Source: Spizellomyces punctatus DAOM BR117
Lineage: Eukaryota
Length of the DNA: 64,000 nucleotides
NCBI GenBank assembly: GCA_000182565.2
Contig: KQ257450.1
Direction: 5' to 3' (one strand)
Shown: piece after piece, positions 1 to 64,000 of the stretch
Position numbering within the stretch: the first letter of the stretch is position 1
Layout of the letters: the number at the start of each line of letters is the position of its first letter
The notes under the pieces: model-generated
What the model saw: only the letters and a program-made list of their open reading frames with translations
Databases searched by the model: none
What the model was told of the DNA's origin: nothing
Position numbers and translations under genes: made by a program

Positions 1-533
1 CGCGTCTCGCCCTTCAACTCAGTCCCGCGGGCCCTTTTTGACATCTCCTTCTGCTGCTACTAGCTGCTATTGCTAATGCTATCGCATTGTGTGTTGCTCG
101 TAAATATGCATGTTTATTCATAACTTTTGCAAAGCACATCTTCCAAAGCAATAATAAATGCATCTTTAACGATGCGATGCGTTTGTCAAAACGACATGAG
201 ACCATGTCCAAATCGGGTTAAATGACGCATTAGCTCACGCAACACGCGTTCGAACAGCGACGTTCATCGCGCGGTTGTCCTTCTGGCGTCGAATGAGCTC
301 TCCTGGACGGCTCGTTTGGATGGAACTGTTTTTTTTTCTTTCTTGTCGGGCTTTCAGTGTGTAAAGAGTGCTCAAGATTTGGGATACAAATCGAGTCACT
401 GTTACAAGCTGGTTTTTAGGAGCATTTTAAATAGCGACCGTTCAATCCGCTTCGTTGTAGAGTTGTTTGTTTTCTTTGTCCCGCTCCCTTTTCAATCCAA
501 TTCCCCCCCATTGTGGAAAACGACGACGACAAG

Positions 534-2401
534 ATGGCCCTCGTCAGCGTTCTAAATCGCACAATGCTGGACCTGACGGACTTGACAGGCTTGCCCCAGG
601 ATAAGCTCTACATGTACGGCGGCCTCTTTGTGTTCATGTTTGTTTTGTTGCTTGTGAACCGCCAGGTAAGGACGCTCTTGTCAGTCTCCCGCAACGCAGC
701 AATCATGCTGAAATCATTGCCCACCTTTGATTGTAGTCTGACGGAGTCGCTGCCAAGAAGAACCTGCCCCCAGCGGTTCCTCACACTGTTCCCCTCCTGG
801 GCAACGCCGTACCCTACGGAATGGCCCCTGTGGAGTTTCTCCAAGACTGCATGAAAAAGGTATGCAGACGAGACAAGGCGGAATCTATGGTGTCCTCTTG
901 ACACGTGGACATGAATAATCATTAACTATCCCTAATTGACAGTATGGCGACTGCTTCACCTTTATCATGATGGGCCGCAAGATGACGTTCTGCCTCGGCC
1001 CAGACGGAAACCACTTTGTGTTCAACGTTAAGCTCGCCAACGCCATCGCTGAAGGCGCATATGATAAATTGACTGTCCCAGTATTTGGTACAGAGGTCGT
1101 ATATGATGTCCAGAATGCTGTCTTTATGGAGCAGAAAAAGTAAGTAGGTCCACTTGTAACGGCATGCCCAATGATGCAGCCAGCTCACTGATTTAACAAA
1201 ACCAGGTTCGTAAAGGATGCCCTTACCACAACTGCTTTCAAATCCTACGTCCCAATCCTCACTCAAGAGGCAACTGATTTCTTCCGCGAATGGGCTGACG
1301 AAGGCTCACGCTTCGATCTCTTCCCCCAAATGTCGGAATTGACCATCCGTACTGCTTCTCACTGCCTTATGGGCAAAGAAATCCGGGAGCAGCTCCACTC
1401 TAACGTTGCCAAGCTCTACCACGACCTTGATCAAGGTTTCCAACCTATCAACGTTTTCTTCAAGTGGCTGCCGCTCCCTGCCTACTTTGCCCGTGACAAG
1501 GCCCACAAAATCATGACGGATACTTTCTTGAAAATTCTTGAAAACCGAAGGGCAAAGAGTGACTTTGATAACAAGGATGTTCTGCAGAGTTTGATGGATT
1601 CAGAGTACCGGGATGGTTCAAAGATGTCGGATCAAGCAATTGCACACATGATGATTGCTGCGCTAATGGCTGGCCAGCACACGAGTTCCACGACGGTTTC
1701 CTGGGTCATATTTGAACTAGCAAACAACCCCCACGTGATGTATGTATATCGCAAGATGTTTACCTGCTACAGATAGGACCGCCGTGCTAACAACTTCATC
1801 TAGTGTGGACCTACTCAAAGAACAGGCCGAAGTCCTCACCGGGGACGCTACCACACCACCACACCAACTCCCTGCCCTCAGTTATGATGCCTTGCGCAAC
1901 CTCCCCCTTTTGGAAGCTGTGCTAAAGGAAACCCTCCGACTTCACCCACCAATCCACACCGTCATGCGTCTCGTTGTCAAGGACATTGAATACAAGGGCT
2001 ACACCATCCCCGCAGGCCACTTCCTCTGCGGGTCCCAAGCCGTTTCCCAAATGGACCCAGTCCGATTCCCTAACCCTAAGAAATTCGATCCCACCCGCTT
2101 CCTCAACTCTGATGAAGGAAACGGAGAATGGACCATCAATGGTGTTGATATTGCCCAGAAAAGCGCTAGATCAAATTTCTTGCCTTTTGGTGCTGGACGG
2201 CATAGATGCATTGGCGAGGCCTTTGCCTACGTTCAGATCAAGACTATCATTGCCCTCTTTTTGAGAGAGTTTGAGGTTGATCTGATGCGAGACGCAAAAG
2301 GAGAACGGATTTTCCCTGCAATGGATTACACGTCATTGATTGTCATGCCCAAGAAACCAGCCTACATTCAATACAAGAGGAGAAAGGAGTTTAGAAAGTA
2401 A
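534..2401 (+). CDS. CYP51: Sterol 14-alpha-demethylase (cytochrome P450 CYP51), multi-exon
   Basis: N-terminal TM anchor; AYDKLTVPVFGTEVVYDV (SRS1); I-helix LMAGQHTSS; ETLRLHPP; heme motif FGAGRHRCIG; short GT-AG introns join the ORF pieces. Confidence 0.96.
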
Positions 2402-3739
2402 GATGTACAGGGAAAGAATTCGGATACATAATATAATTTTGTTGTTTCAATAAAGAAGAACGTTTGCCCATTCGGCTCATCATGCCGCTGCCGGCTTGTC
2501 ATCATTAACTTGTCCTCAGTCTGACCGGGCACAGCCCATAGTGAAAAGCGGCAACATTTCCGTAATGGAAAACCCCTTTGGCTGCAGGACCAAAAAGGTT
2601 GCCAGCTGGTTGACATCTGGGATTAAAAATTTGCTCTCTTAATTAAAGCCAAGCTGCAGTCGATAACTTTTTAGAATTTATCAAGATGCGATATGTATGA
2701 CGGAGGAGACCTTTAATTAGCTACCTCGTATGGATCGGCACCGAATAAAGACATTGCTGCCTAGCACCATCCAACTAATTATAGTTAGGCCGTTGGGGTA
2801 TTCAACAGTTCCAAAAGTCCTTTCTTAGAGGCAAGCGTTTTGACGCAACTAGGGACTTTGACCCATCCCCAGAATACATCGAGTGTCCAAGGTTCTGCAT
2901 CTGCTTGCACATTGCGATTCCACGTTTCGCACACTCGATCGGCGCGGGAAAGGGGGAGACACATAACTAGAACATTAAATTGGGAACGTTTATTCACCGT
3001 AGCTCACGAAGCTAGTTTATTTGAGCATCAAGAGCATTGTTTTGAATAAGGGCTCCTTAACATGGTAAACCAGTTTCATGCAGGAGGATCGTCGGGGATA
3101 TGACAGCGAGCCAGTTGAACGAAAACCGAGGAAAATGTGCCGTCATGGTGAATATTCATAGTGGAATTGCAGAGAACTTTAGCATATTTATACCAGATGA
3201 CTGCCAACATAGGTATTATTTTCGGACTCAGGATAATCTATGCGCTAGCAAAAGCATCTTTGCATAATTTGAATGGACTATCACTCAACATCTCCTGAGG
3301 ACTCATCCAAAATCACATCCTACACACTCCTTCACCTCTCTGTCCTCCAATCATAATCCGAACCTGCTGCCCTCATCTACATGATCTACTTCTTCGTCAA
3401 ACATTACATTTGACCAGATATTGAGCTGGATATCTACAGCGATCAGCAAAAATGTTTCCCTGGATCTACCGCGGACCGGTTACTAAAAATAACATGCATG
3501 AAGATTCCTGGAGAACGCAGCTTCCGGGCAATAATGGATTGGGTAATCTGTGGCCAAGCAGTCTTGGAACTAGAGTGCAACAACCATTCCAGCTCCAGTT
3601 CCGTTATTTTCTTGTCTTGCGGGTTTGCAGGGGCGGGTTGTTCATTCATTTTGATCAGCGACGATCTGTCGAAAGACGGTGACAATTCAACGGATACCAC
3701 GGAAACCAACCCCGCCTCCGAAACTGACTAGTTGTCAAT

Positions 3740-6700
3740 ATGTCACATCTTTCGTTAAAAATTACCGTGGTGGGCATGGGGCTCACTAAAACCTTGCAGG
3801 TTTGTTCGCAATGGAAAAAGAAAATGCTCAAGATGATTTCTAACTCGTTATCCACCTATCAGTTCTCGGGTGATATGTCTGTACACGAAGTATGCCGAGA
3901 AATCCGTGAAAAGTTTGGTGAAGGTGCGGGCGGGTCAGATCACGGTCTTTTATGGCCTGACCAAGGGAAATGGCTGCAGGCTTCAAAGATCCTCGACTTT
4001 TACGATCTCAATTCGGGAGATGCCCTGGAATATCGCAAAAAGCACCGTGCACTGAAAGTGAAGACCATGGACGACAGTGTAAAGACTGTCATCATAGATG
4101 AAAGTTTGCCAGTTCAACAACTGGTGGAAATCATTTGCGAGAAGATTGGAATTCAGAATCCCGAAGAGTATTCTATTCTACCAGAAGTGGCCCCAGTGGA
4201 GGCAGGAACCAAGGAAGGAGGAAAGGACGCTGGGAAATCTGCTCCAACAAAGATTAAAGGAGGACGGGAAATGCTTGCTGGCGATCAATCAAAATGGCTA
4301 CATCCCGATAAAACAATACGGGAACAAGGATTGACAGACGAGGACACTGTTCTCCTAAAGAAGAAATTCTTTTTCACAGACCAGAATATTGACCGCAACG
4401 ATCCTGTACAGTTAAATCTACTCTACAATCAAGCACGAGAGATGATCGTCTCTGGAAAGCATCCCTGCACTGCTGAGGAAGCTTGCCAATTTGGTGCGAT
4501 TCAAATGCAGGTTCAGCACGGCAATCACGAACCAGATAAGCATAAACCGGGCTTTATAAAGTGTGTATACTACCTGCATCATCAGTTCGTTTACGCTGCT
4601 GAAACAATACCTACAGAGTGAGAGACTTTGTGCCGCCCGAGTATCAAAAGAACAAGGACGTTGAGAAGCGAATATATGTTGAACATAGCAAACTTCAGGG
4701 ATTGGGCGAGCTGAATGCAAAGTTCCGCTATGTGCAATTGTCTCGGTCGCTAAAGACATATGGCATCACCTTCTTTTTGGTGGAGGTAAGCTGTTGCTTG
4801 GAATCCACTCGTGCTAGTGTGCAGTTCTGAATGAGCTCTTAGGACGAAACAGCAAAAAAGAAGAAGAATGCACAAATGCTTTTAGGAGTTACCAAACAAA
4901 GTGTAGTCAAGCTTGACCCAATCACAAAGGAAATCGTACGAGAATGGCGTTTGACACAGCTTCGAAGATGGGCTGCGTCACCAAATAGGTATTGTCCGTC
5001 TTTACTGGCATTTGGCATAATCTACAGAATTGTTGTGTTAATCCTACCGTCTTTTGGAGAAAGCTTCACCATGGATTTTGGGGACTATGCAGATGCGTAT
5101 TTTTCTGTGAAAACCACAGAAGGCGAACAGATTTCCCAGTTGATTGCTGGTTATATTGATATCATCATCAAGAAGCGTAAGGAGGCAGAAAAAGTCGTGG
5201 AGATTGATGAAGAAGAGCAAGCTACTATGGAAGAGTTTGTTACACCGAGCAGAGCAACAAATGTGGGAGTTGTTTCCTCCGGTGCGCGAACGGCTGTCGA
5301 AACGAAACTCTCTGTACCGGCGATGACCGCTGATGGAATGAGGCCGGGATGGGGCCGATCTGGTACGAATGTTTATACGGCGCAATATGGCGGTACGGCT
5401 GGAGGATTTGTCCCACAAATGGCAGAAATTACTGGTGCGCAACAGACGCTTATGCAGAGTATCAGTAACGGATTTGCGATGGTCAACAATGCTGCAGCTG
5501 ATATGATGGTGGCAGCGAACCTGCCGCCACTTGGTAACGACGCTGCAGCCATTCAATGGAAGCAGCATACAGTGGACGTTAATGCCGAGGCGGTTGCATC
5601 GCAAATAACATCAAACTTGGCGGCTGCAGGGTCTCTCATCAATACCGCTACCGGCTACGTGGAAGAGATGGACTATGAAGCCATTGGTGCCAACATTTCC
5701 ACCATGACAGCTAATTTGAGTCAGTTGGCACAGGGAATTAAGCTGTTGGCCGGATTGCAAGAGTCCATGGAAGATCAAGAGCGTCTTTTGGCCGCTGGGC
5801 GAGGGCTAGCAAAGGCTTCAGCCAAGCTTCTTGAAGCTGCTCAACCTATTTGCATGGGTCAGACAAATAGGGATGACTTTTTTGTCTGCTCAAAGGCTGT
5901 TGCCGCAGCGTCTGCGGAGCTGCTCGGTCTAATGGGTCGATTGGATATTAGCGAAGACGGACAAAATGAACTGATAGACGCCGCAAAACACGTTTCGAAA
6001 GCAGCTATGGATCTAGTATCTTCCGCTCGCCCGCTGGCTGCTGCTGTAAAGGATTCTACTGCCCAACAAGTTATAATCGCAGAAGCCAAACGAATAGGGG
6101 AGGCCGCGCCTGCTCTAATGGCGTGTACATCCACTGTCTGTCCAGCAATTACCAATGCCCAATGTTTTGACCAATTGGTCGAGTCGGCAATGTTGATGCG
6201 AGATGGGATTGAGCAGCTTGTGGAGTTATCAGATGCCTCCTCAAACCCGAAACTTCAAACTCAACTTAAGGAACATGCTCAGAAAGTTGAAGAACTTATT
6301 GCGAAACTGATTGAAAAGGCCAAAAAGGGAGGAGATAACTTTGTTAGCGACCCGATTGACATGCAGTACGATTCTGTTATCACCTCCATTGACCAAATGA
6401 TGGAAAGCATGGATTCCGTTGATGGAATTGTAAACGGAGCCAGGGACCTCACTCTCATTTCTATGCAGTACGTCAATATGTTAAAAGGGCTTGGCTTGGA
6501 CCTCAACGATTTCGATGAGAGAAATCGTCTGTTGAATGCTGCGCGAACATTGGGCGATGTAACGTCGAAAATGGTGGCAGCTGCCAAAGATGCTGCTAGA
6601 AATATCAACGACCCAACCAGTCGAGGTCGATTAGAAGAATCTATACTAGCATTGCGCGAGGCAACAAACACCGCTGCTGGACCACAGCTTCGCGGAAAGG

Positions 6701-9700
6701 CGTTCCAAAAACTCATCAAGGCGGCAAAGGACACTGTTGCATCTTCCAACCAGTTGATATCTGTTTCCCGAACGGTAGCTCAATCAAACCGCAACCAGGC
6801 TTCGCAACTACAGCTTAATCAAGCTGCAAAGAGAGTCACGGAAATGATTCCGGCTTTAGCCTCTGCACTGAAAACGAGCGCAAATGAACCAGAGAACCTC
6901 GTGGCACAAATGAAGCTTATTGAAGCCGCAAAGAAATTCATTACACCTGGTAACTCTCTCGTTGCAAGTGCAAAGGTCGCTGCTCCAACCACCGCCGACA
7001 CAGCTGCTCAGGGCAGTTTACTATCCAGTGTAAAGCAATGTGCAGATGACATACGCGACTTGGAAAAGGCATTCGCATTAGCTGAAGAAGCTAGTGCAGG
7101 TCTCGAACTGGAGAGTGCATTATATTCGTTGAAGGCTTATCATGACGAGCTCATGGCAGCATCTTCAAACCCTGATGCATTGGTCCCTCTTGATGGATAC
7201 TCTGTAGAAACTTCGCAGATGGAACTTCTGGGAGCGGTCAAATCGTTGCAGCATACGATAACCCAAGTGCTCGGTGCAGTTCAACAAGGGAACGAGAAAA
7301 TTACTGGAACAGCTGCCACGGATGCCGTTGCAGCACTGCAAGCTCTGTCTTTCGCCGCTCTAGCATTAAGTGCTGCTGAATCGGATCTTGTACTCCGCCG
7401 AGATCTGTTGGGGGCGGCAAACGGGGTGGCCAATTCATTGTCTAGTCTTTTGACAAGAACCAAAGACGCTCTAGAAGATCCCACCACGCGAAGCGAATTT
7501 GAGGCGCTGGCCGCGCAAACGTCTAACGCAATAGGAAGTCTTACTGGTTACCTCCCAGGGCAGAAGGAATTGGATAAAACTATTTCCGGCATTCGTGACC
7601 GTCTTGCGGCTATTAATAACCAAGGTTTATCGACGGGCGTACCTGCGGGTGGTTCATTTCAAACCGCGCAAACGAAGCTACAGACTGCGGCTACCGGTCT
7701 AAGTGTTGCTGCCAATGCGTTGGTCTCGGCATCAAGAGGATCACCAATTGAGCTACAGCAAAATGCAACTGCATTTATGGTCGCTTTCAATAAGCTGGGT
7801 GACGCATCTGGTACTTACGCAGCGGCAACTCAAGATCAGGCGGTTGCGGGACGACTGCTGCAATTATTGCATGATTTAGGAGGGTCGTGCGAAAGAATGC
7901 TTGGCTTCACCAAATCTTCGGCGGCGGATCCAAGCAATTCCATCCTTCGTAATCAACTGATGAATGCGACAAAAGGTGTGGGAGATTCTATCAATCAGCT
8001 GCTGGAAGTCTGCTCTGCTGCGGCGCCTGGTCATAAAGAATGCAATAATGCACTTCAAGCGCTAAATGTTGCTCTGTCGAAATTGGATGCAGTCAATGAT
8101 GCAACAGTAAACCAAGACACGTATAGCGAGACCGTCGGAAAGTCCTCAGCCGGCTCTAAGACACTGGCCACAGCGTTGAATTCATTAGCTGCCGACGTCC
8201 GATCTGGAAATGTCACCAAAGTTGCATCTGATGCCATAGAGGTGGCAAACGCTATCTTGACTATTACTGACGGGAACGTCCGCGCTGCATATTTGGTCGG
8301 CACGGCGGACGAATCCTCCATCGCTGCAATTCCCCCCGTGGTCGATCAAAATGTCTTCTCTCAAGCAGGCAGTGACATCAAAGAGGCATGCAGAAAACTT
8401 GTTGACAGGAACAATACTCAACAGCAGATACTAGAAACTGCTGGATTGATTGCAAAACAAACCGGTAAACTGTGCGCGGAGTGCAAGACAGCTGGGGAAA
8501 ACTCTGGTGTCACATCTACAGCGAAACATCACTTTCTGCACGCTGCGAAGGACTTGGCGGCCAAGACTTCCGCGCTAGTAGCTGCAATTAAACAGCTTGC
8601 GCTGAACCCTAGTGAGGACGCGCGCACTGAATGTGAGGACACTGCTCAGCCGCTTATCGACGCCGTTGATCGTCTTGTCGCTTTCGCAATGTCCCCAGAG
8701 TTTTCGGGGACAGAAGCAAAGGTTGGAACCGCCGCAGCAGCGGCCCAGAGGCCTATTCTTGATGGCACGCAATCTTTGATTACATGCGCTCAGGACCTGG
8801 TGGGCACGATAAAGCTAATATGCAGCAACCCGAAAGATCAAGCATCACAACAATTGTTGCAGGCACAAAGCCGCGACCTTACTGAATCAACTCAGAGCGC
8901 CCTACAGACAGTCACAAGTGCAGCTCCTGGTCAGCGAGAATGCGAAGGGGCTCTTCAAAAGCTCTCCGAATCTGTCGCAGCTGTTGATTCCGCGATCGTT
9001 GAGGCGACAGTCAACAATCTCGCGCCTCATCAAGGAACCATTTCCACGTCTGCCTTGGTAGACAACGTGCGGGCTCTTGCCAGCTTAGGTGACGTCGTCG
9101 CCAAAGCTGCCAAGGAGGATGCTGCAAGACTAGGCGCATCAGTGGGTGAGATGCCAGCTTCCTATGCAAGAGTAAGTGTCATTTCATCAAAGTTTCTTTG
9201 CTCCAGGCTAATGCGTGCATTTCCAGGCGGCAACGGCAGCGGTTGCTCTAGCTTCAAATATGATGGATATTCAGGAACAGATGAAGCTACTGGAGCAAGT
9301 AAAAGCTCTGGGAGATGCCATGAATGCCTTTGTCTACGCTGCAAAGAACAATGGTGGAAATGCGAAAAATGCGGCGGGCGTTCAAAAGGTGGATGAAGAG
9401 AAAGCCAAATTCCGCGCCGTAGTCACAAAATTGGTGACTACATTAGAAGGGTCCCGCGATGAATCTGGTGAATTCACAAAAGCGTTCGAGCAAATTGAGG
9501 AAGTCGTAGCCACGCTCGAATCGCGAATACCGGAAACCGTGAAGCAGGCCTATAATCTCTTTGAAGAAGAGCTAGAAGGTGTGGGTAAGCAGATTGTGGG
9601 AGCAGTCGGTGATGTGATATCGAAAGCAAAAACCCCCGATCAATTCCGCAAAGCAGCAACCCAAATAGCAGCTTTGTATGAGGATATCTGTACAAAAGGT

Positions 9701-11692
9701 GGAGGTGCGATACGAGCTACCAATGATGCCAAAGTGAAGCAAGGAATACAGGACTCACTACGAAGCTTGGGAGCATCCAAGATAAAACTAATCGAGTCCA
9801 TACGACACGCCAGCGGAAAAAGTGCGGCTGACAATGTGTCCAGATCAAAACTTAGTGCTTCTGCCCGTGAGGTGTCGGGCGCAGTCGCCAACTTGATGAC
9901 CGTAACCAAAGAAGGGTCAAAGGGTTTGCTGCAATGTAAAGCGGCTATCACGCACATCAACGATACCGTCGCAGAGCTCGATGGAACACTTATATTTGCG
10001 CAAGCCGGACAATTGGATCCAGTTGATACCAAAGAAAATTTCGCGCGGCATAAGGACAGTCTACTCGGAGCAGCTCGAGCGCTCACTGAGCAGGTTAAAG
10101 TGTTTATCTCCGCTGTCACCGGGACACAAGATGAGCTTGGCGCAGTCTCAACAGCAGCCATTGGTGCTTTGGACGTCCTCAAGAATGAAGCACGGCTAGC
10201 AGCAATCTCCATCACCTCTGCCGATAAGCACATGCAACAACAACTACTTGGCGCGGCCAAGAAAGTGTCAGAATGTCTCCAAGTTCTCATTTCCACAGCG
10301 ACCAACGCCTGTGGCCGATCGCCAGATGACCCACTTATGTCGCAATTTGCAGAGACGGTCAAGGCAGAGTTTCAGGCAATGGGAGAACTCATACGAGCTA
10401 CTAAGGTGCTCGGTGATGAAACGAAGCGAGGCACACGCGCCTTTGACGGAGCCATGGCGGAAATTGAACAAGCATTGGTTGTTCTCGAGTCGAGTGAACC
10501 TGCGCAAGGAACTGCTCTTCCCGATGAGGTTGCTGGATCCGCTAAATTGCTGGCCACAGCTGCCGCCTCCTTGGTATCTGCATCAACGGGCAAGCAGGAT
10601 GAGCTCGTTGCAGCTGCAAACGCCATAAAGAAACAGATGGAGGACCTTGTCCGGGCAGCTAAGGCGGCAACTGAAAAGGCCCCGCCAGAGCAAAAGTCTA
10701 ACATGGTTGATGCTGTCAAAAAGGCAGGAGCAGCAGTGAAAGGGCTGATAGGCGGAATCAAGCTCCAGCAAGAGAACAACACCCCTCAAAACAAAGCGAG
10801 TGTTCAAGGTGCCGCAAAAGAGGTTGCGCTTTCTGTCAATGCGGTTGTCAACGCCGCTGGAGCACTCATACCGGGCGGTTATGTCGATCCCAATGATCCC
10901 AACGTCATTGCCGAACGCGAACTTCTAGCTGCCGCTGCGTCCATTGAAGCCGCAGCTCGAAAGCTGGCGAATCTGGTTCCGGCTGAACGTCCAAGAAGTG
11001 CCAATGAAGATCTCAACTTTGAGGAGCAGATCCTCGATGCAACCAAATCAATTGCTGCTGCAACGGCCGCTCTGGTGCGTTCTGCCACTGGAGCTCAACG
11101 AGAAATTGTGGCACGAGGTAGGACAGGGCCAAAGGAAGAGTCGATGTATTTCTCTGATGGGACGTGGAGTGATGGATTAGTTAGTGCAGCGAAGATGGTA
11201 GCTGCCGCCACCGGTGATCTGTGCGAAGCTGCAAATCAGGCAGTGAAAGGCAAGATTGAAAGGGAAAGGGTTATTGTTGCAGCGAAGGCAGTTAGCGCAT
11301 CAACAGCCCAACTCTTAGCGGCAGCAACGGCACGAGCAGATCCCAATTCACAGGCCCAAATCCGCTTGCGGGCGGCGGGCAAAGCCGTGACTGGCGCAAC
11401 AGACAATTTGGTTAAGGCTGCAGAGGAGAACATGGCATTCGATGATGCAGATCAATTCTCATCAATAATGTCTGCGGCGGGCAAAGTTGGTGGGGCCATG
11501 CAAACAAGAGTGGCAGAGATGGAGGCTCAAGTTGCAATTTTGAAAATGGAGAAGGAGCTAGAAAGGGCTCGGCTGAAACTGGCATCAGTACGTAAAGGCA
11601 AGTACGATGCTGCGAAAAAGGACGCCCCTGCAGGAGATGCAGGAACCGCTGCGACGAAGTTGGCAGCGAGAAATAAAGCTCAGGCGCAATGA
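3740..11692 (+). CDS. TLN: Talin (FERM head, helical-bundle rod, C-terminal I/LWEQ actin-binding domain), roughly 2550 aa after removing 5 introns
   Basis: MSHLSLKI..KTLQ|FS N-terminus; KKKFFFTDQNIDRNDPVQLNLLY; YVQLSRSLKTYGITFF; EGEQISQLIAGYIDIIIKK; YVDPNDPNVIAERELLAAAASIEAAARKL; DGTWSDGLVSAAK; C-terminal dimerisation helix. Confidence 0.96.
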
Positions 11693-11936
11693 AGACAGTA
11701 CTATCTAGCTAGTTACCTTATACAAATAATGTTGAATATGGCAATACGCATCCGTTCAGATTATAATCAATTCTGACATCGTATCATGATGGATCCCAGA
11801 GACTTTGGTCTGCCTTGGCAATCACAATCCTTGGCTTCTTTACTGAACAAAAACCAACTCGCAAGTCCCACAGAGACTCAAGCACAAACACAACGTATGG
11901 AGCACCGCAAGCATGTATTAGAACAGGTTTCCACGC

Positions 11937-11967
11937 TTAGTCGAAGAGACCGAAGCCCATGTCATCA

Positions 11968-11999
<32 letters not shown>

Positions 12000-12338
12000 T
12001 TCCTTGGGCGCCTCAGCAGCACCTCCAGCAGCTGCGGCACCAGATGCACCAGCGGCAGCAGAAGCGCCACCTGCGGGGAGAGAGGACAGCTTCTTGGATC
12101 CCTCAGCGATCAACTAAACCCGACATCAATCAATCAGATCAACAAGCCTTGCAACGACTACTAAGATCCCACAACATACCTCGTTGATATCCTTGCCGTT
12201 GAGCTCAGCAAGGAGTTTGCTGATGCGTTCCTCCTCGGCCTCAACACCGACAGCACCAAGGATCTTCTTGATGTCGGCTGCGGAGGGGGTAGCATTACCA
12301 CCGAGGGTAGCGAGCAAGTAGGCTGCGAGGTGCTTCAT
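11937..12338 (-). CDS. RPP2: 60S acidic ribosomal protein P2, 1 intron
   Basis: [31 protein letters not shown]...; Ala-rich hinge; C-terminus [12 protein letters not shown]. Confidence 0.96.
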
Positions 12339-12703
12339 TTTTGAACTATGGCTATTCAAAAGCAATAAGAATAAGGGCATGTCCTGGAATTGTTGGCGCA
12401 CTTCCATTTTCGCGGGTAGTCCCACATTCTTCAATCCATCCTTTCATCCATCCTTTTATCCATCCATCCATCCCTTCGTCATAAACATAGATATCGCAAG
12501 ACCGATACTTACAATGAAAGGTCCTGACGTCAAACCCGTTTTTAACTCAAAGAGCGGCTTGAGTTCGCGAACCGTTGGTGTGTTGGAGGTACTGCCAACA
12601 ACGACAGCGACGGACTTGCAAGCAGCACGATCGTTCCTGCGCCACTACTATATCTCTATATATGGATACATTACCATTACATAAGCACTGAGTTGAAGCT
12701 AAG

Positions 12704-15700
12704 CTAACACCAGGCTCCCCATCCTCTCCAAGCTCTCCCAAGGATATTAGGATCCGTAGCCTGATCAATCAAACATTCTACTTGTTCCTTGACGCTGCTG
12801 CATTTTTGGCCAACGTCGCTGCGACGGTTGGTCCCTTTCTCGCCCATCACCACATCACGGACAGCCTGGAACCAAGGTTTTTCTCCATGACCCCATTCCA
12901 GCTCTTGTGTCGTTATATCTGCGTGGTTGTGAAATACATTAGCACCTGTTGAATTAATGTCCAAAACTCAACAAGATACATACAACAAGGGTTGTCGCCC
13001 TCTAGCTTTCGTCTGCATGCACACGTTTGGTGGTTTAGAACGTTATTGGACGAGCGGGTCTTTTTTTCACCATGCAAAAAAATAATATTATACACTACCT
13101 TGCTATATCCAGTTTCTGCTGAGGATACCACTCCGGTGGGTTGAGAACATTTTCGCTGCTTCCTGAGGCATCTTGACTAGTCTTGCCTATTGTCAAATGA
13201 TGAAATGTCAAACTCCAACTTTCCACATTATGACTTGCTCACAAGTACCTTGCTTTTGTGCTTGACTCAGAGCAAACCTGCGCCACTCCATTAATGGCTC
13301 CTTGATGAAGATATTCAAGGCATTTAGGAGCACATCTTTGCGGCTACGCATTGCTAATCATCAGACAGGTCAGCCCCTCGTCCATGTTCCATTGGCATCT
13401 AATCATACTCACCTGTGAGAACGTTTATCATGGGATACTCGAGTAGTACTGAAATACCCAACGGCTCCAATGCAAGCTCCATTTGTCTTGTAAGGCGGAA
13501 GGGTATTAGCTCCGGAATGGGCAGCACTTCTGTCGCCGACCTGCGCCGGGAAAACAAAGACATCAGAAGCTTCAAAGTGACCTGGACTATCTTTAGACCG
13601 GTACCCGAACGCATGTCCAAAATCAATTCCGACAATTTGCCCACTTGGAGGTTTCGTCAGTACACGTCAAATAAACAACCCGCCAAATTACTTACGTTGT
13701 CATATCGATCAGAAAGTTCTCTGCGTGCCGATCTCCGATGCCAAGTAGGTACGAGCAGATATTGAGCGTTGCGAGACTCTTTGCGAATTGCGCGCGAATG
13801 GAAAGGAACGCCTCAGGTGATGCCGCCAGTTTATGCATCCAGGTGCGAAGATACGGCTCAAAAGACGTGAGACTGCTCATATGGTCCACGGTGCGGTTTC
13901 TACTCGCCTTTCGAAACATATTTCCGTACACTACAAGAGGCGAATGTTTAGGAACAAGGGCGTCAAGTAATCCTCGCTCACTTGCTACTAAACATACTGT
14001 CGCCTAAATTTCTTGCATGTCCTTTGAAGCTTTCAACGAAAGCGGCGTGTTTCTGATCTGCCCTAGAGTACTCCTCTTTGAATCCGGGTATGCTCATCAT
14101 TACTTCGCGCAGTGGCTTCGTGTTTTCGACCCATTCTAGGATGCCCAGACTCGTACTCATGGGAATAACCTATCGAGTATGGGAATGTTGGAAGACCTCT
14201 TAACAATACTCGCGAAAGAGGTAATAATCACCTTGTATGTACGCAAGAAGAGTCCGCCCTCCAGGCAGTTCATATCATGTAGCATTATGTCGTTCATGAT
14301 CGAAAACATCTGCTGTACTCTTTGATCCAAGCGCAAATCTTCACCGCCCTGTCCGTCTTTATGTTAGAGACCGAGATATATCACACGCAGGGGAAAAAAC
14401 GGAAGGACCTTAATAAGCCATGGATGCTCCTTCTCATCAGACCCAAGAATGATCAAGCGTTTAGGCCGGCGCATTGAACTCATGACAAGCACCTCCGAAT
14501 GGAAGCTAATGACTTTCACATGCTGCTGTGGTCGTGGCATCGTCAACCCTTCATACTGTCCAGGTATTTCTAATTCCTGGAATGGTGGTACGTCAGCATC
14601 GTGCCAACTTAGGTTTGGCAATCTGTCACTAACCTCATTGTAATTGCGCGCATTGAAGTTTGCTAGCCATGGCGAATAATTCTTCAAGGCAACCATTCCT
14701 TGCGGAAGCGCTTCCTTTCCGTGAATAAACTGGTGGTAGTATTTTTGTACCTCTTTCCACTCCGGTAGTTTCATATTTGCCAGCTTGGAACCGTCCTTTC
14801 CTGTGTGGCAGTTAGAATCAATGGGTGGCAACCATAACCCGCCACGTTCGAGCTCTTACCAAGTATTTTGAACAGCTTCGCAGCATGTTTGGACGCGAAC
14901 GCCCTTCCAACCTCGCCCATGTCGGAATTCTGTGTCAGACAATAGGCGGCCATTTCTTCAAAAGCTGTTACGATGGCAGCTTCTTTGTCAGGTCTAACGG
15001 ATCGAATTAAGCTGTCAGTGCGCTCTAGCCAATCTTTGAAAATATGCACGGGCTCAGTTAGTCTCTGCAGCTCAAATTTGAATTTTTCCAACAGAGGGGA
15101 GCTGATTATCGTCTTGAGCGCTTCAATTCTCTTCTTGTTACGCTGTGAGCCGGCATCGTTACCGAATGTGTATTGCTCGCTGCTGATTGATAAAGGGAAG
15201 TACAGGGCGGAGGGATAGTCCCGTCCAATCTTTTCAATAACGGGATACACAGCTTGAGCACTTGGTTTATCAAGAAGGGCGGTCATCTGTGGCATCCACC
15301 GTAAGAACGTCCATGATGGAACAGAAGTTGCCATGCGCTGGAAGTCGTCGGCGGTTTCCTCATACAATTCAATCAGTTGGAGTAATCTCGGATATGCTTC
15401 TATCGCATCCCGTTTGCCGCTTTTCATCGCAGCGAGCGTGTTTGTGATCACCATCCGAGCATAGAGGCAGGTGTCAATAAATGAACGCTAAGCGGGATTT
15501 AGTAACCGTCATCGCGACTGCACATAGAGGCCCTACTCACCAAGTCGCCGCTAGCACCCCTTTCTTCCTCCATCCTCCGCAGTGTCCTATCGCAATGGAT
15601 CGCTATGCGCAACCGATGCTTATCCTTCGGGCTGTCGCTAACAGCCTGTTGAAGACAAGCATACGCTCTGGAGGTCAATACCCGCAGTAAAGCCGTTCCA

Positions 15701-18700
15701 TCGTGCGGTTGGTCGCAGCCTAGACCCTTTATTGCCTTTTTGAGGTGCTTGTTTGACAAGAAGAGTTCTACCAAGTCTGTTTCATCGAGAACAGTTTGGA
15801 CGATGGTATCATAGAGACGACCTTCTAGGCTCAAAAACTTGGCTCGTTGCAGTGGCTCAAGTTTCTGGATCTCTGTCTACAGGAATGCAGTCCTCTATTA
15901 CTAACGCAGTCTCTGTACAAGTAGTCAAAGCGAAGTACCTTGTAGAACGCAAAATTTTGCATTGCTTTTCCTGCTATTTCGAGCATCTCCTGTCCTTGCA
16001 GCTGCTTCATCCGTACGAAGCTCAGCTTCAAAGCATTGTAATTGAAAATATCATCGAACCCATTTTGGACGCTTTGGGTGAGGTAACGCTCTGCCATGTA
16101 GAAGCGATGGTGCTTGCGAGCGGCTCTCGCCATGATGTGACGGGTATCTTGAAGTTTTGAATTCACAATACTTTTCTGTTCTAGTGAAAATCCAACATCT
16201 GCACATTTTTCGGCAATCACTTCGCGTGCGAGCATTATATCATCCCAGACTTCTATTGAATCCAGGTCTATTAATGGGTATCTGATAGAGTAAATTAGTC
16301 GGCATGTATGATAACAAACCAGGCATTAAAAAATGTACCTTGCCCATTGCTTTACCAATGCCTCAAATCTCATCGAACGGGACTTAGGGTCTTGAATAAG
16401 CTGTAGGAATGACCGCAACTCCATTATGACTTGTATCTGGGATAGCTTCGATAGACGGGCCTCATAAGCGAGAGGGTTGAGAGTCGCAAACCCTTGTAAA
16501 AATTCGTCTTGTGCCCGTCGTACGTAATGCAAAGCCCGATTCAGATCGCCAGAAGAGACTAGTGCGAGGCTGAGATCTACAAGGATATGGGTACGAGGAT
16601 ACATGTCTTAAAGCCCGTACGTATGGTATCATTACCTTTTGAAAATAAGGATCCAAGGAAATCTCTGCATCGAAAATCAAAAATGTGCGAGATCGTATTG
16701 AAATCATTTTTCGAGCGTACCTTTTGACAGGATCTTCCATTGCCTTTGCAATGAAGTCGTAGAGCGGATTTGGGCGATCTTCTTTCCACTCTAAACGTAT
16801 ACCGGAGTCATTTTGGAAGCCGTGCCGCAGTCTTAGAAACGCTCGGAAAAAGAGCCGCAAATCCGGGTCCTGATAATCTGCGTCCCATAAGTGTTCCGTG
16901 GAATTGTTTAGATCCGTCATGATATAGTGAGCAAGTTCATCCCACAGCCCTAGTTTGTTGAGGCATTCAACCAGACCCCGGTGACAGATGTCTGCCTATA
17001 GTACAGATGTTACAGACATAGTAAGGCCATGTAGAATGCACTCGCTCGTTACCTCATGTTCTTCGAGTTTCTCGTCTGTTTCCAGCGCCTGCTTGTATGC
17101 TCGCAACGCACGGTCATATTGCCCCAGAGACTCGGCAGTGATCGCCTCTGTCAAATATCTTGAATATCTTCCCATGCTTTCATGGCATCATTATACTTTC
17201 AGAACTGACCTTTTACAACATGGTTGGAGGATACTCTCGTCTCATACAACGGCCGATACACGTCGACCTTATTCATCGACCGATAAAGCCGTGCCAACTG
17301 CACCCAAAACTCTATGCTCTGCTTTTTGCTCGCATTCCGCCCTGTTCTTGAGCGCTTTGAGGCTACTCAATGGGTCGCAATATGTCAATATAATGAGATG
17401 TTCTCCATTGGCGCATCACAGCCGAGGGATCCCATTATACTCACCAGGCGGCTGAGGTGCATCATTTGCAAGTTTTTCCCTATGATTCCAAGAAATGTCA
17501 AAATGGACGCCACACCTACTGCTAGAAAGAAAAAAAGAAAGTCCGCTGTACATACAGTAATAGAATTCCCATCTCGTTATTAGCGCTCCCTTCACTAGCC
17601 CGAAAAATCAACTGCGGCGAACAAGCGGCGACTGGCATCTGATACAGCACACGCAAGATGGCAGCCATGACAGGCGGATGAAGATTAACAGATCGATTCA
17701 GAATGTCTTGTAAATGCTGTCCAATGACACTCTTGTATTCCTCTTTTCTTTCTTCATCCTAATTGGGCCGTATATCAGGCAAGTATTGTAGCAATACGGA
17801 GATGTTGGCGAGCATACCATGCCTTGGTAATCATCGACATGCCCGAGAACAGAAGCTACCAAAGAGCTGAACACTTGCTGGCCAACCTCCGAGTCTCTCA
17901 TCGCTAGTGCCTGAAGAGGATTGATGATCTCGCTGTGCTGTATCTCGATATCGGGCAGCTCGCCTATGCGGTACTTTCTTGCCAGAGTAACTGTCCGGGC
18001 ACGCGCAATCTTCTGAAGCTGCTCGTTCTTCGCTCGAGCGCGCTTTTGTCGTTCTTGTTGAGTTGCGTAGAAGCGATGATCGTAAGTGCCTTGCGCTTGG
18101 CGCCTAGTATACGATGTAAAGCGAGTTCTGAACGAGAAGCTACATTAGCTTCACATAGAACCCAGAAAAACAGTTGGTGACACACCGATCTGCTTGAGGA
18201 CCTTCGAACTGTGTGGATGTGAATGCAGAGGTAGATTCAGACTCCGAACCAGAGAAAATATCTCTTGCTTGAACCGGTCCTATCTGCGTGTCTATGAGAC
18301 CGGTAGCATCAATGATTCATAATATATCCTCCGTGATAATCGTCGAGAGTTCCAGCAATGCATACCAAGAGTGGGGGTCCACTGGACCTGTTGAGTAGCA
18401 CGAACAAATCCAACCGCTTGTGTGCCTCGTGCCTGCATCCGGGCTTGTGTAGCAGCAAAAAGGGGCTGCATTGACCCACTGCCCAGCCATGAGACATCGG
18501 TGTCAAGTGAGGCATCAGCGAAGGTGGCATCCGGGAGCCCACTATCAAACTACTTGAACAATGAGTGCAAAACCTTCCGACGATACCTAACGGGCCAACC
18601 TTACCATATTTGTACCGTACTGCGGCGCCTCCTTTGCAACGTCAATGAGAAAATATGTGCTGAAGTTCAGATATGAACTCTCAACTTCGGGTTCATACAG

Positions 18701-21700
18701 AGATCTAAGACTCATATCAGTACAGCAAAATTTGATCATGCAGCTCAGAGGATGATGTACCCGAGAAGGAACTCCGTCCGACTGAAGATGTCGCCTTGTC
18801 CCATGCGACCTCCCTGTCTAAGATAGCTGGTAACTGCACCTCGAATCTCTTCGGTGGGATCGGTTAGACCTTGCAATATAGCAAGTTTGAGGACGCGATT
18901 TATCTTGGCTTCGAGGTCTGTTCGCTCATGCAGACGCATCATCAAGGTGTAAAATGCGGACCGACATTTCGCTGACGGATGTCCGCTGAATGTCTCAATA
19001 GCGGTTGCAAGGAAATACGATACGTCCTCGTTTCGCAAGGAAGGTGCCAAATTTAGGAGGATCACAAGAACATGCGCCTGGCTTTCATCATCACGATGTT
19101 GGATCAGTTGTTGCAGATTCTTGGCGCGGAGGTCTGCAAACAAGCCCTCAATGTCCGGCGCCGATGACGAGAGGGCATATAAGCATTTTGCGCGTACTCT
19201 GCCATAGAGGCGCGGAAGAATAAAAAGTAGGTCTTTGGCATAGTCCTTCACAATGTCTGGGTACCCGACGCTCAGCCGGTTCAAGATCAGTACAAATCGA
19301 TCTTGCTCGGTCCCAGAGCCTCGAACCCCATTCAAAGATCTCAGCTGGCGAAAGTAATTATTAGCACGATGTCAGGTCTTCATACCCTTTGCGCGTTTTG
19401 TATACCAAGTTTCTTAGCTTTTCTTCCAGTTGTGCGGCAATTCCAGCACCGTTTTTCCGTGCGAATGAGATCCAGCGACCTAACACTTCGGCTGAAAAAG
19501 AATAGATTTCTTTCCGACTGTTAACCAGCAAACTCATGAAAGCATCACAGAACTGGTCTTCCGATAAAGAAAGAGCACCAAGTCCGCGCATGTCAAACGG
19601 AGGCACCCCATGAGTTACATAAACCAAGATTAGATATATGCCCGCCAACAAGTTCTCCCTCTTTTGATTAGTTATATACTCGTATATTATTCTCTGAGAG
19701 ATATTGCAATTAGTTTTGGCAACAAAAACCGTCAACCTAATAACATACCGTTGGTGCTACCATTAGCGAAGGCCACAGCTCGATGAATGACGCGATAAGT
19801 TCAAGATTCTCTCTGACTTCCGGCATTGAATCCGCGACACAGACACTGGCGACAAGAGACTCCTGCATTTGTCTCCAATATCAGCTGTGGATGCCTTGCA
19901 TACCTAAGGCATTCAATATTAGATCACAACCCACCATCATCTTGAAGAGAATGGTACGTGTGTCATGGTCGTCATCAAGACCAAGGGACTGCTGTGTCTC
20001 CTCCCCTTTCGCACTTCCACCCCATTTGAGGAGCTGTAAGCATAGATCCTGACATGGCCACACATTAGGACGTATCGCGGGGTACTAATTGCAGGCAGGA
20101 TTCATACTGACCTGAACAAACCCACGTACTCCTTTTGAAAATTGTGTATGGACGGCAATCAGCTCCGCAAAGCATTTCCACCATTCCCCGGCGTTGGCTG
20201 AGAATGCTTCTGGGACATTCATGACAATAGCAGCTATGAAGACTCGCACATTCAACGGGGTGTCTATGCATCTTTTAGATCAAAAATACGCATCAGAAGA
20301 GAACTGAATTGTTTGTTTACCTGTCTCGCTCATCTTTTTTAACAACTCCTGCATCCATGTCGGTGTCTTTCCATCGGTATTAGGTACGGCATTGAGCTTT
20401 TTTATAATATCGACGATCCTGCTCATGCAAATGTTATGATCGAAGATCTAAGGGATTCTATTAGACACTTCATGGATTCAGGAACAGCGGACGATAAATT
20501 ACAGCTACGCACAAGGCTCGTGCTGCTCTGGTCGCCTGTTGGTGAAGTGGTCATCAATTCGCCTTGGTCAGGATTCCAGGTATCCCCTTCTTGCAGTGAG
20601 GACTGAGTCGGTGCGCTGTACACAGGTCCGCTGCTCGCATTGGTCGACGGACGATCCAAAGGGATTGTAATAGTCTAAACCTCAGAGATTGGAAATCAGT
20701 TTGATGCAATTGAGGCTCAGCGATCCAGTCATACCTGACTCAAGCTGCTATCTGCTAGAAACTGACTAGGACGATACGCTTGGCGGATGGGGAACGCGCC
20801 GATCGCTCGTGCTTGGAGCAACGAAACTTCGTTGAGCTTTTCCCGAAGGTCTTCCTACACATGCCCACGAACATTCAGTGAGACCCGGTCCCAACCACCC
20901 AAAATCTTTGCCTACTTACATGAATATCTACTATATTTTTCCATGGATCCTCTTGCTTCTGGCGATTCTCCTTGAAAAGGAACGTCGTGCAAAATTTGAC
21001 AAGTTGATCTCTTTGAGTTGACGCAATGACCGAAGCCAAGACGTTGTAAGCCGTCTGGTGGTATGTAGTGCGGAAGGATGTTACTCCACCCGGTTCCTCG
21101 CGGAAATTTTCATTCTTGGACGTATTGGCCAGCTTAATAAGGTCTACTGAGAGTTCCTTGCCAGTTTTCGGTGTGCCATTGCAATAAGATTTAACAATGC
21201 TTCCAGCAGTGCTATGAACGTCATGTGTGTCCAGACGACTGTAGCACACATCCATAAGTTCGTAGCATGCTGTTCTCGTCAAAAGTTGGGATTTCTGCTC
21301 GTGCTCCTTAGACGACAGCGGCCCAGACAGTGTTGTCATGATCTGATTGATATGGCGGACGAAGGCTGTGCGAACGTAGGCTTTCGGTGCCACCGACAGC
21401 GCCGGCACAAGCATGTGCAAAACCACATTGCTCCTCACCTCCACTGGGAGCGATGAATCGAAGAAAAAACTACACGAACCACGTTTTAAACCAGTCGGGG
21501 TACGGATGAAATAGTATCATGCTACTTACCCCAACAAAGTACTCGTTAGCTTGTCCATATCGGAGGCGGATAGTCTGCGTGCTGCAATTCCCACAGCCTT
21601 CTTCAAAGAGGCGGCGAACAGATGATCGCGCTCTCTGCACACATGGCGAGCCAAGACTTTGGGAATGACCACGCCATCGGATAGTTCTAGAGCTCTCATG

Positions 21701-24700
21701 AGAGAATTCATTGCATCGACATAATCACTGTACTGTGCAGTTCCTTCAACGAGATCCTTTGGAGATATCGGAAATTGGTTTACCACTATGTCGTTGAGTC
21801 GCCTCTCGAGCTACAACAGTGATGAGTTATAGAGAATGAAAATAACGTCACAAACACGTACCTTTGCGGCGTTCGAAGGTACAAGGAGGTATGCCGGTAG
21901 TAGATTCAAAGCGTCCGTTATAGTGGCCAGAGGATTGGCCACATCCAATAGAGTCACATATGCGTCGGTGAAAACGGTGAAGAAATCGGAGGTCGCAGTT
22001 CGAGCCAGTACGTTCGGGTCCAGTTGCACGATTTTCTTCAGCAATTGCAGCGTATTTCCGAAGTTATATTCCCGGACTACCTTGGTCAAAAAGGCAGAGT
22101 GTTTCACGAACTACAGAGGCCATTGTCGTGTATCAGTTCAGTTTCAGGGGTGGGCAGGCTGATTTCTCGCAGTTAAACTACCTGATCCATGAATGCAAGG
22201 CATTCATCCGCTTTAGAGGTTCTGTTCACGATCAAATAGTCGGGAATGCCGAGCAGAATCGTGTGTACGATAGGATGCTGCAGGTGCTTTTCGAAAAAGT
22301 CTACATATTGGTCCAAATTACGAGCGAGCTCTGAATTGATCTTTTGCGCGACATGAGAAAAATGCAAACACCGAAGCTTAATTCAGTAATGTCATACGTA
22401 GGATGCATAACGCTGATAGAACTTGATTGATGTCTCAGCATCCTTCTCATTCTCAAGGCACTGCAAAAGAAAGCGGTAAGATGTCTGCTGATTGACGGAC
22501 CTGACGCTTCATCTCACCAGAATCTGGGAGAAATACTGCTCCCTTGACGACGTATGCATTAAACACACTTGCAGTAGGCTTCCAACTACTACGATTGTGC
22601 TTGGGTCAGTCTCGTCTCTCAACGAGCCGATTAGTCTGACTATATTCGCCGAAGTGTCCATTGCACGTGTTTCCATCACTGCATCAAACATGTCCGCTCG
22701 ACATAGTTGCTGTAGCCCAGCGGTGGTTCGCAATAGCATCCCTCTACGTTGTAGATCATTTGGATTCACCTTTGCCAGATCGATCTGGTCATTAAAATAA
22801 ACATCCGCCAGAGATTGGACCATGACTTTTTGCCACATCTCGGGCAAGTTCTTCTTCATTGATCTCAGTACGGACTCCATTCTTCGAGGAAGATTGCGCT
22901 TTACTTCCTGACTTTCGATAGCGAAGCCGACATCATGCGGGCGGAATACACAAGTAGCGATAATGTGGAAGAATTTGGAACTCCATATCTTGGCTTTCTC
23001 TAACTTCTTCGCATTTTCAAAGCCATCGCGCTGCAACACACTTAGCAGGAAATCTACCGCCTTTGCTATTGTCAATGAGCGTATTTGATTGTATAGATGT
23101 TTGGCTGCAGGGTTCACCGTTCCATCAACGTCAGCATCAGCGTAGATGTTTATGAAACGGACAAAGGCAGGCAGCAGCTGCGACTGAGTCTGCTCTAAAA
23201 TCGTCCTTGCTTCCATGATTTTTGCATCAATCAGGAATGTATAGCCACTGAGGGCTGTAGTTAATTGACTCAGCCAGAGGCTGACCGTTTTTGACTGCAG
23301 ATCTGCATCCGAAGGAAAGACAAGATTTGTGCGCTCCAAAATGTCGGGAATGAACGTTGGCTTTGAACTGCTGCGACTGCGTACAAATTCATTTGGGGCT
23401 GCAAGAGGACATCAATCATAATTCGCCATTAAACCCTCATTCCATAAACTTACTGGATATGAGAGGAACCAGCTCCATAAACACTTGCATGCACTGCTGA
23501 GCATACGTCAGTTCAAGACGTCCAATTTCAGCGAAAATCCAATCTACGAGTCCCGCAAGGTTGGCCTCATTCAACCCGGGGAATGACCTTCGAGTGCTTT
23601 TCGAAGAGCGGAACAGGTCAGATTTGCTTTTGATAATCTTGAGTACATGCTGCACCCCTTTAATTGTCATCTGTTGTGTTCCCAGGCCCGTATGATCGTT
23701 TTCCGCTAATCTCAGCGCCATCAAAAGATGATAGAGTATCTCAAAAGAAAACTGATCGACAAGGGACTCCTCCTCCCTTAAGCGACAGAGAGTCAGTGCC
23801 TAGCCCCATATCTTTTCAGGCGGGAAGCGTACCTGAAAATCCGGTAAATCCGATTGAATGTCACAGCGCCTCCCATCCTTTTATGAGAACTACTATGCGA
23901 AAGAAGTCGGTACATGCGCTTCAACAACGATTTTGCATTCATCGGGCTCTGATCAAGCTCCTAAGGCACGCAGTTTGGACGCTGTTTGTGGCCGTTCATG
24001 AAATATATCATTGTACCTTCGGTAGCGTGTGTTTTATTGACCACGCCAGGAATTCTGCTATACATTCCCCGGCAAATTCTCGTCCCTACAAAATTGTGAC
24101 ACAGGTTGGAAAGTATTGCAATCAAATGCGCAGACGAGAGAACGTACCGGACCATCATCACCACTGACTGCATCGATGCAAGCGTTCAACATCGCCATTG
24201 TCTCTGCATTCTCAGCCTTCGAATTTTTCGTCAACCAATGTATAATTTGAAACACCAGAGGTCGAAAGAGGTCTCTGGTGACTTTGTCCAAGTCAACCGC
24301 CAGCCGAAGCAGCCCCGGGAAGACTTTGCGGTATAGGTTGTGAAATGGACTCTTACAGCGAGAATAGTATCCATCCATCATTATCACAACTAAATATGCG
24401 AGAATATACAGGAGAGGGACGAACCTTCTTTGCCGCTGACGTTCTCCCTACATTCGTAAGCTGCTTAGCGCTCCGCCCAATCATGACGATCACACACGCA
24501 TGCAGTAGCTCTGTCGCAGCAATTTTCGTTTTACGGTCTGGTGAGGATTCTGCCAGGTCCATCACCCGAGGCAAGATGTCATCTACAATAAAGAGGACAT
24601 GAGTGAAGTCTTGTGGCAAACTTAGTGATCATATCCTTGCATCATACCCATATAGATTCGACAGTTGATCTCTTTAAAAGGCATGTCAAACCACACTCTC

Positions 24701-27700
24701 TTTTCAGTATCCCAAGCTATGAGCTGCTGGCTTCCGCGACCTTCTTCTAGAAGAAACCTATTGTCGCCTCCTATCATTCCTAACAGAACTATGATACGAT
24801 AGCGTATAGCTCTCAGCTGGGTGTTCGTGGTTTCATCCTAGATTATGGAGAATGTAAGGCATCGTGGGTTCACGAAAATTACGGCGAATAATTCTTACAA
24901 TAGTGGCCAGGGCAGCAAGCTTTGCCCTAATCTTCGCGGCCGAAGCCCTTTGGATTGAGATTAGCCCATTCTTGCTAAGAGATTGCCTTGGCGCGGACGA
25001 TGAAGGCTGGTCGCTTTCGACATCCAGCACTAAATAGTCGGCTAAAAGAGGCAGCACTCCTTTATACGCAGGCCGCAAAACGTCCGCTGGAAAATCAGCA
25101 ATCCAGCGTTCAAGAGTTTCGAGGGCGATATTTGCAAGAGGTGGAAAGGACAAGCCCAATCTCAAAGCGATTCGCAGTGGTTGGACCGTGTCTTTAACGG
25201 ATATGAGCTCCGAAGGACAGGCTAGCACGACCCGCAAGCAACTTGCTAAAAGGTCGTCTTTGTAACCCTGCAAACGGACAAGCACTTCCCTAATATAGTT
25301 AAAGAAGAGCACATATGTCCGTCTCTGCTCGCTGGTCGCCTGCTCTGCAAAGTCTTCTTCGGTCCCCTACACAGACAGAATCGTAATTGAGAGACTGCTG
25401 GTTGCGCTTTAATGAAACTTCGGACATACTTCATGGATCCCCTTACGGTCAGGTGCCAGAGTACCTTCAAAAAACCCGGTGGAATTGCTCAATCTTAGTA
25501 TCACACTGAACAGGTTATAAAAACCGCTAATCAGAGGATTCCTCAGAGAGAGTTCGATCCACTTATTTCCAACGATGTAAATCCAATTGGAAAAGCGCTC
25601 CGTCCGCACGCGTGTTAGGAAGTGCTCGCAGAATCTCGAAAACGTGACCAAAATTGCCACGTCGACTCCGTTTACAGCTTGTAAATTCGTATCATTGGCT
25701 GCTTCAACTACAGCAGGTTGATTTACTTCGGTCAGGGAAAGATTAAGATTCTGTGGTAACTGAATCAAAGCTTTGATTGTTTCGTCGTAAAGCATATCGT
25801 CCAATTTCTTGCGGTCATCAGAATCCAACCGCTCGTTATCAGCGCTTGTCGATTTGAAAAGATGTTCCCAGAAAAACAGGTAATCATCAAAAGCAAATCG
25901 TGCCGCCGCAGGTTGTCCATCGTTCACAATGTCATCCGATGATGTTGATGTGCAAGTGATGACAATGGTTTCATATGCTATAACGAGCAATCAGTTAATA
26001 ATCGAAAGCAAATAATTTCTTGCATGGTAGCGAACCTATCTTTGACCATAACGCTGTTCCTATTGGGCCCTTCTTGTTTAATACCCCAAGAAGATTGCGA
26101 AAGGCAGACACAGACAATCCTCGGTAGGCAGCTCCCATGCTTGAAAATTTCGACAACATTGTCTTCGCGATGGCCTCTGCGTGTGGTGCATATTGTAGGG
26201 AAGCTATTCAAGACAAGAAAACCACCGAACGTAATGATCCGTACCAACAGCGGCCAGAAGTTCGGTGTCAATGACATCCAGCTCGTCGGCAATGAACGCG
26301 TAAGCTTCCAAAAATGACGGTATGTGGCTCAAGATGTCTTCCCGATTTCCTGTTCCTCTGTCGGTTGATATGGTCAAGGGTGGCCATCTATCTTTGTTGT
26401 CTAGTAACCAAAATAGATCTTACTCGGAATTTAGAAATGCATTCTTCGCGACAAGATGCTCGAGCATCAGGTTGAGTTGGCCGGGATCAAGAAGTTGCTT
26501 GCAAGGCCCTGCAAAAAAACCGTATCCACGAATCGCAAGGGAAACATCCTTGTACGCTGCTTTGTTCTGCTGCAGTATATCCGTGAATTGCCGCATGAAC
26601 CACTAGAATAGACATAAATAATCATAAGATTATGTGGATTCCCGAACAACTATTCCAACGTGCTAACCCAGAAACATTTCTTGGCATCCTGCTCCGACGA
26701 TTTATTTTTTAGCACCATTGCGATTATTTTCAAGAATTGGTCGATGGCTCGATAGCCAAGGCGAGAAACGTCAATGTTTTGATGCTGACTGGCATTGCGC
26801 AAATCTACGTATATTGCTGCATAGTTTTCGTAAAAAGGACCTTGAAGTTTGGCGGCATGGTCAATGACGATTTGAAGCGCCGCTTTGGGGATGCTGTACT
26901 GCGTCAGTTCTCCTAGAGGCTCAATCATGCGTCTCACGTATCCACCGATTATGCCCAAATCTCGATCGAGATCTATCGATGATCATTAGACGAGTTCACT
27001 ACACCATTATACCCACCCTAAAGCGGTTACCTGCTCTAAACATCAAGTCATCGAGAGCTCGAATAGCACCTTCTATGTGAGGAAGATCTGGATTTTTTTC
27101 AAAGAGAGTGGACACGCATTGGATCACAATGTGGTGCAGGTGGGAAATTTGACTAGCATCGATGACTGATGGGAAATATCGGCTAATATTTCCCAAGAGT
27201 CTCAGAAGGGCCCCTTTCACGGAGGAAGTGAGCTTGGTTTGTTGTTGGACATATGTCTGCAAGTAACTTTCCAAGCAGATGAGTATGTGTTTGTGCAGGG
27301 GAATATCAATGCTTCTCACAATTGGAATAGCTTCTGGATATCAATTTTCTTAGGATCGATGATGTTAAGGGTGGGATCCAATAATGCAGAGAGGACATTG
27401 AAGCTTTCAGCCTTTACTTTGGATGACTCTTTGAAAGAGCTGAACAAGGACTGACAAATAGACTACGAACTTAAAGTCAGGCCAATCACACATACTGAGG
27501 AAACCTGTCAGTATTAGGACACACCTGTATGTCAATAGCATACTGCCTCAATGATGATGATGTTTCATACATAAAGCCGGCTAGGGCCTTGCATATAACA
27601 GCTTTTGCGTCATTATGAACTTTATTACCCAACGACAAACGAAGGAATTGGAGAGCACCACGTTCGGCATCGAATAACAGGGCTGTAGCGAGAGCTGATA

Positions 27701-27951
27701 GGAAGAATGATAATAGGAAAGTATGAGGATGAAACTTCTTCCTTCAATAACCCGGCCCAACTATCAACGCCAAATAATATGGAGAGTAGGCTCGCTAACG
27801 AACCATCGTCCTGGCGGTCTAAATCTCCCAAGGCCGCTTGAATGTCTTCTGCCAACGCCTTTGTGCTGGTAATTGTAGAGCTCTTTGACACACACTCGTT
27901 CAGCTCTACCAGGCACCTCCGCAGGTTCTCCACTGCTGCCTGCGATGCCAT
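12704..27951 (-). CDS. PRKDC: DNA-dependent protein kinase catalytic subunit (giant PIKK with HEAT repeats, FAT, kinase, FATC); many introns
   Basis: FATC QVECLIDQATDPNILGRAWRGWGAWC*; kinase GGEDLRLDQR, LGIGDRHAENFLID, PELIPFRLTRQ; EIPGQY; ILPRVMDLAESSPDRKTKIAATELLHA; LLRLAVDLDKVTRDLFRPLVFQIIHWLT. Start MASQAAVENL at 27951 is inferred. Confidence 0.93.
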
Positions 27952-28258
27952 GAGATGACAATCGCCGAGGAAAAACGTCAGCAAACCATCGTCTTTACAA
28001 CCAGCCAAATACCCTTGAGCGATGCCATCCCATTCCAATGCATTCGATGTATCAAGCCCATAAAGTGGTGGCAAAGTGATTGTGCCTTGAGTGGCTAAGT
28101 GTACATTATTGACTCGGATCCGTGTGACAATGACTGAAACTGGCGAGATGTCGGGAAGACTCATCGGATAAAACCTACGGGGACTTCCGTGAAGGTTAAA
28201 AACGCAAAAGGATTCTGCCATTCCCCCCGCTCCCATCACCTTTCTCCGCCTACGCACC

Positions 28259-29539
28259 ATGTCCAAGCTCACTCCATTCGAGAACGCAACAGCCGGGGCG
28301 CTTGGCGCCTTGTCCGCAAACACCGCAGTCTTCCCGCTCGATGTGTAAGTCTCCTCAGTTTTTTTACTGTGATCGCATGAAATGGCCGTTGCAACAAGTA
28401 CAAATGTTTACCCCTTTCGGTTCCTAACCTCAAATCTTATGTTAGAATAAAAACTCGTCTTCAAGTGCAAACTCGCGAGCTAAAGAGCCTCAACCCTGAC
28501 CGTCACTATGATTCCACATTGGATGCATTTTTGAAGATTTTGAGCACTGAAGGAATTCAGGGACTGTATGCTGGACTCGGCGCCGGCTTGTTTGGAACCG
28601 TAGCAAGCTCCTTTTCCTACTTTTACTTTTACTCGTACGTTCGTGGAACATACCAGCGAAAAGTGCCGGGGGAGATTTCGACTGGAATGGAACTTATCCT
28701 GGGAGCCGTTGCGGGAGCTATGAGCCAAATTTGCACGTTGCCGGTTGCCGTCGTAACAACGAGGTGTGATTGCTGTGTGCTTGATTGGCAGTTTAAACTA
28801 TACCTGACGAGACAATTTGTGTGGCTTCCATTCTTAGGCAACAAACCTCATCAAAGGAGGAGCAGCTCCCTTTTCTTGCCACCATGCGGAAAATTATCGA
28901 GGAGGAAGGTCTCGGAGGACTGTGGCGAGGATTACAGGCGTCCTTGGTCCTTTGCGTAAACCCAGCCATTACCTACGGGATGTTTGAGAGGTTAAAGACA
29001 TTGTATCTTCGACGTGCGGGCAACGTCTCCGACCGCCTTTCACCTGGTCAAACATTCATCATTGGTGCTCTCTCGAAGGCGCTGGCGACGATTGTTACAT
29101 GTATGTGTCTGGAAGGCAGAGGCATTGATGGTGGCTACTTGACTAACCGAGGTTCCATGACATTTACAGACCCCTACATCATGGCCAAGGTGCGCATGCA
29201 ATGGAAGCCACCAAAGGACGTGGGCGGCTTGTCGGCGAAGGACAAGGAGAACATTACCTACAAAAGTTCGGTCGATATCTTACAAAAGGTGCTTGCTAGA
29301 GAAGGTTTGGCAGGATGGTACAAGGTGAGGGCTTACAGTTGCACGAATGTACTCTGTTTGAGAAAGGCAAATTCTGACGTTGATCTACTTGAACGCAGGG
29401 CCTGCAACCGCAAATTGTTAAGGCTGTCCTATGCCAGGCTATTCTGTTTGTCTGCAAGGATCAGTTTGGCACATTGACGTTATTCTTGCTTTCATTTTTG
29501 ACAAAAGCAAAGAATGGCAGCGTGAAGAGCCTAAATTAG
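28259..29539 (+). CDS. Mitochondrial carrier family protein, peroxisomal adenine-nucleotide transporter (Ant1/PMP34-like)
   Basis: MSKLTPFENATAGALGALSANTAVFPLDV|IKTRLQ; three carrier repeats; GLWRGLQASLVLCVNPAITYGMFERLK. Confidence 0.88.
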
Positions 29540-29638
29540 TTTTGATGTACCTGATAGTAATAAAGCATGCATATATTTGAAGTTGTAGGAGTAGTCGACA
29601 GTAAGATAGGGAATGGTGGTAACAAGGGACTCATGTAT

Positions 29639-30273
29639 TTAGCCTGCACTCGATACCGGGTCACCATACACAATTACTTTGTGAACCGATGTGAAGGGGG
29701 CGTGGCCTTTTGCAATGATGAGTCGTAGATGGCGAGCCAAAGTCTCCGGGTTGGACGAAAGTAGCGTCACCGTTTGGATCGATTGATCCGCATCCTCCAC
29801 ATCTATATTGCGCACATTGCGTGAGGCGACTGCATTCCTGGTGTCCAGACATATCCTCTTACCTTGTTCAGTAAATGGCTCAAATAGTTGTGGTTTCTCT
29901 GCAACGGACGATTCCACAGTCCAGCGTGCCACTAAAATGCGATAAAGATTCATGAGGGTCCCTGTTTTGAACTGTGTATGAACCCTGATCTTACCTTTCA
30001 TGCTCGTTATAATGATTTTTCGGACAGTAACCACTTGGGGTAGAGTGAGTATTAACTCATGAGGAAAGAGCCCTGTGGTTACCCAAAAGGTCTTGTTATT
30101 GCTGTTGGCAACATGAGCGTTGTTGAATGATCATTGAAAACTTCATCAGATCCACATCCATTACACACTAACCTGTCAATGGTATTCTCTGCCTTGTGAA
30201 CGAGGTGCCACGACGTGGCCATAGATATTTTGGCACCAGCTGATGCTAGTGCAAGGTTCTCCTGGGCAGGCAT
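29639..30273 (-). CDS. IFT25: Intraflagellar transport protein 25 (HSPB11)
   Basis: NLALASAGAKISMATS...ENTID; ARHLRLIIAKGHAPFTSVHKVIVYG; small multi-exon beta-sandwich protein. Confidence 0.8.
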
Positions 30274-30919
30274 GGCGTACTAGTAGGAATGTTGCAATTG
30301 GTAAATTGCCAACCGGTGAAAAGCGTTCGGACTCGACGCGTCCAGTGCGCTTACGCGAACGACGCGATGTTGAAAGTGTTCTCCTTCTGGACATCTCATG
30401 AAACTACATGATAAACGGTATGAACTACCGTCAACACCATAATGACTCTGACAGCAATGAAAATATAATGGGTTTGCACTAGCGAGATCAAGGACTAACA
30501 CTACGTTCAGCAATACTATCCTCCCCGTCCTGAGGATGAGATAGCCAATCCGCAAATTTCTTCAATGCATCCCAAACGTCGCAAATAGAGATAACGCACA
30601 CAGCATTTCTGTGCTAGTAACACATGGGTGGGCCGTCCTAAATGCTTTTAATTCCGCAGCGGATGCCATCCATAATAGCCGCTATGTCGATCGTCGGAGC
30701 AGATACAGGCGCAGGGCAGCCACTCTCGTTAACTGGATCAGCACCGTATGTGTTGTTGGCATAGTAACAAGTGACGGCACAGTCATGCATCGTAAAGGTC
30801 GACGGTGACGCGTCTTGAAAGCTCAAAGCGTCCTTTCTGCTTGTGGTGCGGATTGACCGTGTTGCAATCTGTAGTCTTTTGAAAACCGCCATCTTCTTGC
30901 TTCTGAGCGAATATAAGTA

Positions 30920-32108
30920 ATGTCGGGGTACGACCGTGCGCTTACAGTATTTTCTCCGGATGGACACTTGTTCCAAGTAGAATATGTATGTCTTCAATTG
31001 GGGTCGATGACATTCGGTGGGCTTCCTTACCTACCATTTCGTTTGTTTCGTATAGGCTCTTGAGGCTGTGAGGAAAGGAACATGTGCGGTAAGACGAGAA
31101 GGGGATTGAATGCAACATTCCCGGTGAACGACACCAGGGTCCCTCATGAAAAGGTCAGCTCTAAGATGCCATGTTTACGTTGCAGGTTGGTGTTAGGGGC
31201 AAGGATGTAGTTGTGCTGGGGGTGGAGAAAAAGTCAGTCGCGAAGCTGCAAGATCCGCGAACAGTGAGGAAGATTGCTATGCTCGACGACCACATCTGCA
31301 TGACGTTTGCAGGTAGACGCTCGGAATGCTTCAAAAAAATTGATATTGCATTTGCTCATCCTGCATTTGCTCAGGCCTCACCGCAGACGCTCGTGTACTG
31401 ATTAACAAGGCCCGTATTGAGTGTCAAAGCCATCGTCTCACGGTGGAAGATCCCGTTTCTGTCGAGTACATAACCCGTTACATTGCTGGTGTTCAACAGG
31501 TACCTTCCTACACAGTGAGCGAGGAGTATACACACGGTTTACCTAACCCCCATTCCATCAGAAATATACCCAGAGTGGAGGCGTCCGACCATTCGGTATC
31601 TCAACTCTCTTGATTGGATTTGACGCGGACAAAGTCCCAAAGCTCTATCAGACGGACCCATCTGGCATTTACTCGGAGTGGAAGGCTGCTTCGATTGGCA
31701 GAAGCTCAAAGACAGTGCGAGAGTTTTTAGAGAAGAACTACAAGGAGGAAATGAACAGGGAGGACACTATCAAATTGGCCATCAAGTCGCTATTGGAGGT
31801 TGTTCAGACTGGTGCCAAGAATATTGAGATTGCGGTGATGGGTGAGGATTGCATCCTTCGGGTACGTAGCCTCTGCATGACACTCTATTGGCTGTCATTG
31901 ATTAGATAAACTCTTTTGTTTTCGGTGTTTAGACACTAGAGGCAACAGAAGTCGAGGAGATTACATCCATTATTGAAAAAGAAAATGCAGCAGAGGTCAG
32001 TGATCCTGTTTTCGTTGCAAATCTTTCGTATTTGGTGATTAACTGCTTCAATAGGCTGAGAAGAAGAGCAAGCGGAAGGGTGATGCGGGTGCTGGCAGCA
32101 GTAGTTAA
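30920..32108 (+). CDS. PRE6: 20S proteasome subunit alpha 4 (PSMA7/Pre6)
   Basis: [73 protein letters not shown]. Confidence 0.95.
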
Positions 32109-32504
32109 ACGTTTAAGATGTATCATTGAATATGACCGGTCACAATTTTCGTTTGCCTTGATCCTGATTCCATCTTGTAGCACTGAACAGCATAACACGA
32201 ACCGCGAATAGACGAAGTATGTCCGGCGTTGATAATGCGCTATTGATAGATCTTGTCACTTGTAGAGATGGCAAAATCGTGACTCCCATTCATTATCGAT
32301 CTGGGAGAAGACAAGCAGAGGCCCACACCAAGCAAGAGTCACTTATGCGTATCGTGTGATATTGGTACTCTGAATAAATGTGTCAAATGCTTTCTCCCTC
32401 ACTCCCTCCTTCGCTAACCTAAAGTGTGAACTACGATAAATACGAATAAAATATAAGAAAAATGCAATTCTATCTCCTATCTAACTCATTGATGATCTCT
32501 AAGG

Positions 32505-35500
32505 CTACAGCGACATAGTAACAGTAAGGCCTTTTCCATGGACCATAAAGGTAGGCGGTAGATCTTTTGTCAAAAGATCGAGTTCTTCAAGGTAGCGCAT
32601 CGACTTCTCTCTGCTATTACCCGTCCTAAAGTGATACGCGTGAGTTTACCGCCCAAACTTTTTCTACCTGAACCATTCTATACATACCCAGCTTCAGGAG
32701 CAGGTAGTGTCATCAAAATGACCGCAGTACTTGCGTGCGATGAGTGGCGGAGGAGAAGTTGATTGAGAACAATGTGCTGTGTACGGGTTGGCAGACTATC
32801 GAAAACGGATGGAACTCCTGATCGGCGTGAAGGGCTATCGGCAATCGGTGACGAGTTGTCTGATTGTTTGTCGTCTGATTGCTCGTCTTCAACGGCTTCA
32901 CTGAACTCCCAGCCATGCACATATTGCGCTGAAAGTCTGGTGGACATTAACACGGAACGCCGTTTGGGCGTTTCTTGTGATGATTCGCCAGCGGCCGGAT
33001 CATTGACTTCCCTTACGCTGCGTGGAGACGACTGCATGTGCAGGCGGCGGCAAATGCGCTCATATTCCTAACAGAATCGAATGCAAGAAAGATAAGCCTG
33101 TATGAAAATGGAGATGCTCGACCTCAGAACCTCCTGCCCACCTGACTGTCGCTCTTTCCAAAGCGTGGTCGCAACCATACCATCTTAATCTCAGCCTTCA
33201 TGCCAAGATTTACGTTAGTGGGAAAATTGGCTGATAAGTATGAAAGGAAAAAAACACACTTTTATTCTCAACCCTTGAAGTAAGGACATTACACGATTTC
33301 GCTCGTCTTCAGCTTCTTCTTCGTTCTCCACAAATATCATCGTGCGCAAGATATAATTCTGTTTCCAATATGGCACCATGTATAAGATAGTTCCAAGTTG
33401 CAACACCAGCGTGTAAGAGTCGAATGTGTACGCAGATTTCGCAAGACCAGTCTGTGCCATTTGAATCGGCCAGAGATCTATATATCGTCGTTGCGGGGCG
33501 GCAACTTCAAGGTCATCTCCGGCATCAGAACCGGGACGGCTACCGAGTAAGGGAGATGTTTCGCCTTGGTTAGCTAGCATGGTACTAAAATCTGGTGGCC
33601 GTTGCGCAAGGCGGTTCGTAACGAAGAGGGACAATCTATGCCAAAATATGTGTGACCGGAGTACCAGATAAAAGAGATGTGCGCTTCACCCAACTTACCT
33701 TTTGTATTCCTCCGCCGCATATGCAGTAAACCTTCTTGCCGCATTCGTGGAAGCATTTTGAGATGGGCGATATTCTCCTGGCTCCTGCTCGAGCGCTTCG
33801 AAGCCACGTGCAATTCCAACCGCTTTGTTGAGGCCAAGAGCGTCTTCAATGATACCTACATACTCGCTTTCTGCAATACCGTCGTCCAGATCGATGGCAT
33901 TTGGTAAATCTGCTGCCAACGGATCCTGCTCCAGTTCTTCGACCTGATCTGCCGTGCTTTGACGAGGGTTGGGCCGTGTCCACATGCTTGCTATGCCCCC
34001 GGTATTGTCACGATCGGCCAAATCGTCATCATCAGATTCCAGGAAATTGGGAGAACGTCGTCTGTTGGGCTCCAGGAACCCTAACACCTAGTATTTGAAG
34101 GTATTAGCTTCCACTAGTTAACAGTCTAGGCCTGAACGTATGCTAACCACTATGTTAGGCTATAGTTAAGCGTCAAATCAGCGTGACACGACAAAGTTAG
34201 GAAATTGAAAGCTTTTGTGAATGCAAGCATGCATTATCACCTTCATGCCTCCAAGTCCACTCCCAAGAAGAAGGTTTTGAGCACCGACTCGTTCGCTGGG
34301 CGATATTGTGAGCTGCACAAAAGCCTTGACCTTCGCAATATCCACGTATCGGAGCCACGCAGGTAACTAGTGTGGGGTCAGTTTCCGCTAAAGGGCAAGT
34401 AGATTGCTAGTATGTTTTCCTACCTGACGCTTGTAATCTGGTAACCGGGTCGCAAAGTCCCCCTTTAGAATATGCCCAAGAACGAATAATCCCCCTTTTT
34501 TCAGGTCGTTAAGAAACTGAATGACATGCGAAGTAAGTATGCAACGAAAACATCATCCTTTGCTGAGTATTGTCCTACCTTGATCAGAAGAAAATCTTGA
34601 CGTGGATCTTGCACAAGGACCATGACCTGTATGGAATCTCCACATGAGTATGATCGGATCGGTACAAATTCAGTCAACGTGTAGAGATACACACTTGTGG
34701 TCGCCAGAACTGGTCAATGAGAGCCATCCATTGAGTCGAAGAACGTGTATGGCCGAAGGGAGAAACCGGTAACGCTCACCTTTACGTGCTCTTTGCGGAG
34801 GTCCAACCTTAACAAGTACTTGCGCGACTATTCAAATTCTCTGCGTAAGCATGCCTCCTTACAGCCAATGGTAGAATGGGTATACCTGGTGGTAAATTAA
34901 AGACTGCGTTACGTCTCCCCATGTTTTGGGCGGGGCATAGTAGTGGATCATAGCGAAGACGATCGCCGCAAGCAAGCATGAGTACAAAGCATGTAGGTCA
35001 TCCACGACGAACATTGCAATAAGGCATCCTGCGAAGCCCGCGAAAGCTGTCCGCCAGTTGAAGAGCTCAAATGTTGGCCGGAAATTGGGAGATCCTGATG
35101 CTCGAAGCAGCAAACATGCGAGGTTCAAAACACCAAACTAACAAATGACGATTTTGTCAACGTTTTACTGCGATAACCAATGCCAGGCAGTCAACTTACT
35201 GTCAGAAGAGAAAACATCGTTACGAAGGGGGCAATCTGTCATCCATCTACAGTTAGTGCAAATGAAGCAAGCAGGTCACATTCCCGATCAGGACAAACCT
35301 CATTAATATCGGTTACGAAAAGCAGGACAGTCTGCATGAAACCGAATGTCAACAAGATTCCGCGCAATGGCTCATTATTGGGAGGCTTTCCGTGCTGAAA
35401 GAACGACACAGCCGGTAGAAGGTCGTCTGAAGGTGGCTGATTTCAGTATTGAACCACTTTTCATCACGTTACATAAACATAAGAAGGACCTTTGCCAATA

Positions 35501-36937
35501 GCTTGAAGGATTTTGGCCGCTCCAATCATACTGCCAAGTGCCGAGAAGAAGGACGTCGCGGCAACACCGACAGCCACCAACGACGGGATAAGAGAGATCT
35601 ATCCGGAAAAGTAAGTTGGACAATGTGACGAAGGCAGGCAGGGAATTCCAAAGAGTCATACATCCTGAAGAACGCTGAGATCCTTGAGCAGCGTTGTTCT
35701 CTCGATTGATCCAGCCACCAGAACGGCGAGTGACAGGTAGGCTACATACGTGGAGCCCACTGCCCAGATAGTGCCTCTTGGTATTGCTCGTGAGGGAGAC
35801 TTTAGATCTCCACTCATTGATGCACCAGCAAGAACTCCTGTACAGGCTGGAAACACGATTGCGAAAACTGTTCGAAAGTTTTGCTGAACATCCATATCTA
35901 CACTGAATTTTGGCCATAAATTATCCATTAACGTCTCCCCATTGAATCCTTTGAAGACAATGTCCATGGCGGGTCTTTCAAAGGGCTCTCGGAAAGCCAA
36001 TGATGCCATAATAGATGCAGTTGAAACAAGAAGGATACAAGCCAAGAACACGGATGCACGCGCAACAACCTGCGAAAGTCTAGTGAGCACGGCGTTCTGG
36101 TGTGCCACCATCAATCAGAATGACGGCTTTTACCGAAGATCCCACGAGGCACAGTCCGAGACAGACCAGAGAGGCACAGGTTGCATAGAGAAGCTGCCAC
36201 CAGCGTCCTTCTGGAAGAAAGGTACCCATTGCCCCATTGCTTTCCCCAAAGGATGCTAGTAATGGCTCCACAAATCCGAGCAGATTCAAAGCTCCAGTCA
36301 GAACCGTTCCAAGAAAGAATACAATTCCAATTGATCCGCCAAATTCCGGTCCCAAGCATCGTGAAATCATGTAGTACGCTCCTTGGAGATCAGTCAAGTT
36401 AGACAATACCATAAAAATAAACAAATCATATCGGAGACGATGACTACATACCTCCACCGCGCACTTGGCCATTCGTACTTATTGCTGAGAGAGATAGTGT
36501 AGTCGTTCCCGTCATGAAATATCCAGTCGTGAAAAGAGCAATGGTCCCGACCAGTCCAGCTTGCCCCACGATCCATGGAAAACGAAGAAAAACAAGCACG
36601 CCCTATCAGGACGTCGCATTTAGAAACGCGCGATCAACAGTGCCCTCCAAAAAAAAAAGCGGAATTTGATCAAATCATAAGACCGTACCCATATAGATAA
36701 ACACACGGGCACGAATACGCCTTCCAGCGTTCCCAGCTTTTGGGTATCTGTGGGAACGCGGGAGGCCGAAAGAACTGAAGATCGGCGAGAAGGTTCGGAG
36801 GGAAGCGAAGATGAGGTAGAACCAGGCCCATTGCTTAGCGGATGCCCTACTCCAGGCTGCTGTCTTTGCAGCTCTTTGCTGAAGAGGTCAAGCTGCGTTC
36901 CAGCTCGGGATACGAATTTTGTTGACGTCGCAGACAT
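32505..36937 (-). CDS. Cation-chloride cotransporter (SLC12A9/Vhc1-like), multi-exon
   Basis: KLGTLEGVFVP; YYMISRCLGPEFGGSIG; FAIVFPACTGVLAGASMSGDLKSPSRAIPRGT; SPNFRPTF; WGDVTQSLIYHQ; C-terminus DLPPTFMVHGKGLTVTMSL*. Confidence 0.92.
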
Positions 36938-37595
36938 TTTTTTTGTGAAATTCGCTGCCGTTCAATTCACCCTTTGCCGTTAAATGATGTGCGCTGGAGC
37001 GTACCTACGAATAAACTGTATCTTACTATGAGGTCGCTAACTGAAAAACTCCTTGTTATGCTTGGAAAATGTGCTGTCGAAATGTGTGTTTTGGGCAGCT
37101 CGGCCCCGCAGGACGCGCTGTGGGAGTTTTTGTCCACGCGCTTGCCAGCAGAGCGTTGGGTGGCTTGACGAATACGGCCTCGAATTGGGGGGTAAAACGT
37201 TTCGCTTACTCATCTAAAACTCCGATCTGTTCATCATGTCGACTCGAGTTGGATTTATACAAAAAACTTTCGTAATATCTCATCGTTTTAACTGGACAGT
37301 CGTTTATGTCATTTGCTATCACCGGACGCTGACGGTAGAGTTGATCGATTTTCAACAGTCAGCGATCGGTCGAGCTTACCCAATGATGAAGACCCTCAAA
37401 ACGCGCGACAATGCCTTGCTGCGATGCTAGCGTTGAACACGACTCTCATCTGACGTGCAAAGAAATCGAAAGAGAAAAGAGTGGCTTCATCGACGTAATG
37501 CATCCAAAGCGACGCAGGATACAAATAAAGCGCGCTTGGCACCGCGACCTGCTCGCGTTCACAAGGAATATCCTTCTCGGTCATACATGTTCACC

Positions 37596-39139
37596 ATGTC
37601 CAGGCTTGGATTCCTCCCTTTGACAGTCTTTCTCTGGTATAGCTGGGTTCAAACTTTAGGGGCGTTTCCTTTGCAGATTCGTCAAAACAAGAGTGAATAC
37701 CCAGGTAGTGTCGATAACGGGACCTATGGTCCCGCTTTGCAAACAGAGTGAGTAGGGAGCTTGCCTGGTACAGTTGGAATATGCGGCTTCACAAGGCATG
37801 TACTGATTGGACTTTGGGTACCATGAATGTCACCTTCAGGTTTCTGTTTCATAAACAGGCATGTAGTTCTCCATCAGTCATGACTGGGGCGGAATTCTCT
37901 TCATCTGTACTAACGAGCATGGCATAATCATCACTAGATGCCAACGGGTGTCACGGTCTCGCAAAAAGGTCGGATATTCGTCAACTACCCGTACTGGAGC
38001 GATGATATTGTCTTCACCGTTGCAGAGTTGAAGGACGGTAAAGAGGTTCCTTTTCCAAATAGCGTCGTCAACTGGAAAGTTGGCCCCTCTTCTTGGAATC
38101 AGTCGAATCAGGCTGAATACTTTGTATCAGTCCAATCTGTCGTCATTGACCCGCACGATAACTTGTGGATATTGGACACTGGCAGACCTGTTGTGAACGG
38201 AACAATGCTAGACGCAACATACGGAGGTCCCAAACTGGTGTGTGTGGACCTCAAGAATGATACAATAATCAAAACGATAGTGTTTCCCATGGTGAGATAC
38301 TTGGTTTCATCTTATCAGCGCCCGCCTAGTATGCTAATCATCTGAACCTCTAGAATGACACCATCTTTCCGAAGAGCTATCTCAATGATGTTCGCTTTGA
38401 TCTTCGCATTCTAACTGAAGGAGTTGCATACATCACTGACTCTTCCGATGAAGGGTACACTGGAATCGTAGTTGTAGACCTTGACAGCGGAGAGTCATGG
38501 CGTCGTCTCCACATGCACAGCTCCACCCGTCCGACCCCGCGCTTCGTCCTTTCAGTCGCTGGGCTTCCAATCAGGCTCCAACCAGAGCCATCAGAGCCTC
38601 CTGGCTACATTACCACCGGGTCAGACGGCATTACACTGTCAGCAGACGGGCTTCGTCTGTTTTACTGCCCTCTTGCATCTAGGCGCCTGTTCAGCGTCGA
38701 TGCACGTATCATGGCCGCCCCAAACGCTAATGATAATGATACTATTCTCACGGTTACGGCACATGGCGAAAAGGGCGGCACTTCCGATGGCTTGGAATCC
38801 GATGATCAAGGCAACATTTACATATCAAACCAGGATCAAAATGCCATTTTCCGTGGACGTTATCAAAATAACACTTTGATCATTGAGCCTTTTGTCCGCG
38901 ATCCACGAATTCAGTGGGCAGATACGCTCAGTGTCGGATTCGACCATCGTCTTTATTTTACCAGCAATCAGCTCCATTTGCAAGCCAAATACTGGGGGGG
39001 ACGTGATTTGAGAAAACCCCCATACGCACTTTACAGCGTCCCTCTTGAACACAACGTCGGAAGGGTTAATTTGACATGTGTATCTACTGGCCTAGTTGAA
39101 TGCTCTGGTAGCATGCGCCAGAGACAATGTCGGTGCTAG
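37596..39139 (+). CDS. Secreted major royal jelly protein/yellow-family beta-propeller protein
   Basis: Signal-like N-terminus; MPTGVTVSQKGRIFVNYP; FVSVQSVVIDPHDNLWILDTG; GGPKLVCVDL; YLNDVRFDLR; SDGLESDDQG; DPRIQWADTLS. Confidence 0.9.
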
Positions 39140-39494
39140 GAATCTATGAATAGCTTGCTTTATTTCTTGTACATGAGGTTGCATTTAAAGAAAAAAAGTG
39201 TATCGTGTTAACAGCTTATACAAGGTTTCTTTTTCGAATTAATGCTGTGTTGAATCTCTTCAAATGCGAGAACGCGCAGATGGCACAGCCATGATGTTGG
39301 TCATCTCGCTGCCAAACGTAAACGAGGCTTTTTTCCTCTTACGAGAACTTGGGTGGAGCAAGCCAGCCTGAAATCAGGGCGACGGTTGCGTAGACGCCGG
39401 TCATCCACCATAGATCTCGCAAAGTGAGTACATTTGCATTTAAGCCTCTGCTGAGGTATCCTGACGTGTACCACATCTGACCTGCATTTGGGCA

Positions 39495-39500
39495 TATAAA
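39495..39500 (+). promoter_or_regulatory. Putative TATA box of the small heat-shock gene
   Basis: TATAAA about 110 nt upstream of the ATG at 39606. Confidence 0.35.
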
Positions 39501-39605
39501 TGGGAGCAAATGAGAGTTGCCGTACATGCACACACACACATTTGACTCTGCAAACAATTTCATTCATTTCCGCATCTGTTTCTATCTTTCCCAATAAGAC
39601 AACTC

Positions 39606-40410
39606 ATGACTTCTGCCTGGGACCCGTTCACGTTTGATCCGTTCTTCTCGTACGTATGGCCTTTTTACTCGTAGGTACGCAACACTACCATAAAGAAACC
39701 TCATCTTCTTACCTTTTCCCAGGGATATTACTCGTCCATTTGGCGGATTCGGCGACCGGTGGAGCGACCGAGGCGACCGCGACAGATGGAATACTCCACT
39801 TTTGACTGACCCTGGGAATCAACCTGGCGCTTTAGCCACTACCGGCGGCCGTGGTGGAGCATTGACTACCCCTTCCCGAGGCTGGGAGGCCTTCACCCGT
39901 GGTCCTCGCCTTGATGTAACAGAGACGGACAAGGAATATATCATCAAAGGTAAGAGCTTGCTTGATCAGGTACCCGTGCCACCGTCAGAACTAATATCTC
40001 TGTTGGTATCTTCAGCCGATCTCCCCGGTCTCAATAAGGTCTATAAGCAATATCCCTGAGCTGATGCAATGTCTTTTTGCCAACTTTTATTCAAATAGGA
40101 TGACGTCAAGATTCATCTGGATAACGATGTTCTCACCATTGAAGGCGAGCGTAAAGATGAGCGCGAGGAAAGAGATGGGGATCGCTTCCACATTGTGGAA
40201 CGCACATTTGGGCGATTCCGTCGTTCCATCCGCCTCCCGCCGGGTGAGATTTAGCTGTCTTCACACACAAGTCCACCTCTTGCTAACCTATTACTTATAG
40301 ATGCCCAAGTCGACAATGTGAACGCAAAGATGGAGAATGGTGTCCTTGAGCTTGATATTCCGAAAAATCCGGAAGTTCGTGAGCAGAGGAAGAAGGTTGA
40401 TATTCAATGA
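39606..40410 (+). CDS. Small heat shock protein (HSP20/alpha-crystallin domain)
   Basis: PRLDVTETDKEYIIK|ADLPGL; VLTIEGER; ERTFGRFRRSIRLP; AKMENGVLELDIPK. Confidence 0.92.
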
Positions 40411-40655
40411 CCGAGGGATGAGACGCTGGCATATCCCAAATCACATGAATTTTGCATTGGAAGATTGTATAGCTTTTATTGGAGTGTATGGCAATGCTGC
40501 CGTGTTGGTCTATACCGTCGCTGCTTCAAAATGAAAGATGTATAAAAACATGGCCAGAAAAAAGTTTTGGAGTCAGGCTTCCAGCCAGGATCGAACTCGA
40601 TGAATGTTTTAAAGGCATAGCGCGTGCACGGTCCAATTTGCAGTGTGAGGTGACC

Positions 40656-41129
40656 ATGATGAGTTCCGCAGATTCATCTCATCCGTTCATCAAGTTACTC
40701 GGTTCGTCGCCGACCTCCCCAACATACATCAACCATATCGCCACTTACCATCCGAAAACACTTGACAAACCCGAATCTTTCAAGTCATTCTGTGAGGTCG
40801 TGTTCTACAACTACCCGTCCCTAGGCATCAGCTACAGCTTTGACATCACTCCCACCATACAACGTCTCGCGGCGATTCACATCTACAATGCCAAAATATC
40901 GGGATACGAAAAGTACAACTTGGACCTTAGCCTTCCATTTGGACTTGATATCAATATGACGGGGAAGGAGGTCGTCGAAACGCTTGGCGAGCCAAGCGTC
41001 AAGTCAAAGTACCCAAAGTGCTGCATTGTTTACCCTGATAAAGGAGTGCAAGTAGATCTGGCAGCGAAGGACTGGGAGGAACCGAATTGCAGCATAGAGT
41101 GCTTAACGTTCTATCAAGAGTTTGCCTGA
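40656..41129 (+). CDS. Hypothetical protein, 157 aa, intronless
   Basis: Uninterrupted ORF of globular composition: FYNYPSLGISYSF...LPFGLDINMTGKEVVETLGEPS. Confidence 0.75.
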   Translation: MMSSADSSHPFIKLLGSSPTSPTYINHIATYHPKTLDKPESFKSFCEVVFYNYPSLGISYSFDITPTIQRLAAIHIYNAKISGYEKYNLDLSLPFGLDINMTGKEVVETLGEPSVKSKYPKCCIVYPDKGVQVDLAAKDWEEPNCSIECLTFYQEFA

Positions 41130-41326
41130 ATTTGCTCACAGAGTAAGGTGCCCTGCAAAGACAACTGTGAAGCGAGATTTGGCCGAGCTACGAGTGGGAC
41201 CGCAGTGGTGTGTATGCTTGTTAATTGATTGATTCCCAATCTGACTGGAAGCCATCGAAAGCGTTGTCGAATCCTGGTTTGAGATTGATAAAAAATCTCA
41301 AAAAGTTCTCTGGTCGACCAAGTAAC

Positions 41327-41399
41327 AGCCCGATGCGGGGGTCGAACCCGCAACCTTGAGGTTAAGAGCCTCACGCTCTGCCGATTGAGCTAACCGGGC
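41327..41399 (-). tRNA. tRNA-Lys(CTT)
   Basis: Reverse complement GCCCGGTTAGCTCAATCGGCAGAGCGTGAGGCTCTTAACCTCAAGGTTGCGGGTTCGACCCCCGCATCGGGC folds as a cloverleaf with anticodon CTT; T-run terminator follows. Confidence 0.97.
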
Positions 41400-41513
41400 T
41401 TCATGGAAAGACAGGGGTAAATAGATCTTGTGACTGTAAGCCACGATTCCTCCAAGTGATGATGTCAAAGGCCGATCTGGCGCAAGTTGCTGGCCCTGTC
41501 TCCCTCCGACCAC

Positions 41514-43708
41514 ATGTTTGTCCCATTACGCTTCCATCGGCGTATGGTCCGCTCGTTGCGGACAAGTAGTAGAACAGTCGTTTGCCCATTGCACTTTCAA
41601 CATGTCACCCGTGGACGTCTTCCAAGTACAAAGGACGGTTTGGCAGGGTCGCTGTCTCATTTCAACATGACTCAACGCAGACGGCATGGCACCCACGGGC
41701 ATGGTCACTCGCATCACCATCACCACGGTGCAGAGCTCCTTGACCATGGTACCAAGGAAGGTTTGTTGAATAGTATGCAAGTTGATCATTTCCTACCCCA
41801 AAGTCTAACGCATCCGATGGGTGTAAAACAGGAACGCGGGTTACTGTGGTTGGGTAAAGCAGCTGAAGCCTTTAGGAAACGTATTGGAGGGTTATGAGGC
41901 TAATTTAACCATTGTGGGCTATTTACAGTCTCGCGGTAAACATCGGGCTGACGGTGTCAAAGGGTGTTGGTGGAGTGTAAGATTCCTAATTGACCGTCAC
42001 GCGAGCAATGACAACCCCGTAAAGGCTTGCTCATGATTTCATAGACTATGGCATTCTGCATCCCTCCTCGCTGAAGCAGTCCATTCGTTAAGCGACTTCA
42101 TGAGGTGAGCACCGAGCATGCTTCAGCGGATCCCACCGACAAGGAGGTCTAATGCTAGATTATAGCGATTTCGTCACCTTGTATGCGTATCGCAAAGCGA
42201 GGGCCAAGCCAGATGCAAAGTTTCCTTTTGGATATGCCAAGTTAGAACCTCTGGGCGGTGTCATCGTCTCTGGGCTCCTCATTGCGGCGGGAGCTGGAAT
42301 AGGTATTACTCTATTTACATGTATCAAGATCCAATAACATGATCGAATCATTGTTCAAGCGGTTCACAGTTGCGAACTTCTCCTTACCTTGCTCCACGAC
42401 TCGACAAATCATCATCACGGCGCAGCAGAAAACGTGACAATGAATCCACTGGCCCTCTACATCATGCTTGCATCCGTTGTATCAAAAGAAGCGATGTTTC
42501 AATGGACGATGAGGGTTGGCCGTAAGGTTAAATCAGATGTACTGATCGCGAATGCGTGGCATCATCGCGCGGATGCAGCGTCGAGTCTTGTTGCGCTTGT
42601 GGGAGTTGCAGGCGCCGTCTATGGAATAAAATGGTTTGATCCTGTTGGAGGCCTCTTAGTGTCCGGTAAGCGCTCGTTTTCTCCCTTGCAAAGAGCTGGA
42701 AAGCCCTTATCCAACCAACGATCGCGCAGGTATGGTTATCAAGGCGGGGTTGGAATCCGGGATACCAGCTTTGAAGGAGTTGATTGACGCAGGTGAGGCG
42801 CACGCTGATGGTGGGGATCCATATTTTGCCTGACTGCTTTCTCAAGCCGCACCTCCGGAAACCACCGAACGCGTGACGGAAGTGGTCCAGCGCCTTCATG
42901 TAAGAGCATGAATTACATTGTGGTACGCATCATTCCACGCTAGTCTTACACGACACTGGCAGGCGAAGGATCAGAATATTCGGGGTATTGGGCCGATCCG
43001 GGTTCGCAAAAGTGGCCCGTTTCTGAATGGTAAGAAACGAGCCGTCGTATCGCACATATGCATCCAGCTTACTTCATGTTGTTTGGGGACAAGTTGATAT
43101 GCAGGTACTGGTCAACCCGTACATCAGTATCTCGCATGCCCATCAGGTTGAGGCTCGTAGTATTGCGAAGGAGTTCTAGGTTCGCGAGCTGAACAGAATG
43201 ATTGTTCACTATAGATATCGGAGAACCTCAAGCATGACATGGTGAAAGAAATTCATGGTACTACTGCCGATTTCAAGTTCAAAAAATTGTAGACTTAAAA
43301 AACTTGAACGTCAATTTCCTTTCAGGCCTGCAAGAAGTGTCCATCCACCTTGACAGCGAGATGCACGATCTGACGGAACCTTCTCCGTCCATCGCTCCTA
43401 CTAGTGTCATTGAAGCAGATATTGTACGAGAAGGAATGAAGGGCATGGAAGAACACGTTCAGAGAATTAGCCATATAACGTTGCATTTCTTAAAGGTAAG
43501 ATTTTATCATCGTAGGGTAGAGCCATCTCTGGTAATTTAACGACCATAATAGGGAGGCATTACTGTCCATGCTGACATTCTGCCCAGGCGAGATGATATA
43601 ACCATTTCAGAAGCAAGAGAAATCGCGCGACAAGTTCAGAAGCGCATTGAAGGTATTGAAGGTGTAAAGTGTGCTGATGTTCATTTAGAGATAAATAGCA
43701 ATCACTAG
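41514..43708 (+). CDS. Cation diffusion facilitator metal transporter (mitochondrial Mmt1/2-like), many small exons
   Basis: Arg-rich presequence-like N-terminus; His-rich HGHGHSHHHHH; SLLAEAVHSLSD; PDAKFPFGYAKLEPLG; LIANAWHHRADAASS; C-terminal dimerisation domain ending ADVHLE. Confidence 0.88.
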
Positions 43709-43813
43709 ATACGTGGTATTGGATGGTCCCACGGCTACCAGACAGGCTACATAGATACTAGCTCTCTATGCTTCAGATATCTCAACAGGGCAGAAAAGCC
43801 CTTTCATTTGTGA

Positions 43814-45110
43814 CTATGCTCCAGTTATTTCAATGGGGAAGACAAGCCCTTCCATCTGTGACAATGGAAAAGGATCAGGACAAGAGCAAAAGTCATGACC
43901 TCTGTACAGAAGGAAGCGACGAACCTTTCGTAGATTCTTTGGCAACTTTTTGCTATTCGCAAACTTCTTCTTGGTCTCCTTGATATCAGCTGTTGCAGCA
44001 AAGAATTGCAAGGCCTGGGCTGTCAAATCCAATGCATGGCCGAGGTAATCCATCTCCTTGTTTTCCTTTTCAAAGGACGAGAGGACATAGGATGTGACAG
44101 GGATGTTTGCGGCGGGGCGGCCAATTCCGATACGGAAGCGGATAAAGTCTCCTGTTTTCAGGTACGCAGCAATGCTTTCCACGCCCTTGTGACCTTGTAC
44201 TGCGCGAAGATCACCGCCGTCTGCAAAGTCAAATACCACCAATTATGCATCAGCCAAACCTAAAAGTTCTATTGCACCAATTGACATACTTTGGACTGCA
44301 ATCGACCCTTGAAGTGTGTTCATGTCGTCGAATACAACAATGAGCTGCTTGCCAGGGTTCTTGATACCATACGTTGAGATGATCTTTGATACAGCGAGCC
44401 CAGAGTTGTTCATTCCTGTTAGTGGTTTCACCAGTAGCAGGCGGAATGTCCTCTGTGGTAGATGGTGATCAGTAAGGCGATGTAGATCGCTCCTTGTTCA
44501 CATCTCACGTACCAACTCTCCCTTCTTTCCAGATGCGCGTGCTGCCACGGTCTGAGACGGGAACACATCGTCAGGGGCCAGCTTGAAAATCACATCGTGC
44601 ACATCGGCGACCACGTCGCCTTTCCGAACAAACTTTGGTGTCACATAATTGGATGGGATGGTAACCGGCGTATCCTTCTTTGACTGTGCTCCTGTGGCGG
44701 CAGAGTCTTCTGCCTGCATTTGCTCCAAGAGGGCGGTTTGCATGGCGATACAGTTTGCCAGGTAGTCGCAGAATATGAAACCGACTAGAATAGTTTGGTA
44801 GGTTCAACAGGCAAAGTTAGCGTGAGTTCCAGAGCAATGTGGCTCATTGCAAGCAGCTTCCAAATTGCGAGCATTGGCGGAACTTGCAAGTGACACCAAC
44901 AGATGTTCACACTGCATAACTTATCGTCCTCCCTAAACCCTTGTATCTGCATTGTTGTTCACACTGCATAACTTATCGTCCTCCCTAAACCCATGTATCT
45001 GCATTGCCTTTTGACGCTTGTAACGTACCATTGTGTCTCGTCGTTACATAGTCCGCGTCCGGGTTCCCCAGCCCAACAATAACATAGTCAACAGGTCGGT
45101 CGGATGTCAT
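43814..45110 (-). CDS. Peptidyl-tRNA hydrolase (bacterial-type Pth1 family) homologue
   Basis: MTSDRPVDYVIVGLGNPDADYVTTRHNV|GF; LLVKPLTGMNNSG; VVFDDM; QGHKGVESI; RFRIGIGRP. Confidence 0.85.
44904..45006. repeat. Tandem duplication, 52-bp unit x2, inside intron 1 of the Pth gene
   Basis: TGTTCACACTGCATAACTTATCGTCCTCCCTAAACCC(T/A)TGTATCTGCATTG at 44904 and 44956, one mismatch. Confidence 0.95.
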
Positions 45111-45608
45111 GATGCAGTGCTAGATGTCTGGGGGGCAAGTTCGTAGTTTGTTTCTTCCTTTTTCGCCAAGGCTTTCCTAAAAAGAACGATAAACACTCGC
45201 AAGTGTTGCCTTTGATCGGGGTTAGTCACGCGTTCCTAGCGGGCTGTGTTTGAATTTCAAAAATAATGGAGCGCTTGCTTGCATTTTTGGAGGATAAACA
45301 ATGGGAGTATTGGGGGTTTTGTTGGGCGCGGGGGGCGTTTAAAAGAAGCAAAAAGCGCAACAAAAGGAAGGTCGGTGGAAAGGAGGAGGAGGGATGAACA
45401 ATGCGATCTTCCAGAAGTATTTACTCTTCCGGATAAACAAATCGCTGCCCGGCATCTTTGAATTTGAGCGACGCACGCGGACTCAGCGCGGCCCACAGCC
45501 AAGTCGCTGCTTTTTTCTTTGGGGGTTTTTTTTATATAAAGACCATTTGCCTTGGATTTCTGCACCATTTGATACTTGCACCATTCTAAAAGCAGCACAC
45601 ACATAGAC

Positions 45609-47148
45609 ATGTCCCACTATTCTGCCCCCCAAGGGTATGCACCCAACTATCAAGCACCACCACCACAAGGTGGATATCCGGGACATTTTCAGCAGCAACC
45701 ACCGTATGGTGCTCCTCCTGCCGGATACCCTTCGCAACAAGGATATCCACAACAGCAAGGCTATCCTCAGCAGCAAGGCTTTCCTCCTCAGCAAGGATAC
45801 CCTCAGCAGCAAGGCTACCCTCAACAGCAAGGTTACCCACCGCAAGCGTCATACCCAGCCCAATATCCTCCACAACAGCAAGGCTATGCCCCTCCAGCTG
45901 GTGCCCCCCCTGGTGGAGCTCCACCTGGCGCATATGGACAGCAACCGCCGTACGGCTACGCAGCTCAAGCTCCGGGATATCCACCTCAGCAACACTCTTT
46001 GCCGGGTGGTCAACCTGCACCAGCGCAGCAACCTTATGGAGCACCTCCTGGTGCGCAACAGTCTTTTTACGCGTCGGGATCGCCCATGCTCAGTGCACCC
46101 GAATTGGAACGCGATGCACAAGGTCTCAGAAAGGCCATGAAAGGAATGGGAACGGACGAAAAGGCTTTGATTGAGATCCTCTGCAAGCGTACTCCGGAAC
46201 AAGCCGCTCAGATCGTGGTCGCCTACAAATCCCACTTTGGTCGCGACCTTGTAAAAGACCTTGAGAGCGAATGCAGTGGAAACTTTAAGAAGCTAATGAC
46301 TCTTCTCGCAATGTCACTTCCCGAGGTGGACGCAGTTTGCTTAAGAGAGGCCATGGTCGGTGCTCCTGGCGAGGCATGTGTGTTTTATCCGCTGATGTGG
46401 TGGCATGGGGCGCTAACTTTTTTGTGTGTTTCATTCTATAGGCTGGCCTAGGGACTGATGAAGATGCTTTGATTGAAATTCTGGTCGGACGGACAAACCC
46501 CGAAATCATTGCCATCAAACAGGCATATCGTGCCAAATTTTCAAAGGACCTTGAACAATCCGTGCACTCTGAAACCAGTGGTCATTTACGCAAACTTCTC
46601 GTGGCAGTCCTTCAGGGTGCTCGTGATGAGACCGGAAGATGGGATGTGAATGCCGATGTGGACGCTCTGTACCGTGCTGGTGTTGGCAAAATTGGGACGG
46701 ACGAATCCGCATTCATCTCCATTCTGGCCAATAGGCCCAATGCGCACCTCCGTGCAGTTTTCGCCGCCTATCATCACAAGTACAGCATGACCGTCGAGCA
46801 GGTCGTCAAGAAGGAGTTTTCGGGAGATTTGGAAAAAGCGATTTTGGGCATCGGTAAGTTAAAAGTACATTTGGGTTGTCAAAGCATAAACTGAATTCTC
46901 TCTTCTCAGTTCGCTCTGCAGAGTCCCGAGCATGGTACATTGCCAACCTCTTTGAAAAGTCCATGGCAGGTCTCGGTACAAAGGACAACAAACTAATCCG
47001 TTTGGCAGTCCGTCATCGTGATCCTCGCATCATGCAAGCCGTGAAACAGGCATACCAGCAACAGTACGGAAAGTCTCTGTACTCGCGGGTTGAAGGGGAG
47101 ACTTCAGGAGATTATAAAAAGGCCTTGTTGGCGTGTATTGGAGCATAA
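45609..47148 (+). CDS. Annexin (A7/A11-like) with a long G/Y/P/Q-rich N-terminus, 2 introns
   Basis: Four annexin repeats ([57 protein letters not shown]); [19 protein letters not shown] at 45533-45540. Confidence 0.95.
45736..45843 (+). repeat. Coding minisatellite, 18-bp unit encoding QQGYPQ-like hexapeptides (about 6 copies)
   Basis: CAGCAAGGxTAxCCxCAx repeated in annexin exon 1. Confidence 0.85.
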
Positions 47149-47396
47149 AAGCGCAAAGATTAGAAATTTACTGTGTGTAAGAGTGTTTTATGAATACCAT
47201 CAACCTACAATACTGCACACACCCATGTAAAATAATTTGCAGACCCTAATTCACTGCCGATAGTCAAGTTTGGATTGCCATATATGTGCGGTATGAATGC
47301 AACTATATACAAGAAGAAAACGGGTAATTCTGTCTGGCCAGAAGCTGGGCAGACCACGCTGCTACGGACTTTGGAGTCCACCACATGTACAATATG

Positions 47397-49405
47397 TCAT
47401 ACAAAGACATCCTGCACACACGCACTTGCGCCAGTCCAAAACGATTTGCTACTGTACTGATCCCGCTCCATTTCAATTATGGACCTGTTCGGTGACACAT
47501 TTAAAAAAGTTACTCAAGGGGTGCTCCTACTCCACGAGAGGTACTCACCCATACTTTGGGTCTGCTATACCCACAAACAGACCATCAGCCCCGTCCCCAC
47601 TTCCACCTGGTGTAAAACTCACTCCAGCAATTTCTCCAAAGAAATCTACCACTTGGGTTCGGTATGCACTGTCGGGGGACATGATGGACCCATATGGACC
47701 TCGTATGATTTCGGTGGGTGCGCTGGTGAGGTCCACAATGTGTACAAAGTCCGCGGGTTCTGCGAATACCATGTGCCGTCCATCATCAGAAAATCGGATG
47801 GATCGGACGGCGCCCATTATTGCGGGAAGGACAGCGAGTGTATGGGACAGATTGCGTGTGTCGTAAATGCGTGTTGTCATGTCTGGTACCATGATTTTGT
47901 TAGTCCTCATATTTGGGTTAGAATTCCTCTTGGAATAAGAAGCCTTTACCTTGATTTCCTGTAGCGACTAGCCGCCCACAGGGCGACCAGGCGCAAGCAA
48001 AGGAATAGTCGATGTGGCCTTTTAACGTTGCCAAGTCTACACAGACAGTATTAGTAATAGGTCATTACCTGGAGATAGGTGCGTCCATTATACGTACGTT
48101 CTCCTGCTTCAGAATCGACAATCAGGGTATTAGGATTGTCTCCCACAACACAAAGCATTCGCCGGTCCGGGCTCAATGTTGTGCACTAAAGAAACGATTA
48201 GCTCATCGTCATTAGCGAATCACCTCTTTGACCTTTCTTACATTGATGGGCCATTTAAACGTCAAAGTCTTTTGAACCTGCATCGTCTTTGCATCCATGA
48301 TCCGAGTGCGCTCGTCATTGCTGGATATAATGGCTTGCTTGGCTATAGCCAAGGGCAAGTTGCTATACATTAACTTCCGCTTTTCAAGAAGTAACGAGCT
48401 TGAAAATCTCTACTCACCTCCACTTCGCGATTCAAAAATATCCATATGGTTCGTAATGCCATTTGGATCCGTTGTCACGCATCCTTTCCAAATCGTTGCC
48501 CGAGAGTCCAATCGTCGACAGATATATTCCCCGCTGAACCCTCCCACCATAAGCAATCCCTCTTTCGCAACCATGGAGCTGACTTTCATGCCGCCCATAT
48601 CATGCTTCTTAAGATCCAGTGCCATCCGTGTCGTTTTCGAGACTGGGCACCAATGGCAAACGCCATGCCGATCTTTGAAAGCGAGAAGTGTCAACGATGG
48701 GCTGGTACTGATGGCAAACCAAATGAAGCTGCTCACTCGTGTAAAAGACATCATTTTTGCTCGTAGCCCATAGGAGATTTCGTAGTTGAAAGTGCACGAT
48801 ATGACATTTGCTGTGCAATTGCGCATGCCGAAACCCATAGTACGATCCGTCGCGCCGAACCGTCAACATCTCCTGATATCATTCATGCGGCGCTCTGTTA
48901 GGTGCACGCGATTCTATGTAAATATCCGATATCTTGAACTCTTACATCCAAGATTGCGTCTTGAGCTATGGACATGTTCTTGTAGTTTCCATAATTCCTC
49001 ACTCGCGACTCGCGAAATTTGTCCCGTGGAATCGGAAGCTGGGACCAGTCTATCCCCTGTATGTCCACTGACCTGAATGTGTCATGATATGTTTATGAAT
49101 CTGCAGCCAGAAGAGTCGACGATCTCACCTTTTCCGACCTGGACATCTTGCACTGTCACTTCCTTTGGCATGGAGAGTCCAAATGATGGCTACGGAGTAA
49201 AAAAAGAACATTGCATGTCAAGAGAATGTTCTAGCCGGCATATTCCCTTCCGGTCTTCCGCACCTCGTCGTTTTCTTCCACTGTATCTGTGTCTGATGAA
49301 ATATAGAACAATATATGAGCAATTCCAGCCCGTCATAGAAGAGCGGTGCATGGCTTCCGCAGCAAACGTCCCAGTCCACTTACAGTCGAACTCATCATAG
49401 TCCAT
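47397..49405 (-). CDS. WD40-repeat protein (DUF2415-like family), multi-exon
   Basis: DIQGIDW; CHIVHFQLRNLLWATSKNDVFY; LMVGGFSGEYICR; TTDPNGITNH; GHIDYSFACAWSP; MGAVRSIRFSDDG; AEPADFVHI; DFFGEIAGVSFTP. Confidence 0.85.
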
Positions 49406-50493
49406 TGTGCCCGCTTTTTCTCCTCCTCCGTGATCCCTCCAGCACCCACGGGAAAGGCTCAGCTGCTATTCGATGATAATGTCCCAGCGATCGCGAAGCT
49501 TGATACTGAGATATTCGGCCAGTTATATCCCCCAGGGTTGAGTTTGAGCAAAGTGTTCACCGCACAGGTACTTTGCCGACAACAGCCTTTCTCAAAATTG
49601 TCTTCGTAAACAATGACAAGTCCGCTCACTGCCCTACTCAACAGGATCTTCTGTATAGTCAAATGACCACAGATAAAGTTCTTGTCCCGCTACGCTCAGT
49701 TGGCAAATGTGTGATACTTGGGTTTTTACAAAGGCGGCTCACATGGGCATTACCAATCCCGTCGTCGTCGTCCAAACCGTCACTAGTGGCTTGGAGCTCA
49801 CATCTGATTCATCGTCCCTTCAGGCTTCTAGAAGCCATAGAATAATATCATGTGATGTGCATTGGAATGAGGATCCAATGAATATCTCCAGTTGCTTCAC
49901 GCCACTCACGGGATCACGAGAGAACGGAAGGCAGGCTGGGACTTGCCTACGAGACGGGCTCCTCCTCGATTGCCATTTCCCGTCATCCGGCAGACAAGGT
50001 AAATACATCCATCCATCCATCCATCATTGTCGTTGTTGCGGGTTTGGGGTACCATCCATCCGTCAGGAGAGTGTAACGATTGTCAGATCTGGCTGGGTAT
50101 CGGTGGTGGACGAGGAAAAGGACGTGGAGCGAATTCGCGAGGTGGAAAATGTTCGCATTGGATATGGACCGCATGTGGAGAATGGCGGAGAGGAGAGGAC
50201 TAGATAGTTTACCTGAAAACGGACTAGTTGGTTTGGAGCCACCAAGTGGAAAGAACTGCAGATAGTGAGAGGTCTTTCAACTCGGTCTCTCTTGTGAAAT
50301 GAGAATCGGGAATGTGAGTCTTGTGGAGACGTTTACGAAGGGAGATATGTTATATTACGAGGAGATGGGATGGACCACTGACAACCGCGGACTGACAATC
50401 GTACACTCACCGGAAGAATGTGTTGGAAATTCGCATGTGAATGACCGAGTTCTGATCTCGTTTTTCATTTTTCTCTTAGTGGAAACGTCAGCA

Positions 50494-51270
50494 ATGGCCC
50501 ACGCCCCTACCAACCCGTTGATCGCCCCCGGTGTTCACCGGTACTCGCGTTCCCAGGCCTACGCCAAGAAGGCCTTGTTCAAGAAGGCTAAGCAGGTTGC
50601 CCCCGCAAAGGCCGCTGCCCCTGCTACCACAAAGACCGTCCAGGTCGGTGGAGCAAAGAACAACCAGACCCGTGAAGTGCCTCTCGTCAAGGCCCCACGC
50701 TTCTACGCCGCTGAAGATGCGCCTGTCCCCAAGAAGTCTCGCAAGGCCCCTCGCCCCGTCAGCCTCCGTGCGTCCATCACCCCTGGTACCGTTCTCATTG
50801 TCCTATCTGGAAAGTACCGTGGAAAGCGTGTTGTATTCCTGAAGCAGCTCGAGTCTGGTCTTCTTCTTGTGACTGGTCCCCACAAGGTTAACGGCGTACC
50901 CATCCGTCGTGTCAACCAGGCCTACGTCATTGCCACCTCCACCAAAATCGATATCTCTGGTGTGAACACTGAGAAGTTCACCGATGCTTACTTCAAGCGT
51001 GACAAGGTGGAGAAGAAGAAGGCAACTGAAGAGGCTTTATTCGAGGCTGGCCAGGTTTGTTACAATCTAGTGTTCCTTACTTTATTTTGCCACTGACATT
51101 TCTGTTTACTTTTACAGAAGAAGCCCGTTGACGCCTCCCGTGTTCAGGACCAACGGGAAGTGGACAAGGCGATCCTTGCCACCCTTAAGAAGGACCGCAT
51201 CCTTCGCGGTTACCTCAACGCTTCCTTTGCCCTTAGCCGAGGTCAATTCCCTCACTTGATGAAGTTCTAA
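50494..51270 (+). CDS. RPL6: 60S ribosomal protein L6 (eL6), 1 intron
   Basis: [64 protein letters not shown]. Confidence 0.97.
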
Positions 51271-51600
51271 GGAGTAGTTGTGGTAATTGTGGGTTGGGAT
51301 TGTGGTTGGTCAAGTGTGGACTGTATATGATTGTTCTTGAGGATGGCCGGAATATAGGAAGCATAAAAAACGCAATGTCTGTCTGCTTGTACTGTGCAGA
51401 AATTTGACACTATGCCTGCTGGCGTAGATAGATGGGGGACAGGACGTCCCCATTCCGATTCATCAGAACATCGTGCATCGCTTAAACAATGGTGATTAAT
51501 GAGAGCAGTTACGACTGAATCCATGAAATATGTTTTAGATAATAACGGTGTCGCTTTCTCTGCAATCCCGAACAAGCCATCCAAATATTGACCCTCTGAC

Positions 51601-52411
51601 TTACAAATCTTCCAATCCTTTCAACGTGGAGTCAAGTTCCTGTTTTACTACTCTATATTTCTCTGTCATCTCCTCTAACCGTTTCTCCAATTCCGTCCGT
51701 TCCGCCTCAGACTGTTTGGTTTTGCGTTCTGCTTGTTCTGTTGTCAGCTCAAGGTTGCGAGTTCTGTACAATTGCCGAGGTCAAATAAGCCTTTCAGCAT
51801 GTTAATGCATTGGAAACAACAACACAACGTACTTTTCGGAAAGCTAGAAGTTACAATGGAAAGTAAAATGGCGTTAATGCATAAGCTCATAATGTGCGCC
51901 ATCGATCTGCTTTGAGTCCCGGCCGGAGAATCCCTTTCTCTTGTCGCTTTCCGAACTCGTTCAAACTGTTTGTTCTCATCATACTTTTGTCTTGGGCATC
52001 CCACCCGATCCCTTAAGAGCCACCTCATCCCCTCATCATTCCAACAAGCGTCTGTTGAAGGTATTTTATCATTGAGCTCACCTCTTCCACGCGCTTCTCA
52101 GCTCTGTCCAAGTTTTCTTGAAGCAAGGTCACTTTGTTGTTGAGACTCTGTACCGTAGTTTCCCGTTTCGCAAGTTCCTCTTTGAGTTGTTTCACCTCCG
52201 CTTCAGCATGTTCAGCTCGAGATTGGCTTTGCTCAGACTCTATTCGGAGTTTCTCGAGTTTCTGTGCGGAGATGATCGGTAAGTCAAACGGTATTCATGT
52301 ATCGTTCGCGAGCAGAAACGCAGCCCATAGGGGATATCGTGCACACAGCAGTTCCTTTTGGATAATTGCTTTACTACTACAAAGTAAACGCACCTCCTTT
52401 ATTTTATCCAT
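51601..52411 (-). CDS. TPM: Fungal tropomyosin; exons 52411-52394, 52261-52082, 51843-51833, 51763-51601, giving 123 aa
   Basis: MDKIKE|KLEKLRIESEQSQSRAEHAEAEVK... and C-terminus ELEKRLEEMTEKYRVVKQELDSTLKGLEDL* resemble Cdc8/Tpm termini; continuous heptad pattern. Confidence 0.88.
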
Positions 52412-52532
52412 GGCGGCTGGGTTTGTGCAAGATGCAGAACAATCCGCACGAGCGCGTCAAGTCATTGGCACTCGATATAAAGTCGAAGCATAATGTAATG
52501 GACATATGATAAGCAGAGCTTTCTCCTTTTAT

Positions 52533-52615
52533 GGCGAGATGGCCGAGTTGGTCTAAGGCGTCAGGTTAAGGCCCTGATCTCTCCGGAGGCGTGGGTTCAA
52601 ATCCCACTCTCGTCA
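52533..52615 (+). tRNA. tRNA-Leu(AAG)
   Basis: GGCGAGATGGCCGAGTTGGTCTAAGGCG TCAGG TTAAGGC CCTGA, long variable arm, GTGGGTTCAAATCCCAC TCTCGTCA. Confidence 0.96.
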
Positions 52616-52748
52616 CTTGCGAAATGCCCAGTTGGATTTTTTACCGGAATAATATGAAAGCACGTGACCGGTCGAAAGCAGGTCATCCTTCAGCATCTTG
52701 CTGGATTTGTTGAATGCTCTCAACCTAGCGTGCCCAGTGGTCATATCC

Positions 52749-54444
52749 ATGCGGTCGAGAGATCAGCAGCTCGACCATTTTACAGAATGGCTACGAGGGA
52801 AAGGATACGACCAACATCGGCTTCAGCTGGCAGAGTTTCCCGAGACCGGGCGGGGTATGATGGCTAAAGAAGCCATTCAGGTATGCGGGCTTTCTCCTAC
52901 AGACTACTTTTATCAGTGTATTGAGTTGAAATTTCAGGTCGGACAGCCTATCGTTGAAATTCCAAGATCGTTGCTTATAACCTGTAAGACACCAGCTGTG
53001 GAAGCGACAGTCAAGAGCTTTTCTGGTGACAGGTACTGTGAACAGCGCCCTTCCGATACTATCTTGTTGTTTGTTAACCGGTGTCGCATTGGTAGTACTT
53101 TGTTATCTGAGCATCAGTCACTTGCGCTCTTTCTCGCACATCAACGGGGTATATTAGGCGAATATCGTCCGTATATTAATTTGCTGCCGACGCATTTCAC
53201 AACGGTTGCCGCATTGATGCCAAAAGAAATATTCAACCACCTTCCGTGGGAGCTGCAAGGTAAACTGCCAGTTCTGCCATCATATCTCATGCATGTTTAT
53301 GCTAAGAGACGCATAAATAGCCATGGCCAGTGCTCAACGTACCCATGTACGGCGGGACTATGCGCGTATCATGGGATTCTGTGACGACTGTAAAGGCAAG
53401 GCGGAATACTCCTCAAAAGACGGTAGTTGCCCCAACTGCTGTACGCGTCCGTCCCTCACGTATACCGATTTCGAATGGGCTTGGTTTGCAGGTACAGGAT
53501 GCAGATAGTATAAGTAAGCACATTACATGTGCATTCTGATGATGATGTGAAATGAGACTAATTATATGGTTTACGGCATCTAGTGAATACGCGATGCATT
53601 ACACTGAATACAACTCAACGGCGTATAACGCATAGTGACACGCCAAAAATCGCCTTGGCCCCGATGCTGGACTTTTTGAATCACACTTCAGAGGCAAAGA
53701 TTCAAGCCGGGTTCGATGCAACAGGGCAGTCATATCGAATCCGAACGCTGATGCCCTATGAACCAGGAGAGCAAGTATTCATCAATTACGGACCTCATGA
53801 CAACAGGTAAAACCAGAAAAGTCTGTGAAATACTGCTTTGGCAGGCTTATTTTTAATCTTTAATTTTTCCTTTGACAGTTTTCTACTAGCAGAATATGGT
53901 TTCGTCTTACGGCACAACCCATATAATCACGTCATCGTTGATCGATACATTGATGAGATCATATTGGAGGGTGAGACTGTGGATAGTCGAAGAGTTGCAA
54001 ATGACATCTTGGACGGACACGGGCTTCGCGGGTGAGTATCAAGCCCGCATAGTACCATCATGCCCAAGGACTTATTCTCTTCTCATACACTGTAGTGACT
54101 ATACACTTCATCTCGATGATGATCCATCTCCACGCCTAACAGCGGCCCTTCGAATTCGCGTCCTTTCTTCCGTTTTAAAGTCGGTCCCGCCGAACGTCGC
54201 AGACATGTGCTGGGAGCCACTCGTACCAGAGCAAGAACGTCGCGTCCAAGACGGGATCCGTTGCGTGTGCGAAGCCGTGTTATTACATGCAGAGCAGGCT
54301 CTTCGCGGCCTTTCGGGGCTCGAAGCCCATAGCAAAGAGTCGCTGGCATTCTCCATGGTGCAGCAAGTATGGAATGACACGGTTGCGATCGTGAAGGGAG
54401 TCATGCAGCGACTTGCCGACAAAGAGGATACGTGTCAGATGTGA
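52749..54444 (+). CDS. SET-domain protein lysine methyltransferase (SETD4/Rkm2-like)
   Basis: FPETGRGMMA; WAWFAVNTRCI; ALAPMLDFLNH; GEQVFINYGPHDN..LLAEYGF. Confidence 0.88.
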
Positions 54445-54531
54445 ATTAGCCATGATCCAGATCTGGCCTGGTTTTTATGTTGAGAATGTGTACATAATGC
54501 ATATATATATACAGATGCAAGGATTGCTCCC

Positions 54532-54890
54532 TTATTTCAATTTTGCAAACAGCTTATCTGCAGCCTGCCAACTGTCTTGTCAAATTGATATATTCTTGAT
54601 GATATCAGACAATCCAGCCTTGACCAACTTACGCAGTGGTTGACGCATTCCATGAGATCAAAAAATTCCTCGACACATGTTTCTTCTCCAGCGTCGCCTG
54701 CCTCTACACGCTCCGTGCATGCATCCAACTTGACCTTGAACGGCCGGCAGTGATGACTCTTGGCACATTCTATTGCACACATCGCTTTATCAGGCCCTTG
54801 GCGCTGGACATGGTTCTACCCAAGAGCCTGCTGCTCACCAGCCTCAATTTCGGGCTTTGGGTCCTGTGCGGGGTTCCAATCTTTTGGCAT
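54532..54890 (-). CDS. QCR6: Ubiquinol-cytochrome c reductase hinge subunit
   Basis: DPKPEIEA|ECAKSHHC...LDACTERV...ETCVEEFFDLMECVNHC|AADKLFAKLK*. Confidence 0.9.
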
Positions 54891-55096
54891 TTGAAAGTCA
54901 ACGACAGCGCAGAGCAGTTTCTCAAAACCCAATTGGGATGATGCATGGCTGTGCCACAATGCTGATTGGATAGAATTCAGAGAGGCAAAGTGATTGTGCC
55001 CCATCCATTAGCGAATTGGTTTTGGAAAAGAAAAATTCCTTTTGAACTTTTGAAGGGCTGGCTGCTGTTTTTTTCTTCCTTTCTCCACCATCCAAC

Positions 55097-56639
55097 ATGG
55101 CTACTGACTCAAAGTAGGTGAACAATCACAAGCGGTCGTTGAAATTGGGGAGGACGACCGGGTGCTTGGGTTGACCCGATGATCTTGGGTTGTGACGAGA
55201 CTTTGCAATACTAATATCTTTTGGTCAACAAGGAATCCACCCGCTGAAGGGACCTTCACCGATGTGCCCGAAGGTGAAATTGAGGTACGTCCCCGGCTCC
55301 TGCGAAATCGGTTTGAGCAACTGCGAGGGGTTGTGGTAACTAACTAGATCACGTTGATAGTCCAACTGGGACGAGGTTGTCGACAAGTTCGATGACATGA
55401 AGCTTCGGGAGGAGCTTTTGCGTGGTATCTACGCGTATGGGTGAGTTAGCGGTAGAATGAAGATTTTACTGTCATCAAAGTCTTTCTGACCCATTTTACC
55501 TTGTCAGTTTCGAGCGCCCATCCGCCATCCAGCAACGTGCTATTCTCCCCGTGATCAAAGGTCACGATGTGATCGCTCAGGCACAATCCGGTACCGGAAA
55601 GACTGCCACATTCTCCATCTCCATCCTGCAGTCCCTGGACATGTCGAAAAAGGAGTGCCAGGCTCTTATCCTTGCCCCTACTCGAGAACTTGCCCAGCAG
55701 ATCCAGAAGGTACTGATCGCCCTCGGCGACTACATGCAAGTGGAATGCCACGCCTGCATCGGTGGTACCAACGTCCGTGAGGACATGCGTCGGCTTGAGG
55801 CTGGCGTTCATGTTGTCGTCGGAACCCCTGGGCGTGTGTTCGATATGATCAACCGCCGCGCTCTCCGTTCCGACTCTATCAAGATGTTCGTGTTGGACGA
55901 GGCCGATGAAATGTTGTCTCGTGGTTTCAAGGAACAGATCTACGATGTGTTCCAACTTCTTCCTCCGGCCACCCAGGTCGTTCTCCTTTCTGCTACCATG
56001 CCCGGTGATGTCTTGGAAGTTACCAAGCGTTTCATGCGTGACCCCGTCCGTATTCTCGTGAAGCGTGACGAGCTTACCTTGGAAGGTATCAAGCAGTTCT
56101 ACGTAGCTGTGGAAAAGGAAGACTGGAAATTGGACACTCTCTGCGACCTGTACGAAACCGTCACCATCACTCAAGCTGTCATCTTCTGCAACACCCGCAG
56201 GAAGGTCGACTGGCTTACCGAGAAGATGCACGCTCGTGAGTTCACTGTATCTGCAATGGTAAGAGGGAGCAGGTCCATGTTTTCCTTGGTTTATCTTGTT
56301 CTATATTTATCATCCATATGTTAATAGCACGGTGACATGACCCAACAAGAGCGTGACGTTATTATGAAGGAGTTCCGATCTGGATCCTCTCGTGTTTTGA
56401 TTACCACTGACTTACTTGCTCGTGGTATTGATGTGCAACAAGTTTCCCTGGTTATCAACTACGATCTTCCAACCAACCGGGAGAACTACATTCACCGTAT
56501 CGGTCGTGGTGGTCGTTTCGGTCGTAAGGGTGTTGCTATCAACTTTGTAACATCCGACGATGTCCGTATGCTTCGTGATATTGAGCAGTTCTACAACACA
56601 CAAGTGGAAGAAATGCCCATGAACATTGCTGACCTGTGA
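55097..56639 (+). CDS. TIF1: Eukaryotic translation initiation factor 4A (DEAD-box helicase)
   Basis: [52 protein letters not shown]. Confidence 0.97.
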
Positions 56640-57639
56640 GTGGTTCTTCTGGATAACATTTTTGCTCGGCGCATGTCAGCTAACTTTTTTAATATCCAGT
56701 ATCTAATTTTTCGGTGGAAGATGAGCTTTCAACCAGACCTGACTCTCACAGTGTCAGCCGTAATTTCGGCCCATCTTTTGCGCTTCTTACTTGTTTGTTC
56801 TTATGATGCTGCTTCTCATGCGGCCCTGTATAAATGTCGTTGTGCCGCGCCGCAGTCTGCACTTTCAATAGATTACTTTGCTATCTAAATATCTTAAAGT
56901 ATTTACTGTTAATGAAAAAGTCCCTTGAGCAACCAGGACGAGTTACGACCGATCAAGTGTCCCTTGGCTGTAATGGGAGACATGCAGGCCATATGATCAG
57001 GGAAAGAACGATCACGTAGTAGCCACGGTAGCTTTACTTTCTCCTGTTGGCGCGCGTTGGACAATCAGATGTGCTTAACGCAGGCCAAGCGTTCACCTAC
57101 TGCGCTGAGTCTGGGAGTCTGGGGAGGGCGACGTCCTCACGGCCACGATGGAGCCGGCGGTGGAGCGCCCACAACAAATAATTTCCACATCTCATTGTTT
57201 GATGGATATATGGTTAAAGTTCTCCTATCGTTCATCCAAGGTTCCGAAACTTTAAAAATATCCGGGTTTGTTACCTTTGGACGATTCTCCAGCGGATCTT
57301 TGATTTGACAAAAGCGATCACAAGTTTCGATCTTCTTTGGGCATGGGTTGTAATGGGTATTCTAACTTGAACACTAAGAAGACTTTCAAGGCTCATATTG
57401 CTCTTGATACAACTTGAATGGTAGGAGCACCTATGTATTGTACAGCAACTTTAAAGTGATTTCGAATGAGTTAAGGTTAAGAACCCTGGGGTTACGGCAA
57501 GGAAAGGTAAACGTTTATTACAACACTATTCCTCTCTTGCATGATACATCACTCTATAAAATCATATCTGTAGATATACTCGACAGTCTCTCGTTCAACT
57601 CATTCAAAATCATCAATCGCCCTCTCCTCCACAATCTCC

Positions 57640-59314
57640 TTATTTCTTGATCACATCGAAATCAGCGGGAGGGAAGATGATACCGTACATGACCGCAACA
57701 GCTTCCATGATGACAGCAACGAACTGGAATGCGACGGTTACAGGGATACCGATGATGACCAAAATAGGGTTGTAACCCTTGTCGACGTTTTGCACAAACA
57801 TGCCGAGCACATACAGGTAAATGAAGACGATGAAGGAAAAGTCTTTGAGAATACCGAACCACCGTGGGGTATCCGTTGGTACATAGAATCCGAGAACAAT
57901 GGATGCGATGGTGCAGTACAGAGAAACAAGACCAAGGGCCCAGAACAAAGCCAGCACCTTTGGAAGAAACGATGGAAGACGACGAATTCCGACAAACCAT
58001 CGTCGACGCTGTTTCAAGAACCCAATCAAGTCGAGTGGCGATTGTTCGCGAACAATACCGGAAATGTTTCCGCATTTGAAGCCGAGCTTCCATGCACTCA
58101 CAGCAAATTGGAAGTCTTCGGTCAAACCTAAAGAGCAGGTAGTGAGTATTCATTTTGAGGGAAGCAACGGTTTTTGTTACGACACTTACTGCCCAAGTCC
58201 CAAGTAACCGCATTTTCAACGGCACCGTTGGTCAAAAGAAAACTGCCATGAGCACCGAAAACTGGACGGCGAAGATAGGTGTATTGCAAGTGGAACCTCG
58301 CCAAATCATCACCAACCCTCAATCCATCAGCAACGGTAAAGAATGGGTTGCGCCAGAATTTGTACTGGTTGTAGAGAATGATTCCTTGACCCCAAGAATA
58401 ATCCTTTTCGTATCTGATGAAATTCAAACATCTCTGAACGGATTCATCGTCAATCACACTTTCCTCATCCAAATGCAGAACCCAGTCATGCTCAGTGTAG
58501 CGCATTGTCGTGCGGTACCATTCCAAGGCGCGGGCCTTGTACTTTGAGCGGGCAGTAGAGAAGGATTTGGGACAGGTGTAGCAGTTGATGTTATCGAAAT
58601 GGTTAGGCTCATCTGTGAGGACGTGGACCCGAATGCAGGGATCGAGTTTTTCGAGGTGCTTATGGGCGTTCCATGCACGCATCACAGCTTCTTTGTTGTC
58701 GCCCTTGGTCACCGTTAGAATGTAAAGGTTATCAACCCGACGCGGTGCGACGTCCTTGGGGGGCGGACGTGCATTGTGAATGGGAAGAATAAGCCCAGCA
58801 AAGCAGATAGCAGTATAGGGAAGAGGAAGTAACCATCCTGACAGATTGAAAGAAAGCTCTAATTTAGTACGAAAAGCAGAGGGTTCTTTTCTAGGTTGGC
58901 ACACATACCCATCTTCCAGTAACAACCCTTATTCCAAATCTCTTCATCCGTATAGCCTTGAGGAATCCAAAAGCTCATGACGTAGGTTGCACCCAGGATA
59001 ATGATTGCATGGAAGATCCACGCCCAACTCATCAGAGCCATAACGAGCTTAGTACGGCCTTTGTTCAACACTACGTCCTTTGTTTCTTCAGAAAGCTGGA
59101 TATCGCTGATATTGGCCTTCTTGGGCGTTGGCGCAACGTCTATTGCCAGATTCTGATCATTGAGTGTTTCAAGAGAAGATGCATGGCTGTATCGCGAAGC
59201 AGTGTCATTGGAGTAATCGCTGACATTTGAAGGCCTGCCAGGAACTTCGACCAATGCAGGCGGTTCAAGATCCGGGATGGCCTTTTTACGAGGAGAACCG
59301 GGTTTACGAGGCAT
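57640..59314 (-). CDS. Glycosyltransferase family 2, egghead/BRE-3-like beta-1,4-mannosyltransferase homologue
   Basis: KYKARALEW; WVLHLDEES; GQGIILY; ADGLRVGDDLARF; HGSFLL; TEDFQFA; EQSPLDLIGFLKQRRRWFVG (QxxRW); C-terminal TMs ending FDVIKK*. Confidence 0.88.
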
Positions 59315-60317
59315 TGCGGTTTTCCTAGCAGGCTTTTCTCTTCACGTTTTTGGTTTCTCGTTGCCTGTTGGGTCGCGAGCAGGAAAACTATCAAGACAGG
59401 GGACCAAAGATCATCCAATGTCTTTTATTCGTAGATATCGGTAAATCTCCGATATCAGTTTACCAAGAGGTATTCATCCATTACTCTTTTGGCGCCATAA
59501 ATAGCTCTTGAGTCCACCGCCTCACGCGCCTGCGCGTGCCGGTAAGCTCACCCCCCAGAGATCCTATACTATTGACTGGATAAGTTCATCCAACGGATCT
59601 TTAAGTTTATTCGGAAAGCTTTTTGGTAGATAGTATACGCGATGCTTCTAGAATCAAGGAAAGTAATTTGCAGATGTCTTCATTCCTTTGTGCAACGATT
59701 ATACCCGCGGATAAGATGCAACAATCATATGTCCGTGGTCCTGAGACGGGGGTTCCTGTCAACCTTGCTATCATGCCTCGTGAAAAATAAGAATCTACGT
59801 GCAGATGAATACCTGCTGATAGTCGGTTGTACTATCACCAGCTGTTTTCGGAATAAGGGAATACTAACGCATATCAAAAGAATGCTTCTGCACAAGTCGC
59901 TGCAGCGACTTCATGGACGTCCACATTGAATAGTTGTGATATATTGTCAAGTCAACTCTCTTTGTATATTAAATGCACAAGATAAACCATAGTGGTCACT
60001 ACTCTATCATAAATGCACACAGAACTGGAATCGTCAATATTCAATCTGGCTACTTGAAAACAGCAGCACCTGGTCAAGCAGTTTGTCGGACATGGGTTTC
60101 GTAAGCGCTAAGCCACGCATTAGCCAATCCCTCCACAAGTCCACGACGTCACAACTTTCCGCAAGCTTTCAGCTGGAGATCAGCAGACGGAATTCGAGTT
60201 CTAAGCATCCCTTGGCTTGCAAACGTAGTATAAAGCTCCCTTTCTCTTCGATTAGTCGACTAATCAAACTAGCGCGCGCGAGGACACACTGAACCATTAG
60301 GGTTTGCAAAAGTCATA

Positions 60318-61912
60318 ATGGACCAACTATCTGAATACCGGCGCCGACACGCAGAGCGGACAGGGCAAAGTCTCAGTGATGATATGCCAGGTGCATTCCC
60401 ATCCTTAAGCTCAGACACGCGACAAACCGAACAAAACACATCAACTCCAGACCGTCAAATCGAAGAAGATCATTTGTTGGCCATGCGTCTTGCCGAAGAA
60501 GACGAAGAAACGTACAGGCGATTTCGACAGCAGGCGGAAGAGGATGAGCGATATGCTAGGGAGCTGGAGAGAGAGGAGCGAGCACGACATGAAGGAGCCT
60601 TGGACGAGACAGGTGAGAAGGGCATTTTCGAGCGCGTTTGTGTCCCAGCATTTTCTCACATGTAATAATATCACACAGCTGTATCAACCACGCAAGATCA
60701 CTCCCTTCCTTCTTACAGATTCGGATATGAATTCTCACCAAGGAGCGTACCTTCCGCAGTATCAGCTTCCAATGACACCGATCAGCATCCATCACTATCA
60801 TCCAGTCGAAGAGGGAGCGGCGGGGAACAGCCTCCCATGACCCCGCTGCGTCGCGATCCTTCATCTGCTGCATCTCGTTCATCACAATTAGACTTTGACG
60901 CACAATTAGCACAACAGCTTGCTTTGGAAGAGTCAGGATATGACCCATTCCACCCGAGTGAAAGCGACGAAGAGTTTTCATCTCGGCCTTCAAGTTCCCT
61001 CAGCCCGTTTCTTCATCCCTCGTCACGTTCAGCATCAGATCGAGACGAAAGAGTAGCAGCTGCTCTTCACGATCCAATGTCTGCGGTTTTGGCACATCTC
61101 TTTACATCTGTTCCCACAAGGCAAACAGCAATGAGGAGACCGGAAGGTGGGGTTCGAACATTTACGTTTGGGTATGACTCGAATCGGGGATTCTTTGCTG
61201 GCCGAGGGGGTGAAGATGGGTCTAATACGGGTTCAACCAGTCGTCTTATTTCTCCCGGTAAGAATTTTATGATTTCCTCAGAATATGTTTCAGCGGCATG
61301 CTCCGCAAAAGTACGAGAGGTCCTCACTATACTACTTTTGAAAACAGGAATGGATCCTATGCTTGCTGCTCTTCATCTCATGTCGTCTGTCGAACCCTCA
61401 AGCTCGAGCGAAAACAATCCGTACGCCGCTTACCGTTCTCATTTTCGTCCCCTATTCGTGACCCAATTTGGCGCTGACCTTGGAGGCGCATTGTTTGATG
61501 CCATGCCTGCTACTTATGAAGATATGCTTGCATTAGCAGAGCGACTTGGCCCTGCCAAGGAGCGTGGAGCGAAAGACGACGAAATCAGTAATTTACCCGT
61601 TATAAAATGGGGAGAAAAAACCGCGGATATGGAAGAAAAGGAGGGAAAGGCGTGTGCGATCTGTATGAGTGATTTTGAGAAAGGCGACGAGGTGATGATG
61701 ATCCCCGCATGTGCTCATCCGTGAGTTTCGCGTTGCTGTTCATATCCTTGTTTAGACTTGCTGATGGGACTTTTGAATCGCGTAGATTTCATAAATCTTG
61801 CGGCGCCCAATGGTTGAAGGTGAATCGTACATGTCCAATATGTAGAAAAGATATCAGGGATGTAAAAGATAGCAGTGGTAAAGCAGGTCCGAGTACCAAC
61901 AAGAGCTCATAG
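60318..61912 (+). CDS. RING-H2 E3 ubiquitin ligase with UIM-like acidic helices
   Basis: DHLLAMRLAEE, DERYARELE, DAQLAQQLALEE; TYEDMLALAERLG; CAICMSDF...C-H...FH..C...WL....CPICR. Confidence 0.88.
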
Positions 61913-62254
61913 GCACACTACTCGCTGTTAGGGTAGAATATCAGGGCGTATAAGCCGTAGAACTGCGTAGTGGATGGGGTAATAGTCTGAAGCCACAGTG
62001 CAGGGTTGGGTTCTACTCATATCTCTCAGCCGTGACATGCTACGTATGGTTATTTCAAATATCCACTCATTTTTTTTGATGATCAAAATCCGACTTTTTT
62101 CTATTACTTGGAGCTTTTTGTCCATCAAACGATCGGTCTTTGTGTTATGTAATGCTTACCACGGGAGCGCGAAGCTCAACGTCATGACTTTCGAATGTTC
62201 TAAAGCGGGAGACGAACATTGTCCATCTCCCAATTCACTGTGGACTTGTTCAGC

Positions 62255-62881
62255 ATGGCTCAAGCAGACAGTAGGAAAACCGTTCCTGGTCAGGTCACCA
62301 TTGTGATGGGGACAGCAGGGAGCGGAAAGAGTACCATTGCAAAAGCACTCGCCGACGCACTTGCTCCCAATGCGGCATACCTTGATGCTGACGATTTCCA
62401 TTCTGAAGAGAACAAGCAAAAGATGGCAAGAGGTGAGGTAAGGTCTAGGGAGGCAATATGCGGAGTTTGTAAAAACCTCTGTATCTCATTTTATTGTCGT
62501 GTCTAGCCACTGACGGATGAGGACCGTTGGCCATGGCTCAGACGGTGTGTGGAAGAAATCAAAAAGCAGTTATCACAAACACCATCTGCCTACATTTTCT
62601 TTGCATGCTCCGCATTGAAGAAAGCGTACAGAGATTTTCTTCGTCAAGCGGGGTCTCCAGAACATCCTATCCGATTCTTGTATCTCAAAGGGTCCAAAGA
62701 ACTCCTCGCGAAACGGGTCGCATCCCGTCCTCACCATTTCTTTAAAATGCAATTATTAGATAGCCAATTTGCGACTCTTGAAGAGCCGGATCCCAAGTCA
62801 GAGCCTGATGTTGTGGTAGTCAGTGTGGATGGGACTGTACAAGAAGTTCTGCAGCGAGCCAAGGAGGCTCTTGGTCTATGA
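62255..62881 (+). CDS. Gluconokinase (GntK/IdnK type), 1 intron
   Basis: VMGTAGSGKST; DADDFHSEENKQKMARG; PLTDEDRWPWL; ACSALKKAYRD; LLDSQFATLEEP. Confidence 0.93.
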
Positions 62882-63335
62882 TTTGCAGCATCAACCGTTT
62901 GTAGTTTTAAGGCCTTTGCTACATTTTGTATAGGGTCCATAGTCATCTGTAGTGCTGCATATTATCTTTCAGGTTATATTATTTTCTGTATCTGAGGGTA
63001 TAATGAGATTTATTGGTGAGGTGCTCTGGCGACCGCGCGGAGACGAACGGCGAGTTCCATGGATATTTTCCATCATCATTCAGCTGTCGACCAGTCAAGC
63101 TATGGCAAAGCATTAGTTGTTTGTTCACCGCTCTACCATGAAACAGGACGGGAGCTACGACGAGAGCGGATGCCCTCCTTCAACTCGAGGCGCTCCTAAA
63201 ACAGCCTTTCAGGTTGATATGTTTGTCAATGGAACAGCAGTGGTACGGCGAGATGCGAAAATGGAGGTGTTCTCATTCGTATGCACAATATCGGACTACA
63301 TATCGTGCTCACAGGTGTGGAGATCGTATATTAAG

Positions 63336-64000
63336 TTAACCTGCTAGCAACCGATCTACACGTACACGGTCTTCATCGGTATACATATCCTTGGGAATAT
63401 CGATGGTTTTATGTGGTCGTAAGGCAAGATATTCTTTGAGTCTGATGGCATCAATAGAGTTCCGCTGGCCCTCAACAAGAAACTGGAGCTCCATTTCCTG
63501 GGAAGTGAGAAAACCTGACGTGAAAAACCGAATGCTGGAAACGCAAGGTTACCACAGCGACAACTTACTCTAAATGCCAAAGCCTTGTTCAGCTTCTTTC
63601 TCATTCGTTCTCGCGCTCGTCGAGCCATCTCCTCTCCAGCATCTTCCCTTTCTTTTCCGTTTCCCCATTTCATTCTCGCTGCTTCAATTTGTTGCCTAAC
63701 GAGGCGCTTTTCGTCCCGTAATCGTGCCTTTGCACGTTGCCCACTCCGCTCAATCATTTGTGCCACTGGAGCTGGTGGTGCGGTATATGCTTCGTATTTC
63801 GCTACCGTTTGAGGTGCTAATGACCGGAGCTTGCCTTTTGGGATTGAGGCGGGGGAAAAACTAGAGGTCTCTGACAGGGGGAAAGGTTTGTAGGGAGTAG
63901 CGGGTGGTAGGTTCGGTGCTTGTGAGTTTTTCCGACGAATATTCGAAGGTCGGTCGGGTGTGGGTGAATCAAGAGCATTGGAGGTAGCCGCGGGATGGGA
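63336..64000 (-). CDS. 3' part of a hypothetical protein with a basic coiled-coil region; 5' end lies outside the window
   Basis: Open frame ...ARERMRKKLNKALAFR, GT-AG intron, then EMELQFLVEG...DRVRVDRLLAG*. Confidence 0.6.

Follow-up and report, generated by a model that had tools for sequence, protein, structure and literature searches.

The spizellomycetalean chytrid Spizellomyces punctatus very probably possesses a functional, expressed gene for a tropomyosin of three actin periods, encoded on the minus strand of the window (the whole 64,000-nucleotide stretch of DAOM BR117 DNA analysed here) in four exons of 18, 180, 11 and 163 nt, which together make 372 nt and specify 123 amino acids and a stop codon. 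The third of these exons is a microexon that is retained in the messenger RNA and sits where the two 161-residue tropomyosin genes of the same genome have an exon of 125 nt, so that the protein is shorter by 38 residues, the length of one actin period.

Gene structure and splicing

The gene had been proposed, in a sequence-only reading, as an ultra-short tropomyosin whose frame is restored by a microexon. On recomputation the exons listed in Table 1 contribute 6, 60, 4 and 53 residues in one uninterrupted frame, and omission of the microexon in silico shifted the frame and brought a stop after 70 amino acids. Intron 2, given in that reading as 233 nt, was found to be 238 nt long (52081-51844). 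The microexon is an internal exon of 11 nt with AG and GT flanks that is present in mRNA, as detailed below. Intron 1 was assigned from its GT and AG ends, the zero RNA depth within it and a first exon of 18 nt that both paralogues and the metagenome locus L011 share; its junction, at a local RNA depth of 1-3, is absent from the listed read joints because the library used is 3'-biased.

Table 1. Features of the 123-residue tropomyosin gene in the window.
Feature	Position	Strand	Remarks
Exon 1, coding part	52394..52411	-	18 nt, codons 1-6; equal length in paralogues L002 and L003 and in L011; RNA depth 2.65 in bin 52391-52461
Intron 1	52262..52393	-	132 nt, GT..AG, phase 0; RNA depth 0 at 52320-52390
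Exon 2	52082..52261	-	180 nt, codons 7-66; 85-88% identity to paralogues; RNA depth 4-16
Intron 2	51844..52081	-	238 nt, GT..AG, phase 0; 92 and 105 nt in paralogues
Branch-point-like 10-mer, then pyrimidine tract	51873..51882	-	30-40 nt upstream of microexon acceptor
Microexon	51833..51843	-	11 nt, codons 67-69 and two bases of codon 70; LSEK; TAG before, GTACGT after
Intron 3	51764..51832	-	69 nt, GT..AG, phase 2; position and phase match paralogues (55 and 68 nt)
Last exon, coding part	51601..51763	-	163 nt including stop, codons 70-123; RNA depth 95-142
3' untranslated region (approximate)	51470..51600	-	end placed from binned depth only

The 10-mer upstream of the microexon acceptor would be suited to a branch-point role. 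A second copy occurs at 51801-51810 (minus strand) in intron 3, which places one copy on each side of the microexon; no further copy occurs in the 64 kb, and two copies were reached in 2 of 100 shuffles, the pair having been noticed before testing. The paired 10-mer may act as a signal in splicing of the microexon, or may be left over from a local duplication that brought in a new acceptor.

Transcription

Runs X1, X4, X5 and X6 were mapped to 50900-53000, raw RNA reads being present in X5 only and the other three runs being uninformative about how the gene is spliced; X5 bears the same species label and is not necessarily from the same strain. About 6 in 100 of the run was read, giving 19,530 reads on 50900-53000 (15,699 of them at least 99% alike), most of which fall on the neighbouring ribosomal protein gene. 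Since the tropomyosin reads lie on the minus strand and those of the neighbour on the plus strand, the first mate reads the sense strand. The joint between the last exon and exon 2 (51763/52082), which the sequence-only reading had singled out for checking, was crossed by 10 X5 reads from five start places, and in each of the 10 the 11 letters between the two exons equal the reverse complement of the microexon. RNA depth in X5 was 0 in the three bins of 51823-52035, with no reads in intron 2, and no other joint of the tropomyosin gene reached the threshold of at least three reads from at least two start places. Neither of the transcripts that would speak against the proposal, one skipping the microexon or one including an extra exon of about 114 nt, occurs among the X5 joints listed, and the gene is expressed. 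With 10 of 10 reads, other products could still make up as much as about a quarter (95% bound; one library). The earlier description of the gene as constitutively ultra-short is therefore upheld by the junction reads of a single library, for joints of three reads or more, those with fewer falling outside the listing. About 29 reads at 51615-51637, in the last exon, bear the letters of the paralogue on contig C5. Past the stop codon, minus-strand depth fell from 118 (51539-51609) to 34 (51468-51538) and 1.7 (51397-51467).

The tropomyosin gene is convergent with a ribosomal protein L6e gene on the plus strand (50494-51425), the intron of which (51052-51114) is spliced and which has a poly(A) site at 51375; a minor, longer L6e 3' end overlaps the 3' end of the tropomyosin gene at about 51468-51538. 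A tRNA-Leu(AAG) gene lies on the opposite strand at 52533-52616 (plus), about 120 bases upstream of the tropomyosin start codon, and a tRNA-Lys(CTT) gene at 41326-41400. An open frame at 55461-56324 (plus) resembles a DEAD-box helicase of the eIF4A kind.

Paralogues and purifying selection

Three tropomyosin loci were found in the genome by searches with the two exons, with the relative P0032 and with PF00261; a fourth gene was not found by these searches, the remaining matches being weak (E 7.7e-5 or worse). The 161-residue paralogue that the sequence-only reading had proposed to look for is thus present twice, on contigs C3 and C5, each gene having exons of 18, 180, 125 and 163 nt, a layout shared by L011. 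The translation of the C5 paralogue is identical to P0004 (SPPG_03666), and the nearest named proteins come from S. punctatus and Geranomyces variabilis. Intron positions are equal between the 123-residue gene and the 161-residue paralogues. The microexon sits where these have exon 3, ends in equal phase and aligns with the last 11 nt of that exon; as 125 - 11 = 114 nt, or 38 amino acids, it stands for the final 11 nt of exon 3. Together with the spliced reads, the exact 114-nt excess of exon 3 in both paralogues bears out the proposal of a gene-encoded protein one 38-residue period shorter than the 161-residue form. When single 38-residue deletions were compared against the five nearest 161-residue proteins, the best lay after residue 67, and placements at 65-68 came within 4 score units of it.

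Across the 123 columns that they share, identity of the protein to its paralogues is 81% and 79%, and the first 16 and last 14 residues, the conserved overlap ends, are identical across all three copies. Against the paralogues, pN is 0.12-0.13 and pS 0.78-0.92 (saturated), and since pN is far below saturated pS, the 123-residue gene is an old duplicate under purifying selection; pN between the two 161-residue paralogues is 0.07, the short gene having drifted about twice as far. Exon 3 of the C5 paralogue (L003:1284-1308) has an AG that is followed by exactly 11 nt of exon. This AG might be a weak acceptor, use of which would yield a 123-residue product; the C3 paralogue has no AG-N11-GT.

Family membership and coiled coil

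Scanned singly, exon 2 and the last exon have PF00261 as top match (E 3.6e-9 and 1.6e-8, respectively), at 36.8 and 34.7 bits, each alone below the cut-off of 38.6; P0004, 79% identical to the 123-residue protein over shared columns, passes at 85 bits. In the available text of two studies, 38 residues correspond to one actin period and fungal tropomyosins contain a stammer (PMC3805550; PMC11626781), which in the accessible part of the structural work is tied to bending and twisting (PMC11626781). The length of the new protein follows the tropomyosin rule of a whole number of periods of about 38 residues, 123 being 161 - 38. It contains no proline and shows a heptad repeat from end to end, with offset 0 in both halves and hydrophobic residues at 0.84 and then 0.65 of a/d positions, whereas the 161-residue paralogues have offset 0 (0.79 hydrophobic a/d) followed by offset 3 (0.82 and 0.88). 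As 38 = 5 x 7 + 3, loss of 38 residues removes the central stammer and leaves one register, so that the two marks of a four-period form, 161 residues and a central stammer, are replaced here by 123 residues with no register shift. The microexon residue Leu67 occupies a core d position. The lower value in the C-terminal half, against 0.82-0.88 in the paralogues, reflects polar core residues (Thr71, Thr78, Thr85, Ser88 and Arg92), and the dimer could therefore be weakened. The AlphaFold model of P0032, a relative of the window protein, is a single helix over residues 2-122 (pLDDT 96.8).

Distribution of 123-residue tropomyosins

Two of the 42 proteins recovered with a chytrid profile have 123 residues, namely P0032 from Geranomyces michiganensis and P0030 from Cladochytrium tenue. 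Both build as 66+4+53, with LTEK and STAQ, respectively, where the window gene has LSEK. Among the best 150 of 464 cluster representatives, seven have 123 residues and five of these look whole; P0032, P0030, P0091, P0107 and P0149 are 123 amino acids long and lie above the Pfam Tropomyosin cut-off, as gene predictions known from protein sequence without exon structure. A breakpoint near residue 66-67 is common to P0032 and P0030, and P0091 is compatible with it (48-67). P0107 and P0149 are nearest to basidiomycete proteins and lack a segment after residue 42-43 or so; their shortening is a separate event. Four further chytrid records of 114-139 residues (P0009, P0034, P0033 and P0023) have odd sequence near the breakpoint junction and may be mis-modelled short or long genes. 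All four resume at one shared motif nine residues into the last exon, and 114 + 9 = 123; the lineage may thus have another small exon, or an acceptor that the models overlooked.

Trees were built on 119 shared columns without P0107 and P0149, which have another breakpoint, and without fragments. A single origin of all chytrid short forms was rejected with six rows (AU p 9e-5) and was borderline with the three clean 123-residue rows (AU p 0.045), two of which are long branches, in a test that also omitted P0009, P0034 and P0033. A clade of the window gene and P0032 was compatible with the data (AU p 0.17 and 0.19). The evidence leans to more than one origin for the short chytrid forms, weakly so because of the 119 columns and the long branches.

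The metagenome scan gave four loci among the 598 pattern matches listed, none of them a 123-residue gene. At L010:454-1053, an intronless AT-rich contig encodes a 199-residue chytrid-like tropomyosin of five periods, outside the budding yeasts; P0047 (357 amino acids) and P0070 (248 amino acids) carry several repeated units in the tropomyosin middle region. None of the 174 retrieved database proteins, a set in which the genome's own records may be clustered or absent, shares an exact 20-mer with the window product. This suggests that the public gene model is missing or wrong, and that gene predictors would miss such a gene, as the sequence-only reading had expected, is plausible.

Origin of the short gene

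The gene arose, more probably than not, from a duplicate of a 161-residue gene (18/180/125/163) in whose exon 3 a new 3' splice site appeared, 114 nt from the exon start. Following the duplication, use of the new acceptor would have turned the first 114 nt of the exon into intron, where they would decay, and the last 11 nt would have persisted as the microexon, preserving the junction from phase 0 to phase 2. Intron 2 is about as long as one intron of the paralogues (92-105 nt) with 114-140 nt added. Its purine-rich, exon-like middle (0.66 vs 0.42-0.51 in six other introns) may be what decay has left of the 5' portion of the former exon 3. A search for the lost 114 nt within intron 2 gave nothing above chance, the local DNA alignment being equalled by 148 and 698 of 1000 shuffles and the best of the translated frames by 39 of 300; an anchored global alignment, made post hoc, was equalled by 64 and 53 of 1000 shuffles and is suggestive only. 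No remnant is expected because synonymous sites are saturated.

A different history, to which we would give a modest chance, is that the ancestral gene produced both the 161- and the 123-residue form by using two acceptors separated by 114 nt, and that duplicates each fixed one form, several times in chytrids. The breakpoint shared by 123-residue proteins that fail to group in the trees would follow from it, with or without the three uncertain short models, as would the AG at the matching place in exon 3 of the C5 paralogue. That AG, however, forms part of a GAG in a purine-rich exon and lacks a pyrimidine tract, and besides its absence from C3 the AG-N11-GT arrangement is missing at the end of exon 3 in L011, where one unrelated match falls early in intron 2.

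Predicted function

The protein is likely to act as an acetylated, parallel two-chain coiled coil, polymerised head to tail with three actin subunits under each dimer, and to form a filament class of its own. A Met-Asp start is a substrate for N-terminal acetylation, and the 123-residue protein would be acetylated accordingly at its own Met-Asp start. Its chains would then form a parallel coiled coil in a single unbroken heptad register from which the stammer is absent, and the dimers would be linked by the same end sequences that the paralogues carry. Each dimer would span three actin subunits and not four, with more overlap junctions per filament length, and the outcome would be a separate class of actin-tropomyosin filament. 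This reading, including the predicted binding to actin, builds on what is known of the tropomyosin family and on the reported behaviour of three-period tropomyosin on actin.

It is also conceivable, if doubtful, that the 123-residue protein does not coat filaments alone and serves as a three-subunit spacer among 161-residue dimers, tuning flexibility or junction density. The identity of both overlap ends with those of the paralogues, the presence of C5 paralogue reads in the same library and the more polar core are all in keeping with such mixed cables, but plain conservation also predicts identical ends, and a bulk library cannot show co-expression within one cell.

Two further readings are very improbable. 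A hidden exon or upstream acceptor that also gives 161 residues might be sought in an intron 2 that is long for the gene family and has a purine-rich middle, but, as the sequence-only reading had noted of phase-0 exons, nothing there restores that length, since all eight upstream in-frame AGs run into stops, none of 16 open AG..GT/GC phase-0 candidate exons is 114 nt long or tropomyosin-like, and intron depth is zero; the locus thus appears to have no open route to 161 amino acids. A decaying duplicate (a transcribed pseudogene) or an assembly artefact could be argued from the higher pN to the paralogues than between them, but would sit badly with the open frame, the loss of exactly one period, a pN much smaller than pS, precise splicing, agreement between reads and DNA, and 123-residue counterparts in other chytrids.

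Returning to a dedicated three-period gene with its own filaments, a wider and rather speculative extension, more likely wrong than right by a good distance, is that chytrids repeatedly and independently made stammer-less genes of this kind from duplicates by a 114-nt shift of a 3' splice site, to serve a distinct actin network. If this were true, tropomyosin length, in steps of 38 residues from 123 to 199 and beyond, would be a sorting code in early-diverging fungi, and candidate networks would include the short filaments of crawling zoospores or those of cleavage during zoospore formation.

Comparison with known tropomyosins

The accessible text of a survey of 27 fungal species describes a 161-residue tropomyosin for every one of them and, for two yeasts, a form of 199 residues, the difference being one actin period (PMC3805550). 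The chytrid actin system is animal-like in part, and the main text of the survey reporting this names tropomyosin once, as conserved (10.1101/2020.06.12.142943). A 2026 modelling preprint compares forms of 284, 248 and 161 amino acids, and its available part does not mention 123 (10.64898/2026.07.06.736648). A literature search covering few subscription journals returned no paper on a natural 123-residue tropomyosin and, beyond the chytrid actin survey, nothing on chytrid tropomyosin genes.

The 123-residue protein has ends and a core homologous to those of the four-period tropomyosins Schizosaccharomyces pombe Cdc8 (PDB 8PUZ, 9FF9), Saccharomyces cerevisiae Tpm2 and chytrid SPPG_03666. Its last exon matches residues 111-161 of Cdc8 (the C-terminal 51; PDB 8PUZ; E 2e-6), with E117, R121 and E138 kept and D131 replaced by Thr, the paralogues having Ser or Thr at this position. 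It differs from the four-period forms in lacking residues 67-104 or thereabouts (one period) and the central stammer, and in a predicted span of three actin subunits, not four. P0032 and P0030, of the same length, are 53-55% identical to it. As far as the available text of PMC3805550 goes, S. cerevisiae Tpm1 (199 amino acids, five periods) likewise shows a difference of one 38-residue period between paralogous genes. The Tpm1 change is a gain after codon 35, whereas the window gene has lost its period after codon 66, where two exons meet, and was left with a microexon.

Maytum et al. 2008 (J Biol Chem 283:1902) are said to have engineered an ultra-short 123-residue deletion of yeast Tpm1, and Neurospora crassa reportedly makes a 123-residue tropomyosin as an alternative splice product of a 161-residue gene. 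By these accounts, both equal the window protein in length and in predicted three-subunit span, the yeast form being artificial and the Neurospora form alternatively spliced, whereas the window gene is separate and can make the short form only: it does not share the Neurospora-type capacity for a 161-residue product, having no predicted open route to it and no intron 2 reads. The length of 123 residues is thus already known, and the novelty lies in a gene dedicated to a three-period form, free of the stammer and assembled through a microexon. Exons this small cause tropomyosin genes to be missed or distorted in annotations, and several chytrid records of 114-139 residues look mis-modelled near the microexon junction. 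Standing beside two 161-residue genes with identical ends, the 123-residue gene isolates the number of periods per dimer and the stammer in one cell, and so makes it possible to test directly whether the sorting of tropomyosins among actin networks depends on length alone.
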